NCBI RefSeq assembly: GCF_022045235.1
Contig: NW_027266270.1
Span: 27,156,001-27,220,000 of the forward strand
Length of the DNA stretch: 64,000 nucleotides
Origin: Haliotis cracherodii
Lineage: Eukaryota
Direction: 5' to 3'
Shown here piece by piece: positions 1 through 64,000 of the stretch. A model generated the notes under the pieces. It did not search any database. It was not told the DNA's origin and worked only from the letters and a program-made list of their open reading frames with translations. A program made the translations under genes and the position numbers. Position 1 is the first letter of the stretch. Every line of letters begins with the position of its first letter.

Positions 1-951
1 ACATAACTGGATATTACTTTTAAAGAGAATTGGTGCTTGAATAAAAAATCTGTCTATTTAGCTATCACTATATTTCATCAACAACCAGACCTGTTCGTCA
101 CAGGTGGAACGAGCATTCATTGTAACAGCCATCTGCATAATGCTACCCCTGCGTCACAAGGCCATATGAGACGGTTGAACCAGTCAACTCAACCCGAAAG
201 GTTGCATGGGAATCACGCACGCACGCACGAATACCGTGTTAGCGTTCGGCTTCTCAAGCAGTTATTTAATAATATTTATCCAATTATTTTTGCATTCTTT
301 TTCAGGTCAGTGTTATTGACTTGAATGTATTATTCCTTGCCACATTATTATATTTCATGCATCATGTTATTAGGTGTAATATATCATACGTAATTATTCA
401 TTTAGACAAATCATTGCTTTATGGTTTCGAAGAAAATATTTTAATATTTTCGTAGATGAATCGACCCTTTTGTCTTTTTGTACTGATATCCAAATTTGGA
501 AAGAAGTTTCCAAATGGTCCATTTGGAAATATCTAAGTCATGCTCTGTAAGGAGAATTTGTTTTAGTTTTCATGTTGAAATAAATTCATTTTCTCGTGTT
601 AACCGCCGAATCAAGTCCCTGACAACTTTCTTATCAAAGACTATAGCTCCCTCTATGCTTGGGTTTATGTCAGACTTGTGGCTTGAAATACACTTACATT
701 TATTAGTGATAAACTGATATACCCCCCCGCCCCCATCTTCCCCCATGTTAACTCAGAACCAACCTGAACATGTCCATTCCCCCACCAATCTGCCCCATCT
801 TTAACCATACATACTTGGGGAGACGATGAAACACTTGTCAGGGTTATTATAGTTGATTTGCAAAGTTGTACTGGAGCAAAATTCTACCTTCATTTGCTTA
901 GATAAGACATTAAAAATATGTTAAATTAGAACCAACCTGGACATGTCCTTT

Positions 952-1215
952 CCCCTACCAATCTGCTCCATGTTAAACTGTACTTACCCTGGGAGACTAT
1001 GAAACACATGCCCACCTCCACCCCCACCAATCTGCTCCATGTTAAACTGTACTTACCCAGGGAGGTGATGAAACACATGCCCACCTCCACCCCCACCAAT
1101 CTGCTCCTTGTTAAGCCGTACTTACCCAGGGAGGTGATGAAACACTTGCCCACCTCCACCCCCACCAATCTGCTCCTTGTTAAACCGTACTTACCCAGGG
1201 AGGTGATGAAACACT
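952..1215. repeat. 69-bp minisatellite, about 3.8 copies, with a diverged extra unit at about 779-838
   Basis: The motif cccccaccaatctgctcc recurs at 952, 1021, 1090 and 1159, which explains the 23-aa periodic ORFs on both strands. Confidence 0.95.
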
Positions 1216-1587
1216 TTGACACTTTGACAGACTTACAGCTGTATGCAACTTGCAGCAGGATAAAGTCTGATCGCCATTAGTTCTTCTTGAGACATTTGCC
1301 ACACCAGACAGTCAACACTTTCTGAATTATTCTGGAAAGTTCAATTTTAAAACCTATAAATATACATGTTTTACTGTTTTTAAAAAATCTGAAATCAGTT
1401 TATGACATTTCCACTTGTTTATTTAATTAGTAAGGATGAAATAGGCTGAAAAAAATTGTGCTGCTCCAACCGTTTCACTGCTTACTGAAATCTGACTTAC
1501 ATGCTCATTAAGTAGTAGGCCTTGTTCCACAAAGCTGACTTAGCAATTACATAGAGAGTATCACGAGAATTTCTTTGGATATTACAT

Positions 1588-1654
1588 GTATCAACATGAG
1601 TTGATTAAAACTTTAAAACTCTGACGTAAAACTTTGATCAACAAGTGTTGATAT
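1588..1654. repeat. Imperfect palindrome, probably a relic of a palindromic non-autonomous DNA element
   Basis: The arms tatcaacatgagttgattaaa and tttgatcaacaagtgttgata are reverse complements with a few mismatches. Confidence 0.6.
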
Positions 1655-2319
1655 ATTTCCTGTGCATAAAATGGACTATTGAGGGAGTCATCAATATTTA
1701 AATATGGGTAAATATTTTTCAAGTTTGTACAATTTATCATCATCCTTAAAGAGGCTGGACATAATGTTGATGTCTCATATAATAAATAAATGACTTGCGG
1801 TCATTGTTTATTGTACAATAAAAGACTGCAGTGTGTCATTGTACTATAAACAATTCCAACTTGTTTATTTCTAAAATATAGGGGTTTCCCAATGTGTTGC
1901 CATTTCTGTAGACATATATGTTTGCAAGTCATTTGGCACTGATTGATAATTTGGGCATTTCACTTGAACATTGTATTCATATGCAGATTCATTGATTATT
2001 AAATGATAGAGAGATTATCACCCTCATGTTATAACATGATAATCATCATAGTTCTGATATCGTTTGAAGGACAAGCCCTAGAAGAGTTCTTACACTGAAG
2101 TCAATAAGTAGATCTTTGGACAATATTGTACATTATAAATGCAAGAGTTTTGGGTCCAGGTGTAATTTATAAACGAGACAGACCTAATTTTGTAACGTTG
2201 ACCCACATTGTGGATTCTGGGACAGAATGGATCCCTAGACACTAATGTTTGTTGTACATGGTGCCTAAATTAATCAAGTGTCATTATACTCTGAATTCAT
2301 GAAAAAAGTATTACAATTA

Positions 2320-2600
2320 TAATTACAATTATGAAATCAATGATAATAACAATGATATCACAATAATGATAAAAACAAGACGACAACAAAGACAGAAAAT
2401 ATTAACAATGATAAAATCCAACACAGAAAAGTGATCATTAGGACAACATTAATGACAGTGACAACACAATTATAAAAGAACAAGACTAATAATAACGGTA
2501 AACAAGGACAGCAGTGACCACAACAATAACAATTGTAAAGAGACAACAAATGATGACAATAATGATGACAGCTACTGTAGCAATAATATGTCAGCAATAA
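2320..2600. repeat. Degenerate (AAC/AAT/GAC)n low-complexity tract
   Basis: Cryptic trinucleotide periodicity with an A-rich top strand. Confidence 0.7.
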
Positions 2601-2623
2601 GACTGTTTCTGTTTACACAGCAG

Positions 2624-2790
2624 TCAGCAATATTCCAGGTGTATGCCAGGGGCCTAGCTGTCAGTAATCAAGTCTGAACCAGAGAAACCAGTGGTTGATA
2701 TTCTGAGCAAAAATCCATGATCAGGATACGGTGAAATGCAGTCCACCCAGTCACAACCTTGATCACCCAATCCCTAGGTTGCTGTGTCGT
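2624..2790 (-). mobile_element. Old family B retroposon fragment
   Basis: cagcaatattccagg...aatcaagtctgaaccaga...ccagtggttga is a diverged reverse complement of the copy at 52677-52941. Confidence 0.65.
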
Positions 2791-2895
2791 CATGGTTATT
2801 TTTATTTTTTATTCAAAATCATTGTCATTTTCGTTATTCCTGTTATAGTTGGTAATTATGTTGGTTGGCCACCCCCTACTCGACTCTCTGTCCTG

Positions 2896-3002
2896 GGCCC
2901 ACTTGCACAAAGTGATCTTAGCGTTAAGATTATTGTAAGCCTATGTTAAAGTATGGGAGTTACGATCATCTTAGCGCTAAGATTGTTTTGTGCAATTGGG
3001 CC
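2896..3002. mobile_element. 107-bp PIF/Harbinger-type MITE, copy 1
   Basis: Imperfect TIRs of about 34 bp (ggcccacttgcacaaag...ttgtgcaattgggcc) with CTG on both sides (2893-2895 and 3003-3005). A second copy of the same length lies at 29396. Confidence 0.85.
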
Positions 3003-3749
3003 CTGGTGATATATGGAATCTGAGGTCTGATTTCCCTGGTTTGTCTCCTCACTGCTTTTTCTCTACCGACCGCCCAAAGTAGAGACGTAAATTAAACACG
3101 CCTATCCATCATCGTTGATGGTGAGGAACAGAGCCGTGGACAAGGTACTGGTTGCAGTTCTCTGTCCATTTAGTTATGTTAATGTTTTTTGGGTAATCAC
3201 CAACCCTGGCACAGCCTGAGCAGCCTGAGCAGAGAAACAACATGTAATGGACCCCAGGGGATGCTTACAAAACAATGGAAAAAGTTTGTAAATTAGCACA
3301 CATTATTGCCAAGATTGTGATGTCAAAAAGCATTAAGTAGGATATGCAGTTTTATTACTTTGAAGGTTATTTTGGGTTGTGTAATTCCGCTGCTCTTCCG
3401 AGCAGAACGTTGAGGCCATTAGGTAGAAGGCTTTCTCAGTCATACATAAGTAGAAGGATCTGTTAAGCTGAAAAGAAATTGAAGAGATCTTTCAGAAATG
3501 TAGACCTTTTAACATAACTATGTGGCTGTTTTCAATTTTGTCTGAAACTATTAAGAGGTGAAAGTAAATTATTTGCAAAATGTGCCCAAAAAAGTAACAT
3601 CTCTGATATTTTAGTCATGAGCTAAAGTCAACTGAGGGGATTGAGTCAATTAGTCAGTGTTTATTTTAGAATGGTAATGATAGACATTCACAGATCTTTA
3701 ATCAGTTTACTAGTCTCTCTTACAGACCCCAGGGCATATATCTAATTTG

Positions 3750-4091
3750 TTTGGTTGCTTGTTGATGAATGTCACACTCAGCAATATTCCAGCAATATTC
3801 CAGCAATATGAGGGGTGGTCGGGTAGCCTAGTGGTTAAAGCGTTCGCTCGTCAAGCCGAAGACCCGGGTTCAATTCCTGACATGGGTACAATGTGTGAAG
3901 CCCATTTCTGGTGTCCCCCACCGTGATAAGCGGCGTAAAACCATACTCACTCACTCCAGCAATATGACATGTCTGTAAATGATCAAGTCTGGACTAGATG
4001 ATCCAGTGGTTGACGTCATGAACCGTAAGTCACATTACAACATTTTAGTATAGGTTACTGACGACCAATTCAAACCCAGATCTTCGAGGAC
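3750..4091 (-). mobile_element. Family B retroposon interrupted by a family A SINE
   Basis: Matches the reverse complement of family B on both sides of the SINE A insertion, with a head remnant ctgacgaccaattcaaacccagatcttc at about 4058-4085. Confidence 0.75.
3812..3954 (+). mobile_element. tRNA-derived SINE family A, internally deleted and nested in family B
   Basis: A box tagcctagtgg, B box ggttcaattcc, (ACTC)n tail and a 13-bp TSD tccagcaatatga at 3799-3811 and 3955-3967. Confidence 0.92.
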
Positions 4092-5466
4092 TTATATTTA
4101 ATCATATTTTTTTATTCATGTTTGTAACCAAACAATCACCATATTCCATTCTCATCCTATTCTCAGCTCTAGCAACCTACACTCAACCCATTCTTAGCTG
4201 TTACTCTGAAGTTACTGGTAAGAAACTTGAGTGTTCCTTTAGCCTCCCTTATTAATATTTTTATTTAACCTTATACATTACTGTATTTCAGGGACTAAAT
4301 GTTAGTCTATCAGTTTATCAACATGAAATGGTATTTGTCTTCAGTTCTGGCCAGTATATGGCATTACATGGCTTGTGGACAGACCGATCATGTCATCAGT
4401 TCTCATTGCTTGTAATTGTTTTGTTCAGACCAATCACTCATCAATAATAATATACAGCAAGCATTTTGTGTACAGAGTTTGCATGTACCTGCTGTTATGA
4501 TTTGATGGGTTTTTTCAAATCATTCCTTCAGGGGAAACTGGCTTGTTTGGTGCGCATCAATGACGGAAGTATTTATGCATATGACTGGTTCGACATTTAA
4601 GATACACATTTATTCTTATGAACTTTGCTTTCTAAAATAAAAACATTCTGATGTTGTCTGTTTTCGCACATATCCACAGCCCTATCCCTAGTTATTGTAT
4701 GTATAGACATAAAGTGATGATGTCACATGTACTGTTTTCAGAGAGGCTGTCGGGCAGTCTTTTCTTCAGTGTCAGTGATGTCAACAAATGAAGACAAACA
4801 TTCACTATCTATATTTCTACAGTATTCACTATGCTAAAAAAACTTGGGGAAGAGACAATCTCATAAAATTAAAATAAACGGTATTAAAAAAGTATAAGTT
4901 ACCCCTTCTGCTACACATATCCTATGATGTCAAAGACACATGCCTGATCAGTTTAATCGTAAAGAAAATTTAAGGAAAATATAGAGTTCTATTTGGCAGG
5001 GTCATTTATTTATTTTAATTTTTATATCGATTTACTTTTCTAAGTTTTAAGGCTCCTTATTTTTGTTACTGTCAATGTTGTTTTTAAGAATAACTTTTAT
5101 TATATGTGCAATCAAGGAAACACTTCTTATCGTATGTGGACATAAAGCCAATGTTTTTTGTGTGTGATTCTTGCCAAATGAAGTTATCACACTTTATATT
5201 TCTTTCATGCTTGCGCTGAGCTTACATTCCAGAGGGGAATAAGGTGTCCCAAAATGAAGTCATTTAAAAGCTGCTACAGTTGTGGCAAGAGATGATTCGT
5301 GGTACTAACAATACAATTATCATACATATATTGAAGCAATATATCCTTCAGGGTAAATATGACTTGAAAAGTTTGAAATTATGTGTTGATGGTGGTCATG
5401 CATGTGGGAAGTTGTGGAAGTTTGCTGCAGAGTTGCATCCCTTGGGCATTCCAGAAACGTATGATT

Positions 5467-6564
5467 CTTGCAAATACTCTACCTCTATTACATCATTGCC
5501 AAATTCCTGTATTTTGGCTGCAATCACACCAAATCTAATCTTCAGATTTTTCACCCAGAAACAGATGAGGTGAGGGAGGAGGGTGGGAGTACTTCTGATG
5601 TAATAGAGGCAGTATTCTTAGAATTATTAACAATGATAACCATTGTTCCTATAATTCTTGTGAATACTCTACATTTATTATATCACTGCCAGAATGTATC
5701 AGAGGGCTAGGCCGGCTCTGCCTCAAGTGGACGACCAGTGTAGTTGACTGTAGAATTTGTTTTTAATTTGTGTGATTCAATCCCTTAAAGGTTGTTTCCA
5801 ATCCTAAGAGTGTAACAAACTATTGAATCACCTCAAGAGGACTTGAAAACTCCATGACCACATACAAATATGTGGTACCTTCACTGGAACTACCGTTATG
5901 ATTGTCATTAAATGTAATTAAATGTAAATGATGTCACAGATGTTCAAAAACCTTCCCACAGATCGTCATTTCCATTTCTGTGATGTCACCTCCAGTCTAT
6001 CATACTTCTGGTTTTGACGTCAGTTCTGGTTTTCGTTTCAACAGGACATCATTGCCTGACATCATATTCGGTTTCTGATGTTACTTCTGGTCACATAGTT
6101 ACTTCCAAATGGGGGCGGTTGGGTAGCCTAGTGGTTAAAGCGTTCGCTCACCACGCCGAAGACCCAGGTTCAATTCCCGACATGGGTACAATGTGTGAAG
6201 CCCATTTCTGGTGTCCCCTGCCGCGATATTGCTGGAATATTGCTAAAAGCGGCGTAAAACCATACTCACTCACTCACTCACTCACTACTTCCAAATGGTT
6301 ATAACATCACTTCCAGTTATCTCGGGTCTATAATGTTAATTCTGGTCTATGACATCATTTCCATTTGTGATGTCACTTCATATCTTAATATTACTTCCTT
6401 ATCTGAAAATAACTTCTGGACATTAATCTACCAGAGGACTTCTGTTGAAAAGTGTGAAGATTAGTTTTGATGTGATTGCAACCAAAATATAGGAATTTAG
6501 CAATGATGTAATAGATGTAGTTTTCTTAGAATTATTTACAATGATAACTATTGTTACTATAATT
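5467..6564. mobile_element. Foldback-like insert with long inverted ends, an internal palindrome and a degenerate ~20-bp repeat
   Basis: 5467-5560 is an imperfect reverse complement of 6440-6531. There is a palindrome at 5596-5685 and tgatgtcacttcc-like units at about 5865-6420. Confidence 0.7.
6111..6285 (+). mobile_element. SINE family A, full length
   Basis: tRNA-Asp-like head, (ACTC)n tail and a 13-bp TSD tacttccaaatgg (6100-6112 and 6286-6298). Confidence 0.95.
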
Positions 6565-7814
6565 GTGGGTTTGAACCCTGGTTTGCCTTGATCATGTTGC
6601 TAGATTTGTCAGCCCAAGACCCGTGCTTGTGGGTTCACCAAAGTGATAAGTGTCTGAACCTGCACCAACTCCAGCTTCCACCCAGATCAGGCTGACATGT
6701 AATTCGACCTCTGTTCAAAATGGAGAAAAACAACTTTCACTACAAACAAACATGCATCTGTACAGTGTAAGCAAATGTCTTCTTAGTAGCCAGAACATGG
6801 CTCCAGCAAACCAGAGAAGAATTTTATGAAGCTGTTAATAAAGAATGACATCATACATGGAATGAAGCTATTACCTGTTTGTGTCAAGTCTGGTCAGTGT
6901 CGTAATGTGCAACATGACATCAATGGCAGAAAAATAGATGCTTCAATTATCCATTACATTCCCTGATTGACTTAAATATTATATTATTTATATTGTAATA
7001 AAATTGGTCTTACCCAGCGAAGTGCATCAAATCACTGGAGCACCTTGATTAAAAACATGAAAGGATGTTGGTGGTACACATGCTTTGCAAATCCTGCAGT
7101 CAACTGAAATCTGAGTTTTGAATCCATATTTATGAACCGTATGCCTTGATCGTTACGTGATTTTGATTGGACTTTGCATAGACTTGTTAGTCCAGCCCAA
7201 ATGGAACTCCAGAATTCCAGCCAAGTTCGGCAAGGGTGGAAACTGGACTTTTATAGTCAGTTAATCCCCTTGTCTCAGGAAGATGTCTGTATCGCATTCA
7301 ATCATATAAACTACTCAAAAGAAGTTTTAAAAAACAGCTGATTCTTTCATATCACTATAGTCAATCTGTCATGCCATGTAGTACATATGTCTGTCTGCCT
7401 GTGCAAAAAATGTTTGATGAGCCATTCCTAGATTCTCCATGTTGTTGTTGTTGTTTGTTTTTTGTTTTTTTTATATTTAAGTGTTAATCCACAGACTATT
7501 CTTATATGATTTTGCAAGGCATAAAGAAATGTTCCTATACTCAATCTTTGGATTATATGTCCATTATCACTTATCCATTATTAATTTTTAATTTCTTTTT
7601 ATCATAATGAAAGTTTCATCTTAGATGTTCAACCAGCTGAAATCTATGTAAAGGCCAGATCCGTTTAATTTTGTTTTTAACGGATATTTTTGAAAACTAT
7701 CCAAGGAAGGAAAAGAATTTGAAGATGAACTTACTGTGTTTTATTTTTAGGGTTTTGAAGGTAGATTGGAAACATGTAAATTTAATTTGAAACGGAATAT
7801 GTTTGCTTACAATA

Positions 7815-8210
7815 CCAACAGGTTTCAAATTTGAGATTTGTGGGGATGTTCTTTGTTTTGTTTTTTGTCGATTTTACTAGATGTGAGTATAAAAAATTAG
7901 CAGGTTTTCAATCGTGATTTGTGGAGTATTTCTTTGTTTCTTTTGTCATTTTTAACGGATATGGATATGAAAAATTAACAGGTTTCAATTTGGGAGTTTG
8001 ATGTGTGTGTTTTTGTCATAGTTTTTAACAGATGTCAAATATTATCAATTAACAGGTTTCGAATTTGTGTGTTTTTGTCATAGATTTTAACAGATGTTAA
8101 ATATTATCAATTAACAGGTTTCAAATTGGGATTTTTTAATGTGTAATTTTTGTTATTGTTTTTTAACAGATATGAATTTGAAATATTAACAGGTTTAGGA
8201 TTGGGATTTG
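7815..8210. repeat. Degenerate 60-80 bp tandem repeat, probably internal to a non-autonomous DNA element starting near 7650
   Basis: Recurrent ttaacaggtttc and ttttaacagat motifs. Confidence 0.6.
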
Positions 8211-9464
8211 GGGAAGGGGGTGGGGGGGGCGCTTTTTTTTTTCCTCATTCAGGTTCACACATATAAAATAATTGTTCACTGGATATAAAAAAGTGTTTGG
8301 TTGGCTCCATTCCACAAAAACGCATGTCTTGAAGCAGTTATAGAAAAGATATTGTAACAAATGTGCCTGGCTCTTCCTCCCGTATGTAAAAGTGTATAAT
8401 CAACAACCATGACCACATCATAGGTACATTACAGCCACATGACACATTTTTCAAATATGTCTAAATATATTCACACTCCAAATTAAAAAATTTATCAGTA
8501 ATCATATCTGGAAATACTACTCGACAGTTTCAATTAAAGCCAAGTAGACACATTTATTGTTCAATAGGCACAAAGTTATTTCTATATATGTCAATATAAG
8601 TAAGTGCGGCGTGACCTTCGACTAGATGAGGAAGTGGCTACATTCTACACAACATGATGGCTGCACGCCATGGAAGTTGTAAGCTACCACATTAGTGTAA
8701 GTATATAAGCACTGCGAGTTCATCAACAGTGTAATACAAACAAGTACAGGAGTTTATCACCTTCATCTGTTGTTCTAGCTGTGTCGCAGTGTTAGTTTAC
8801 ACCATAATTGGCGCCTGATGGAGAGCTTTCTGACTAGCAACCACTGTTATCATTGCAATGGGCTCTTTCCATGCTCATTAAGATATTTCTGCAATTGCTT
8901 TTCTAAACCAGTCTGCATGATACCGTAGCTGTTCTTGAAGTAGTTTGCTTTTTTATTGAATTTCATCTAATTAATTTCAATTACATGAACAGCATGTTTC
9001 AATGGTGTGTCTGTGTTTCGTCAAGATCTGTTAAAATGTTGAAAATTTCAACAAGGACACAAAGGAAATGATTCTAAGGCCAGATATTATGCAATCTCGT
9101 TGTTTATCAGAATAAACCTTTTTTTGTGGGACTGACAATGATGATAATCAGGCCAGGCCAATTCTGTTGACTTGTATCACAGATTATGTTTGTCAATATG
9201 CCAGCATGAAGGTGAATGTAAATCTGTTCTCCTGTCCACAAGTTGTTCCTGGCGCACAAATAGGAGACACAATAACATATTCAAACATTGTTATTGTTGT
9301 TGTTATTAAATTCAGGGCAGAGATGTCTGCAAAAAAGTAAACAAGTAATAACCAAAACATATTTGTTGGTTTTTTATAATTTATTTCTGCTATTTTGATG
9401 ATGAACAGGCTGGTTAATGTATATTCTTTATAATGGCTTAGCTTCAGATTAATATTTTGCAAAG

Positions 9465-9663
9465 GGGGCGGTCGGGTAGCCTGGTTGTTAAAGCGTTTGC
9501 TCGTCACGCTGTAGACCCGGGTTCGATTTCGCTCGTCAAGCCGAAGACCCGGGTTCGATTTCCTATTTTGGGTACAATGTGTGAAGCCCATTTCTGGTGT
9601 CCCCCGCCGTGATATTGCTGGAATATTACTAAAAGCGGCATAAAACCAAACTCACTCACTCAC
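9465..9663 (+). mobile_element. SINE family A with a 32-bp internal tandem duplication that includes the B box
   Basis: 12-bp TSD tattttgcaaag (9453-9464 and 9664-9675). The segment 9499-9530 is repeated at 9531-9562. Confidence 0.93.
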
Positions 9664-9952
9664 TATTTTGCAAAGTGCCAATAACATTATTAATGAACAG
9701 TTTTGAGGAAAGCATGATGTGATAATCTAATGAAAAATTCCAGGAAGCTGGGATGCAACCTTTAATGACCCAAATTATTTTATTTTCTTTAACAAGGAAG
9801 TTTACCATAGTGCATTAACATTAGCCTAACCTCTTCCCTTTGTGTTGATGTGACAAATAAGAAACAGGGAATGTCTCAAAACTTTATTTCTTAGTTTTGA
9901 TTTCCCAGGATTAAAAATAGTAAATACACAATTCAAAATGAATGCATATTAG

Positions 9953-10112
9953 GTCACAGTGGGGTCGCCTTGTGGTTAAAACATTTGCTTGTCAAGCCAA
10001 AGCCCCGGGTTTGATTCCCCACTTGAGTACAATGTGTGCAGCCTATGTTTGGCATCCCTTGCCATGCTATTGATGGAACATTGATGAAGTGTCATAAAAC
10101 CATACTCACACA
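9953..10112 (+). mobile_element. SINE family A, diverged
   Basis: Recognisable head, tacaatgtgtg core and aaaccatactcac tail. Confidence 0.8.
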
Positions 10113-10722
10113 CGGATGAAGTTTAAAGTTGGTGGATGTTTCAATTTTTGATTGAGAAACATACACATATTTCTGAATAAGCCTGAAACTTATCAACAAT
10201 GTCTGCACATGACATATAGGGTTTTGAAAGAAATTGTTGAAACCAAACTTGGAACTAAATCGGCACTTAACAAATTAACTGCTATGGTCTATTTACTTGG
10301 CAAAGTTTGCACACAGACCAAACTGTATTCCTTACCCTTCCTTTCCCCTATTCCTATTTTTAATATTTTGAAATTCAATAAATATCAAGAAAGATAAAAA
10401 AAGGAACTCTTGGTCAGCAAAATATTTCGGAATACTTTTAGATTTTCCTTGATAGGTTTTAAGCATAATGAGTTTTTTAAGCCATCCATTTTCTTGTAGA
10501 CTGTGGAATAATAGATGAGTAAAACACATCTCTTAATTTCTTGATATATTTCCCACTTTTTCAAACAGTGGAGCAGGTGGATACCCAATCCAGATATACT
10601 ACCCCACTTTCCATAGAATTTTTTTTTTTTTTTATGTTTCTATGATACACAAAACTGATTCTCATATGTCAAGTGTATATTTAAATAGAATAACATATCA
10701 GATTATCCCTGTCAAAAGTTGA

Positions 10723-10873
10723 TCATGTCATTGTATCCCAATTGCGTGGATCGATGCTCATTATATCAATCACTGGATTGTCTGGTCCTGACTCGATTAT
10801 TTACAGACCGCCGTCATATTGCTGGATTATTGCTGAGTGCGGCGTAAAACAACCAACCAACCAACCATCCAAC
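10723..10873 (+). mobile_element. Family B retroposon, 5'-truncated
   Basis: 3' half of family B with an (AACC)n tail and a 10-bp TSD caaaagttga (10713-10722 and 10874-10883). Confidence 0.9.
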
Positions 10874-11087
10874 CAAAAGTTGACTAGTATGATAAAGAAA
10901 GGTAGAAAAGAAATTTGTAGTAGATGGTATGTATCTTGTAAAATGAAAAGCCTTCATAAAGTAGACTGGACTGAGTTTAGATATTGGCTAGCCTCATCAA
11001 TTATCAGTAATATTCATCTTACCTGCATGCAGACAGCTGATGTATACTGCTTATAGAAGTTAAAGAACAACCAATTCTTTTCATGTG

Positions 11088-11367
11088 GGGGGCACGGGTG
11101 GCCATGTCGTCTATGGCGCCGTGATTTGCTGTGCAGAGTTGCGTCCTTTGGGCATGCCAGAAACCTATGATTGTGGGTTCGAATACCGGTTCGCCCCGAT
11201 TATGTTTCTAGGTTTGTCAGCACCATACCTGTGCTCGTGGGTTTCACCGTAGTGGTAAACGTCTGAGACCTGCATCACTTTGGGCTTTCCTCCCACATGA
11301 AGCTGACACGCCGCAATATAACTGGAATACTGTTAAAAGCGGGGTTAAACCCAACTCACTCACTCAC
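11088..11367 (+). mobile_element. SINE family C, full length
   Basis: tRNA-like A box (gtggccatgtcgtcta) and a distant B box (ggttcgaatacc), the shared 3' tail, and a 12-bp TSD tcttttcatgtg (11076-11087 and 11368-11379). Confidence 0.9.
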
Positions 11368-11604
11368 TCTTTTCATGTGACTATAGTTAATCTGTCATAA
11401 GTGATACACTGTGGCATGACTCCCGTGCTCAACAGAACCAGGCTGCTACAATATTATACACAGCAGGGATGGAAATGTTATGTTTTTTTAAAGTGTGCCA
11501 CAGGGCTCTCATAAAGATGGTTTATTGTGTCATTTGGAATATAAGTGTGACAACTGGAAGAAGACTTTTGGTGCATCCTTGAACTCATTTAATGTCATCG
11601 ACCT

Positions 11605-11792
11605 TGGTATAGTGGACAGAGCGCCTGCCCAGGAGAGAGGAAGGTCTGATACCCGGGTTACATTATACCAAAGACATTAAAAGATGCCTGACTTTTGGTC
11701 AGTTAATGTTTCTGAGTGGGTTGCCCAACTGCAGGCTGGTATCGCCGTGGGCTGGCACTATAACTAGTGGTACAAGCAGCTACACACATGCA
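11605..11792 (+). mobile_element. SINE family D (Meta/MESC-like core), diverged
   Basis: Head tagtggacagagcgcctgccc, followed by ataccaaagacattaaaa and gtgggctggcactata, paralleling 51128-51400. Confidence 0.6.
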
Positions 11793-12054
11793 GTCAAACT
11801 CTGTTTCACTTCTCCTCACATTTCACCATGAGCTCTATATAAGCTGTTGTAATTTCAAAAGTTTTCTCCCTTGATTGAGATTAATAACCCCATTTTTAAT
11901 TTCTGAATTCTCAAAAAAAAATTTTGAATCATACTTTTCATTGAGAGTGTTCAAACTTTCATCAATGTGTTTGTCTTGTATATTTGTACAAAAGGACATT
12001 GATCACTGGCTTCATATGATAAACATTGTCACAATGTATTGATGTTAAAATTAA

Positions 12055-13135
12055 TTTTTTCTCAGTACAGCTACTGAGGATTTAGTTATGTCTCTTCACT
12101 GTTGGGTGTTGGCATCCCACATAGGGCCATAACTTGAAAACCGTTCAATGTATTTCAACGAAACTTGGCATATGCATTACTCCTCAGCTGAATTGGTGCT
12201 TTTGCTATTTAATTATTTTGTATCAATCCCCCGTCCAACAAAGTTGGCGGGGAATATAGAAACAGGCTCCGTCCTTCCATCTGTCACGTTTCGTTTCCGC
12301 AGCATAACTCATAAACCCTTCAATATTTTTTCATGAAACTTTGCAGGTTTGTCAGGTACATGGTGAACTGGTGCCTTTTGCTATTTAGAAATTTTAGACA
12401 TTTTTATTTTTTACATTTCGATAGCAACAAGATGGACTTAGGTTCCAAACTCTTCTTTTTTTTTAGAATTTCCATGACAAGTTCCACCTCGGTTAAAAAA
12501 AGTTAGGGTTTGTTTAGATTTAATTATGTCATAAATTCTGCAACAGGGGCAGGGGATATAGCCATGTTAGTGGCAAATTGTTGTTGTTGTTTTTTTACAT
12601 TTCCATGGAAACAATTTCGACTTTGTCTCAAAAAAGGGTAGGGTTAGTTACTGGGCCATAACTTGAAATCCGTTCAACATGTTTTCAATGAAACTTAGCA
12701 TATGTATTGCTCATCTGCTGAACTAAACTAAATTTTATTTTGTAATATTTCCATGGAAACCATTTGGTCTCAAATGACTCAAGGCTTTGTTTCTGATCCA
12801 TAACTCTCAAACTAATGATTAATTTTGCATGAAGCTATACATGTGCAATGACCACATGCTCAAATATTGCCTTTTCATCTTTTTTGAAAAAGGTCTTTTA
12901 TATTTTCTTGCGTTTCCATGGAACCAATTTAGACCCATAAGTAACATTAGTTTCCTGCCACATCACTACAGCTAATTAATATTTCTGCATGAAACCATTA
13001 TCTTTACAGTGTATAATTTGCTATTACGTGTATTGTTTTTTTGGATTTGCAAACACATTTAGACTACAACTTTAACTAATGTATCAAAAAAAGGAGGGGG
13101 AGACATATGTTATTGACTATAAACACATTCTCATT
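12055..13135 (+). mobile_element. Helentron-associated (pearl/DINE-1-like) non-autonomous element with ~150-bp core repeats, outer copy
   Basis: Core motif gggccataact...gaaactt at about 12124, 12653 and 12795, and a 3' end ggagggggagacatatg near 13092. Confidence 0.6.
12216..12582 (+). mobile_element. Helentron-associated element, inner copy nested in a relative
   Basis: 5' subTIR atcccccg with nearby inverted repeat cggggaat, a ccgtcc microsatellite-like linker, 3' subTIR ggggatat, terminal stem-loop gcca-tgttag-tggc, and T-rich flanks. Confidence 0.7.
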
Positions 13136-13240
13136 TAAGATTGCCATCACTACTTTATCTGGGCCATCGGCACTACCATTCAAAGAACTCCATGTGCAGC
13201 TTATCTAATAGCTTTATTTCTGATAAATACTATGTTAGTA

Positions 13241-13404
13241 GAGTGAGGTGGGGTAGCCTAGTGGTTAAAGCGTTTGCTCGTCACGCCGAAGACCCGGGTT
13301 TGATTCCCGACGTGGGTGCAATGTGTGAAGCCCATTTCTGGTGTCCCCTGCCGTGATAGTGCTGGAATATTGCTAACAACAGCGTAAAACCATACTCATT
13401 CACT
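13241..13404 (+). mobile_element. SINE family A
   Basis: Near-consensus head, core and tail. Confidence 0.9.
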
Positions 13405-14019
13405 ATTAAAACTGAAATAAATTACATTATTCATATTTCCAAAAATCAGGTTCCAGAACTAGTTATTTATGAAAAAAAAGTATTTAAATCACATTTTTAA
13501 ACTAAATTATAAGAATATGTCTTTACAATTAATTAAATCACATAAGTGTTAGCTTCATGTTTTTTGTTTCGTAATTTTTAGCCACACAACTTAGGCTATG
13601 TAGCTAGAACTGCATGTGTTTTGAAGCCTGGCTATGATAAAGGGAGAGCTTATTACATTAGACATGGTAACCATTCACCAGGAAATTGTATGTGAGTCGT
13701 AGGAATCTCATTACGCTATTATAACAAACCTGGACATTATAATGAAGCCAGCTCACTTAATATAATACACATGGTAGCCCTGGTCAGGAAGTGGTTGGAG
13801 GTGGAAGATTTGTTGTTACAAAGTAGCAAGAAGGTCAGCTGTTTTATTGCCCTGCCTACTGGGCCTGATCTGGCCGAGGCAGAGCGACACATGTTTTAGC
13901 TGGGATTAAGAATGTTAGAGCAAGATTGAATGTCAGTGGGAGGGATATACAATCGGACTGATACACAAGCGTGAGATACTCAGTATTGTTCTTTGGGATC
14001 TACCTGCAGACACAGCCTT

Positions 14020-14436
14020 AAACATGAGTGAGTTTGTTGGCAGTTTCGTTTGATCATTTTACAAGTCATTGTATTTGGTTACTTTTTTCTTTTATTACAC
14101 TGAACCTGTTTACTTGGATACTGGGTATTTTAGAGTGGACCTACTGCAGACTTAGTTTTTACAAACTTTTGTTGTTTTACAAGTCTCTTTTTAAGTGACT
14201 TGTTATATATGGTGTTTATTACATTGAGACTGTTGACAAGGCTTTACTTGGTGTTATATGTGTGGATCTACTGCATATATAGGCTATATGAGATAGTTGA
14301 TATTTTTGTTTGATCGTTTTACAAGTCTCGATTGTAAGTGACTTGTTATAAATGGTGTTTATTACATTGAGACTGTTGACAAAGCTTATTGCTATTGTTG
14401 CTGCGGACATGTGTGACATGAGTTTGTTGGCAGTTT
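14020..14436. repeat. Degenerate ~143-bp tandem duplication
   Basis: aagtgacttgttata.atggtgtttattacattgagactgttgacaa occurs at 14193 and 14336, and tgagtttgttggcagttt occurs twice. Confidence 0.75.
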
Positions 14437-14723
14437 TTCCTCCCTGCCTTTTTCATCCCTTTTGTATTTCTTCATTTTTATTTATATATATTACCTTTAG
14501 CCTGCATGTGTAAATGTAACATCCCTACTTGTAAGTAAGCTATGTTCCAGCTGACAACTGTATATCCCAATTTCAGTCTCATTCATGCTTTCATTTGGAC
14601 TTATTTTTTTATAATTTGTGCATCATTTACATGGTTATATATACTTTTTTCACTTAATTTCTCATTCATCATTCATCCTACCTGTCACACTGAAAGCGTT
14701 AAGCAGGAGATGAAGGTCTGTGT

Positions 14724-14724
14724 C

Positions 14725-14773
<49 letters not shown>
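14724..14773. repeat. (CAGA)n microsatellite, possibly the 3' tail of a minus-strand LINE
   Basis: About 12 perfect units. On the minus strand AATAAA lies just upstream of (TGTC)n. Confidence 0.9.
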
Positions 14774-16529
14774 GGCGGACTTTATTCAGTATACATCAGG
14801 GATCCAGCCCCATTTTCATTATTAGTGTCAGTAATAAGACACGAATACAAACAAATTTATGATCTTTACAATGGAATAACAAAATGTACTAATTGATAAA
14901 TACTGATTTATAACATCTACAGTATCTCTGATTGTTTTTTCCTTTGAAAGAACCGAAGCATTTCTGTGTTCTGTTTTGAAGTTGGCATTCTCATTTTTCT
15001 CCACTGTCGGAGAGTGAACTGAATATTGCTCTCACTGTTATTTCTGTACACTCATATCTGCCGCACACTATCATTATAAATTAATATTCATTATCAGGAT
15101 GAACAATCCTTTGGATGGACTTATCGAGTTTATTAATTACTGATTTTTTTATTCCCATATCTCCACCATTCTCTGGTCATAAGGTGAATTTCAGATAGTT
15201 TTTTGGTTTCAAATTTCAGTAAAATGTATGTCTTATTATTTAATTTGGAAAATAAAACTGTGGAAAATAACTTATTTTAGTGTGGAAATTATCAGTTAAT
15301 TTACAGTGTGATTTGGACGAGAATATACTGTCTCAATAAGCAGTGAGGATGTGAACATCATCTGTCCTCAGATTGCAGGGGTTTGATTGAAGGACTTCAT
15401 GGACGGAGGGCTCAAATATAAATTTCCCTGGCTTTAGATTCTCAATAACATCTGTAAAAGTGAAAACATCTTTATCAACTTAAGTTGGTACTACTGTATT
15501 TAGTGCCCTGTTCCATGAAGTCTCCCTGACCAGCCTCTAGACCAATCCTAAGACCAGACATGAGTCTGTATTTTATTTGAATATTTTACAAATTTGTTTA
15601 AAAAGAATATCAGCTTAGGAGGGGTATGCAATTGCCCATTGACTATCATCAAAACAGGTTTAGTTTTATCAACATTTGAACAAAGTTCATTCACTACTGC
15701 TCAATCTCCGACAACAAAATTGAACTTGCTGTTTATGGTTTTAAAAAGCACCCCAATTTTCAAACACCCTGTGTGGTCACTACAGTGAATATGGTAATCG
15801 ATAACCTTCTTATTCTACAGGTTGCTTAGCACCTCTGGAACAGAATGATGACACATGCAGTGATGTCACCCAACAATGGATGATAAAACTGCCCTGTTTG
15901 TAGAATCCACTTGAAAACATATTACAGTGAAAGTTTTCTGACAAAATTTAGCTAAATTGAACAATTAATAGATTCAGATTTTAACATTTTTCACACTTTG
16001 CAATTGACAAAAAGGGGTATTTAGCAAAGTATACACATATCACTTGGACATGGTGAATAGTTCTAAAGATTTGCAGGCATCTTATTATGTCTATTCAGAC
16101 ATCATATTTTAACCTTCTAATTGCATGCAGCATTGAGTCACATTTGTTTAAAAATGTATTATATTCCTGAAAAAGATGTGCCCTGTTTTATACAAATGAA
16201 CAAATTGATATTCGATACTATATTTTTAAAGAGATGTCTTTTGTCATGTGTGTGATTTTAGTTCAGAACTGTAAATGTAATTATTCATTTGTTTCCTCAT
16301 GCCATGCCATGTGAATATAAAACTTATTTTGAAAGCAATACTATTGAAATATTGAATTCTGCGTCCTATGAATATTAACATCAATCACAAATCAATGGAA
16401 AATTAAAGAAAAAAGTTTTGATTTAATTAAACCAGCAGAACTTTGAACTGATATTATTCTATTTGGGGTCTACCTGAAACTGACAAACACTCACTTGTTA
16501 ACCTTGTCACATGTAGCACCTTAGACAGA

Positions 16530-18878
16530 CCCAAGTTACAGTAGGTCCAAGAACCATGTAACAGTAGGTCCCCAGCTCCATGCCCATGTTACAGTAGGTC
16601 CAAGAACCGTGTAACAGTAGGTCCTAGCTCCATGCCCTGGTTACAGTAGGTCCCCATCTCCATGCCCAAGTTACAGTAGGTCCAAGAACCATGTAACAGT
16701 AGGTCCTAGCACCATGCCCTTGTTACAATAGGTCCCCATCTCCATGCCCATGTTACAGTAGGTCCTAGCACCATGCCCTTGTTACAGTAGGTCCCCATCT
16801 CCATGCCCATGTTACAGTAGGTCCTAGCACCATGCCCATGTTACAGTAGATCCTAGCACCATGCCCATGTTACATTAGGTCCCCGGCTCCATGCCCATGT
16901 TACAATAGGTCCCCATCTCCATGCCCATGTCACAGTAGGTCCCCATCTCCATGCCCATTTTACAGTAGGTCCCCAGCTCCATGCCCATGTCACAGTAGGT
17001 CTCCATCTCCATGCCCATTTTACAGTAGGTCCCCAGCTCCATGCCCATGTTACAGTAGGTCCCCAGCTCCATGCCCATGTTATGGTAGGTCCCAGCTCCA
17101 TGCCCATGTTACAGTAGGTCCTAACACCATGCCCATGTTACAGTAGGTCCCCATCTCCATGCCCATGTTAAAGTAGGTTTTAACACCATGCCCTTGTTAT
17201 AGTAGGTCCCCATCTCCATGCCCATGTCACAGTAGGTCCTAGCACCATGCCCATGTTACAGTAGATCTTAGCACCATGCCCATGTTACAGTAGATCCTAG
17301 CACCATGCCCATATTACAGTAGGTCCCCATCTCCATGCCCATGTTACAGTAGATCCAAGAACCATGTAACAGTAGGTCCTAGCACCATGCCCATGTTACA
17401 ATAGGTCCCCATCTCCATGCCCATGTTACAATAGGTCCCCATCTCCATGCCCATGTTACAGTAGGTCCCCATCTCCATGCCCATGTCACAGTAGGTCCCC
17501 ATCTCCATGCCCATGTTACAATAGGTCCCGATCCCCATGCCCATGTTACGGTAGGTCCTAGCACCATGCTGATGTTACAGTAGGTCCCCATCCTCATGCC
17601 CATTTTACAGTAGGTCCTAGCACCATGCCCATGTCACAGTAGGTCCCCATCTTCATGCCCATGTTATAGTTGGTCCCCGGCTCCATGCCCATGTTGCAAT
17701 AGGTCTCCATGCCCATGTCACAGTAGGTTCCCATCTCCATGCCCATGTTACAGTAGGTCCCCAGTGCCATGCCCATGTTACAGTATGTCCTAGCACCATG
17801 CTGATGTTACAGTAGGTCCCCATCCTCATGCCCATTTTACAGTAGGTCCTAGCACCATGCCCATGTCACAGTAGGTCCCCATCTTCATGCCCATGTTATA
17901 GTTGGTCCCCGGCTCCATGCCCATGTTGCAATAGGTCTCCATGCCCATGTCACAGTAGGTTCCCATCTCCATGCCCATGTTACAGTAGGTCCCCAGTGCC
18001 ATGCCCATGTTACAGTATGTCCTAGCACTATGCCTTTGTTACAGTAGGTACCCATCTCCATGCCCATGTTACAGTAGGTCCTAGCACCATGCCCATGTAA
18101 CAGTAGGTCCCCGGCTCCATGCCCATGTTACAGTAGATCCTAGCACCATGCCCATGTAACAGTAGGTCCCCATCTCCATGCCCATGTTACAGTAGGTACT
18201 AGCACCATGCCCATGTTACGGTAGTTCCCCATCTCCATGCCCATGTTACAGTAGGTCCCCAGCTCCATGCCCATGTTACAGTAGGTCCCCATCTCCATGC
18301 CATGTCACAGTAGGTCACCATCTCCATGCCCATGTTACAGTAGGTCTCCAGTTCCATGCCCATGTAACAGTAGGTCCTAGGACCATGCCCATGTCACAGT
18401 AGGTCCCCAGCTCCATGCCATGTCACAGTAGGTCCCCATCTCCATGCCCATGTTACAGTAGGTCTCCAGTTCCATGCCCATGTAACAGTAGGTCCTAGCA
18501 CCATGCCCATGTTACAGTAGGTTCCCAGCTCCATGCCCATGTTACAGTAGGTCCTAGCACCATGCCCATGTTACAGTAGGTTCCCAGCTCCATGCCCATG
18601 GTACAGTAGGTCCTAGCACCATGCCCATGTAACAGTAGGTCCTAGCACCATGCCCATGTTACAGTAGGTTCCCAGCTCCATGCCCATGTTACAGTAGGTC
18701 CTAGCACCATGCCCATGTTACAGTAGGTTCCCAGCTCCATGCCCATGGTACAGTAGGTCCTAGCACCATGCCCATGTTACAGTAGGTCCTAGCACCATGC
18801 CCATGTTACAGTAGGTCTCCAGCTCCATGCCCATGTTACAGTAGGTCCTAGCACCATGCCCATGTTACAGTAGGTCTT
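16530..18878. repeat. 29/30-bp minisatellite, about 79 units, with a 232-bp higher-order duplication
   Basis: Units catgttacagtaggtccccatctccatgcc and catgttacagtaggtcctagcaccatgcc. Identical ORFs at 17594 and 17826 are offset by 232 bp. Confidence 0.97.
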
Positions 18879-18889
18879 GATTCACTTTG

Positions 18890-18990
18890 TGCCGTTGTAC
18901 CCTGTTGAATGTTGTTTATAATATCAACCACTGCTATTTACAGGCCGCCATGGAATACTGATGACCACACCATAAAACAAACAACAAACA
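18890..18990 (+). mobile_element. Diverged family B 3' body directly following the 30-bp array
   Basis: atatcaaccactg...tatttacaggccgcc...tggaatactgatga...taaaacaaacaacaaac parallels the family B 3' end. Confidence 0.65.
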
Positions 18991-19333
18991 TGTGGCATAT
19001 AGGCAATATATTACCCATGAAGATAGAATGTTTCTGATATTTTCACAAGTACAGTTAAGTAATTCTCTATTCTGATTGATGAATTGAAGTCTCAGTATTT
19101 TATTGTTGAAAAAATTTAATATGATTTGAACTTTGTTCAGGATGTCTCAAATTGATGTCATTTGAACAAAATGCTGCCTTCAGTGACGTTTATCTGTGGA
19201 GTTGACATTTCATACGGTTTTCCTCATTTTCCTTCTTGAAACATGAATGAGTAATATTTAGAATAACCTACTAAAAAGATCAGAATTACCCTATGTGAAT
19301 GAATGCTTGCCAAAGGCTCAGGACTTTATATTC

Positions 19334-19486
19334 GGGGCATTCGGGTAACCTAGTGGTTTAAGTGTTCGCTCATCATGCCGAAGACCCGGGTTCAATTCCC
19401 GACATGGGTACAATGTGTGAAGCCAATTTCTGGTGTCCCCTGCCATGATATAGCTGGAAAATTGCATAAAACCATACCCACTCACT
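19334..19486 (+). mobile_element. SINE family A
   Basis: Head, core and a shortened tail match the other copies. Confidence 0.9.
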
Positions 19487-19837
19487 ACACCATTTATTCA
19501 CTCAGGACAGATAAATTAAATTGGTAATGTGTAGTTCGTCATAGTTTTTCTGTAGATATCATTATACAGAGAAGTCGCTTGTTTTAACAAAGGTAATTCC
19601 CTCCCCAATGGGAAGCTCTGTGGCCTTGAGTATTCACAGATGCCTCATTCATCTCTGCTGTTTCAGTTCCAAGCCAGTCCATTTGAAAACAGGTTTCACG
19701 ATAATGAAACACAAGGCATCAGAGAGTACATTATTGTGTCTATAATCATCCAGGACATGTAGTGACCAGAGAATATAAAGGCCTGAACTAGCAAGGTTTC
19801 ACTCTGAAGCATGAGCAGTTCACGGAGTTGACCAACC

Positions 19838-20790
19838 GAATAGGTCCCCAGTTCCCCATGCTTGTCTCTCCTTGTTATTTCAGGACATATTAGGTCCCCA
19901 GTACCCCATGTTTGTCTCACCTTGTTATTTCAGGGCAGAATAGGTCCCCAGTTCCCCATTCTTGTCTCTCCTTGTTATTTCAGGGCAGAATAGGTCCCCA
20001 GTTCCCCATGCTTGTCTCTCCTTGTTATTTCAGGGCATAATAGGCCCCAAGTTCCCCATGCTTATCTCATCTGGTTATTTCAGGGCAGAATAGGCCTCCA
20101 GTTCCCCATTCTTGTCTCTCCTTGTTATTTCGGGGAAGAATAGGTCCCCAGTACCCCATGTTTGTCTCTCCTTGTTATTTGGGGCAGAATAGGTCCCCAG
20201 TTACCCATGCTTGTCTCTCCTTGTTATCATGGGCATAATAGGTCCCCATTTCCCCATGTTTGTCTCTCCTTGTTATTTGGGGCAGAATAGGTCCCCAGTT
20301 ACCCATGTTTGTCTCTCCTTGTTATTTGGGGCAGAATATGTACCCAGTTACCCATGTTTGTCTCTCCTTGTTATTTGGGGCATAATAGGTCCCCATTTCC
20401 CCATGTTTGTCTCTCCTTGTTATTTGGGGCAGAATAGGTCCCCAGTTACCCATGTTTGTCTCTCCTTGTTATTTGGGGCAGAATAGGTACCCAGTTACCC
20501 ATGTTTGTCTCTCCTTGTTATTTGGGGCAGAATAGGTCCCCAGTTACCCATGTTTGTCTCTCCTTGTTATTTGGGGCAGAATATGTACCCAGTTACCCAT
20601 GTTTGTCTCTCCTTGTTATTTGGGGCAGAATAGGTCCCCAGTTACCCATGTTTGTCTCTCCTTGTTATTTGGGGCAGAATAGGTCCCCAGTTACCCATGT
20701 TTGTCTCTCCTTGTTATTTGGGGCAGAATAGGTACCCAGTTACCCATGTTTGTCTCTCTTTGATATTCCAATCCAGAATACGTCCCCAGT
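19838..20790. repeat. 50/49-bp minisatellite, about 19 units
   Basis: Unit gaataggtccccagttccccatgcttgtctctccttgttatttcagggca, with 50-bp units first and 49-bp units after. Confidence 0.97.
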
Positions 20791-20793
20791 GAG

Positions 20794-20972
20794 AACATAG
20801 AGTGATGTCGGACCAAGTACTTTAGCTTCGCACAAATAACATAGTTTGATGTCGTACCAAGTACTTTAGCTACCCAGAAATAACATAGAGTATTGTTGGA
20901 CCAAGTACTTTAGCTACCCAGAAATAACATAGAGTATTGTTGGACCAAGTATTTTAGCTACCCAGAAATACC
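20794..20972. repeat. 44-bp minisatellite, 4 copies
   Basis: aacatag...ccaagtactttagc at 20794, 20838, 20882 and 20926. Confidence 0.93.
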
Positions 20973-21272
20973 ATGAAACAGCATACTGGGTATGTTAAGA
21001 AAGTGACTAACTAACATTTTTTATGTGAGGGATAATATGTGTTTTTTGGAAACACTCTTGCAGTCCATTTGTTTCATTTATGTGACTGTAACCCATTTGT
21101 TCTGAACAGCTTGCATGCAATCTGTCAATTGATTTAATCGATCTGGGCGAAAAATTGTGGATATTCTTTTAACTTTGGATATACAATTAACTTTGTTCTT
21201 TCTGTTTCTGTACCCTGGGAACAGATGTTTTCATTTCTCATATTCAAACCGGTTGGCCACATGTTAAACAAT

Positions 21273-21660
21273 CCTGGGATACTGGGATAGAATAGGTCTC
21301 CAGCAACCTATGCTGATCATACTAAGGGGATTCTGGGCTAGAATAGGTCCCCAGCAACCTATGCTACTCTGGGGATTCTGGGTTAGAATGGGTCCCAGGC
21401 AACCTATGCTGATTATACTATGGGGATTCTGGGCTAGAATAGGTCTCCAGCAACTTATGCTGATCATATTGTGGGGATTCTGGGCTAGAATAGGTCCCCA
21501 GCAACCTATGCTGATCATACTATGGGGATTCTGGGCTAGAATAGGTCCCCAGCAACCTATGCTACTCTGGGGATTCCAGGCTAGAATAGGTCCCCAGCAA
21601 CCTATGCTGATCATACTATGGGGATTCTGGGCTAGAATAGGTCCCCAGCAACCTATGCTT
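21273..21660. repeat. 51/45-bp minisatellite, 8 units, each a copy of the family B head
   Basis: Unit tggggattctgggctagaataggtccccagcaacctatgct plus a spacer, with spacings 51, 45, 51, 51, 51, 45, 51. Confidence 0.95.
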
Positions 21661-21894
21661 GAAATCAGGTGATGGTAACAAGATAGTGCCTGATCGACTT
21701 GTCTCGCTCGGCGAGTCATTAATTATCACCATAAAATTAACAAGACATGGTCATTTGGCCATCCAAGTGTTAACAGAAATAAATGTTCTCAAAGGTAAAA
21801 CTTAATTTTAGTGTTTTTGGATTGTTATTAGGCACGTAATGAGAAATACTTCTGAGGGTCTTGAAAACCCATAACACAAGGATACTATAAAGTA

Positions 21895-22441
21895 CAGTGT
21901 TCCCTCGTTGTTGCACTCTTCAATTTAGTGCTAACTTGGTTATAGCGCACGGTAAAGCATGGCTCCCCAAATTTACTAACATTTTCAATAAACTCAAGTT
22001 TTCCAAAGACACAATGTTTTACCCCATCTCAGAAAACATTATCTGCTGATCTAGCCTTTGAGAGCAGGAAATACATTTTAAATGGTAAATCTTCATGTCT
22101 AGTGATGTTTTATATCAAACTTCATACTTTTATTGACCAACTTTGTTATAGATCTACCTGCTTATTCACTTGAAGGGATACGATGTGATTTTTGTTTTTT
22201 TTAAAGCGCATATCAATACTCGACAAATCTTTTTTTACACATGTGTTATAAATAATGTCTATTCTAATCTTTTTTGAAACTCTGAAACGTGCAACGTAGA
22301 TCGTGTTAGGTAGGCAGAGTATGTATACTGTTTTGTTGGTCATCTACCACCTACGATTCGACCTTCGTTAAACCGCTGATCATCTATATCGCTCATCAAT
22401 TATTTGGACCCCGAAGGTGGCGTTTTAACGAGGGATCACTG
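21895..22441. mobile_element. Tc1/mariner (pogo/Tigger-like) non-autonomous element, 547 bp
   Basis: TIRs cagtgttccctcgtt and aacgagggatcactg, with TA on both sides. Confidence 0.8.
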
Positions 22442-22794
22442 TATATGAGCTTCTAATTACATGAATCAAGTTTGCTATGACTGCCAACTGGCCAGAACCT
22501 GGGCCCTATTTAAGGAGATGTACAGTCTAAATATGGAATTAGATCATTTAAAAGCATATTAAATCAAGTATCTTGAAGAAATTTTGTTTTAAAGTCAATT
22601 AATTCCTGAAGCCAAAAAACATTAAAAACCGACTTATATTGGAAACTACCAAGTCTTAATGAGCATAAATGTCATCACTAGACCTGACGTCACAGTGAAG
22701 AGTTTACTTGCAGAATCCCTGTTGCTGTATCTTGTTTAGACTAACATTTAGTCTCTGAAATCTCAAATTACACAATATCCTTCTTGACTCTAAA

Positions 22795-22924
22795 TCGTCA
22801 CGCTGAAGACCTGGGTTCGATTCCCGACATGGGTACAATGTGTGAAGCCCATTTCTGGTTTCCCCCGCCGTGATATTGCTGGAATATTGTTAAAAGCGGC
22901 GTAAAATCAAACTCATTCACTCAC
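22795..22924 (+). mobile_element. SINE family A, 5'-truncated
   Basis: Starts within the anticodon region and has a TSD tctt(g/t)actctaaa. Confidence 0.92.
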
Positions 22925-23914
22925 TCTTTACTCTAAAAATAAAAAAAATTCCCTGTGGAATAGAGCTAGCTTGAGCTGGTTAGACTTGCTTTTGTATGCG
23001 TTTCTAGATTATATTTTTTTTTCATAAAATAAATATATTCCACGGTCATGGTGCAGGACTATGTCTTGTTCAGTAGAGTACTACAATACACCATGGCAAC
23101 ACTAGATCCCCAAATCATATAGATTATTGCACTGTAAACAAAGTAAAATGGCGTACAGTTCGGCCTACAGCCAGGATTTTGATATGCATATGCGATGGTG
23201 GATGGATCAGGGCAGTTGTATGTTTCTTTTAGATACCAATGGAATCACATATGGCTTTTTGAGGGGTGTAAATACGTACTTTGTATGACTACTAAACATG
23301 CTTTTAGACGTTTTGATTCAAAAGATCTTTAAATGATGCTCAAACGCTAAATCAATGTCACTCACTTTGAACAAGCAGTATATGCACCACACTTTCAAAA
23401 TGTTTGTTGAAAGTCCGAGGAATCTTATACATGCAAGCGTGACTGTTTTTGTAACCACTGATAGCAACCTATTCCTTGCATATTTCACAATGGCCACCAT
23501 GATTGGAGAAAGGTCACTTCAGACTGGTGTTTGTCAGTTATGGTTACTGGTGTTTTCCTTCCCACGTAGCTTGTTGTTCCATGTTGGTGGCATGGCTGCA
23601 TCATGCTGTTAGGATCCGGAGTCACCCATGTCCATAGACTTTGGCTCAGTTGCAAAGAAAGAGAAATATTTAGACACGTTTTGTGTTATATTTCTCTGTT
23701 GGTTGAAGACATGTTTTTTGTAATATATCTGTCTTTTTGGAAACTGAAATGTGAACCTTTGTGCTTCTCTTGTATGGTTTCAGTTTGTGTTGTAAATTTC
23801 TTACTTCTTACAAGCCAAAATTATCTGAGACATTGCTGACAGACATGAAGTATCCCAAAAGAAAAAGAAAGTACAAATAATTCTTTAAAGGACCTCCAGT
23901 TTTTTTTAATTTCA

Positions 23915-26372
23915 GGTGAATAGGTTATGGGTATAGGCTGCTGAAGCTGAGAAGGAGATGAGTATAGGCTGCTGGAGCTGAGAAGGGGATGAGTGTAGGC
24001 CACTAGTGTTGGGAAGGGGACGAGTGTCTACTGTAAGGGCTGAGAAGGAGATGAGTAGAGGCTGCTGGAGATGAGAAGGGGATGAGTGTAGGCTGCTGGA
24101 GCTGGGAAGGGGATGAATGTAGGCCACTATAGTGTTGCAAAGGGGTTGAGTGTAGGCTGCTAGAGCTGAGAAGGAGATGAGTGTAGACTACTATGGCTGA
24201 GAAGGGGATGAATGTAGGCTGATAGAGCTGTGAAGGGGGTGAGTGTAGACTGCTATGGCTGAGAAGGGGATGAGTGTAGGCCACTAGTGTTGAGAAGGGG
24301 ATGAGTATAGGCTGCTGTAGCTGGGAAGGGGATGAGTATAGGCTGCTAGAGCTGAGAAAGAGATGAGTATAGGCTGCTAGAGCTGAGAAGGAGATGAGTA
24401 TAGGCTGCTAGACCTGAGAAGGAGATGAGTATAGGCTGCTAGAGCTGAGAAGGAGATGAGTGTAGGCTGCTAGAGCTGAGAAGGGGATGAGTATAGGCTG
24501 CTAGAGCTGAAAAGGAGATGAGTGTAGGCTGCTAGAGCTGAGAAGGGGATGAGTATAGGCTGCTAGAGTTGAGAAGGAGATGAGTGTAGGCTGCTAGAGC
24601 TGAGAAGGGGATGAGTGTAGGCCACTAGTGTTGAGAAGGGGATGAGTGTAGGCTGCTAGAGCTGTGAAGGGGATGAGTGTAGACTGCTATGGCTGAGAAG
24701 GGGATGAGTGTAGGCCACTAGTGTTGAGAAGGGGATGAGTGTAGGCTGCTAGAGCTGTAAAGGGGATGAGTGTAGACTGCTATGGCTGAGAAGGGGATGA
24801 GTGTAGGCTGATAGAGCTGAGAAGGGGATGAGTGTAGGCCACTAGTGTTGAGAAGGGGATGAGTGTAGGCTGCTAGAGCTGTGAAGGGGATGAGTGTAGA
24901 CTGCTATGGCTGAGAAGGGGATGAGTGTAGGCCACTAGTGTTGAGAAGGGGATGAGTATAGGCTGCTGGAGCTGAGAAGGGGATTAGTATAGGCTGCTAG
25001 AGCTGTGAAGGAGATGAGTGTAGGCTGCTAGAGCTGAGAAGGGGGTGAGTGTAGGCTGCTAGAGCTGTGAAGGGAGTGAGTGTAGGCTGCTAGACCTGAG
25101 AAGCGGATGAGTATAGGCTGCTAGACCTGAGAAGGGGTTGAGTGTCGGCTGCTAGAGCTGAGAAGGGAATGAGAAGGGGATGAGTGTAGGCTGCTGGACC
25201 TGAGAAGGGGATGAGTGTAGGCTGCTAGAGCTGAGAAGGGAATGAGAAGGGGATGAGTGTAGGCTGCTGGACCTGAGAAGGGGATGAGTGTAGGCTGCTA
25301 GAGCTGTGAAGGAAATGAGAAGGGGATGAGTGTAGACTGCTGGACCTGAGAAGGGGGTGAATGTAGGATGCTAGAGCTGTGAAGGGAGTGAGTGTAGGCT
25401 GCTAGAGCTGAAAAGGGAATGAGAAGGGGATGAGTGTAGGCTGATAGAGCTGTGAAGGGGGTGAGTGTAGGCTGCTAGAGCTGTGAAGGGAGTGAGTGTA
25501 GGCTGCTAGAGCTGAGAAGGGAATGAGAAGGGGATGAGTGTAGGCTGCTAGAGCTGTGAAGGGGGTGAGTGTAGGCTGCTAGAGCTGTGAAGGGGACGAG
25601 TGTAGGCTGCTAGAGCTGTGAAGGGGACGAGTGTAGGCTGCTAGAGCTGAGAAGGGGATGAGTATAGGCTGCTAGAGCTGAGAAGGAGATGAGTATAGGC
25701 TGCTAGAGTTGAGAAGGAGATGAGTGTAGGCTGCTAGGGCTGTGAAGGGGACGAGTGTAGGTTGCTAGACCTGAGAAGAGGATGAGTATAGGCTGCTAGA
25801 GCTGTGAAGGGGACGAGTGTAGGCTGCTAGAGCTGAGAAGGGGATGAGTATAGGCTGCTAGAGTTGAGAAGGAGATGAGTGTAGGCTGCTAGGGCTGTGA
25901 AGGAGATGAGTGTAGGCTGCTAGAGCTGAGAAGGGGATGAGTATAGGCTGCTAGAGCTGTGAAGGGGACGAGTGTAGGCTGCTAGAGCTGAGAAGGGGAT
26001 GAGTATAGGCTGCTAGAGTTGAGAAGGAGATGAGTGTAGGCTGCTAGGGCTGTGAAGGAGATGAGTGTAGGCTGCTAGGGCTGTGAAGGAGATGAGTGTA
26101 GGCTGCTAGGGCTGTGAAGGGGACGAGTGTAGGTTGCTAGACCTGAGAAGAGGATGAGTATAGGCTGCTAGAGCTGTGAAAGGGACGAGTGTAGGCTGCT
26201 AGAGCTGAGAAGGGGATGAGTATAGGCTGCTAGAGTTGAGAAGGAGATGAGTGTAGGCTGCTAGGGCTGTGAAGGAGATGAGTGTAGGCTGCTAGAGCTG
26301 AGAAGGGGTGAGTGTAGGTTGCTAGACCTGAGAAGAGGATGAGTATAGGCTGCTAGAGCTGAGAAGGGGATG
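23915..26372. repeat. 31-bp purine-rich minisatellite, about 78 units
   Basis: Unit gagtgtaggctgctagagctgagaaggggat, with variant units recurring in multi-unit blocks. Confidence 0.97.
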
Positions 26373-26641
26373 TGAATACAATGGGGGTGATTGTTTTAAT
26401 AAACAAATGCTCTAGTGTCTTCAAGAGAGACTCCTGAACCAACTACAATCATTATTCACTCACTCTCTCTGAAATCTTCCTGAACTGTTGATGCAGAATA
26501 TATGGGTATTGTTGCAATTGAAAACATACTTTCTTTTTTTCAAAGAAAGATATTGTATCTTATATTAATAGGCTGAAATTAATCAGTTTGGCCTTTTGAG
26601 AAAATAGCTTTAAAGATTAGTCTAATCTTAATGAATAAAAG

Positions 26642-26697
26642 TTAACAGTTAATTTTTAAAGCTTGTGGTTTAACAGTTAATTTTTAAAGCTTGTGGT
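26642..26697. repeat. Exact 28-bp tandem duplication
   Basis: ttaacagttaatttttaaagcttgtggt occurs twice. Confidence 0.9.
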
Positions 26698-27586
26698 AAT
26701 TATAGTCAAACCATATCCAGACATGAGAATGAAAATGTGTTTGTTTATTAATGTCCCATATGTAAACAAAACTCTAAATAAAATTAGGTGTACCCTTTCC
26801 TGTGTTATTTCTGGTATTTTTATTGAAATAGATATTATCATGTGATGTTCGGAATAACAGCTAAAAACATCCTTTCAGTTTGGGGGGAAAACTGCGAAGT
26901 GGCTATACAGTGAAAAAAGCCTATCATTTTATGATCAAATTTCATAGTGTTATTGTTGGACCTAAGCCCTCTTCTGGTGTGTGAGTGGGTGTTTATTGTC
27001 TCGAAGTTCTACACAAATAAATATTTTCCACAATAGTTATGATATTAGATTCCCAGGCGTCTGGGGATAAGCAAAGTTGTGGGGTTTCCCCGCTGCGTAT
27101 TTTGGCACACGTTTGTTGTAGTGATAGCAACAGGAAGGAGGAACGTGGCCTTCTGTCTGGAGCTGGATTATTTTCATAGATATTATAGGTACAAATAAAA
27201 AGAATTATTAGCCAGATATTCAGTTGAATCACCCTGACTACATCATCAGTTGTTCTCGAGGTCCTTTGACCTACTGTTTAAGGCATTTAATATATCCTCT
27301 TCTGATCAAAGGCCAAAGGCTAAGATCCAGATGATAGCTAATTCATTGTGTGATTAGGAATATAGTACATGTAGATCAGTGCGGTAGTCGGTGTATACGT
27401 GTACATCAGTGGTGTTGACTTGGCATCAGTGTAGTGTTTCTCACATAGGACTGGGTTTGATAAGGGGACACTATTGTATGTTTCAGTTTATGGAATTGAA
27501 GCTGAAAACTACAATCCCGAATCAGAACATAACGTGAAAATACTTAAAATTTATTTTCATTGGCATTACTGCGCTCTGATGGATCA

Positions 27587-27815
27587 GGATGGTCGGGTAG
27601 CCTCGTGGTTAAAGTGTTCGCTCATCAGGCCGAAAACCTGGATTCGATTCCTGACATGAGTACAATGTGTGAATCCCATTTCTGGTGTCCCCCGTCGTGA
27701 TATTGCTGGAATATTGCTAAAATGGCATGAAACCATACTCACTCACTCACTCACTCACTCACTCACTCACTCACTCACTCACTCACTCACTCACTCACTC
27801 ACTCACTCACTCACT
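27587..27815 (+). mobile_element. SINE family A with an expanded (ACTC)n tail of about 20 units
   Basis: Family A body, with tgatggatc present on both flanks. Confidence 0.92.
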
Positions 27816-28845
27816 GTGATGGATCTGAAAAATAAAAAATACAACTTAAAACAGCACCTAAGATCTATTCAACCTATCAAAGCTAACCAGTTACGAAAAC
27901 AATTATAGATGTCTATAAGCAAGGTTTCACCTTCTTGTACACAGACGGACAAATAATGGAAGTCTCACCGCATGTGTATAATTTTCACATGACATTCACC
28001 ATACTGAAGATATTATTTACACACAAGTCATTCCATAAAGAAATTACAAGAGATTATCCATGGCATAGGCAAAAATAAATTTTGTACATTCATTATTTAC
28101 AGAAGGTGTAAAGAAACTATTGCTATAAAATCCTTCTGTGTCTTCATAATTCTTTTGACTACTTTTGAATGAATAAATTATGCTCTTTAAATAGCATTGA
28201 AAAACTTAAAGCAGAAGGAGGTTTGGCAAAATTTATCAAAACTAAAATATGGTATGGGGCCATGACAAAATGAGAGTTCTATTTTTTTCAAATAGTTTTT
28301 TTATATATTTCAACATTATTTAGGGACTAGTAATTTATTATAGGGAAGTGGGGAAACCATGAAAAAATGTAACATGAAGTGGGGGACTCTAAAATTATAA
28401 TACAGTCCGAAGGCCTATCTCGCACACACGCACAGGTTCACACCGTAAATCATCCCAGTTGGGCTGGGCTCCTTGTAAAAGATCATACCAGAGATCATCT
28501 TAAAAGGGTGCCAGTTAAAATTGCAAGACTTTAATCCTCAGTTTCATTATTGTCACAGACAGGCCAAATGCATTCTTATACAGGTGGATTGTCGTATCTG
28601 CCAAATTCCAGTTAAATCGGTGCAAACACCACATCTGAGCTTTGCATGGTCTCTATGGTATGGTCCCACAAGAGCTGGCGGTACGTGTTTTTCTGTACTG
28701 TTTTCACTCTTGATGAGGTGATATGCTTGTAGTTAACCAGTGTTGTTGTTGACATATTGGGACCATGCTGCTTTGAGATTGTCAAATATATGTCTGGAGA
28801 TGGGTTCTATTATCATATGCCTCACCCATGGTCAGTAAAGAGTTT

Positions 28846-29132
28846 GGGGGCATGGGTGGCCCATTCATCTAAAGCGCCATATTTCGCTTTGCACAGTTGC
28901 GTCCCTTGGACACGCCAGAAACCTTTGATTGTTGTTTGAATCCCGATTCGTCCTGATTATGTTTCTAGGTTTGTCAGCACCATACCCATGCTCGGGGGTT
29001 TCACCAAAGTGGTAAACGTCTAAGACCTGCATCACTTTCGGATTTCCTCCTTTCGTCCCGATATGACTGGAATACTGTTAAAAGTGGCATTAAACCCAAC
29101 TCACTCACTCACTCACTCACTCACTCACTCAC
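28846..29132 (+). mobile_element. SINE family C
   Basis: Collinear with 11088-11367, with aaagagttt on both flanks and an (ACTC)n tail. Confidence 0.9.
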
Positions 29133-29395
29133 AAAGGAAAGAGTTTATGCACCCTATAATTCAAGTTTATGTACTGATGAACATTTATCTAACCAGATAG
29201 ATATATTCTTATTTATCATCACATTGTTCATTGCAATGAATCTCTTCCAGTGTCTCAATGCTGTTTTCTCTGTGTTAACTGAAGAGAAGAGCGCTTAAAT
29301 TCATGTACCAGTACATAACACTGTGACATATTATCCAGTCTGAAAAATATATAGAGGATATCTTATTATATACTTTTTGTAAAGCTGTCTACCAG

Positions 29396-29502
29396 GGCCC
29401 CGTTCCACAAAGCGATTTTAGCGCTAAGTTGATCGTAAGCCTATGATAAAGCATGGGAGTTACGACCAACTGAGCACTAAGATCGCTTTGTGGAATGGGG
29501 CC
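29396..29502. mobile_element. 107-bp PIF/Harbinger-type MITE, copy 2
   Basis: TIRs ggccccgttccacaaagcgat and atcgctttgtggaatggggcc, flanked by CAG and CTG (CWG). The internal sequence matches 2896-3002. Confidence 0.85.
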
Positions 29503-30680
29503 CTGAAAATTTTATTATTTCATTACAAATGTAAAACCTTGAATCGTAAATTCTCCCTACCTAACACACTGGGATGGTCCACCACCCCTTGTATTTGTGA
29601 CTAAAAAAGTAGTTTCGTGTTTGCAAAATCTTAAAAAATAGAAACAAAAGTAACAAAAAATATTTAGGGTCCCGAAAATTCTGTATCATACATATAGCAA
29701 TGATTATAGACAAAATCAACTTTAACCTAAAATATTCTTGGAAAACTTTGAGATACACGCTGGTCAAGTAACAAAAATCACTCTTTGTGAAACAAACAAT
29801 CTTGATTGACGAGTTAAATGAGAAATTTGCAGTATATAACGAAACATTTTCAAGAGAATAACAAATGGCATTAAGCGATGTTTACTCCATAATTGACCAT
29901 CTGTCATGTCAATGTGGAACTTACGTAAAAAGGACGTGAACAGTTTGTGTACAGGCCATACACTTATGATAAAGGCGGAGGATTTGAGGGGAGGTCATTC
30001 TTGTATGACAACAATTCCATCAAAGTGTTATGTTCACAGCGGTGAAATATCAAGTGTTATGTTCACTGCAATGAAAATTTCACTCTTCTTAAATTCGGAA
30101 TGCTCAGTCTTTCACACTGAAGTATATAATGAAATTATAAATTTAATTGAATGTAGGAATTCATAGTGCAATAGGGATATCTCGCATGATTATAAAATAA
30201 TTAGCATGTGTCCAACAAAGTAACATCAACAATCGCTGCCCTGCATTGTTCCCTACTGACATGGTGAGCTTCAGTACATTTTCGAGTTGTCTGCACGGAG
30301 GGTTTATATAACAATAAGATCTTGTCTCAGTGATGAGCAGCTCCTCACTACACAACGTGGCTTCAAAATCTATTCAGAGATTGGTCTTATGATTTAAGAC
30401 AAATCTACTGTGAGCATCAGCTTGCTTCCTTGATTGGGCGGAAATCTCGGAATTACGCACAGCCCGGCTTTTTGCTTTTGATAGTAATTGCTTCGCTCTC
30501 CAGAAGGATATTAATACGAGGACAAATCCAACATCCAAATTGACATTTTTCCGCCAGTTTCCATCAGCGAATCTCAACCAATTAACCAGTTGCAGTCAAG
30601 TGCGATAAGTTAAATGGACAAGAACAAAAGCAAGCAATTTGAGCAAAACCAGGCAATCAAACAGGAAAAGTATCTTCTCT

Positions 30681-30698
30681 CACCACTAGAGGGAGCTC
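30681..30698 (+). promoter_or_regulatory. Candidate CTCF-binding site
   Basis: caccactagagggagctc closely fits the CCASYAGRKGGCRS core. This is a motif match only. Confidence 0.4.
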
Positions 30699-31224
30699 TC
30701 AAGACCAGAACTGACAAACGGTATAATTAGGCAAACTTGTGGATAATTGCAGGGCTATTTACTGACTATTTCCCATCTTCATCATGATAACCTTTGTTCA
30801 TGGCCTTAAGATCCTTTGCTGGGCTTTCATTTCATGTGTAAGTCCTTGAAATATCTCTGTAATTGAACTCAAATAGAATTTTTTTCAAGATGTTAGGTCT
30901 GCTGTGAAAAAGATCTAAATCATCTGAATTGAAAATGGCTTCAATGTTTGGAATTGTAAATGTTTAACTTGGCAAGGCAGGAAACTTGCAATATTTGTAT
31001 GTGTGATATCCAATCAGCAGATTATGTTGCTAGGTTACCTGACATTGATTCAGTTTTTGCAAAAGTGTAGGTTAAATACCGACTTAGTGGCTAGTTTTAT
31101 CATTTATCACACAGATTACCCTAGTCTGAAGGACAACATGGTTAGATAATGTAAACCTATTTTTGTCATTTCATGGTGTTATCCGAAAGGGGTTCTTGGA
31201 GTACAATAATACAGGTCATGCGTA

Positions 31225-31757
31225 ATGCGAAACATATCTCGCCACACTGGCCACACTACAATACATATCTCAATACACTTGTCGGGATAAGATACATATC
31301 TGGATACATTGGCCACAATACGGTACATATTTAGATACACTGGTCACGATACAATATGTATCTCGATACACTAGCCATGATACAATACAGATCACAATAC
31401 TCTGGCCATGATACAAAACAAAGCGGTTGGGTAGCCTAGTGGTTAAAGCGTTCGCTTGTCACGCTGAAGACCCGGGTTCGATTCCCGACATGAGTACAAT
31501 GTGTGAAGCCCATTTCTGGTGTCCACCATGATATTGCTGGAATATTGTTAAAAGCGGCGTAAAGCCATACTCACTCTCTCACTCATGATACAATACAGAT
31601 CTGATATCGATATGATACATATTTAGACACACTGGTCTTGATACAATATGTATCTCAATACACTGGTCACGATACAATACAGATCTCGATACACTGGTAT
31701 CGTTACAATATGTATCTTGATACACTGGTATCGATACAATATGTATCTTGATACACT
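31225..31757. repeat. Degenerate 31-bp tandem repeat (gatacactggtcacgatacaatatgtatctc) interrupted by a SINE
   Basis: gatacaata and gatacact motifs recur at about 31-bp spacing. Confidence 0.8.
31423..31583 (+). mobile_element. SINE family A inserted in the 31-bp repeat
   Basis: Family A sequence, with catgatacaa.aca on both flanks. Confidence 0.92.
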
Positions 31758-32978
31758 AGTGAGATTGATGTTTGGTAGTGAGGTGGGTGTTTGGTAGCAA
31801 GTTGGGTGTTTGGTAGTGAGGTGGATGTTTGGTAGTGAGGTGGATGTTTGGTAGTGAGGTGGATGTTTGGTAGTGAGGTGGGTGTTTGGTAGTGGGCTGG
31901 GTGTTTGGTAGTGAGGTGGGTGTTTGATAGTGAGGTGGATTTTTGGTAGTGAGGTGGGTGTTTGGTAGTGGGCTGGGTGTTTGGTAGTGAGGTGGGTGTT
32001 TGATAGTGAGGTGGATTTTTGGTAGTGAGGTGGGTGTTTGGTAATGAGGTGGATGTTTTGTAGTGAGGTGGGTGTTTGGTAGTGAGGTGGGTGTTTGATA
32101 GTGAGGTGGATTTTTGGTAGTGAGGTGGATGTTTGGTTGTGGGATGGGTGTTTGGTAATGAGATGGATGTTTGGTAATGAGATGGATGTTTGGTAGTGAG
32201 GTTGATGTTTGGTAGTGAGATGGATGTTTGGTTGTAGGGTGGGTGTTTGGTAGTGAGGTGGATGTTTGATAGTGAGATGGATGTTTGGTAGTGAGATGGA
32301 TGTTTGGTAGTGGGATGGGTGTTTGGTAGTGAGGTGGGTGTTTGATAGTGAGGTGGATTTTTGGTAGTGAGGTGGGTGTTTGGTAGTGGGCTGGGTGTTT
32401 GGTAGTGAGGTGGGTGTTTGATAGTGAGGTGGATTTTTGGTAGTGAGGTGGGTGTTTGGTAATGAGGTGGATGTTTTGTAGTGAGGTGGGTGTTTGGTAG
32501 TGAGGTGGGTGTTTGATAGTGAGGTGGATTTTTGGTAGTGAGGTGGATGTTTGGTTGTGGGATGGGTGTTTGGTAATGAGATGGATGTTTGGTAATGAGA
32601 TGGATGTTTGGTAGTGAGGTTGATGTTTGGTAGTGAGATGGATGTTTGGTTGTAGGGTGGGTGTTTGGTAGTGAGGTGGATGTTTGATAGTGAGATGGAT
32701 GTTTGGTAGTGAGATGGATGTTTGGTAGTGGGATGGGTGTTTGGTAGTGAGATGGATGTTTGGTAGTGAGATGGATGTTTGGTAGTGAGGTGGATGTTTG
32801 GTTGTGGGGTTGGTGTTTGGTAGTGAGATGGATGTTTGGTTGTGGTGGATGTTTTGTAATGAGGTGTTGTGTTTGGTAGTGAGGTGAATGTTTGGTTGTG
32901 GGGTGGGTGTATGGTTATGAGGTGAATGTTTGGTTGTGAGATGGATGTTTGGTTGTGAGGTGGGTGTTTGGTAGTGAG
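31757..32978. repeat. 19-bp G/T-rich minisatellite, about 64 units, with a 418-bp higher-order duplication
   Basis: Unit ggtagtgaggtggatgttt. The variant string starting at 31923 recurs at 32341. Confidence 0.97.
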
Positions 32979-33779
32979 CCCCCTGAAACAGTGGTAACAG
33001 TTGTCATGATCTATTATAATGGAATTTACATAAGCATACCATCAAGTGATGAGGACACAAGACACCTGAATTATTTGTGAGAGCACTTATAAATACAGGG
33101 AGCTGAATATGTGGAATATAGTACATCCTTTTACCTTGATATGACTGTGGCCTTCAGAACCCATCAGCTTTTTAAGCTAGGGAAGCCTACATCTTCTTCA
33201 TCTCATCAATCACAAGTGATTTGGGATGCATGGGAAGGCTCATGTATTTCAACACACCTATCAAGGTCAGCTTACTATATGTTTGGAACGATTGGTTGAA
33301 GATAATGAGGCCCTTTTCTGCTCTGTGTCTGCATTGGATATTGAATTGAATCTGAGGAATTATCTTAATAAAATATTACAGAAAGGAGCCCAGAGTTGCT
33401 CTTCATTTCAGCAGTAATCTAGACTTGCCAACATTTTAGACTTACATGAGATGTGTTGGATATATTTGTTTGAGGGTCTGTTTGGATGACTATGGTGGGT
33501 CAGTCATCTCAATCACTCACTTGCACTCTCAACCGCTCACCTTCCTGGCCAGTCTCCCTCAGACAAATGTCCATGGCTATAGAACTATAGAAATGTTCAA
33601 CAAATTTATTTGGTTAAACCTCAGCCCTAAATATTTATTCAGAACCTTGATTGAACCACAAAGATCATTAGTACTACAGAAGAAAGGGCTAATGTTGCGT
33701 CTGCAATTAAGAACACTCTTTAGACTCATATCAGTAGTTCAATTTCCATCTGCAAAGAAATTGTAACATGGCTTGCCAT

Positions 33780-34160
33780 CAAGACCGAAACAACTCGATG
33801 GAGGCTGGAAAATCAGGAAACAAAGTATGACCATTCATCTTTAAGATGGAACTGCCATGATGGACAGACATGTTCTCCATCGTTGAACCTGTAACAAGCC
33901 GAGGCAGAGATACAACAATTCCCATTACATATATCGCCTCGTCTCGAAGGGCTACAAATGAAGATGTATCCACCACAACCCGAAACCTGATTAAGATGTA
34001 ATTCTTCCACATCTGCATCCCCAAGTTTGAAAGGTATCTGTTGGAATGAAATGCGTTTACAAATAAAATCGCAAGTCTGCTAGTCGGTAACTAGGGTTGA
34101 CAGGCAAGGGCAGAGCAGTAATAGGGTGATTATTCCGTCTATTAAAGGCAAAGGTGCTAT
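33780..34160 (+). pseudogene. Highly decayed CR1/L2-like LINE ORF2 start (apurinic endonuclease N-terminus)
   Basis: Reading across frameshifts gives RNLIK...SLKGICWN..(F)TNKIA and RVDRQG...VII, which resemble the WN.RS..NK and R.DR...GGGV motifs of LINE endonucleases. Confidence 0.35.
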
Positions 34161-35356
34161 TGACCAGGCAGGGATTACCTCTTCAGATTTGTTATCAAGT
34201 TCCCCATTAGCCACGACTTCCTTCAGTGTGGAACATGATGTAAAAATCTCAGTAATGAGCACGTCTTTAGTACAAGCCCTGATGCTCAGCTTCTAATGTA
34301 ATCAATCTTGAGCTAGTTTCATTTGGATGCTATAGAGGTTTGCAATTTGATAATTTCTCCTGGATTCACCCTGATTGTGGCATTCCGTCCATAGGAAGGA
34401 AGGACCTTAAATCGGAGACCAAAAAAGTTGGATCTGTCGTGAAGGGTGGTCTAATTCTAGCCATTATTTGTCCGTTTCAGCTGTATCTAAATGCTGCCTA
34501 ATGAAGCTGTGTGCGGTAATGAGGGAGGGAAGGGAAAGAGGTGGGGCAGTGATACACATACGGCTTTCCCACAAGGCCGCACAGAGACCCTACTAATGAG
34601 GGTCATTATAAATGTCTTCTGCTTGGGGCGCAGCAGGAATGGACGTCTTGTTGATCTTATATTTTCACCTGTTTGGAAGGACTTAAGCAAATATTGATGT
34701 CAAGGGTATAAGAAATTAGAAAAATGTGTGAGACGACTAATTAGAAACTATTGTTGAGATTCACCATGTGGTGGTCTATGTTGGGTGTCTGGGCTGTGTT
34801 TGGGTTCAAGTTAAAGTGCTGCTGAGACTTTTTAACTGGATTGTTTCAATGATATTATGGTTATGTAACAATCTTCCCCAAAACCACATGTCTCCCTTGG
34901 GAGTTCTTGCCCTGCACCTTGCTTGTCTCCCAGTAGGGATGTCTGTGTTAGACACATGCTCAATCTCTGAAAATATACTACCCAAAAGAAGTTAAAGATG
35001 TGTGGTAATATGAAAGATTTGGGTGTTCTGTAACTTCTCTGGAGTAGTATGTATTATATTTAAACTGAAAAGGGGTCCCAGTGAGATGGGAGACACCTGT
35101 GGAAAATCTAGACTTATTTCATTTAGAGTAGTCTGTCTTACAGACCCTGATACAAATATATGTCAAATACAGCCGATGCAAATCTATAATATTTGGCAAG
35201 TCTAGATCACTGCAGTAAAATGAATAGAGTCACTGGGCTCCTTTTTATTATATTTGTATTAAGATAACTGAACAACTGTTTTTTTCTGTACGATATGTTA
35301 ATTTCAGAGACTAGATGTTAGTCTACATTTAGAGCTTTATAGTTTTAAAGCAAAGG

Positions 35357-35482
35357 TGGGAGGGACAGACTACCTTGTGGTTAATGGATTTGGTTGTGGC
35401 ATGAAGTTCCAGGTTTGATGACCCACATGAGAACAGTTTGTAGATTTGTGCTCTCACCCACTGTTGTAATGGTGAAATATTA
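35357..35482 (+). mobile_element. Very old SINE A-like relic
   Basis: ccttgtggttaa...ccaggtttgatgacccacatgagaaca. Confidence 0.45.
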
Positions 35483-36131
35483 AGGTTACATATTGGTTAG
35501 TGGTTCTCATAAGCTGATATTTGAATTCAGGCCTCTGACACTTGTCAATAGAAATACCCAAATTGAAATTAAAACCATTCCAATTTAGGTAATTATGATT
35601 TGGGAAAAGTTTAGTTTTTCAGAGATGATAGTTATTTTATTGATAACAGGACTAATAAGAGGCAAATGGCTTTTCTCTTTTTTAAATAAATGAAATGCCA
35701 AAATACTTCTGAATTTAAGAAATAAAGAAATCACAATTCATTTTGTAATGAGAAAATAGTATTTTTGTCAAACATTTGCCTGCTAAAAGCTGCATGAAGA
35801 GGATCTGGGGTACAAAATGGCTTCCAAGTTAGAATTCTCACCTTGATTTGACTTGAATACTGTACAGTCATAGAGGAGGAGGAAGCTTTTTTTCAGTTTG
35901 AGATAGGTGTTTAATAAAGCTTGTATATTTGTTAACTGACAAGTATTTATTGACAGTTTTTCTGTGATGTTTCCATGGAGATAAACCAGCTAATGACATT
36001 GTTAGTGTCAATCCAATATCATACATGATATAGTGATAATAAAGAAAATCACAGCTTTTCTGCAGTAATCACAGTTTCCATGAAGATTGTAAATGTTTCA
36101 TTTGTAAACTTTGAGATACTACAATTTTGAT

Positions 36132-36302
36132 TTGACATGCCTTTGCATGTGTTTGTGATGGATGACACCAGTGGGGCAGGATACACATTTTCGCAAACTC
36201 ATGACTATTTGATTCATAAACACATGCTTATGATATAATCTAAATCATACAACGGCCTCTGCTTTTAGCAGAGATTTCTTATGAATATGGAAAGGGTTTT
36301 GT
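36132..36302 (+). mobile_element. Dispersed repeat family F, copy 1 (possibly Penelope-like terminal region)
   Basis: Aligns with 59778-59964 and, inverted, with 58392-58438. Confidence 0.7.
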
Positions 36303-36639
36303 TTTGCTTTTATTATCATGAAATATGACATTTTACAGGCTATGAAACTAACACCACAGTGAGTGCAATAGGTGTATTACACTGCAAGTATATCACTGGC
36401 CTGGAGAGGGCACACTCCTCACCCAAGTGGGAAAGGAGGTTCTACTTTGGGTGTTTGGCCAATGAAAAGGTATTAAAATCTTTATCAGCCTGCAGGTCAT
36501 TAAATCATGCCTTTTTGTATTTTTTAAGGTGAGCCATTAACTTGGTAAATTCTTGATATTTTATGTCAATTTTAAGATTCAGATTTTAGCTTTAAAGTTA
36601 TATTTCCTTGCCTAAATTACGAAGCCATGATTGCTAAAC

Positions 36640-36737
36640 ATTTGTTTGTTGTTTAATGTTGTCCTTAGCAATATTCCAGGTGTATGATGTTTGTATTAAA
36701 TATTGGAGTCTGGACCAGATGATCCAGTGATTGACTG
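36640..36737 (-). mobile_element. Family B 3' fragment
   Basis: tttgtttgttgtttaatg...agcaatattccag...gagtctggaccagatgatccagtgattga. Confidence 0.7.
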
Positions 36738-36913
36738 TTTGCTTAACAGTTTTAATTAGTATTCTGCCTACCTAGAAAATAAGGGAAAGATTAAATAAAT
36801 TTCTTGTGGACCTGTTCATTCTGAAGGACATACTGTTTTCTTTAATCAACATCTTACAGAAGCTGTTTACTTTAGTTGACTCTCACATCATCCATCATTT
36901 CTGATCATATCTT

Positions 36914-37080
36914 GGGTGGTCGGGGTAACCTAGTGGTTAAAGCATTTGCTCGTCACACTGAAGACCCGGGTTCGATTCCCGACATGGGTAAAATGTGTGA
37001 AGCCCATTTCTGGTGTCCCCCACTGTGATATTGCTGGAATATTGCTAAAAGTGGAGTAAAACCTCACTCACTCACTCACT
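36914..37080 (+). mobile_element. SINE family A
   Basis: Near-consensus copy with an (ACTC)n tail. Confidence 0.92.
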
Positions 37081-38064
37081 CTGATAAGTACTCTCATTCC
37101 AGAGTATGGGTGTTAAATACTCAGAGACACAATAAACCTGCCAACATTGTACATCTGTTTTATAGTGGGGTTGCACAGGGTCAGGCAGGATACACGAGAG
37201 CTGATCTTCATCTGAATACAATCCATAACCATCAGACATTTTGTCCACCTGATCCACCTTTTTATCACTTTTATGATAAGCAGGGGATACCTGCTCTGTC
37301 TCTGAAGACAAATCTGTAACAGTTCTTGGAGGGATGTAAGCAGTTATGAAGAGTATTCTGTCAAATCTGTCAGTATAATGTACTGAGTTCTCAGTTATGT
37401 AGTCTACACAATATTGTCTAAGGAGTCTCGAAAGCCATTAAGATGGTTAGTTCTTGAAAAGAAATCAATATGGAGGGTTGTGTAGGGGCAGTGGTACAGA
37501 GCCTCATTAAACTGATGGAGTATCAAGAGGCAGTCGCATGTGTTTGTAAGAGCAACACCAGTCCGGCCTGCCACACTCCATCGTAAGCCTATAGGTGTTG
37601 TAGCCCTCCGAGACACATCCAGACACCTCCCACCATAATTACATCCACCCCAGCCATAGATGTCCTTGTAATTAAGAAAGGAGCCTCCAACTGCTACACC
37701 AGGGAGGGTAAGTCCCAGGTCAACGGAGGAGGGACAGCGGCATCGGACAGTGGAGGCAGCAGTGTTGTTTCAGTGCTGGTTTGAAGGAGAGAAGCTCCCC
37801 CTGCCAGCAGAGCACTTCACGTACATGGATACTGCCACAATTGATTGACCCTATCTCTGCTGACCTTCCTGTGGTTTCTGTTGGAGGTGTTGCGATTTAT
37901 TGAACATGTGAATGTTTTAAAAGGTGGTGTTGTGAGCCTATGCAAGAGACTTGGCATGTAAAGTGGAGTGTATTGTATCTAGGTAATGGTATAGACTCTT
38001 CGTCCTCTGACCTCACATCTTTGCACCATAGCCGTGGATTGGATTTGAAAGTTCAGGAATTAAG

Positions 38065-38326
38065 GTTGGTTTTTTGTTGCTTGTTTTGTTTTTTTACGCC
38101 TCACTCAGCAATATTCCACCTATATGACAGCAATAGGTAAATAATAGATTCTGGACGAGGCAATCCAATGATTGACATCATGAGAATCGATCTACGCAAT
38201 TGGGATACATTGACATGCAGTCAACCAATTCACCACATCTGACCAACGGATTGGTCGCATGTTATGACAAGTATAGGTTGCTGTGGTTCTCTATTTCTAT
38301 ACTTTTAACTGGAATCTTCACAGGTT
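38065..38326 (-). mobile_element. Family B retroposon, diverged full length
   Basis: Reverse complement of family B from the tail to the head remnant gaatcttcacagg. Confidence 0.8.
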
Positions 38327-39429
38327 TGTTGATGTAGGTAGTAAGGGAGAATATACACGCCTTGGGATATTGGAGGGAAAGTGACTTAGTGTCTGTGGCT
38401 GTTTAGATGTTGTCATGCAGTAAAGACTTAATAACTCATACTAGTCTTACATATAGTTCCAAAAATAAAGTTATGTATAAGATTAAAAAAAAATAATTTG
38501 AAAAAAAGGAATGTTCAATTTTTAAGGTACCCTCAAATCTCTTATTTTCAGAGCTGATAGGGGATGAGTATATATAGGCTGCTGGATCTGGAATTGTCAT
38601 AAAAATGGAAAAAGGGTGACTGTTTAATGACATAGATGATCTGGGGTCTGGGACAGAGACTATGGAAATCCTACCACATACAAATTGAATTATCAGCTCT
38701 CCGATCATCTTGAATTAAACTTGACACTAATTCACATGTTCCTATACTTCTCAACTTTTGATAGGGACATTTGTAATTTTGTGATACCGTATATTCCTGT
38801 CAAATGTTGAGTGGTAATTGATGGTCACATGTGTCGTGTATTTAACTGATAAAGGATTTGTTGTTTGTATAATAACACAGGAAAACATTTTCAATGCTCA
38901 CAATTAAAATTGAATCCCATAATGCTAATTTAAAAAGACATCAAACCAACTGAAATATGATTTCTTGTTTTCATGATAATGTTGATAGAAAGAAGGATTT
39001 GAATGATTGGAATATTTCACATCAAGACACCAAAACATGATGATATATCTTCCCCGGTTGTTCAAGACAAATACAGATTTAGACATAGAAAACCACATGG
39101 AATTGTTGTGCAAAAGTTGGGATATTGTAGGATTTGAGAAAAATATATTTCGCCTTATAACAAAACTAACAAATTCATGTAGCCATTATGAAATTCTCTT
39201 ATAACCGGATAATATTATCAAAGAGTAAAATTACAAAACAGGAAAAACATATTTCCTCAAGTGAGAATTAATACTTGCTGATGACGCATAATGTTGATCT
39301 ATTTCCTCAAAAGCTTCATGATGGTGCTCGAGAAGAACAAGCCACAGCACTTCATACTTGTGCTGAGACTGAAGTGGAGATTGGGTGGCCATAGTGAGGT
39401 CACCATTGTGTAACACAATGATTTTGAGC

Positions 39430-39546
39430 CCCTGGTTGAAGGGATAGTCTAGCGGTTAAAGTGTTCACTTGTCATGCAAAGGCCTTAGTTTTAGCCTGTA
39501 GTGCTGTAACTATTACATAAAGAACACTCACTTACTCACTCACTCA
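39430..39546 (+). mobile_element. SINE A relic with an internal deletion
   Basis: tagtctagcggttaaagtgttcacttgtcatgc followed by an (ACTC)-type tail. Confidence 0.55.
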
Positions 39547-39989
39547 TATGAGTATAAAACAGGCAGTACGTCTCACTCATTGTTACTCAAACATGTATAT
39601 TACAGTTGTCAGTTTATGCAACAAGTTATACACTTTGGGCAGCATGCAAACAGATATAAATTAAAAGTTACCCGAAACAGCATTTTTAGCAGAAATGTTT
39701 AAAAAAAAGTCTACTTGCTGGTGTAAAACTATTCAATAGACTAGACCCAAACTGCGTACAAATATGTTGAATACCCAAAGATAACTATCAATACTCAGTG
39801 TGAATGATATTTGTGAATAATCACTCATTGTCTTAAAATAGTATCTGGAGCCCTGTGATACTCAAACTTTGAGAATCTCTGAGAGACCGAGATCTACAGT
39901 TGTGTGATGGCTTGTTGATACTTAGCATGCTCACAAACCTAGGGCAGTCATACATTACTTTGAACAGGCAAACAAACAACAATAATAAA

Positions 39990-41107
39990 TTACAAGTCAC
40001 TTTACTGACAACATTGCAGCTCACTTTACTGACAACATTGCAGCTTACTTTACTGACAACATTGCAGCTTACTTTACTGATAACATTGCAGCTTACTTTA
40101 CTGATAACATTGCAGCTCACTTTACTGATAACATTGCAGCTCACTTTACTGATAACATTGCAGCTCACTTTACTGATAACATTGCAGCTCACTTTACTGA
40201 CAACATTGCAGCTTACTTTACTGATAACATTGTAGCTCACTTTACTGATAACATTGCAAGTCAATTTACTGACAACATTGCAAGACACTTTACTGACAAC
40301 ATTGCAACTCACTTTACTGACAACATTGCAGCTTACTTTACTGATAACATTGCAGCTTACTTTACTGATAACATTGCAGCTCACTTTACTGATAACATTG
40401 CAGCTCACTTTACTGATAACATTGCAGCTCACTTTACTGATAACATTGCAGCTCACTTTACTGATAACATTGCAGCTCACTTTACTGACAACATTGCAGC
40501 TCACTTTACTGATAACATTGCAGCTCACTTTACTGACAACATTGCAGCTCACTTTACTGATAACATTGCAGCTCACTTTACTGATAACATTGCAGCTCAC
40601 TTTACTGATAACATTGCAGCTTACTTTACTGACAACATTGCAGCTCACTTTACTGACAACATTGCAAGTCAATTTACTGACAACATTGCAAGACACTTTA
40701 CTGACAACATTGCAACTCACTTTACTGACAACATTGCAAGTCAATTTACTGACAACATTGCAAGACACTTTACTGACAACATTGCAAGACACTTTACTGA
40801 CAACATTGAAAGACACTTTACCGACAACATTGAAAGACACTTTACCGACATCATTGCAGCTCACTTAACTGACAACAGTGCAGCTCACTTTACTGACAAC
40901 ATTGAAAGACACTTTATCGACAACATTGAAAGACACTTTACTGACAACATTGCAGCTCACTTTACTGACAACATTGCAGCTCACTTTACTGACAACATTG
41001 CAAGACACTTTACCGACAACATTGCAACACTTTACTGACAACATTGCAACTCACTTTACTGACAACATTGCAAGTCAATTTACTGACAACATTGCAAGAC
41101 ACTTTAA
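39990..41107. repeat. 24-bp minisatellite, about 46 units
   Basis: Unit cactttactga(c/t)aacattgcagct, which is the source of the 343-aa and 204-aa ORFs. Confidence 0.97.
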
Positions 41108-41727
41108 GCACATGGTTCTGTAAGATGGGTTCAGTGAGATGGGTGGTTACAGCATTGACTCATCTTAACTGGCTTCAGTTTCCCACATTCACACAGTGTT
41201 TTGAGCTCATTCTTGATGGCTCCCATCATGGTATGGCTGATATGTTCCTCAACCTGTGTAAATGATACACACTCAAAGGGATGAATGTTTTCTTATAGTG
41301 TAAATATTTCTTGATGTTATCACAGGATTGAAATAACTGCTAGCCTTCTTCCTTACAGCTTAGTGGTCTGTCATATCTGAAGTCTACTTCAGAGCACATA
41401 ACAGTCTGGTAGTTAGATAGACAGCTCTGTATGTTGTGGTCTCACTCACAGAGTATCCATTAGATAAGATACATTTGTAAATCCACTGCTGACAGGTCAT
41501 CTGGCAATCTAAATTGTTTCTGAATGGCAAGCGGGGAGATAGTATCACCATTATGACAAGTGACATGATAATACCCCGTTATAATGAGGACCCGGTGCCC
41601 TGTGTGGTCAAGCTGAGTCTCCTGCCCTGAAGCCATGTGGTTGACCACTGCATCCATATAGTCCTCAGGTCATCATTAGGCCAATCAGAAGGCCTACAGT
41701 AGCCTGTCACTGTATTTCTAATGTATA

Positions 41728-41850
41728 CTACTCAAAAGAAGTTAAGGATCATCGATTCTTTCATATTACTCATTGTTAATCTGCCCTGAAATGAGAGATT
41801 ACCTGCAGAAATATGAAATAATCGGGTGATCCTTAAGTTCTTTTGAGTAG
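41728..41850. mobile_element. 123-bp Tc1/mariner-type MITE
   Basis: TIRs ctactcaaaagaagttaaggatca and tgatccttaagttcttttgagtag, with TA on both sides. Solo ends occur at about 7311 and 34978. Confidence 0.88.
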
Positions 41851-41864
41851 TATACTGTGGCATG

Positions 41865-43005
41865 ATGAAACCCAGCAAAGCAGAAGCAGTGTGGTTTAAC
41901 AGAAAAAATATACACTATCATACCCTTGTATTTCTATAATAACATGGGATGGGACCCTCCAGCACAGAAGAAGCAGTGCAGTCTTTTGTTGTTAAACAGA
42001 ACAATATACATTATCATACCCTTGTATATCTGTAATAACATGAGATGAGACCCTTCAAAGCAGAAGAAGCAGTGTTGTCTTAAAGGGACAGTACATCAAT
42101 GGTTCTGTGTGTTCTTAAATCATGTTTGAAAAAATTTCCGAGTGTGACGTCACATGGCAGATTCAATTCTCAAACCAAAACAATAGAGCTCCACACAGTG
42201 AAGCTGACAATGTAAATACTGCGCAGAGTAAACTGGCTTCAATCATGTTTTTTATTTGAGGAAACTTGAAGAAAAAACTCATGTGTTTTTTTTTGGCAGG
42301 TGAGTTACAAAATATTAATTGTCAACTTGATTAGATTAGAAGCCAGTGTTTATCAAAGTCTAGACTACAATATAAAAAATGCCTCGGTTGTACAAAGCCA
42401 ATCACTCTCCAACCCAGAGTTCCTTATGGCCAGCGGAGTACCTCTGTCACATCGTCACATATAACACAGTCCATTCAAGTGTTTTTCATCCGTTTCATTT
42501 TGGTCGAGTCTACACATTTAGATACACATAACTCTCATTGAGAAAATATCCTAAAATGTAAAAAAATATTTCCATTTGCATGCGTATTTATCCTTCATGT
42601 ACTGTGATCAAAGCTCTAAGGAAAGTCAGTCATATGGTCACTTTGATGCGTAAAGCTATACTGTCATGCTATATAATATATAACAATATGTAAACATACC
42701 GAAAGGCTTGCTTAAGGCCTGTCAGTGCTTATTTCAGAAGAGAAAACAAGAGAAAAGTCAGTCACATGATAAGTCTTCACTCTGGTGTGGTCACTGGTGC
42801 AGAACATTCTCTAGTCGGTAGTAATATGTCGAGAAGAGCCATGTAAGCTTAGTACAATGCTTCAGAACGGTCAATATCTTTTCCTTTAAGTGGTTTAACA
42901 TAAGGCGATAGATTATTGTATCACTGTATTTCTAATACCATATGGGATGATGAGATTCACCAATGCAGAAGAAGCAGGGTAATTTTAAGTAGTTAAACAG
43001 AAGGG
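41865..43005. repeat. Degenerate ~110-bp tandem repeat split by a TTAA insertion
   Basis: cagaagaagcagtg...ttaacaga...tatcatacccttgtat units at 41865-42080 that resume at 42890. Confidence 0.65.
42084..42885. mobile_element. Kolobok-like non-autonomous DNA transposon
   Basis: ttaa|agggaca...ttcct|ttaa boundaries, and the flanking tandem repeat resumes after the right TTAA. The TIRs are degenerate. Confidence 0.6.
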
Positions 43006-43029
43006 AATACAGTCTCTGGTCATCACTAC

Positions 43030-43299
43030 ATTGTTTGTTTTGTTTGTTTGTTGTTTGATGCTCCACTCAGCAATATTCCAGCTATATGATAGAGGTAGAT
43101 AATCGAGTCTGGACCAGACAATCCAGTGTTTGATAGCACGAACATTGATCCACGCAATTGGGATACGATGACATGCATCAACCAAGTCAGGGAACCTGAC
43201 CATCTAATCCCTTTAGTTGCCTCTTACTACAAGCATAGTTGCCTTTTAGGGCAAGCATGGATTGCTGAAGACCTATTTTACCGCGGATCTTCACGGCTC
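43030..43299 (-). mobile_element. Family B retroposon, full length
   Basis: Reverse complement of 52677-52941, including the head and the 22-bp internal duplication. Confidence 0.92.
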
Positions 43300-43402
43300 C
43301 TCTACATTGATATGTTCATATAGGTTTAAAGTATCACATCACTGCATGTAGACTAATTTATGGTCAATAAAGTATTATTTAAACCAATAAATGCGAAAAT
43401 TC

Positions 43403-44830
43403 TGAGGTCATGTTTAGACCTAGCAGTGTAGTGTGATAGAAGGGTATTGGAAGGATATACACTATGGTATCATGAGGTCGTGTTTAGACCAGGAGTATAG
43501 TGTGATAGAGGGGTATTGGAAGGATATACACTTTCGTATCATGAGGTCATGTTTAGACAGCAGTGTAGTGTAGTGTGATAGAGGGGTATTGGAAGGATAT
43601 ACACTATGGTATCATAGGGTCAGTTTAGACCAGCAGTGTAGTGTGATAGAAGGGTATTGGGAGGATATACACTATGGTATCATGAGGTCATGTTTAGACC
43701 AGCAGTGTAGTGTGATAGAAGGGTATTGGGAGGATATACACTATGGTATCATGAGGTCATGTTTAGACCAGCAGTGTAGTGTGATAGAGGGGTATTGGAA
43801 GGATATACACTATGGTATCATGAGGTCATGTTTAGACCAGCAGTGTAGTGTGATAGAGGGGTATTGGAAGGATATACACTATGGTATCATGCGGTCATGT
43901 TTAGACCAGCAGTGTAGTGTGATAGAAGGGTATTGGAAGGATATACACTATGGTATCATGAGGTTATGTTTAGACCAGCAGTGTATTGTGATAGAAGGGT
44001 ATTGGGAGGATATACACTGTGGTATCATGAGGTCATGTTTAGACCAGCAGTGTAGTGTCGTGTGATAGAGGGGTATTGGAAGGATATACACTATGGTATC
44101 ATGAGGTCATGTTTAGACCAGCAGTGTAGTGTGATAGAGGGGTATTGGAAGGATATACACTATGGTATCATAGGGTCATGTTTAGACCAGCAGTGTAGTG
44201 TGATAGAGGGGTATTGGAAGGATATACACTATGGTATTATAGGGTCATGTTTAGACCAAGCAGTGTAGTGTGATAGAGGGGTATTGGAAGGATATACACT
44301 ATGGTATTATAGGGTCATGTTTAGACCAAGCAGTGTAGTGTGATAGAGGGGTATTGGAAGGATATACACTATGGTATTATAGGGTCATGTTTAGACCAAG
44401 CAGTGTAGTGTGATAGAGGGGTATTGGAAGGATATACACTATGGTATCATGAGGTCATGTTTAGACCAGCAGTGTAGTGTGATAGAGGGTCATTGGAAGG
44501 ATATACACTATGGTATCATGAGGTTATGTTTAGACAGCAGTGTAGTGTGATAGAGGGGTATTGGAAGGATATACACTATGGTATCATGAGGTCATGTTTA
44601 GACCAGCAGTGTAGTGTGATAGAGGGGTATTGGATGGATATACACTATGGTATCATGTGGTCATGTTTAGACCAGCAGTGTAGTGTGATAGAAGGGTATT
44701 GGAAGGATATACACTATGGTATCATGCGGTCATATTAAGACCAGCGGTCATGTTTAGACCAAGCAGTGTAGTGTGATAGAGGGGTATTGGAAGGATATAC
44801 ACTATGGTATCATGTGGTCCTGTTTAGATA
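43403..44830. repeat. 69-bp minisatellite, about 20 units
   Basis: Unit gaggtcatgtttagaccagcagtgtagtgtgatagaggggtattggaaggatatacactatggtatcat, with indels that break the frame. Confidence 0.97.
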
Positions 44831-45833
44831 TGGGTATGGAAGTCAATATACTATCATGAAGTTTTTGACACTGTATTATTATGGATTTGTGATGAACTAT
44901 CAGTGTCTGGACATGACACAGTGGTTATGTAAACCATTACACATTGTATTTTCCATAGTATTGGCAGAACGTTTGTACTGTAATCTATTGCAGGTATCTG
45001 TATTGCTACACATTGTACACATTGCGATGTATTTGAAGCTTCAGTGTTTGACAATGAATGACACTGATTATACATGCAGATCCTATTTTCAACACATTAA
45101 AGTAAATATTACTCAGCATGGTCAGACGCCACCATTTTTTATTCAGGGGAGATAACAAGTCGGGAGAAAAATCATTTCTGTGTTTCTGATGTTTTGCCAA
45201 TCATCTTGGAAGGGAAACATCATTTGTGAATGAATTTCTGTATATTTTAGGTTAAACAATACAAATATAATAACAAAATGGGTTATATTGTTTTTATTCA
45301 ATATACCAGAACACAGACAAAAATTGCAATGCATATCGTTTGAAAAGTGTATTGCAGTATTCCGTGCAGTCAGACCTATAAGTATACCAAGGAAATGTTG
45401 TTTTTTGGATGATCAGATCTTAAATAGTTAATTGTCATAATCAAATCACATTATAGATTTCTGATATACCTTGTTTCAAAAAGACAAGAAGAAAATGTAA
45501 AATGAGAAAACATGCCTGTATGTAGTGGCAGCTTTCTCCCAGAGAATATGAGTCACTGTGGTGATGGTTATTGTAAGCACATTGCAGCTTCTACCCTGAA
45601 GATCTGTCTACAGACTCCAACATCACTAATCAGACCATTCCTGGAGGCTCTGGTATAGCTTTTTCTGGGAACTTTGGCTCCCAGGTATATCATTTGTAGG
45701 TCAGCAGTAGTAATACTCATCTCTTGAAAAAGAAATATATATTTTGCCTTCTCACCATCTGTTTAAAGAATGTTAAAAAGTCCATCGTGTGTTTTATTTT
45801 GTACTTAAACCGAGTTAATATGACAATCTTCAA

Positions 45834-45964
45834 AGCTAAGTGGACACAATTTATAGATAACTACTTCTTCAATTACTGTGAAGGCGAAGTTTCGGTTTAG
45901 ATCCTTAAACCGATGTCTTACAGAAATTAAAGAAGTTGTTATCCATAAATTATATCTACTTTGG
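45834..45964. repeat. ~130-bp imperfect hairpin
   Basis: The arms aatttatagataactacttcttcaattactgt...cggttta and taaaccg...acagaaattaaagaagttgttatccataaatt are complementary. Confidence 0.75.
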
Positions 45965-46324
45965 CATTACCTAGAAGTTGACAGATGACAATCAAACAAT
46001 TCATTTTCAAAACTGTAAAACCATTTTTGTATGTCATCAATTTGTGCATAAAATCAAACTGGATATGGATTGTGATAGAGTTAGGGTAATAAATCACAAC
46101 TAATTATCATTTCTTTTCAGACTATTCGTGAAAAATTATGTCAGTGTTGCATGTTATTTATTGTGTCAAATTCCTGCTAATGCTATATATATTAAAATAT
46201 TAATCATACAGATTGATGTATTTGTACTTACTTACTCAAACTATTCAGCAATGCACAGTCAGTTTTCGTATTTCATGAAGCTTTGGGTTTGTGTTATTTG
46301 TCCAAGAAGAATCAGTATAACTGA

Positions 46325-46446
46325 ATTTCTATAATAATACTGTAATATTTCTATAATAATGCTGTAATAATATTATTATTATTATAATTATAATTATTAT
46401 AATAATAATAATATTTATTATTATTGTTGTTGTTATTAATATTATA
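46325..46446. repeat. (AAT)/(ATT) low-complexity tract
   Basis: Alternating AAT and TAT runs. Confidence 0.8.
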
Positions 46447-49144
46447 CCATTTCCTGGGGTAAATGAGATATTTCATGGCTTTAACATCAAACAACAAGTA
46501 ACAGCAAAACAAAACTAACATTATGTTTGGGACAAACAGTTAATTTGGTGTGGCCCACCATTGAAAGTGATGGTGTTTGCTATGAAAGAGTCAAATCCCC
46601 ACCACTGTGTTGTGTACCACACTCGCCCTGGGGACAGACAGCCACTTGACTCAGATTTTCACATGGGGAGTTGCTATGTGGAGTGCTGGGTTACAGAGGG
46701 GAAGATTCATTGCCAGAGCATCTATCCCAACACTAGCCCCTCCCCACCCCCTGGGGTTCCTGCTAGAAGTGGCCCCACAATCTCCTGCATGTCAAAAGAG
46801 GCTAAAGAAGTGTCAGAAGACTTTGGACTATTTGGAAATTATTATTTAATTCAGAGAACTAAATAAAACAGTTAAATATTTGTTGATAAATGTTGTACCT
46901 GTAAAAGACATCCTTGTCAGACTATCTAAGACCTGCTAATTACCGCGATACAAGCAGTTACCGGTCCAGTTTGTTTTATAATCTTCAACATGTTTTGTTC
47001 CGAGAAGAGTCTGGTGTATACTGTTGACCTATCTGACTTGCTATTGACTATGATATTATAATTGGCATGACATCAGATTTTCATTTGGGTACCAGTAAAT
47101 TATCTTTAGAAAAGAATTAAATGTATTTTTTGTTGTACAAAACACCCACATGGGACAGGGTACAAACATCCAAGAAGTGTTATAAAGTTTCCTCATTACA
47201 ATAGTGTATTATACAGTGGTATATACAAGACATAGATATGAGCTGCATACAGTTATAGTGTATATGAAATAGGACGGTTAGTTTGACGTAAGTTTAGTTT
47301 GACATAATAAATCTTAGCAACATTTTCCTTCCTTAAGACGACTTTTCATGTATAACTTTTACAAGTTCACTTGGACAATCTTTTGAGGGTTCATAATTAA
47401 TGTCAGTTTGTTTATGTGAATATTGTTTGTTAGAGATGCTGTGGGTCAGTTGGTGTGGAAGTAAGTTAATGTCAACTCATATGTAGGATGTTTACTAGCT
47501 GGGCAGTAACAAGTAGTTACCTCTGGCAGATAGTTTGTTATCTCTCCCAGATGTTTGCAATGGCCACAGACCCTGCTATGGTTTTGATTTGTTAATATTT
47601 AGAAATAACAGCTGTTTTCTGTTACAAATTGTAGATCTGAACAAGGGTGAATTAGGAAAATGGAGTGAAATTTTAAACAATTCCAACTGAATTTTGGTTT
47701 GGCTTCTGGCAACTGTTGCTTGATCTGTAAACCTCTTTCAGTTCCACGGTGTTCTTGTAGTTTATATAGAGTTGTCTCCCTTAGCAATGCAAGGATATAC
47801 TGATCATTGGTTCAGATCCATTTAGTGTCTCAGTCTGACAATACCATAGACTAACATTTAGTTTCTGTATTGAAAATAGTTTACAAAAATAATAGTTGTT
47901 AAATTGTCTTAATAAAATTGGTACCCCAATACCTGCCGTTAACATACATCCCCTCACTCATTGTTTGTTAGATGTAAGTTTTTCTATATGTCACTACTGT
48001 GGGCTACAGATCATCTAGACTTGCACAAGTCTCTAAGGCAATAATTATTCGTTTAAATCATAAGTTCTAGATTGTGTAAATAATAAGGACAAGTTGTCCA
48101 TGTAAGAGTCTGGAGTCCTTGCTGTCCTCATATCTAGACTTGCCTATTAGGAGGATAGAATTAAAACACATCCATAGACTTTTCTTTCAGTACAGCCTTG
48201 GAGCAAGGCTACAGAGCATCCTGTATGAAAAGTCAGCATATGTGCACTGTAGGATTTACACAACGCCTCTACATCTCCAATTGGCAACAAATCATGAAAT
48301 ATTTTTTAGATCTATGTGCCAATAGCTTCTTTGATCACTTTCCTCTAAATGTTTGTGTAACTTATTTCATCGTAAGTAAACTTTGTGTGATGATTCCAGA
48401 TCGAATGTGAAAATGTACGAGCTTTATAAAAACAAAATGTTGGTCCCCTGTTTATGAAGTTAGTCTTACAGTTTAACATTTTGTGTGCTCAAGTTTTTTT
48501 GTGTGGAGATGTAAGTTTGCAGTTGATGGAATAGAAAAAAATAGTTCTTTCAGAAGTCTTTTTTTTTAGGGTCAATGGATCCATAAACCAATGTTTTTAA
48601 CGTGTTCTGTATTGACTCAGTACGTCTTCATGGTTTGTTTTTGCACATGCCCTACAAAAAACATCAGGTTGCTAAGATTAATAGATTATAGCTCTGGAAC
48701 CACTCATAAACTCATGGACTTATCACAGCTTCATAGACTACTCCACAATCATAAACATTTATACCATTAATATAGCTCCTCAAACTAAACCAATAAATGA
48801 ATTTATAGCATGCATAAATAGCATGAGTTGTTGCACAGATTTACACATGTTTACTTTTGGGGGAGTGACCACTGTACCAACCTGTAGTTTACAGCCTGAG
48901 GGTCATGAAGGAATCACCAGTCTCACTAAGCCTTGTAAAGTTGATGACCCATATAGGTATTTAGGTTAAGCTGCTCTAAACTGAAACATGCATTAGGCTT
49001 GATTGTGGCCCTATTAGTTATGATGAAAGGACTGGGAGGAATTGTTTTCACAGTTTGATCCTTAATCCACCTTCCTCTGTCATCTGATGCATGTGTGGGA
49101 CGTGATGACCACCTCATGGTTGTACTGTAGGCCTCCGCACTAGG

Positions 49145-49477
49145 ACCCTAGGGCCCAGTGGTCTAAGGTCGACAAATTAGCTGTACAAAGTTGTTTTCCT
49201 TAGTTATGACAGGATCCACTGATTGTGGGTTTGAATCCTAGATTTGACTTGATTTTGATTTTTCAGAACCCTACCCATGCTTGTGGATTCACCCATGTAA
49301 ACACATCTAAGACATTGACCTCTTTGGTGATCCCACATGCATGGGTAAGGGGCTGACTGACCTAGAAGCATAATTTTGGTGAACCTGGGATTCAAACTCA
49401 CGGTCATTGGTTTCTGGTTGCCCAAGGGATGCAACTCTGCACAGTTAATTGCGGCAACTTAGATGAATGGTGCCCCT
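49145..49477. mobile_element. Two diverged family C SINEs fused tail-to-tail (+ at 49145-49320, - at 49320-49477)
   Basis: The plus part reads tgattgtgggtttgaatcc...ctacccatgcttgtgg. The minus part reverse-complements to ggggcacc...ctgtgcagagttgcatcccttgggca.ccagaaacc. Confidence 0.7.
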
Positions 49478-49604
49478 TATAATATTTAGAAAATAACCTA
49501 CAACATACAAGGAATTATGGGTCATCTATCTTCTTTAACTTTCAACATTAATTCATGAAGGACCAATAATCTGTTGTCAGTAGGTTATTTGTTTATATTC
49601 GTCT

Positions 49605-49763
49605 CACAATCCCACAAACATACGCAGCAAGTCCCAAGAACATGTACACAGTCTCACAAACATATGCACAATCCCACAAACATATACCCAGTCCCACAAA
49701 CATATACACAATCCCACAAACATATACACAGTCCCACAAACATATACACAGTCCCACAAACAT
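49605..49763. repeat. 20-bp minisatellite, about 8 units
   Basis: Unit acagtcccacaaacatatac. Confidence 0.9.
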
Positions 49764-50274
49764 GAAACTTTCCCAGCAATAAGTCGTCCGTGCCTGATTG
49801 TCCTGGGATACAGTATTATGTATGGAGAAACTGAAAATGTATTCCAGACTTGCAGAGCCAGTGAGTTCCTTGTCTAGCCATTATATATTACCTGGTATGT
49901 ATTGAGTAAAATCTACCACTAATGGTTCTGTGGATGTCTAGCATCTGCAGCCAAGCCATGCAGACAGTTAGCCCTTCACTTGCCCTGCCGTCAAGTGACC
50001 ACTCAGGAGGAACAAGCTGCAAGCACTTTCCACACCATAATTCAATTAGCGGTTCTGAGGACACCTATAATCACTTGGGCTCTAACTGGCTGCTGATTGG
50101 GGTGTTGGGTAGCAGGAAGCTAGTTTCTTCCTGTAATGTATTGATGTCATTTTGTCAATTAAGGCATGATATGAATGAAGTCCTGAGAGCATAGTTGGCA
50201 TGGTAATGTTTGATATCAGGAACGATTTGCCAGCTCATGTGTTTCATGTATATATCACATATATCATCCAAGGA

Positions 50275-50392
50275 GTGGTGTGGTGTGGTGTGTGGCCTGG
50301 CCAGTGGCGTGGCGTGGCGTGGTGTGGCATGGCGTGGCGTGGCGTGGCGTGGCGTGGGGTGGGGTGGCGATGGTGAGTGAGTGAGTGAGTGG
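50275..50392. repeat. (GGYGT)n pentanucleotide tract followed by (GAGT)n
   Basis: Read directly from the sequence. Confidence 0.9.
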
Positions 50393-50444
50393 CATTAAAC
50401 CTAACTTCAGCCAAATGTTTCTTGACACTGATGCTGCCCCTGCA

Positions 50445-50880
50445 GGTGAGAGTGAATGTTGTGTTTTGCTGCAGTATTACAGCTAATGGACAGCAGCCTG
50501 TGACAACCTCTGGTTAACAAGTCAGTGGTTGACTGCCTGCAATGCTGCATACTGTCTGTAAAGACAAGGCACTATCAGCCAAGTCACACAGTGAAACCTG
50601 CAATCCTCATTAGTCTTACCACAAAGATTGTACTGGTGGCTTATAGCCCATGTTTTAAACATTTGTTACATTTGACCACTTTCTAAATGGCATTGTGTAT
50701 TCATGTACAAATGATATTGTTATGCCCAAATATCATGACTCACTTGTGAATATATCGACTTGGTCTCATCTCTCTATAGCTGAAATAATGCTGATGCCAT
50801 GTTAAATTTTAACTCACTCACTTACTCACCACAAAGATGGGTACTGGGGACCTGAACTGACCTTGAATCCCCATGGGGTT
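50445..50880 (-). mobile_element. Old family B copy (TGGGGA/TCCCCA variant head) interrupted by a family E insertion
   Basis: Diverged body at 50445-50628. The head at 50828-50880 reads ccccatggggattcaagg...aggtccccagtacccat on the minus strand. Confidence 0.6.
50629..50827 (+). mobile_element. Family E retroposon fragment with the shared 3' tail
   Basis: 11-bp TSD accacaaagat (50618-50628 and 50828-50838), and tail tatagctgaaataatgctga...aactcactcac. Confidence 0.75.
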
Positions 50881-50963
50881 TCCGACTAGAAGGATTTACA
50901 AACCAGTTTTTACCTTTATACCTCCATAAACACAAAGTATTGAAGTAATTTCATACATGATGC

Positions 50964-51017
50964 GTCACGATATGCCTGAAATATTGCCGATGTGACTTTA
51001 AACATTAACTCACTCAC
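50964..51017 (+). mobile_element. 54-bp tail-only retroposon insertion
   Basis: A 13-bp TSD tcatacatgatgc (50951-50963 and 51018-51030) flanks only the shared 3' tail. Confidence 0.85.
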
Positions 51018-51127
51018 TCATACATGATGCAGGCCAGATAAGCTACCAGAATATAGGTGGTAAGGAGCATGCACACAAGATGACGGAATGCTCCAGATCA
51101 CATTCTATGTCAAAAGAAGGAAATGCC

Positions 51128-51404
51128 AGTTGTAGTGTAGTGGATAGAGCATCTGCCCAGAGAGTGGAAGGTGGGTGGTTCAGTCCCCAACTGCATCACA
51201 GAAAAAGGTGTTAATAGGTGGTACTTGTGTTCGCGTTATGGGGATAAAACATGACTGGCCAGCTTGGAGTCATTATGGGGTATCCATGTTAAGCTGCGAC
51301 ATGGTATCTCAGTGGGCTAGCACTATTTGAATGGCATAGAACTGAACTACAATAAGCAGCAAAACGTCACACACACATAAATAATCTTAAACGTTAAACC
51401 CTTT
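51128..51404 (+). mobile_element. SINE family D (Meta/MESC-like core)
   Basis: A box tagtggatagagc, B-box-like ggttcagtccc, and core motifs ggtggtacttg, gactggc and cagtgggctagcacta. Confidence 0.65.
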
Positions 51405-51412
51405 GTCACCTC

Positions 51413-52493
51413 TAGGGCTGGGACGAGTCAAAATTTACTACCGGGTACCCACCCTCTTTTTCCCAAACCCTACCCTACCCAGGTACCAGCTGAAGGTCTC
51501 AAGAGATAGGTAAAGGGGCCGTCACACCATGACGTTCTGGTCAACGTTCTCTGAACATTTCAATTGTTCAATTTTTGAGCGTTCTAGAATGAGGATGACA
51601 CATCTGGCGTGTGATTAACGTGTGCCTAACGCATGACTAGCGTGTGTCTAACGCACGAGAAGCGTGTAACAGCGACCAAGTAAGATACCCCTGAAAACCA
51701 TTAGCGTGTGCTAACATGCCACTGGCGCGTGACGAACGATTTGTCAACGTTAGACGAGCGTGTTGAGCGTGAGACTAACGTGTGAATAACGACAGAATAG
51801 CGTCTTGCTGGCGTGTTATTTTTAGTCACACGCTGCGTGCGCTAGGAGACCGTTCAGCGGTCGTTGACAGGTCGCCAGTGAGTCGTTCAATGCAAAGCAA
51901 ACGATTAGTAACAACCAAGTAACGCTAAAGTAACGACTGACTAACGATAGCCGTTCTTAAACGTTCTTCAGCGTTTAAAATTAAACGTTGAAGAACGCTG
52001 GTCTCAGTGACTTTTTTTCCGGACCAGCGTTCTCCGCCGATTCCCGGCGATCACCGACGTTCACTAGCGTTCACACAACGCTCTTCTGGCGCTATCCCAG
52101 CGACCATGGGCGACTACCAACGTTTCCTCAAACGTCATAGAACGCTGACCAGAACGTCATGGTGTGACGGCCCCATAAGAAAATGTCTGATTGGGAAACG
52201 TTTGACCGTACTCCTGTCAAAATAAATTTAGATACACTAGTCATGCATACACTGAAGTTGATGGATGTTATGCCATTATGCAAACATACATATAAGGTCA
52301 GAAGGAATGTGTGTATAGTCAGAAAGAAATGTGAACATTTGTCACTTATAGTGTAACCATGAGTTCTAGATAATTTTTGCCATTAAACAATATAATCACG
52401 TGACTAACCACGGTTCTGGGTAATCCTGTGGGTACCCGGGGCCTACTTAGTACCCACCCGACCCGAGTACCCGAGTTACCTGTCCCAGCCCTA
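51413..52493. mobile_element. hAT-type non-autonomous element containing a Harbinger MITE
   Basis: TIRs tagggctgggac and gtcccagcccta, an 8-bp TSD gtcacctc/gtcaccac (7 of 8 match), and subterminal gggtaccc/acccga repeats. Confidence 0.88.
51514..52175. mobile_element. PIF/Harbinger-type MITE, 662 bp, CpG-rich
   Basis: TIRs of about 36 bp (ggggccgtcacaccatgacgttctggtca) and a TAA TSD at 51511-51513 and 52176-52178. Confidence 0.92.
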
Positions 52494-52676
52494 GTCACCA
52501 CACGTCACCCATTCATGAGATGGACTGGGATCAGACTGACTGACCCAAGTAGAAAGTTGGAATCTACTAATTCAAATCTCAGAGTATGTAAATCTTGCAA
52601 CTGATTACCGCTAATGACATGGAAACAGTGTTTCAGTTTCACACACAAATTAATTTAAATGGTTACATCTTAACAT

Positions 52677-52941
52677 GACCCGTGAAGATTCCGGGGTAGA
52701 ATAGGTCTTCAGCAACCCATGCTTGCCGTGAAAGGCGACTATGCTTGTCGTAAAAGGCGACTATCGTTATCGGCTGGTCAGGCTCGCTGACTTGGTTGAT
52801 GCATGTCATCGATCCCAATTGCGTGGATCGATGCTCATGATATTAATCACTGGATTATCTGGTCCAGACTCGATTATTTACAGACCGCCGTCATATAGCT
52901 GGAATATTGCTGAGTGCGGCATTAAACAACAAACCAACCAA
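52677..52941 (+). mobile_element. Family B retroposon, best full-length copy, with a non-tRNA structured head
   Basis: Head gacccgtgaagattccggggtagaataggtcttcagc, a 22-bp duplication at 52719-52762, the shared 3' tail with (AACC)n, and ggttacatctt on both flanks. Confidence 0.92.
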
Positions 52942-53244
52942 CGGTTACATCTTCTCATGCACACTAATTAAACGGTTACATATTCACACACACTAATTAA
53001 ACAGCAATGTGCTGACTCAGGAAATGAGACCTGGCATCGCCCTTTGTAACAACATGACAATACCAAAGTTTGAAATTTACTACAAATAAGTCTTGAGAGG
53101 AAGTTCTCTCTTTGTGAGTTCTGAAATGTCATCAAATTGTCTTCTAAATAATATAAACTACTGAAAAGAAATGAAAGAACCCCCAGTTCATTCATATAAC
53201 TATAGTTAATTCGTCATGCACTGACAGATTACCTATAGTATTAT

Positions 53245-53408
53245 GAGTGAGTGAGTGAGTATAGTTTTATTTCGCTTTTGGCAATGTTCCAGCAATATCA
53301 CAGTAGGGGACACCAGAATTGGCTTCACACATTGTACACATGTGGGAATCGAACTGGCTCTTCAGCGTGACAAGCGAACGCTTTAACCGCTAGGCTACCC
53401 TACCTCCC
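53245..53408 (-). mobile_element. SINE family A
   Basis: Reverse complement of family A, with atagtattat on both flanks. Confidence 0.92.
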
Positions 53409-54110
53409 ATAGTATTATAAAAGAATCGGGTGTTCTTTAACTTCTTGTAAGTAATATATGAATCTCTTGGACATTTTCCTGGTTTCCTAAGACATATCAA
53501 CCACAGATGAGAATGAATTAAGTGCAGTCTTAGTCTACTTTTTTTATATGAAATAAAAAATGTAGGGCTGAATGCTCTTGGCATGATCATTCGTGATTTG
53601 ACTTCATACTTCAGTGAAAATTTCAAATTTTATGCGAGTCAATCATTGCATTGAGCACGGTGTCACAGCGCTTCCCAGGGCCTGGTGATAAAATCAGATA
53701 AATCCTGTCATAAATCTTAAGACATCATTACTGTGATTGTCAAGAATGTGAGCATGGCCCGAGGCATGAAGCTAATGCTCCATGCCCCAGGACACGGTTG
53801 TACTTCTTTCTGCAGTCAAACTAATGCCTGTTCTCCTCTCCTGGTCTCAGAGGAGATGTATCCAACACAAATATTGTTGCAGCCGATGCAGATAGCATCT
53901 TCTTATTAGTGTCATTGTGTCTAAATGGATGTGTCATATGGCTCATTGCTCTGGCAGATGGAGCTACCAATTACCTAGTGATTCCACTCCCCCTCAAATT
54001 GTTACACCTATAAATCATTGTTATGAAGGAAATTTGATATAATATAAGTAGTTGGTGTTGCTTCAAACACTTCTTTGAAACATTTTATTGTACTGAAATA
54101 GCTTCAGTAA

Positions 54111-54379
54111 TAGTCTGTGTTTCAGCTACAGATAATGTTTTGGCTGTAGTCAGTGTTTCAGCTACAGATAATGTTTTGGCTGTAGTCAGTGCTTCAGCTA
54201 CAGATAATGTTTTGGCTGTAGTCAGTGTTTCAGCTACAGATAATGTTTTGGCTGTAGTCAGTGTTTCAGCTACAGATAATGTTTTGGCTGTAGTCAGTGT
54301 TTCAGCTACAGATAATGTTTTGGCTGTAGTCAGTGTTTCAGCTACAGATAATGTTATGGCTGTAGTCAGTGTTTCAGCT
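54111..54379. repeat. 36-bp minisatellite, about 7.5 nearly identical units
   Basis: Unit tagtcagtgtttcagctacagataatgttttggctg. Confidence 0.97.
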
Positions 54380-55261
54380 TATTTGCAAGATTATTTGTAC
54401 ATGTTATGTTTTATCAGTATTTTAATATGACTTCTCTTTTGCATTAACCCGTCAACATTCTAAATACTTGTTTGAAAATGATTTATTACTCAACCATGAA
54501 TTATCAAATATGTTTGTAAGCACTGGACATGACATTGGACAAATGTTTATTTTTTGAAGATCTAAGTTTTCTAGATTTGATTATATACTGTAGAAAGTAC
54601 ATGTTCTGTTGATATTAATACGATAATAATGTGTATAATTGTTGCCATACTAATTGATTTTAACATATGATACAGTTTATTTGAAAAAGTATTTTCTCAT
54701 GGTGTCAGGGAAACAAACACCAAAAAATAATATACACACAAAGTTGGTTCATTATATACTGAATAATTTGATGTTTACATGTAATTAAAGTATTTTTAAT
54801 GCTGTCATAGGCAATTACTAGAAAATAATGTACATAAATAAATTATTTGATATATGCTGCTGTCATGCATTAGTTATGTATATATCTTGTGAGCACAAGG
54901 GTATTCTCCATTAAATCTTTGATTTCAAGAAGATCTAATTTCGACACCTTTTTGGATGAGCCGCCTAAGGTTAAGAATCTGGTTGTGAGCTCCGATCTTT
55001 GATCACATGACCCAAGGGCAGAGCACTCCTTGCACTGTGACCATATTGCAACCAATGAACCCTAAGGGCAACCACGACAGCTAAAGTGGTGATAACATCA
55101 GGTGATATACCCTGCCGGTTCTAACCTCTATAATTCCCGAGTAGTTGGAGGCAACAGTTGCAGTGTTCTCTTTACTTTGTTTTCTAATTTGTCATAATTA
55201 CCCAATTCTACCCGGGGTTGGCAGGGTGGCAGTTTTGTTGGCCATCCATACAGGTTTTATG

Positions 55262-55345
55262 ACGGCCAATCGAGGAGAGAGAAAAACTGATGATGAGGCT
55301 GATTAGTTGATGTGTGACAAACATAAATCACACCTTCGTCAGTTG
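55262..55345 (+). promoter_or_regulatory. Candidate Pol II core promoter (CCAAT box and initiator)
   Basis: ccaat at 55266-55270 lies about 70 bp before TCAGTT at 55339-55344, and there is no ATG between the initiator and 55456. Confidence 0.5.
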
Positions 55346-55455
55346 TGTTTTCTCAGAATTTTATTTGTGTGAATTGACTTAGTGTTGAGCGTGTTGTTCA
55401 GCTGTGCAGTTGGTAGTCTTGCTTGTGGATAAACTTGCCTTTTTTATTCAACACA

Positions 55456-55474
55456 ATGGATTTTATTTTTGATG
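55456..55474 (+). CDS. Candidate first coding exon (MDFIFD, phase 1) of an unidentified gene
   Basis: Start context aacacaATGG, a perfect donor G|GTAAGT at 55475, and frame-compatible with the exon at 57253. Confidence 0.6.
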
Positions 55475-57252
55475 GTAAGTCAGAACTTATTTTCTTTGTA
55501 TAATATGTGTAATTACAAAAGAAAATTATGATATATTTGTTCATTTCAAGATGCATGAATATTGATTTATATATTATTATTTTTCTTGTAGTTGGATTTT
55601 ATTTTGAGTGTAAAAAATATAGTACTCTGTTATAGAATTATATTTATAAAACTTTTTTTTAACAGTTTGTCAGGATTTCAACAATAACATTCAAATATTG
55701 ACACTGTTTTGAATGAATATATGTATTTTGTCAGTACAATCATTTGCAAAAAAACTGGCAAAGTCAGTGAGTGTGAGATACAATTTTGTGATTGTAATAA
55801 TGTCTACCACAATGTCATGGTGTTTCATGAGACTGAACTGTAGGTTATTCATGTTCATGAATATAACTGTTTTTCATAAATTTTGCTGTTCATGGAAACA
55901 AGGTATATACAAGCCATTATTTCTAACTAGCTTAGCGCGACTTTTAACTCAAAATCCTTTCAGTAGAAGGAGACAATTGCATTTCAGTCAACAGACATTG
56001 AAAATAACATCTTAATTTCTTATTTGATGATTTTGCATTGTGTTTTTCTCTGACACTTATGATTGACCGTCAGTAAGCCTGCAGCCATGTATTATCATCT
56101 GTTGTTTGCATTCTGTATTATGACATCAATGGTCTAAGAATATGGCCTGATTAGAATTTGAATAAAATAAAATTTTATCATTAAGTGAAAATATTGATTT
56201 CTATGATATATTCATCAACCATTCTAAAGTCTTCTCTGAAAATTGTTCAATAACATCATTAAGAATGGTACAATATTGATGCAACCTTTACACTTCTGTC
56301 AACACAAAATTTAAAAGTAATTCACAAAATAATCTGCTTTTCCTCACTCCAATCATTGTCAGCCCTCTCATTTCCACATGATTAACGAGGTGGCTACAAC
56401 CTAATTAGAAAAATAATGTAAATGCTATTGTCTAGTTTGGCTGAAGGTGATCGTCACGAATACATTTAAACAATTATAATTGCCTGCCGTCCAGCGACCA
56501 CGGGGAGAATGATCCCGTCAATATCACTATATTGTCAACGCGTGAATCGCTGAGACATCTTTATCGGCTGAAGAATCTAATGGTTTAAATGCAGAAGTCA
56601 CAAACTCGTAAGAGTGTGCACTGCCGTTTGAATTGGTGATTGACTGTTAAAGAAGGGCAATGATAGAGATCTTTCTCGCTTCGCTAGTTTTCCTCTCTGT
56701 GTGCCAGTGTTAATGACAGGCCCTTTCAAGGCCTACTTCAACGATTTGACTTTCTTAAACATGAATGAAAAGATCGGCCATTAAATCTTTCAGTTTTTTT
56801 CTGTTGTGAGATCAGAAAGCAAATGGCAAGGAAGAGTTGGGCAGTATTAGTGTGTTAATTGATCCCTCTCTGCCAGTTTTATGATTCGACAACATGATTG
56901 CTGTTTCTGGATGTTGGTGTTCCAACAGGACCGAGAGACGCATTAGCACTTTCTACCCATCAGGCTCTGCTTTGTTCACAGAAGACAGAATGGACTGACA
57001 GCTTTTGGGCTCATCCATTAGACTCCTAGAGTAGTCGTACCAAGAGTATGAGGCTGCTCAATTAATGATTTCGTCTTAAGGAATAAAGGTGTTATGAAGG
57101 AATTATTCATGGTCAACAAAGAGTTAAAGAGGCACGTTTTGGTATTGAATTTCACTGACTTTTCATGACTTTTGGTAGATTCAGATGTTGTGAAATTGGC
57201 TTCTTTATCATACTTTGGTCATGTGACTGATGGATTATTGTTCCTTCTGCAG

Positions 57253-57303
57253 ATATTGACGATACAGCCTCACTCACCTTTGATGCAGATCTTGTCAAAG
57301 CAG
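57253..57303 (+). CDS. Candidate 51-nt symmetric phase 1-1 exon (DIDDTASLTFDADLVKA)
   Basis: Acceptor ttgttccttctgcag|, donor CAG|GTATGT, and an open reading frame that continues from 55474. Confidence 0.65.
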
Positions 57304-58391
57304 GTATGTCTGTTTCCTACTTGGTGGAAGTTTTAGATATGGATGTTTGGTATGTAGGTAGATTAACTCCGAGATTATCTGAGTAGAGATAGGTATTTGA
57401 ACAGCTTGAATAAGAAGTCACTCTTTTCTTGTTTAATATCATTGTTTATATTTTAAAAATTTGATGCAATGATTTATGTATGACAAATTCTTAAAAGCAG
57501 TGTTCGAAATTAAAGGGATCATGGGATCCTTCAGGTTTTCTGCTGTAGGAACATGATCTAGGAACATGCTAAATGTTCAACTTTTAACATTGGAGTCATT
57601 ACCATTGACTTTGAAGCTGAAATTTCAAGCACTTAAGCTTAAATTAATAATATCTTCGATACTTTTCAGTTGTGAAGGCTCATGCTCCGTTTAGCATGTT
57701 AATCTTCGCATAGCTCTCAAGTAATGTTAGAATCTAGGAGTTACTCAGTATATGGAATGCTAGTCTGATTATTTTGTCTAACATGAACAAAATGAAATGA
57801 CTGAGATATTGGAGATATGAAGTTGTGAAGACTTATGCATTTTAAGTCAAACAAATTTTCTGTTGCATTTGTCATGCTCACTTCCTGAAATTATATAAGC
57901 TGAGATTCTAGAATTAGTGAAATTTATAAATTATGACACTGGTATGATGATAATATTATTCTAATGATGTCCATTGAAAACATAAGGACTGCCTCTGTGT
58001 CGAGTGGATAGAGCATCAATGCAAAAAAAACACTATATTTTAACTGTCATCACATTATAATGTCTTCAAATTTTCAATGGAAGTCCTTTATATCTATAAT
58101 CAGTTGTGCAAGTAATAGTATCCTGCTGTCCAAGTTTATTGCACATGTGCAAGCAGGGAAACCTCACTCCTTTCCTTGTGTGCTTGCAACAACATCTGAA
58201 AATAGATACTTCTATTTGTGATGTTCCTTATTTAAAATGCAATCAGACTATGGAAATAAAAGCGACAAAACTCTTTCCATATTAATAAGATATAATTGTT
58301 TAAAGCAGAGTTGATTGTATTATTGAGGCTATATCATGAGCATGTGTCTGTGAATCACTATCAAATAGGGATGTTACCAGTTGAGTTTGAT

Positions 58392-58438
58392 CTGCCCCAC
58401 CGGTGGCAACAATCACAAACACATGCAAAGGCAAGTGA
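58392..58438 (-). mobile_element. Repeat family F fragment
   Basis: Reverse complement of cttgcctttgcatgtgtttgtgat...ggtggggcag. Confidence 0.7.
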
Positions 58439-58572
58439 GAGCAATGGGATCAAAGCATGCTGAAGGAAGGGAGGGGTATGTGTTGCATACACGTTTTAAG
58501 CATGCCAGGATCCTGTGTCATGGGTGCTGAGTCCCAGAGTCAGTCCAATTACGATCCTTGGTTTGTCAGCAC

Positions 58573-58869
58573 TAAGGGTGAAAATATACAGCAAAATCAC
58601 GATATGATATGTATCATGATACAAAGGTAACATCAAATCGCGTGGAAAGATCATAAAAATTTCACATGTTCATTGTGGCTATTTATAGTATAGAATTTAA
58701 TAACACATTTCTCAATTTTTTAATGACAAACACGCCAGGAGGTTATTAAATGAGCAGTTATGTATTTTAGCAAGTGTATCATCTTGTACCGATACAGATG
58801 TACTGTGTATTGTATTGGCGAATGAAAACTTATGATGCCCCAGTGAACTGATGTATCGTTTCACCCCTA
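58573..58869. mobile_element. hAT-type MITE, 297 bp, inserted in a decayed family C SINE
   Basis: TIRs taagggtgaaaatatac and gtatcgtttcaccccta, and an 8-bp TSD gtcagcac/gtcagcat. The target is the family C motif ggtttgtcagcac. Confidence 0.8.
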
Positions 58870-58950
58870 GTCAGCATCATAGGCCTGGTTAAATATATTT
58901 TTATGGAAGGCTTTCAGATGAATTAACTAAATATCATAGGTCGTTTGTCA

Positions 58951-59123
58951 NNNNNNNNNNNNNNNNNNNNNNNNNNNNNNNNNNNNNNNNNNNNNNNNNN
59001 NNNNNNNNNNNNNNNNNNNNNNNNNNNNNNNNNNNNNNNNNNNNNNNNNNNNNNNNNNNNNNNNNNNNNNNNNNNNNNNNNNNNNNNNNNNNNNNNNNNN
59101 NNNNNNNNNNNNNNNNNNNNNNN
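58951..59123. other. Assembly gap (173 N)
   Basis: A run of n characters. Confidence 1.
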
Positions 59124-59290
59124 NAGTATGGTTTTATTCCGTCAGCACCATACCCGTGCTCTTGGGTTTCACCGAAGTGGTAAACATCTGAGACCTGCAT
59201 CACTTCGGGCTTTTCTCACACATAAAGCTGACACGCCGTGATATAACTGGAATACTGTTAAAAGCGGTGTTAAACCCAACTCACTCACTC
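59124..59290 (+). mobile_element. SINE family C, 3' part (5' part lost in or before the gap)
   Basis: gtcagcaccatacccgtgctc...gatataactggaatactgttaaaagcggtgttaaacccaactcactc. Confidence 0.9.
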
Positions 59291-59777
59291 GTAGGTCACT
59301 AGTCAGTGTGTGATCCCCTAGTACGTCGTCATTATTACTGTAAGGATATGATGTCACAGTATTACATGATTTACAAGATGTGTGGCTGTTGTAAGGTCAA
59401 ATCAGTCTACCAACAGAACACAGAGCAAACCCAGTGTTCCATGCAAACAGGATGTCTTTATTCAATATAAACATTACAGTTCTCTCAAAAATGTCTTTTA
59501 TATAAGATTTCTAAAACCACCTCATCGAGTAGGTTAAGAATGATATATGATAATGAGCCAAAGGCTTGCATAATACAATTTTTGTTCCTAACATATGATA
59601 TTTACAATAAGGAAACACCCTTGACTAATGACCTCTAAGTACCATCTAAATGATCTTTTTGGAAAAGAACCTTGTTTTCATTTCATTGCATTTACTAAAC
59701 AAACTATTGATAGTGTAGGGTGGCATCAGTTTTATTTTATTTTATTCATATGTAATGTGTCACTGATGCTTTTGCAG

Positions 59778-59964
59778 TTGACTTGCCTTTGCATGTGTTT
59801 GTGATGGGTGCTACTGGTGGGGCAGGATACGCTCACCTTTTTGCGAACACCTGGTATCTTCTCTATTTGATTGTAATTCATAAACACATGCACATGATAT
59901 AGTCCGAATCATACAATCGACTTCTCATAGCAGAGATTTCTCGTGGGTATGGGAAGGGTTTTGT
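59778..59964 (+). mobile_element. Repeat family F, copy 2
   Basis: Aligns with 36132-36302. Confidence 0.7.
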
Positions 59965-61867
59965 CACATATATTTGCCATTGGCCTATGCATTGATAGTT
60001 CAGTCTGTACACATCTGTTATCAACCTGCATATTTCGTTTATATGATCACAATCACTTTTAGCATTTCTACACAGCATCAGCAAGTTCACAGCATTAAAG
60101 TTAAGCACTTATAAAAAAGCTCATGTAAAATGATGGTAATGAAGTAGTATAGAAATACAGGAAAAAAATCCATTGAACTCTTTAATCACAAAGAATATAT
60201 AAATTTGTTCTCTACAGTTTCGTCTAAAAAGAACTTCTGAAAAAATGTTCAGTGTCCTTTTGTTGTTCAAAGAGAATAGAGATGAGACCCCAAACTGTAT
60301 AACATTGTTGTTAATACTTCAATATTTCATTCAAAAGAAACTAAACATTGAATTTCTCAAAGCCATTTTCCGAGAATATTTTAAAAGATTTTCCTTCCTT
60401 CAAAGCTTTGAAGGTCATGATAGAACTCATACATTATTTCTGAATCTGTGCATAATGACATGAATTATATCCAGCCGTTTGAGTCGTGTAGAGGCGGTTT
60501 TGCTAATAGCAACAAACACTAAATCGTGTGAAGATGATTGCCACTTCTAAGCAGGAGCGTTTTGCAGGAAATGAAGTAATCCTGAGGCTAATACTAGCAG
60601 AGACTCCACGGCTTGTCCATAGTGTTCATTAGAGCTCGTCAACTCAAGTGAAGAATTTGATCGCAGATAATTTCACCATGCTTTCGGACAATGGATAATC
60701 ATGGGGTGCTTGACCGAGCATTTTCGCCAATCTTAATAAATCTGTTGGAAGCAGGCAGGAGGAAGCACGGGTATTGGGGAGAGGATCAGCCCTGGTTGCC
60801 TACCTGCAACTCTCTAATAGTTTTCCAAACTTGCTACAAATCTTTTATGCTCGGTTTGCCAGGAAATAGAAGGTCCCTGCCGACCCTGTAACCCCCCAAG
60901 AAGCAGACGCGAGAAGTATTGCTCGTCTTTGTATAAGCTGCTATTTTTTCATTAAGCTGAAGAGAGGGTGAAGATATTGTTTTTTCATGAGACCCTGTTT
61001 AGTTTTCAAAGGCCGTTTCATTTTAGAAGATGATTTGTACTCGGTGAGGTCACATCGCGGACAGTATTCATTCCATCCCCCATCAAGATGCTGCAGATTT
61101 AGGAAGGCTTGATTTCTGATGTTTGAGGGAGAAGTTACGATCACGAATTTGAACCGTTGTCAATTATGATTAAAACAGAAATCAATATAACTGCACCAAA
61201 CTCATGTTTTTACCGTACAAGTCGAAAGGAGAAAGGTTTTTGAAATTATTCTTCGGCATAAAATTTAATTCTGTTTTCGGTGATAAGATGAAGGACAAGG
61301 ATTAATCATTAGCTAATCATCTATTTTCCTGATGGGAATATTTCATCTTAATAGTTTGAAGAGGTTCACAACATTATCGGTAGTGGCAATCTCTTCAAAT
61401 ATAGACACGCTCATTTATTAATACCAAATGTTATTTAAAATATGAGTTGATATGGTGTGGTGTATCAGATGAACTATAGTAATAATAAAGAATTGGGTGT
61501 TCTTTGTCATCTTTTGAGTGTAGTGTATATTGTGTTGGATCTTTGTTGAAATGATGTGTCAATTATAGTTATATTTTTGTCTTCCAATAGCAGGGTCTTA
61601 GTAGTGTGTGAGTGAGTCAATGAGGTCTAATTTCACTGAATATTTCCGTTATATCACTTTTCATCAAATCCATGATTATTGGAAACAGCCACAGATCGGA
61701 GGCACCTTTGAATACAGGGCCCCTTCAGTATTTAAAACTTTTAATACTTTTCACTTATTTGTATTATTACCTGTACAATTTACAACTTACTGTCCCAAAA
61801 TTTACCTTACATGTAGTGTATTGTGTATACTGAAAGATTATGTCAGTTTGGTAGTTTTACTGTGAAA

Positions 61868-61986
61868 GGGACATTTGCGAAGCTTGTCCAAGTTTGATTC
61901 TCTACATCAATACAATATGTGAAGCCCATTTCAGGTGATACAGCTGCTATATTGCTAAACGCGGCATTCAACCATAGGCACTCACA
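61868..61986 (+). mobile_element. SINE A relic
   Basis: tacaatatgtgaagcccatttc...tattgctaaacgcggc. Confidence 0.7.
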
Positions 61987-62729
61987 TAACTGTAGAAATT
62001 GATTTATAAACACAAAATATTTTACGTACTTAATGATAATGCCATTTTATATTCATCCAAGTGAACTATTTTGGTTTTGTTTTTCTAAATTGTCATTCAT
62101 TAGCAATTTTCACACTTCAAATTACTAACATAATTGTTGCCTGCAGGGAACTGTTTTATTTGGGAGAAAAAAATTACATTTCCATTTCATCCAAGAAATA
62201 TGTTTTTGTTGTGCGTCTTATCATGATCTACAAGCATTAGGGGGCCCATGACCTCCTCGTTCTGTCAGCCTGTGCGTGTTACGTGAGCGGAAATCTCACT
62301 CTGTGTTTACATTCATTCGGGAAATTAAAAGTTAACATTGAATTATTAATTATAAACAAATCTATGTTCAGTTTCTCTTTGCACAGCTGGAATTAAAAAG
62401 TCCTGGCCCCCAAAAGGAGGAAAACGTGGCCAATCAATTATTGCACGGGTATTATGTAATGCAACATAAACAGTCAGGTGTTTAATTATTTTGCTTTGAG
62501 TAAATATCTTAATTATGATTGAGTTATATTTACGTTATATGGTGATCATTAAATTTAAGTTTGATTAAGGATTTTCTTTCATTTGACAGTGCCAACTCAT
62601 TACAACTAATGTGTTAATGTCAATAAGGAATGTTTCTTTAGATACAAAATTTACTGAGATGCTGAAGAGCAACAGTACATGTTCTATGTAAAAATGTTTA
62701 AGATTCATGTGGTGTAATTCTTTTGTAAT

Positions 62730-63009
62730 GGGAGGCAGAGGGTAGCTTAGTGGTTACTTGTTCAGGGTTTGAATCTCAGGGGCAGGAGCCCAGTAGTTTA
62801 AGGTGTCACTCAACATGCCAGTGTGGGGTTCGATCCCACCTTGGGTCCAATACTGAAAGTCAAACTAAACTAGTTCTAATTGTCACACATAAATATTTCA
62901 TGACCTCTCTGGTTTTGTGGTAGAGTCATCTTAAATGCTGTGATATAACTGGAATACTGTTCTCACTCACTCACTCACTCACTCACTCACTCACTCACTC
63001 ACTCACTCA
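62730..63009 (+). mobile_element. Diverged tRNA-headed SINE with the family C-type tail and a long (ACTC)n
   Basis: Two successive A/B-box-like segments, followed by gtgatataactggaatactgtt and (CTCA)n. Confidence 0.55.
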
Positions 63010-63153
63010 CCTAGTGGTTTAAGCGTTCGCTCGTCACACTGAAGACCCTGGTTCAATTCCTGACATGGGTACAATGTTTGAAGCCCATTTCTGGTGACCC
63101 CGCCGTGATGTGGCTGGAATATTGCTAAAAGCGGCGTAAAACCATACTCACTC
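63010..63153 (+). mobile_element. SINE family A, slightly 5'-truncated, abutting the previous tail
   Basis: cctagtggtttaagcgttcgctcgtcac...ccatactcactc. Confidence 0.9.
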
Positions 63154-64000
63154 GATCTTAGAAAAAAATAATTTAATAGATCAATTCTCGGTAAAGGAAA
63201 AGTCTGACGTTTGGTATCATTTATTAATTGTCAATATTATGCCAAACTAACCTTCACATGTTCATGTACGAGGCACGAGGCGACATTGTAATGTACAGTT
63301 TGCTGGGAGTACACACAACCCAGATTTAGTGTGAGAGAGAACACCTTGTGTGTGATTGAACAGATTTTCTCACATTAAATCTTGTCTAATGAGAAACGTC
63401 TCAGGAACAAAAAGGGCATTGTATCTGTTATGTGACAGTTACGAGCTTGGGAGGATGACGAATCACTTAATCCTCACTGAGTTATTTCCCTTGATATTCA
63501 TGATGGCTAATGTGCATTCAGTTGATTTAGGCTTTAAACAGAATGAATTTCAAACATTTAGAAATATTTGGATATTGGGAGCTATGAAGAAAAATACATT
63601 TAAGTTTGTTGTGTAAATTAACCTGAGGAATTGTTGTTTTCCAAGGGTTTAAAAGTTGTTTTTCATCCAAAGTTTATTTATGTATCAGTGATTTTTTTTA
63701 TTTCTCTAATTGATGATCCTCTTGAACATCTTTTAGAAACTATTAAAGCTTTGAGATAAGTACATAATGGATTACTTATTTTCATATATTTTTTAATGTA
63801 ATTGGAGTTTGGCTCAAAAATTTTAAACTAATAAATATTCATTCTCATTTCTAAAGGATATTGTACAATCAATTTATCAAGAAATGTTTGGAGGGCATCG
63901 ACGAATAATGTAGAAATGTGAAACATTGGTTTCATCAACAGCTTAGGTTATATGAACTACACATGTTTATAAGAATACAACTCTGTGAACATCCAGGTTA

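What the first reader, a model, noticed from the sequence alone, without database searches (positions are those of the whole stretch)
16530..21660. Three neighbouring minisatellites with different periods share one core derived from the family B head
Seen: the 29/30-bp, 50/49-bp and 51/45-bp arrays all carry TAGGTCCCCA...C(C/T)ATG in the same orientation. The 50-bp unit gggcagaataggtccccagttccccatgcttgtc aligns with the family B head gggtagaataggtcttcagcaacccatgcttg, and all three arrays use the TCCCCA variant. Inference: the structured head is a recurrent seed for tandem amplification, through replication or reverse-transcription slippage at the pseudoknot, or one array seeded the others locally.
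Basis: partly seen in the sequence, partly recalled or inferred. Interest (0 to 1): 0.75.

Follow-up and report, generated by a model that had tools for sequence, protein, structure and literature searches.

The report
Minisatellites grown from a retroposon head
Two of these three neighbouring tandem-repeat arrays, and very likely the third, are multiplied pieces of the front end of a common jumping element of a mollusc-type genome; that front end is predicted to be a tightly folded RNA, also found in virus sequences, that likely makes copying go back and start again there.

Summary
The observation largely holds. Arrays 2 (50/49 bp) and 3 (51/45 bp) are clearly homologous to the family B head (0 of 1000 shuffles against the 52677 copy). 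Array 1 (30/29 bp) is only marginal by its unit, but it is followed directly by a decayed family B body and tail, inside a probable target-site duplication. It is therefore one SINE copy whose head expanded about 80-fold. Only 27 of about 78 array-1 units carry TCCCCA.

Family B is probably the published 'LP-SINE' (LINE-derived head). In genome-wide contigs of four runs, all 4 short go-back joints among the 15 top joints lie in this same head segment. They are rare, and quirks of the reference copy attract them.

Covariation instead supports three hairpins and two other pseudoknots. This fold has no Rfam match and recurs in 7 viral contigs.

The biggest arrays have lost the fold, so structure may explain seeding but not expansion. 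SINE-derived satellites are known; the head hot spot and the shared RNA fold were not found in the papers searched.

The parts
16509..16527 (+). Probable left target-site duplication of the A1 element
   Evidence: 14 of 19 columns match 18988-19005; both copies abut the element ends; 316 of 20000 background windows score as well
16527..18876 (+). Array 1: about 78-80 units of 30/29 (23/24) bp; the expanded head of one old family B copy; higher-order repeats of 59, 147 and 232 bp
   Evidence: the unit maps to about 52691-52722 of the reference head (alternatively from 52679)
18877..18989 (+). Decayed family B body and CAAA-type tail directly after array 1, with internal deletions
   Evidence: nhmmer E 5.3e-6; 0 of 300 shuffles with each of two copies; 68-76% identity to five family B bodies
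18988..19005 (+). Probable right target-site duplication of the A1 element
19328..19505 (+). tRNA-head SINE (family A) between arrays 1 and 2; a bystander
   Evidence: Rfam tRNA match 19339-19410, 25.8 bits, below the gathering score; 12 or more like copies in the window
19838..20790 (+). Array 2: about 19 units, 50 bp then 49 bp; head fragment without an intact 5' stem arm; no family B body or TSD found
   Evidence: first six units 88% alike, last ten 96%
20794..20974 (+). 44-bp x4 array, unrelated to the head
21270..21661 (+). Array 3: 8 units of 51/45 bp; each keeps the first two hairpins of the head, with a compensatory GGGGA/TCCCC stem, and lacks the third hairpin
   Evidence: The 45-mer matches 52678-52723 in 37 of 46 columns; covariance-model hits of 9.6-33.1 bits with both stems paired in the five alignments shown
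52677..52942 (+). Full family B (LP-type SINE) copy used as reference; head 52677-about 52770 with a family-level 22-bp duplication
   Evidence: TSD 13 of 20000; 212,000-287,000 contigs per run lie on it
43034..43299 (-). Second full family B copy
   Evidence: 84.6% identity over 266 columns
46746..46813 (+). Dispersed relic head with a G-run/C-run first stem, no family B body
   Evidence: 17.8 bits, E 0.0013; body test 74 of 100 shuffles
50814..50878 (-). Dispersed relic head with the GGGGA/TCCCC stem, no family B body
   Evidence: Seen directly; model score weak (9.7 bits, E 0.4)

Best explanation
Arrays 2 and 3 are tandem multiplications of the first 45-60 bases of a LINE-derived SINE head, array 1 is very likely a third such case inside its own SINE copy, and the three likely arose from separate copies through a head duplication probably made during reverse transcription and later expanded by ordinary minisatellite turnover. 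Step 1 (shown): the units are head fragments running from about 52678-52691 to about 52722-52748 of the reference copy; the exact junctions are ambiguous. Step 2 (shown, with caveats): the same segment is duplicated in other genomic copies with different breakpoints. Step 3 (predicted from covariation): the head RNA folds into three hairpins with two pseudoknots. Step 4 (inferred): the LINE reverse transcriptase meets this fold at the end of its run, stalls at or near the 5' end, and resumes or jumps to about +45 to +57 of the same or another RNA, leaving a two-copy head. Step 5 (inferred from higher-order repeats and polarity): unequal exchange and slippage in a minisatellite-rich region take two copies to 8-80, whether or not the fold survives.
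For: Homology. A1 = array + body + tail inside a probable TSD. Separate origins: no flank homology; different junctions and retained parts; dispersed G-run/C-run heads exist at 46746 and 50878, so TCCCC needs no local source. Recurrence: 4 of the 15 listed joints (2198 in all) go back from 52725-52732 to 52690-52693, in all 4 runs (13-24 contigs for the top one). No listed short go-back lies in the body, although alignments also break there (52769, 52811). In table 5c, 6 of 9 short go-backs (12 rows shown of 800) lie in the head, and some linkers read like the element's own first bases. The tool reports no shared letters at these four joints. Fold. Expansion: exact 242-bp repeat at period 232 and 159-bp repeat at period 147 in A1, polarity in A2; 17.8% of the window is tandem arrays. 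R2 reverse transcriptase is described as template-jumping (PMC2718515, passages).
Against: Private variants of the reference at 52689 and 52726-52730 attract joint coordinates to exactly these places, and 3 of the 5 listed skips also start at 52725-52729. Only the top rows were shown, and the tool says some joints were not counted. Head duplications are rare (tens of contigs among more than 200,000), and related species can share loci. Table 5c also shows 3 short go-backs in the body. T-to-C changes at 52708/52709 are not among the 40 variants listed (21 more hidden), so TCCCC is a small minority among family B-like contigs, yet all three arrays show it. Three arrays within 5.1 of 64 kb is mild clustering (about 0.02 by my arithmetic, post hoc). 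A2 and A3 have no body or significant TSD. Nothing here distinguishes an RNA-level from a DNA-level first duplication directly.
Confidence: 0.6

Rival explanations
1. Same separate origins, but the first duplication is made at the DNA level, by replication slippage or repair at the head's hairpin or between its short direct repeats, with no role for reverse transcription.
For: The head holds short direct repeats (seen at 52678-52684 and 52716-52722). One global fit of the A3 51-mer and of A2 implies internal deletions typical of DNA rearrangement. Skips also start in this region. An A3 dimer folds well as DNA (z -2.55).
Against: The listed head joints show no shared letters and lie 3' of the direct repeat. 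The reference head as DNA folds no better than shuffles (38 of 200).
Confidence: 0.2
2. One local TCCCC-type seed gave all three arrays, by short-range duplication, gene conversion or break-up of an older array.
For: All lie on + within 5.1 kb. They share TCCCC, which is rare among family B-like contigs. A2 and A3 also share a C in the loop and align with each other at 0 of 1000 shuffles.
Against: No flank homology in 14 pairs. A1's TSD encloses only A1. A3 keeps the 5' stem arm that A1 and A2 lack, and A2 keeps 3' letters that A3's repeat lacks. Dispersed G-run/C-run heads occur 25-29 kb away.
Confidence: 0.13
3. New SINE copies insert preferentially into the head of older copies in the same orientation, and the resulting head-fragment-plus-head is the seed.
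For: It gives the same joint (about +50 back to the 5' end). Whole-element dimers are common: 5 of the 15 listed joints run from tail to head. Insertion into the same locus is mentioned for squamate SINE satellites (PMC10702118 Discussion).
Against: A1 has one body and one tail followed at once by the TSD, with no remainder of an outer copy. No tail-to-52710-52735 joint is among the 15 listed.
Confidence: 0.05
4. Array 1 is unrelated to the head and only happens to lie beside a SINE body; only arrays 2 and 3 are head-derived.
For: The commonest 30-mer variants are not significant on their own (655 and 81 of 1000; 111 and 189 of 2000). The covariance model finds nothing in A1.
Against: Whole-unit colinearity, the body and tail abutting in the right order and strand, and a TSD at both ends.
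Confidence: 0.05

Closest known systems
SINE-derived satellites (sSat1-3) of squamate reptiles, Vassetzky et al. 2023, PMC10702118 (abstract, passages and Discussion read)
   Same: Tandem arrays of a SINE portion with the rest of the SINE left at one end (as in A1); short loci with variable units; dimeric alternation of units; several independent origins.
   Different: Mollusc-type genome; the source is a LINE-derived, non-tRNA head; units are 29-51 bp; a breakpoint hot spot in a structured head is not described in the parts read.
LP-SINEs (Hdi_LP/Hmi_LP, Lsa_2, Sgl_LP, Oco/Oed_LP) and the Nimb-17_LMi / I-3_DR / RTE-9_CPB 5' domain, Matetovici et al. 2016, PMC4758252 (section 10, passages, supplement table row and part 1 of 5 of the supplement PDF read)
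   Same: About 70-nt non-tRNA head with the same landmarks as the scallop copies in Suppl. Fig. S2 (compared by eye); length about 265 against 255 bp for Hmi_LP; TSDs; short tandem tail; tail shared with a tRNA SINE.
   Different: The paper proposes a promoter and, in the parts read, gives no structure and no tandem arrays for the head. The Haliotis consensus (Fig. 3A) could not be seen.
T-shaped structure (TSS: H4a, H4b, H5, psi2, psi3) of turnip crinkle virus and umbraviruses, PMC9780821 (part 1 of 5 and passages) and PMC5336357 (passages)
   Same: Three hairpins and two pseudoknots in a viral 3' UTR; psi3 involves the first hairpin and upstream sequence.
   Different: No sequence match was shown. 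AGAAU and UAAGAGG do not occur in the main text of PMC9780821. A topological look-alike only.
5' ribozymes and end-defining RNAs of non-LTR retrotransposons (HDV-like in R2, PMC3774820, passages; L1Tc as cited in PMC4758252)
   Same: A short structured RNA conserved only at the 5' extremity of otherwise unrelated elements; direct duplications at 5' junctions.
   Different: The order of helices does not fit the HDV fold as I recall it, and no Rfam ribozyme family matches. R2 duplications are of target DNA, not of the element's own head.

Membership tests
SINE-derived satellite (sSat) | Repeat unit homologous to part of a SINE | tested here: met
   A2 and A3 0 of 1000 against the 52677 head; A1 marginal by unit
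SINE-derived satellite (sSat) | Terminal unit continues into the SINE up to its end | tested here: inconclusive
   Met for A1 (0 of 300) and at the 5' end for A3; not met 3' of A2 (102 and 41 of 300) or A3 (155 and 264 of 300)
SINE-derived satellite (sSat) | At least four middle monomers | tested here: met
   About 78, 19 and 8 units
SINE-derived satellite (sSat) | Subtelomeric or heterochromatic location; multi-locus families | not testable with these tools
   No assembly held
LP-SINE (family B) | About 70-nt head homologous to the Nimb-17_LMi 5' domain, no tRNA head | tested here: met
   By-eye match of landmarks to the scallop 'Nimb-17 homology' block; Rfam tRNA hits fall only in family A copies; not aligned by program to the published sequences
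LP-SINE (family B) | Target-site duplications and short tandem tail | tested here: met
   Copy 52677 TSD 13 of 20000; copy 43299 14 of 17 columns; CAAA/CAAC tails
LP-SINE (family B) | Hexamer AATATA or ACTAAA before the tail | tested here: inconclusive
   Copy 52677 shows AATATT and ATTAAA instead
LP-SINE (family B) | Identity to the Hdi_LP/Hmi_LP consensus | not testable with these tools
   Fig. 3A is not held; only the 255-bp length was found
TSS 3'CITE | Three hairpins plus two pseudoknots | tested here: met
   Covariation in 15 heads: 9, 3, 0 and 0 of 2000 permutations for four helices; the third hairpin is invariant partly by selection
TSS 3'CITE | Sequence or structural homology to TCV/PEMV2 TSS; 60S binding | not testable with these tools
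   No TSS model or sequence was available; not filed as a member
Known self-cleaving ribozyme classes (HDV-like, twister, hammerhead and others in Rfam 15) | Match to the family's covariance model | tested here: not met
   No such hit in the window at E up to 1 or in 20 of 125 loci at E up to 2

The most novel reading that the evidence does not exclude
The LP head is an undescribed double-pseudoknot RNA class shared by LINE/SINE 5' ends across animal groups and by virus 3' UTRs. It defines RNA ends (exonuclease block or self-cleavage) and makes reverse transcriptase restart about 50 nt in, so that one RNA fold acts as a genome-wide factory for 30-50-bp minisatellites.
Probability: 0.22. Interest if true: 0.82.

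Novelty: new variant of a known kind. Interest (0 to 1): 0.52.

Why it matters
It ties a class of minisatellites to one defined breakpoint zone in one retroposon module, which makes the first step of satellite birth (the initial duplication) testable by junction mapping.

The head was proposed to be a promoter. Here it covaries as a three-hairpin, two-pseudoknot RNA and also lies downstream of the last long ORF, near the contig end, in six small viral contigs. That argues for an RNA-level function and gives a 70-nt target for probing, cleavage and exonuclease assays. If the hot spot is an artefact, this is an ordinary case of SINE-derived satellites.

Tried and rejected
No whole genome is held, so no normalised genome-wide count was possible. 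Four look-ups in earlier findings returned nothing.

Segmental triplication was rejected. A family B body after A2 or A3 was not found, nor were bodies shared with eight other head-bearing spots (lowest 5 of 100 among 24 tests). A TSD for A2 was not found; the A3 candidate (21253 against 21755) is not significant (354 of 3000). The open frames over A3 (134 and 152 codons) are expected from units that are multiples of three and were not taken as coding. No host gene was looked for.

Pattern scans for the GGGGA/TCCCC or family B head found nothing in genome contigs or viral contigs, nor did blastn in phages. These collections hold little mollusc DNA, so the blanks say nothing.

In loci chosen by the intact 17-mer, an adjacent tandem head copy was seen in 1 of 120 metagenome loci (L024). 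The selection excludes arrays that lack the third hairpin, so this is not a test. The free descriptor search had no control and was replaced. No RNA holder was listed for the stretch searched.

Eight answered paper searches on the head and its arrays listed nothing that, by title and start of abstract, describes the fold or arrays from this head. Subscription papers and figure text are not covered. Parts 2-5 of the PMC4758252 supplement PDF were only term-searched.
Full report
Setting. The window is AT-rich animal DNA with two dispersed repeat families and many minisatellites; 14 listed arrays cover 17.8% of it. Family A has a tRNA-like head (four Rfam tRNA matches). Family B has full copies at 52677-52942 (+), 43299-43034 (-) and 38327-38072 (-), plus fragments, and shares its tail with family A. 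No assembly is held. That the host is an abalone-type mollusc is my inference from recall and from PMC4758252, not a tool result.

The observation. TAGGTCCCCA occurs 27, 13 and 5 times in them and nowhere else in the window, but 27 further A1 units carry a TCC(T/A)A variant. Against the two intact heads, dinucleotide shuffles reached the real score 0 of 1000 times for both A3 units, 0-7 times for A2, 15-20 times for the A1 29-mer and 81-655 times for the A1 30-mer tested. Eleven other arrays never went below 134, and the A units never went below 158 against the family B body or family A. So A2 and A3 are certain and A1 is marginal by unit alone.

Array 1 is a whole SINE copy. Bases 18877-18989, directly after the last A1 unit and on the same strand, are a decayed family B body and tail (E 5.3e-6; 0 of 300 shuffles with each of two copies; 68-76% identity to five bodies). 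A 19-column match (14 identical) between 16509-16527 and 18988-19005 abuts both ends like a target-site duplication (316 of 20000 background windows; a young control copy gives 13 of 20000). The whole A1 unit aligns colinearly to head positions 52691-52722 (22-23 of 32 columns, 0 of 25 shuffles). A2 and A3 have no detectable body and no significant TSD. The A3 45-mer equals the head from its 5' end to 52723 in 37 of 46 columns, and its units keep the first two stems, with GGGGA/TCCCC replacing GAAGA/TCTTC on both arms. Junctions are ambiguous: A2 fits 52678-52727 when the start is constrained or 52687-52748 with a deletion when it is free.

Separate or local origin. None of 14 flank pairs aligns better than shuffles (lowest 12 of 100). 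A1's TSD encloses A1 only, and the arrays keep different parts of the head. Relic heads with a G-run/C-run first stem lie dispersed at 46746 (+, E 0.0013) and 50878 (-, E 0.4), so such heads need not have come from a neighbour. Against this, T-to-C changes at 52708/52709 are not among the 40 variants listed for family B-like contigs (21 more hidden), and three arrays in 5.1 kb is mildly clustered (about 0.02, my arithmetic, post hoc). I put local seeding at 0.13.

Genome-wide evidence. Contigs of four runs (three organism codes, three studies) were laid on 52670-52945 at 80% likeness; 212,000-287,000 contigs per run fit. Of 15 listed joints (2198 in all), 4 go back inside the head (from 52725-52732 to 52690-52693, in every run, 13-24 contigs for the best), 6 go back from the tail, and 5 are skips. 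No short go-back in the body is listed. In the linker table (12 of 800 rows), 6 of 9 short go-backs are in the head (from 52725-52734 to 52679-52695) and 3 are in the body; several linkers read like the element's own first bases. This is the segment the three arrays use. There are real caveats. The reference has private variants at 52689 and 52726-52730 that pull coordinates to these places, though similar break points at 52769 and 52811 serve as a partial control. Three of the five skips start there too, some joints were not counted, the events are rare, and relatives may share loci.

What family B is. PMC4758252 (section 10, passages, supplement) describes 'LP-SINEs' in Haliotis, Littorina, oysters and scallops, whose first 70 nt or so match the 5' end of Nimb and RTE LINEs, and proposes a promoter. 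The scallop copies in its Suppl. Fig. S2 show the same landmarks as the family B head (by eye), and Hmi_LP is 255 bp. The Haliotis consensus itself was not visible, so the family name is probable, not proven.

The fold. An exact 17-mer from that supplement occurs in 120 fetched metagenome loci (about 3700 estimated) and in 5 viral contigs; a looser pattern gave 7 viral contigs. In 15 hand-picked diverse heads (11 metagenomic, 4 viral), four helices pair better than permuted partners. These are the 5' tetramer with the first loop (11 of 15; 9 of 2000 permutations), the first stem (8 of 15; 3), the second stem (10 of 15; 0), and the second loop with the segment after the third hairpin (10 of 15; 0). 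On a 13-row non-viral alignment, 83.7% of cells pair, against 71.8% in shuffles and 33-45% in slid controls, with 33 two-sided changes (0 of 500). Several rows are related, and the third hairpin is invariant partly because I selected on it. A model built from non-viral rows scores the viral copies at 40-67 bits. In six of seven viral contigs the third hairpin lies about 50-150 nt after the end of the last long ORF and within 120 nt of the contig end; one of those ORFs is a Peptidase A21 capsid (E 4.6e-19). Rfam has no matching family. The three-hairpin, two-pseudoknot plan resembles the TSS of carmo- and umbraviruses, as a look-alike only.

Mechanism. Shown: the units are head fragments, and the segment is re-duplicated elsewhere. 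Predicted: the fold. Inferred: reverse transcriptase, finishing a copy, stalls at the pseudoknotted 5' part and resumes near +45 to +57 of the same or another RNA, giving a two-copy head. Template jumping is described for the R2 enzyme (PMC2718515, passages); it was not tested for this family. Expansion looks like ordinary minisatellite turnover: a 59-bp dimer period, exact repeats of 242 bp at period 232 and 159 bp at period 147 in A1, and more uniform distal units in A2. It does not depend on the fold, since A1 and A2 fold worse as DNA than 199 and 198 of 200 shuffles while the smallest array, A3, folds best.

Verdict. SINE-derived satellites with a SINE remnant at one end are known from reptiles (PMC10702118). 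This is a variant from a non-tRNA head, with a probable breakpoint hot spot and an RNA fold that I did not find described in eight searches. Interest 0.52; the strongest reading has probability 0.22 and would deserve 0.82.

Noticed in passing
L001-L005, L126-L132 (7 viral contigs): The LP-head RNA fold occurs in viral contigs: in six, downstream of the last long ORF and near the contig end (one ORF is a Peptidase A21 capsid; L001 has two copies in tandem), and once between ORFs in a 212-kb contig (L128). Its stems covary and no Rfam family matches the four tested. It deserves its own study.
   Followed up: partly
L006-L125: Several different animal repeat families carry the same head, some with a long U-rich insert in the first loop, some lacking the 5' half; L024 has two whole heads in tandem.
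   Followed up: partly
window 52719-52764 and 43214-43258: Both intact family B copies carry a 22-bp duplication of the third hairpin; a copy at 2777 (-) has lost this whole part.
   Followed up: partly
window 9499-9562: A family A (tRNA-head) copy has a 32-bp two-copy duplication in its head; no array from family A was found in the window.
   Followed up: no
window 3806-63130: Eleven of the twelve long family A matches lie on +, whereas family B copies lie mostly on -; this may reflect a host transcription unit.
   Followed up: no
window 21662-21755: About 95 bases after array 3 contain an inverted repeat and may be another small mobile element; there is no second copy in the window.
   Followed up: no
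window 23927-26372 and 4151-4199: The 31-bp G-rich minisatellite matches a short stretch at 4151-4199 on the opposite strand (E 1.4e-6), so this array family is also dispersed.
   Followed up: no
window 52670-52945: Head-to-tail family B dimers are among the commonest joints genome-wide, and most listed variants are C-to-T or G-to-A, as expected from CpG decay.
   Followed up: no
window 2204-2276, 37253-37324, 46746-46813, 50814-50878: Further decayed heads without a family B body point to older head-bearing families with other stem sequences.
   Followed up: partly
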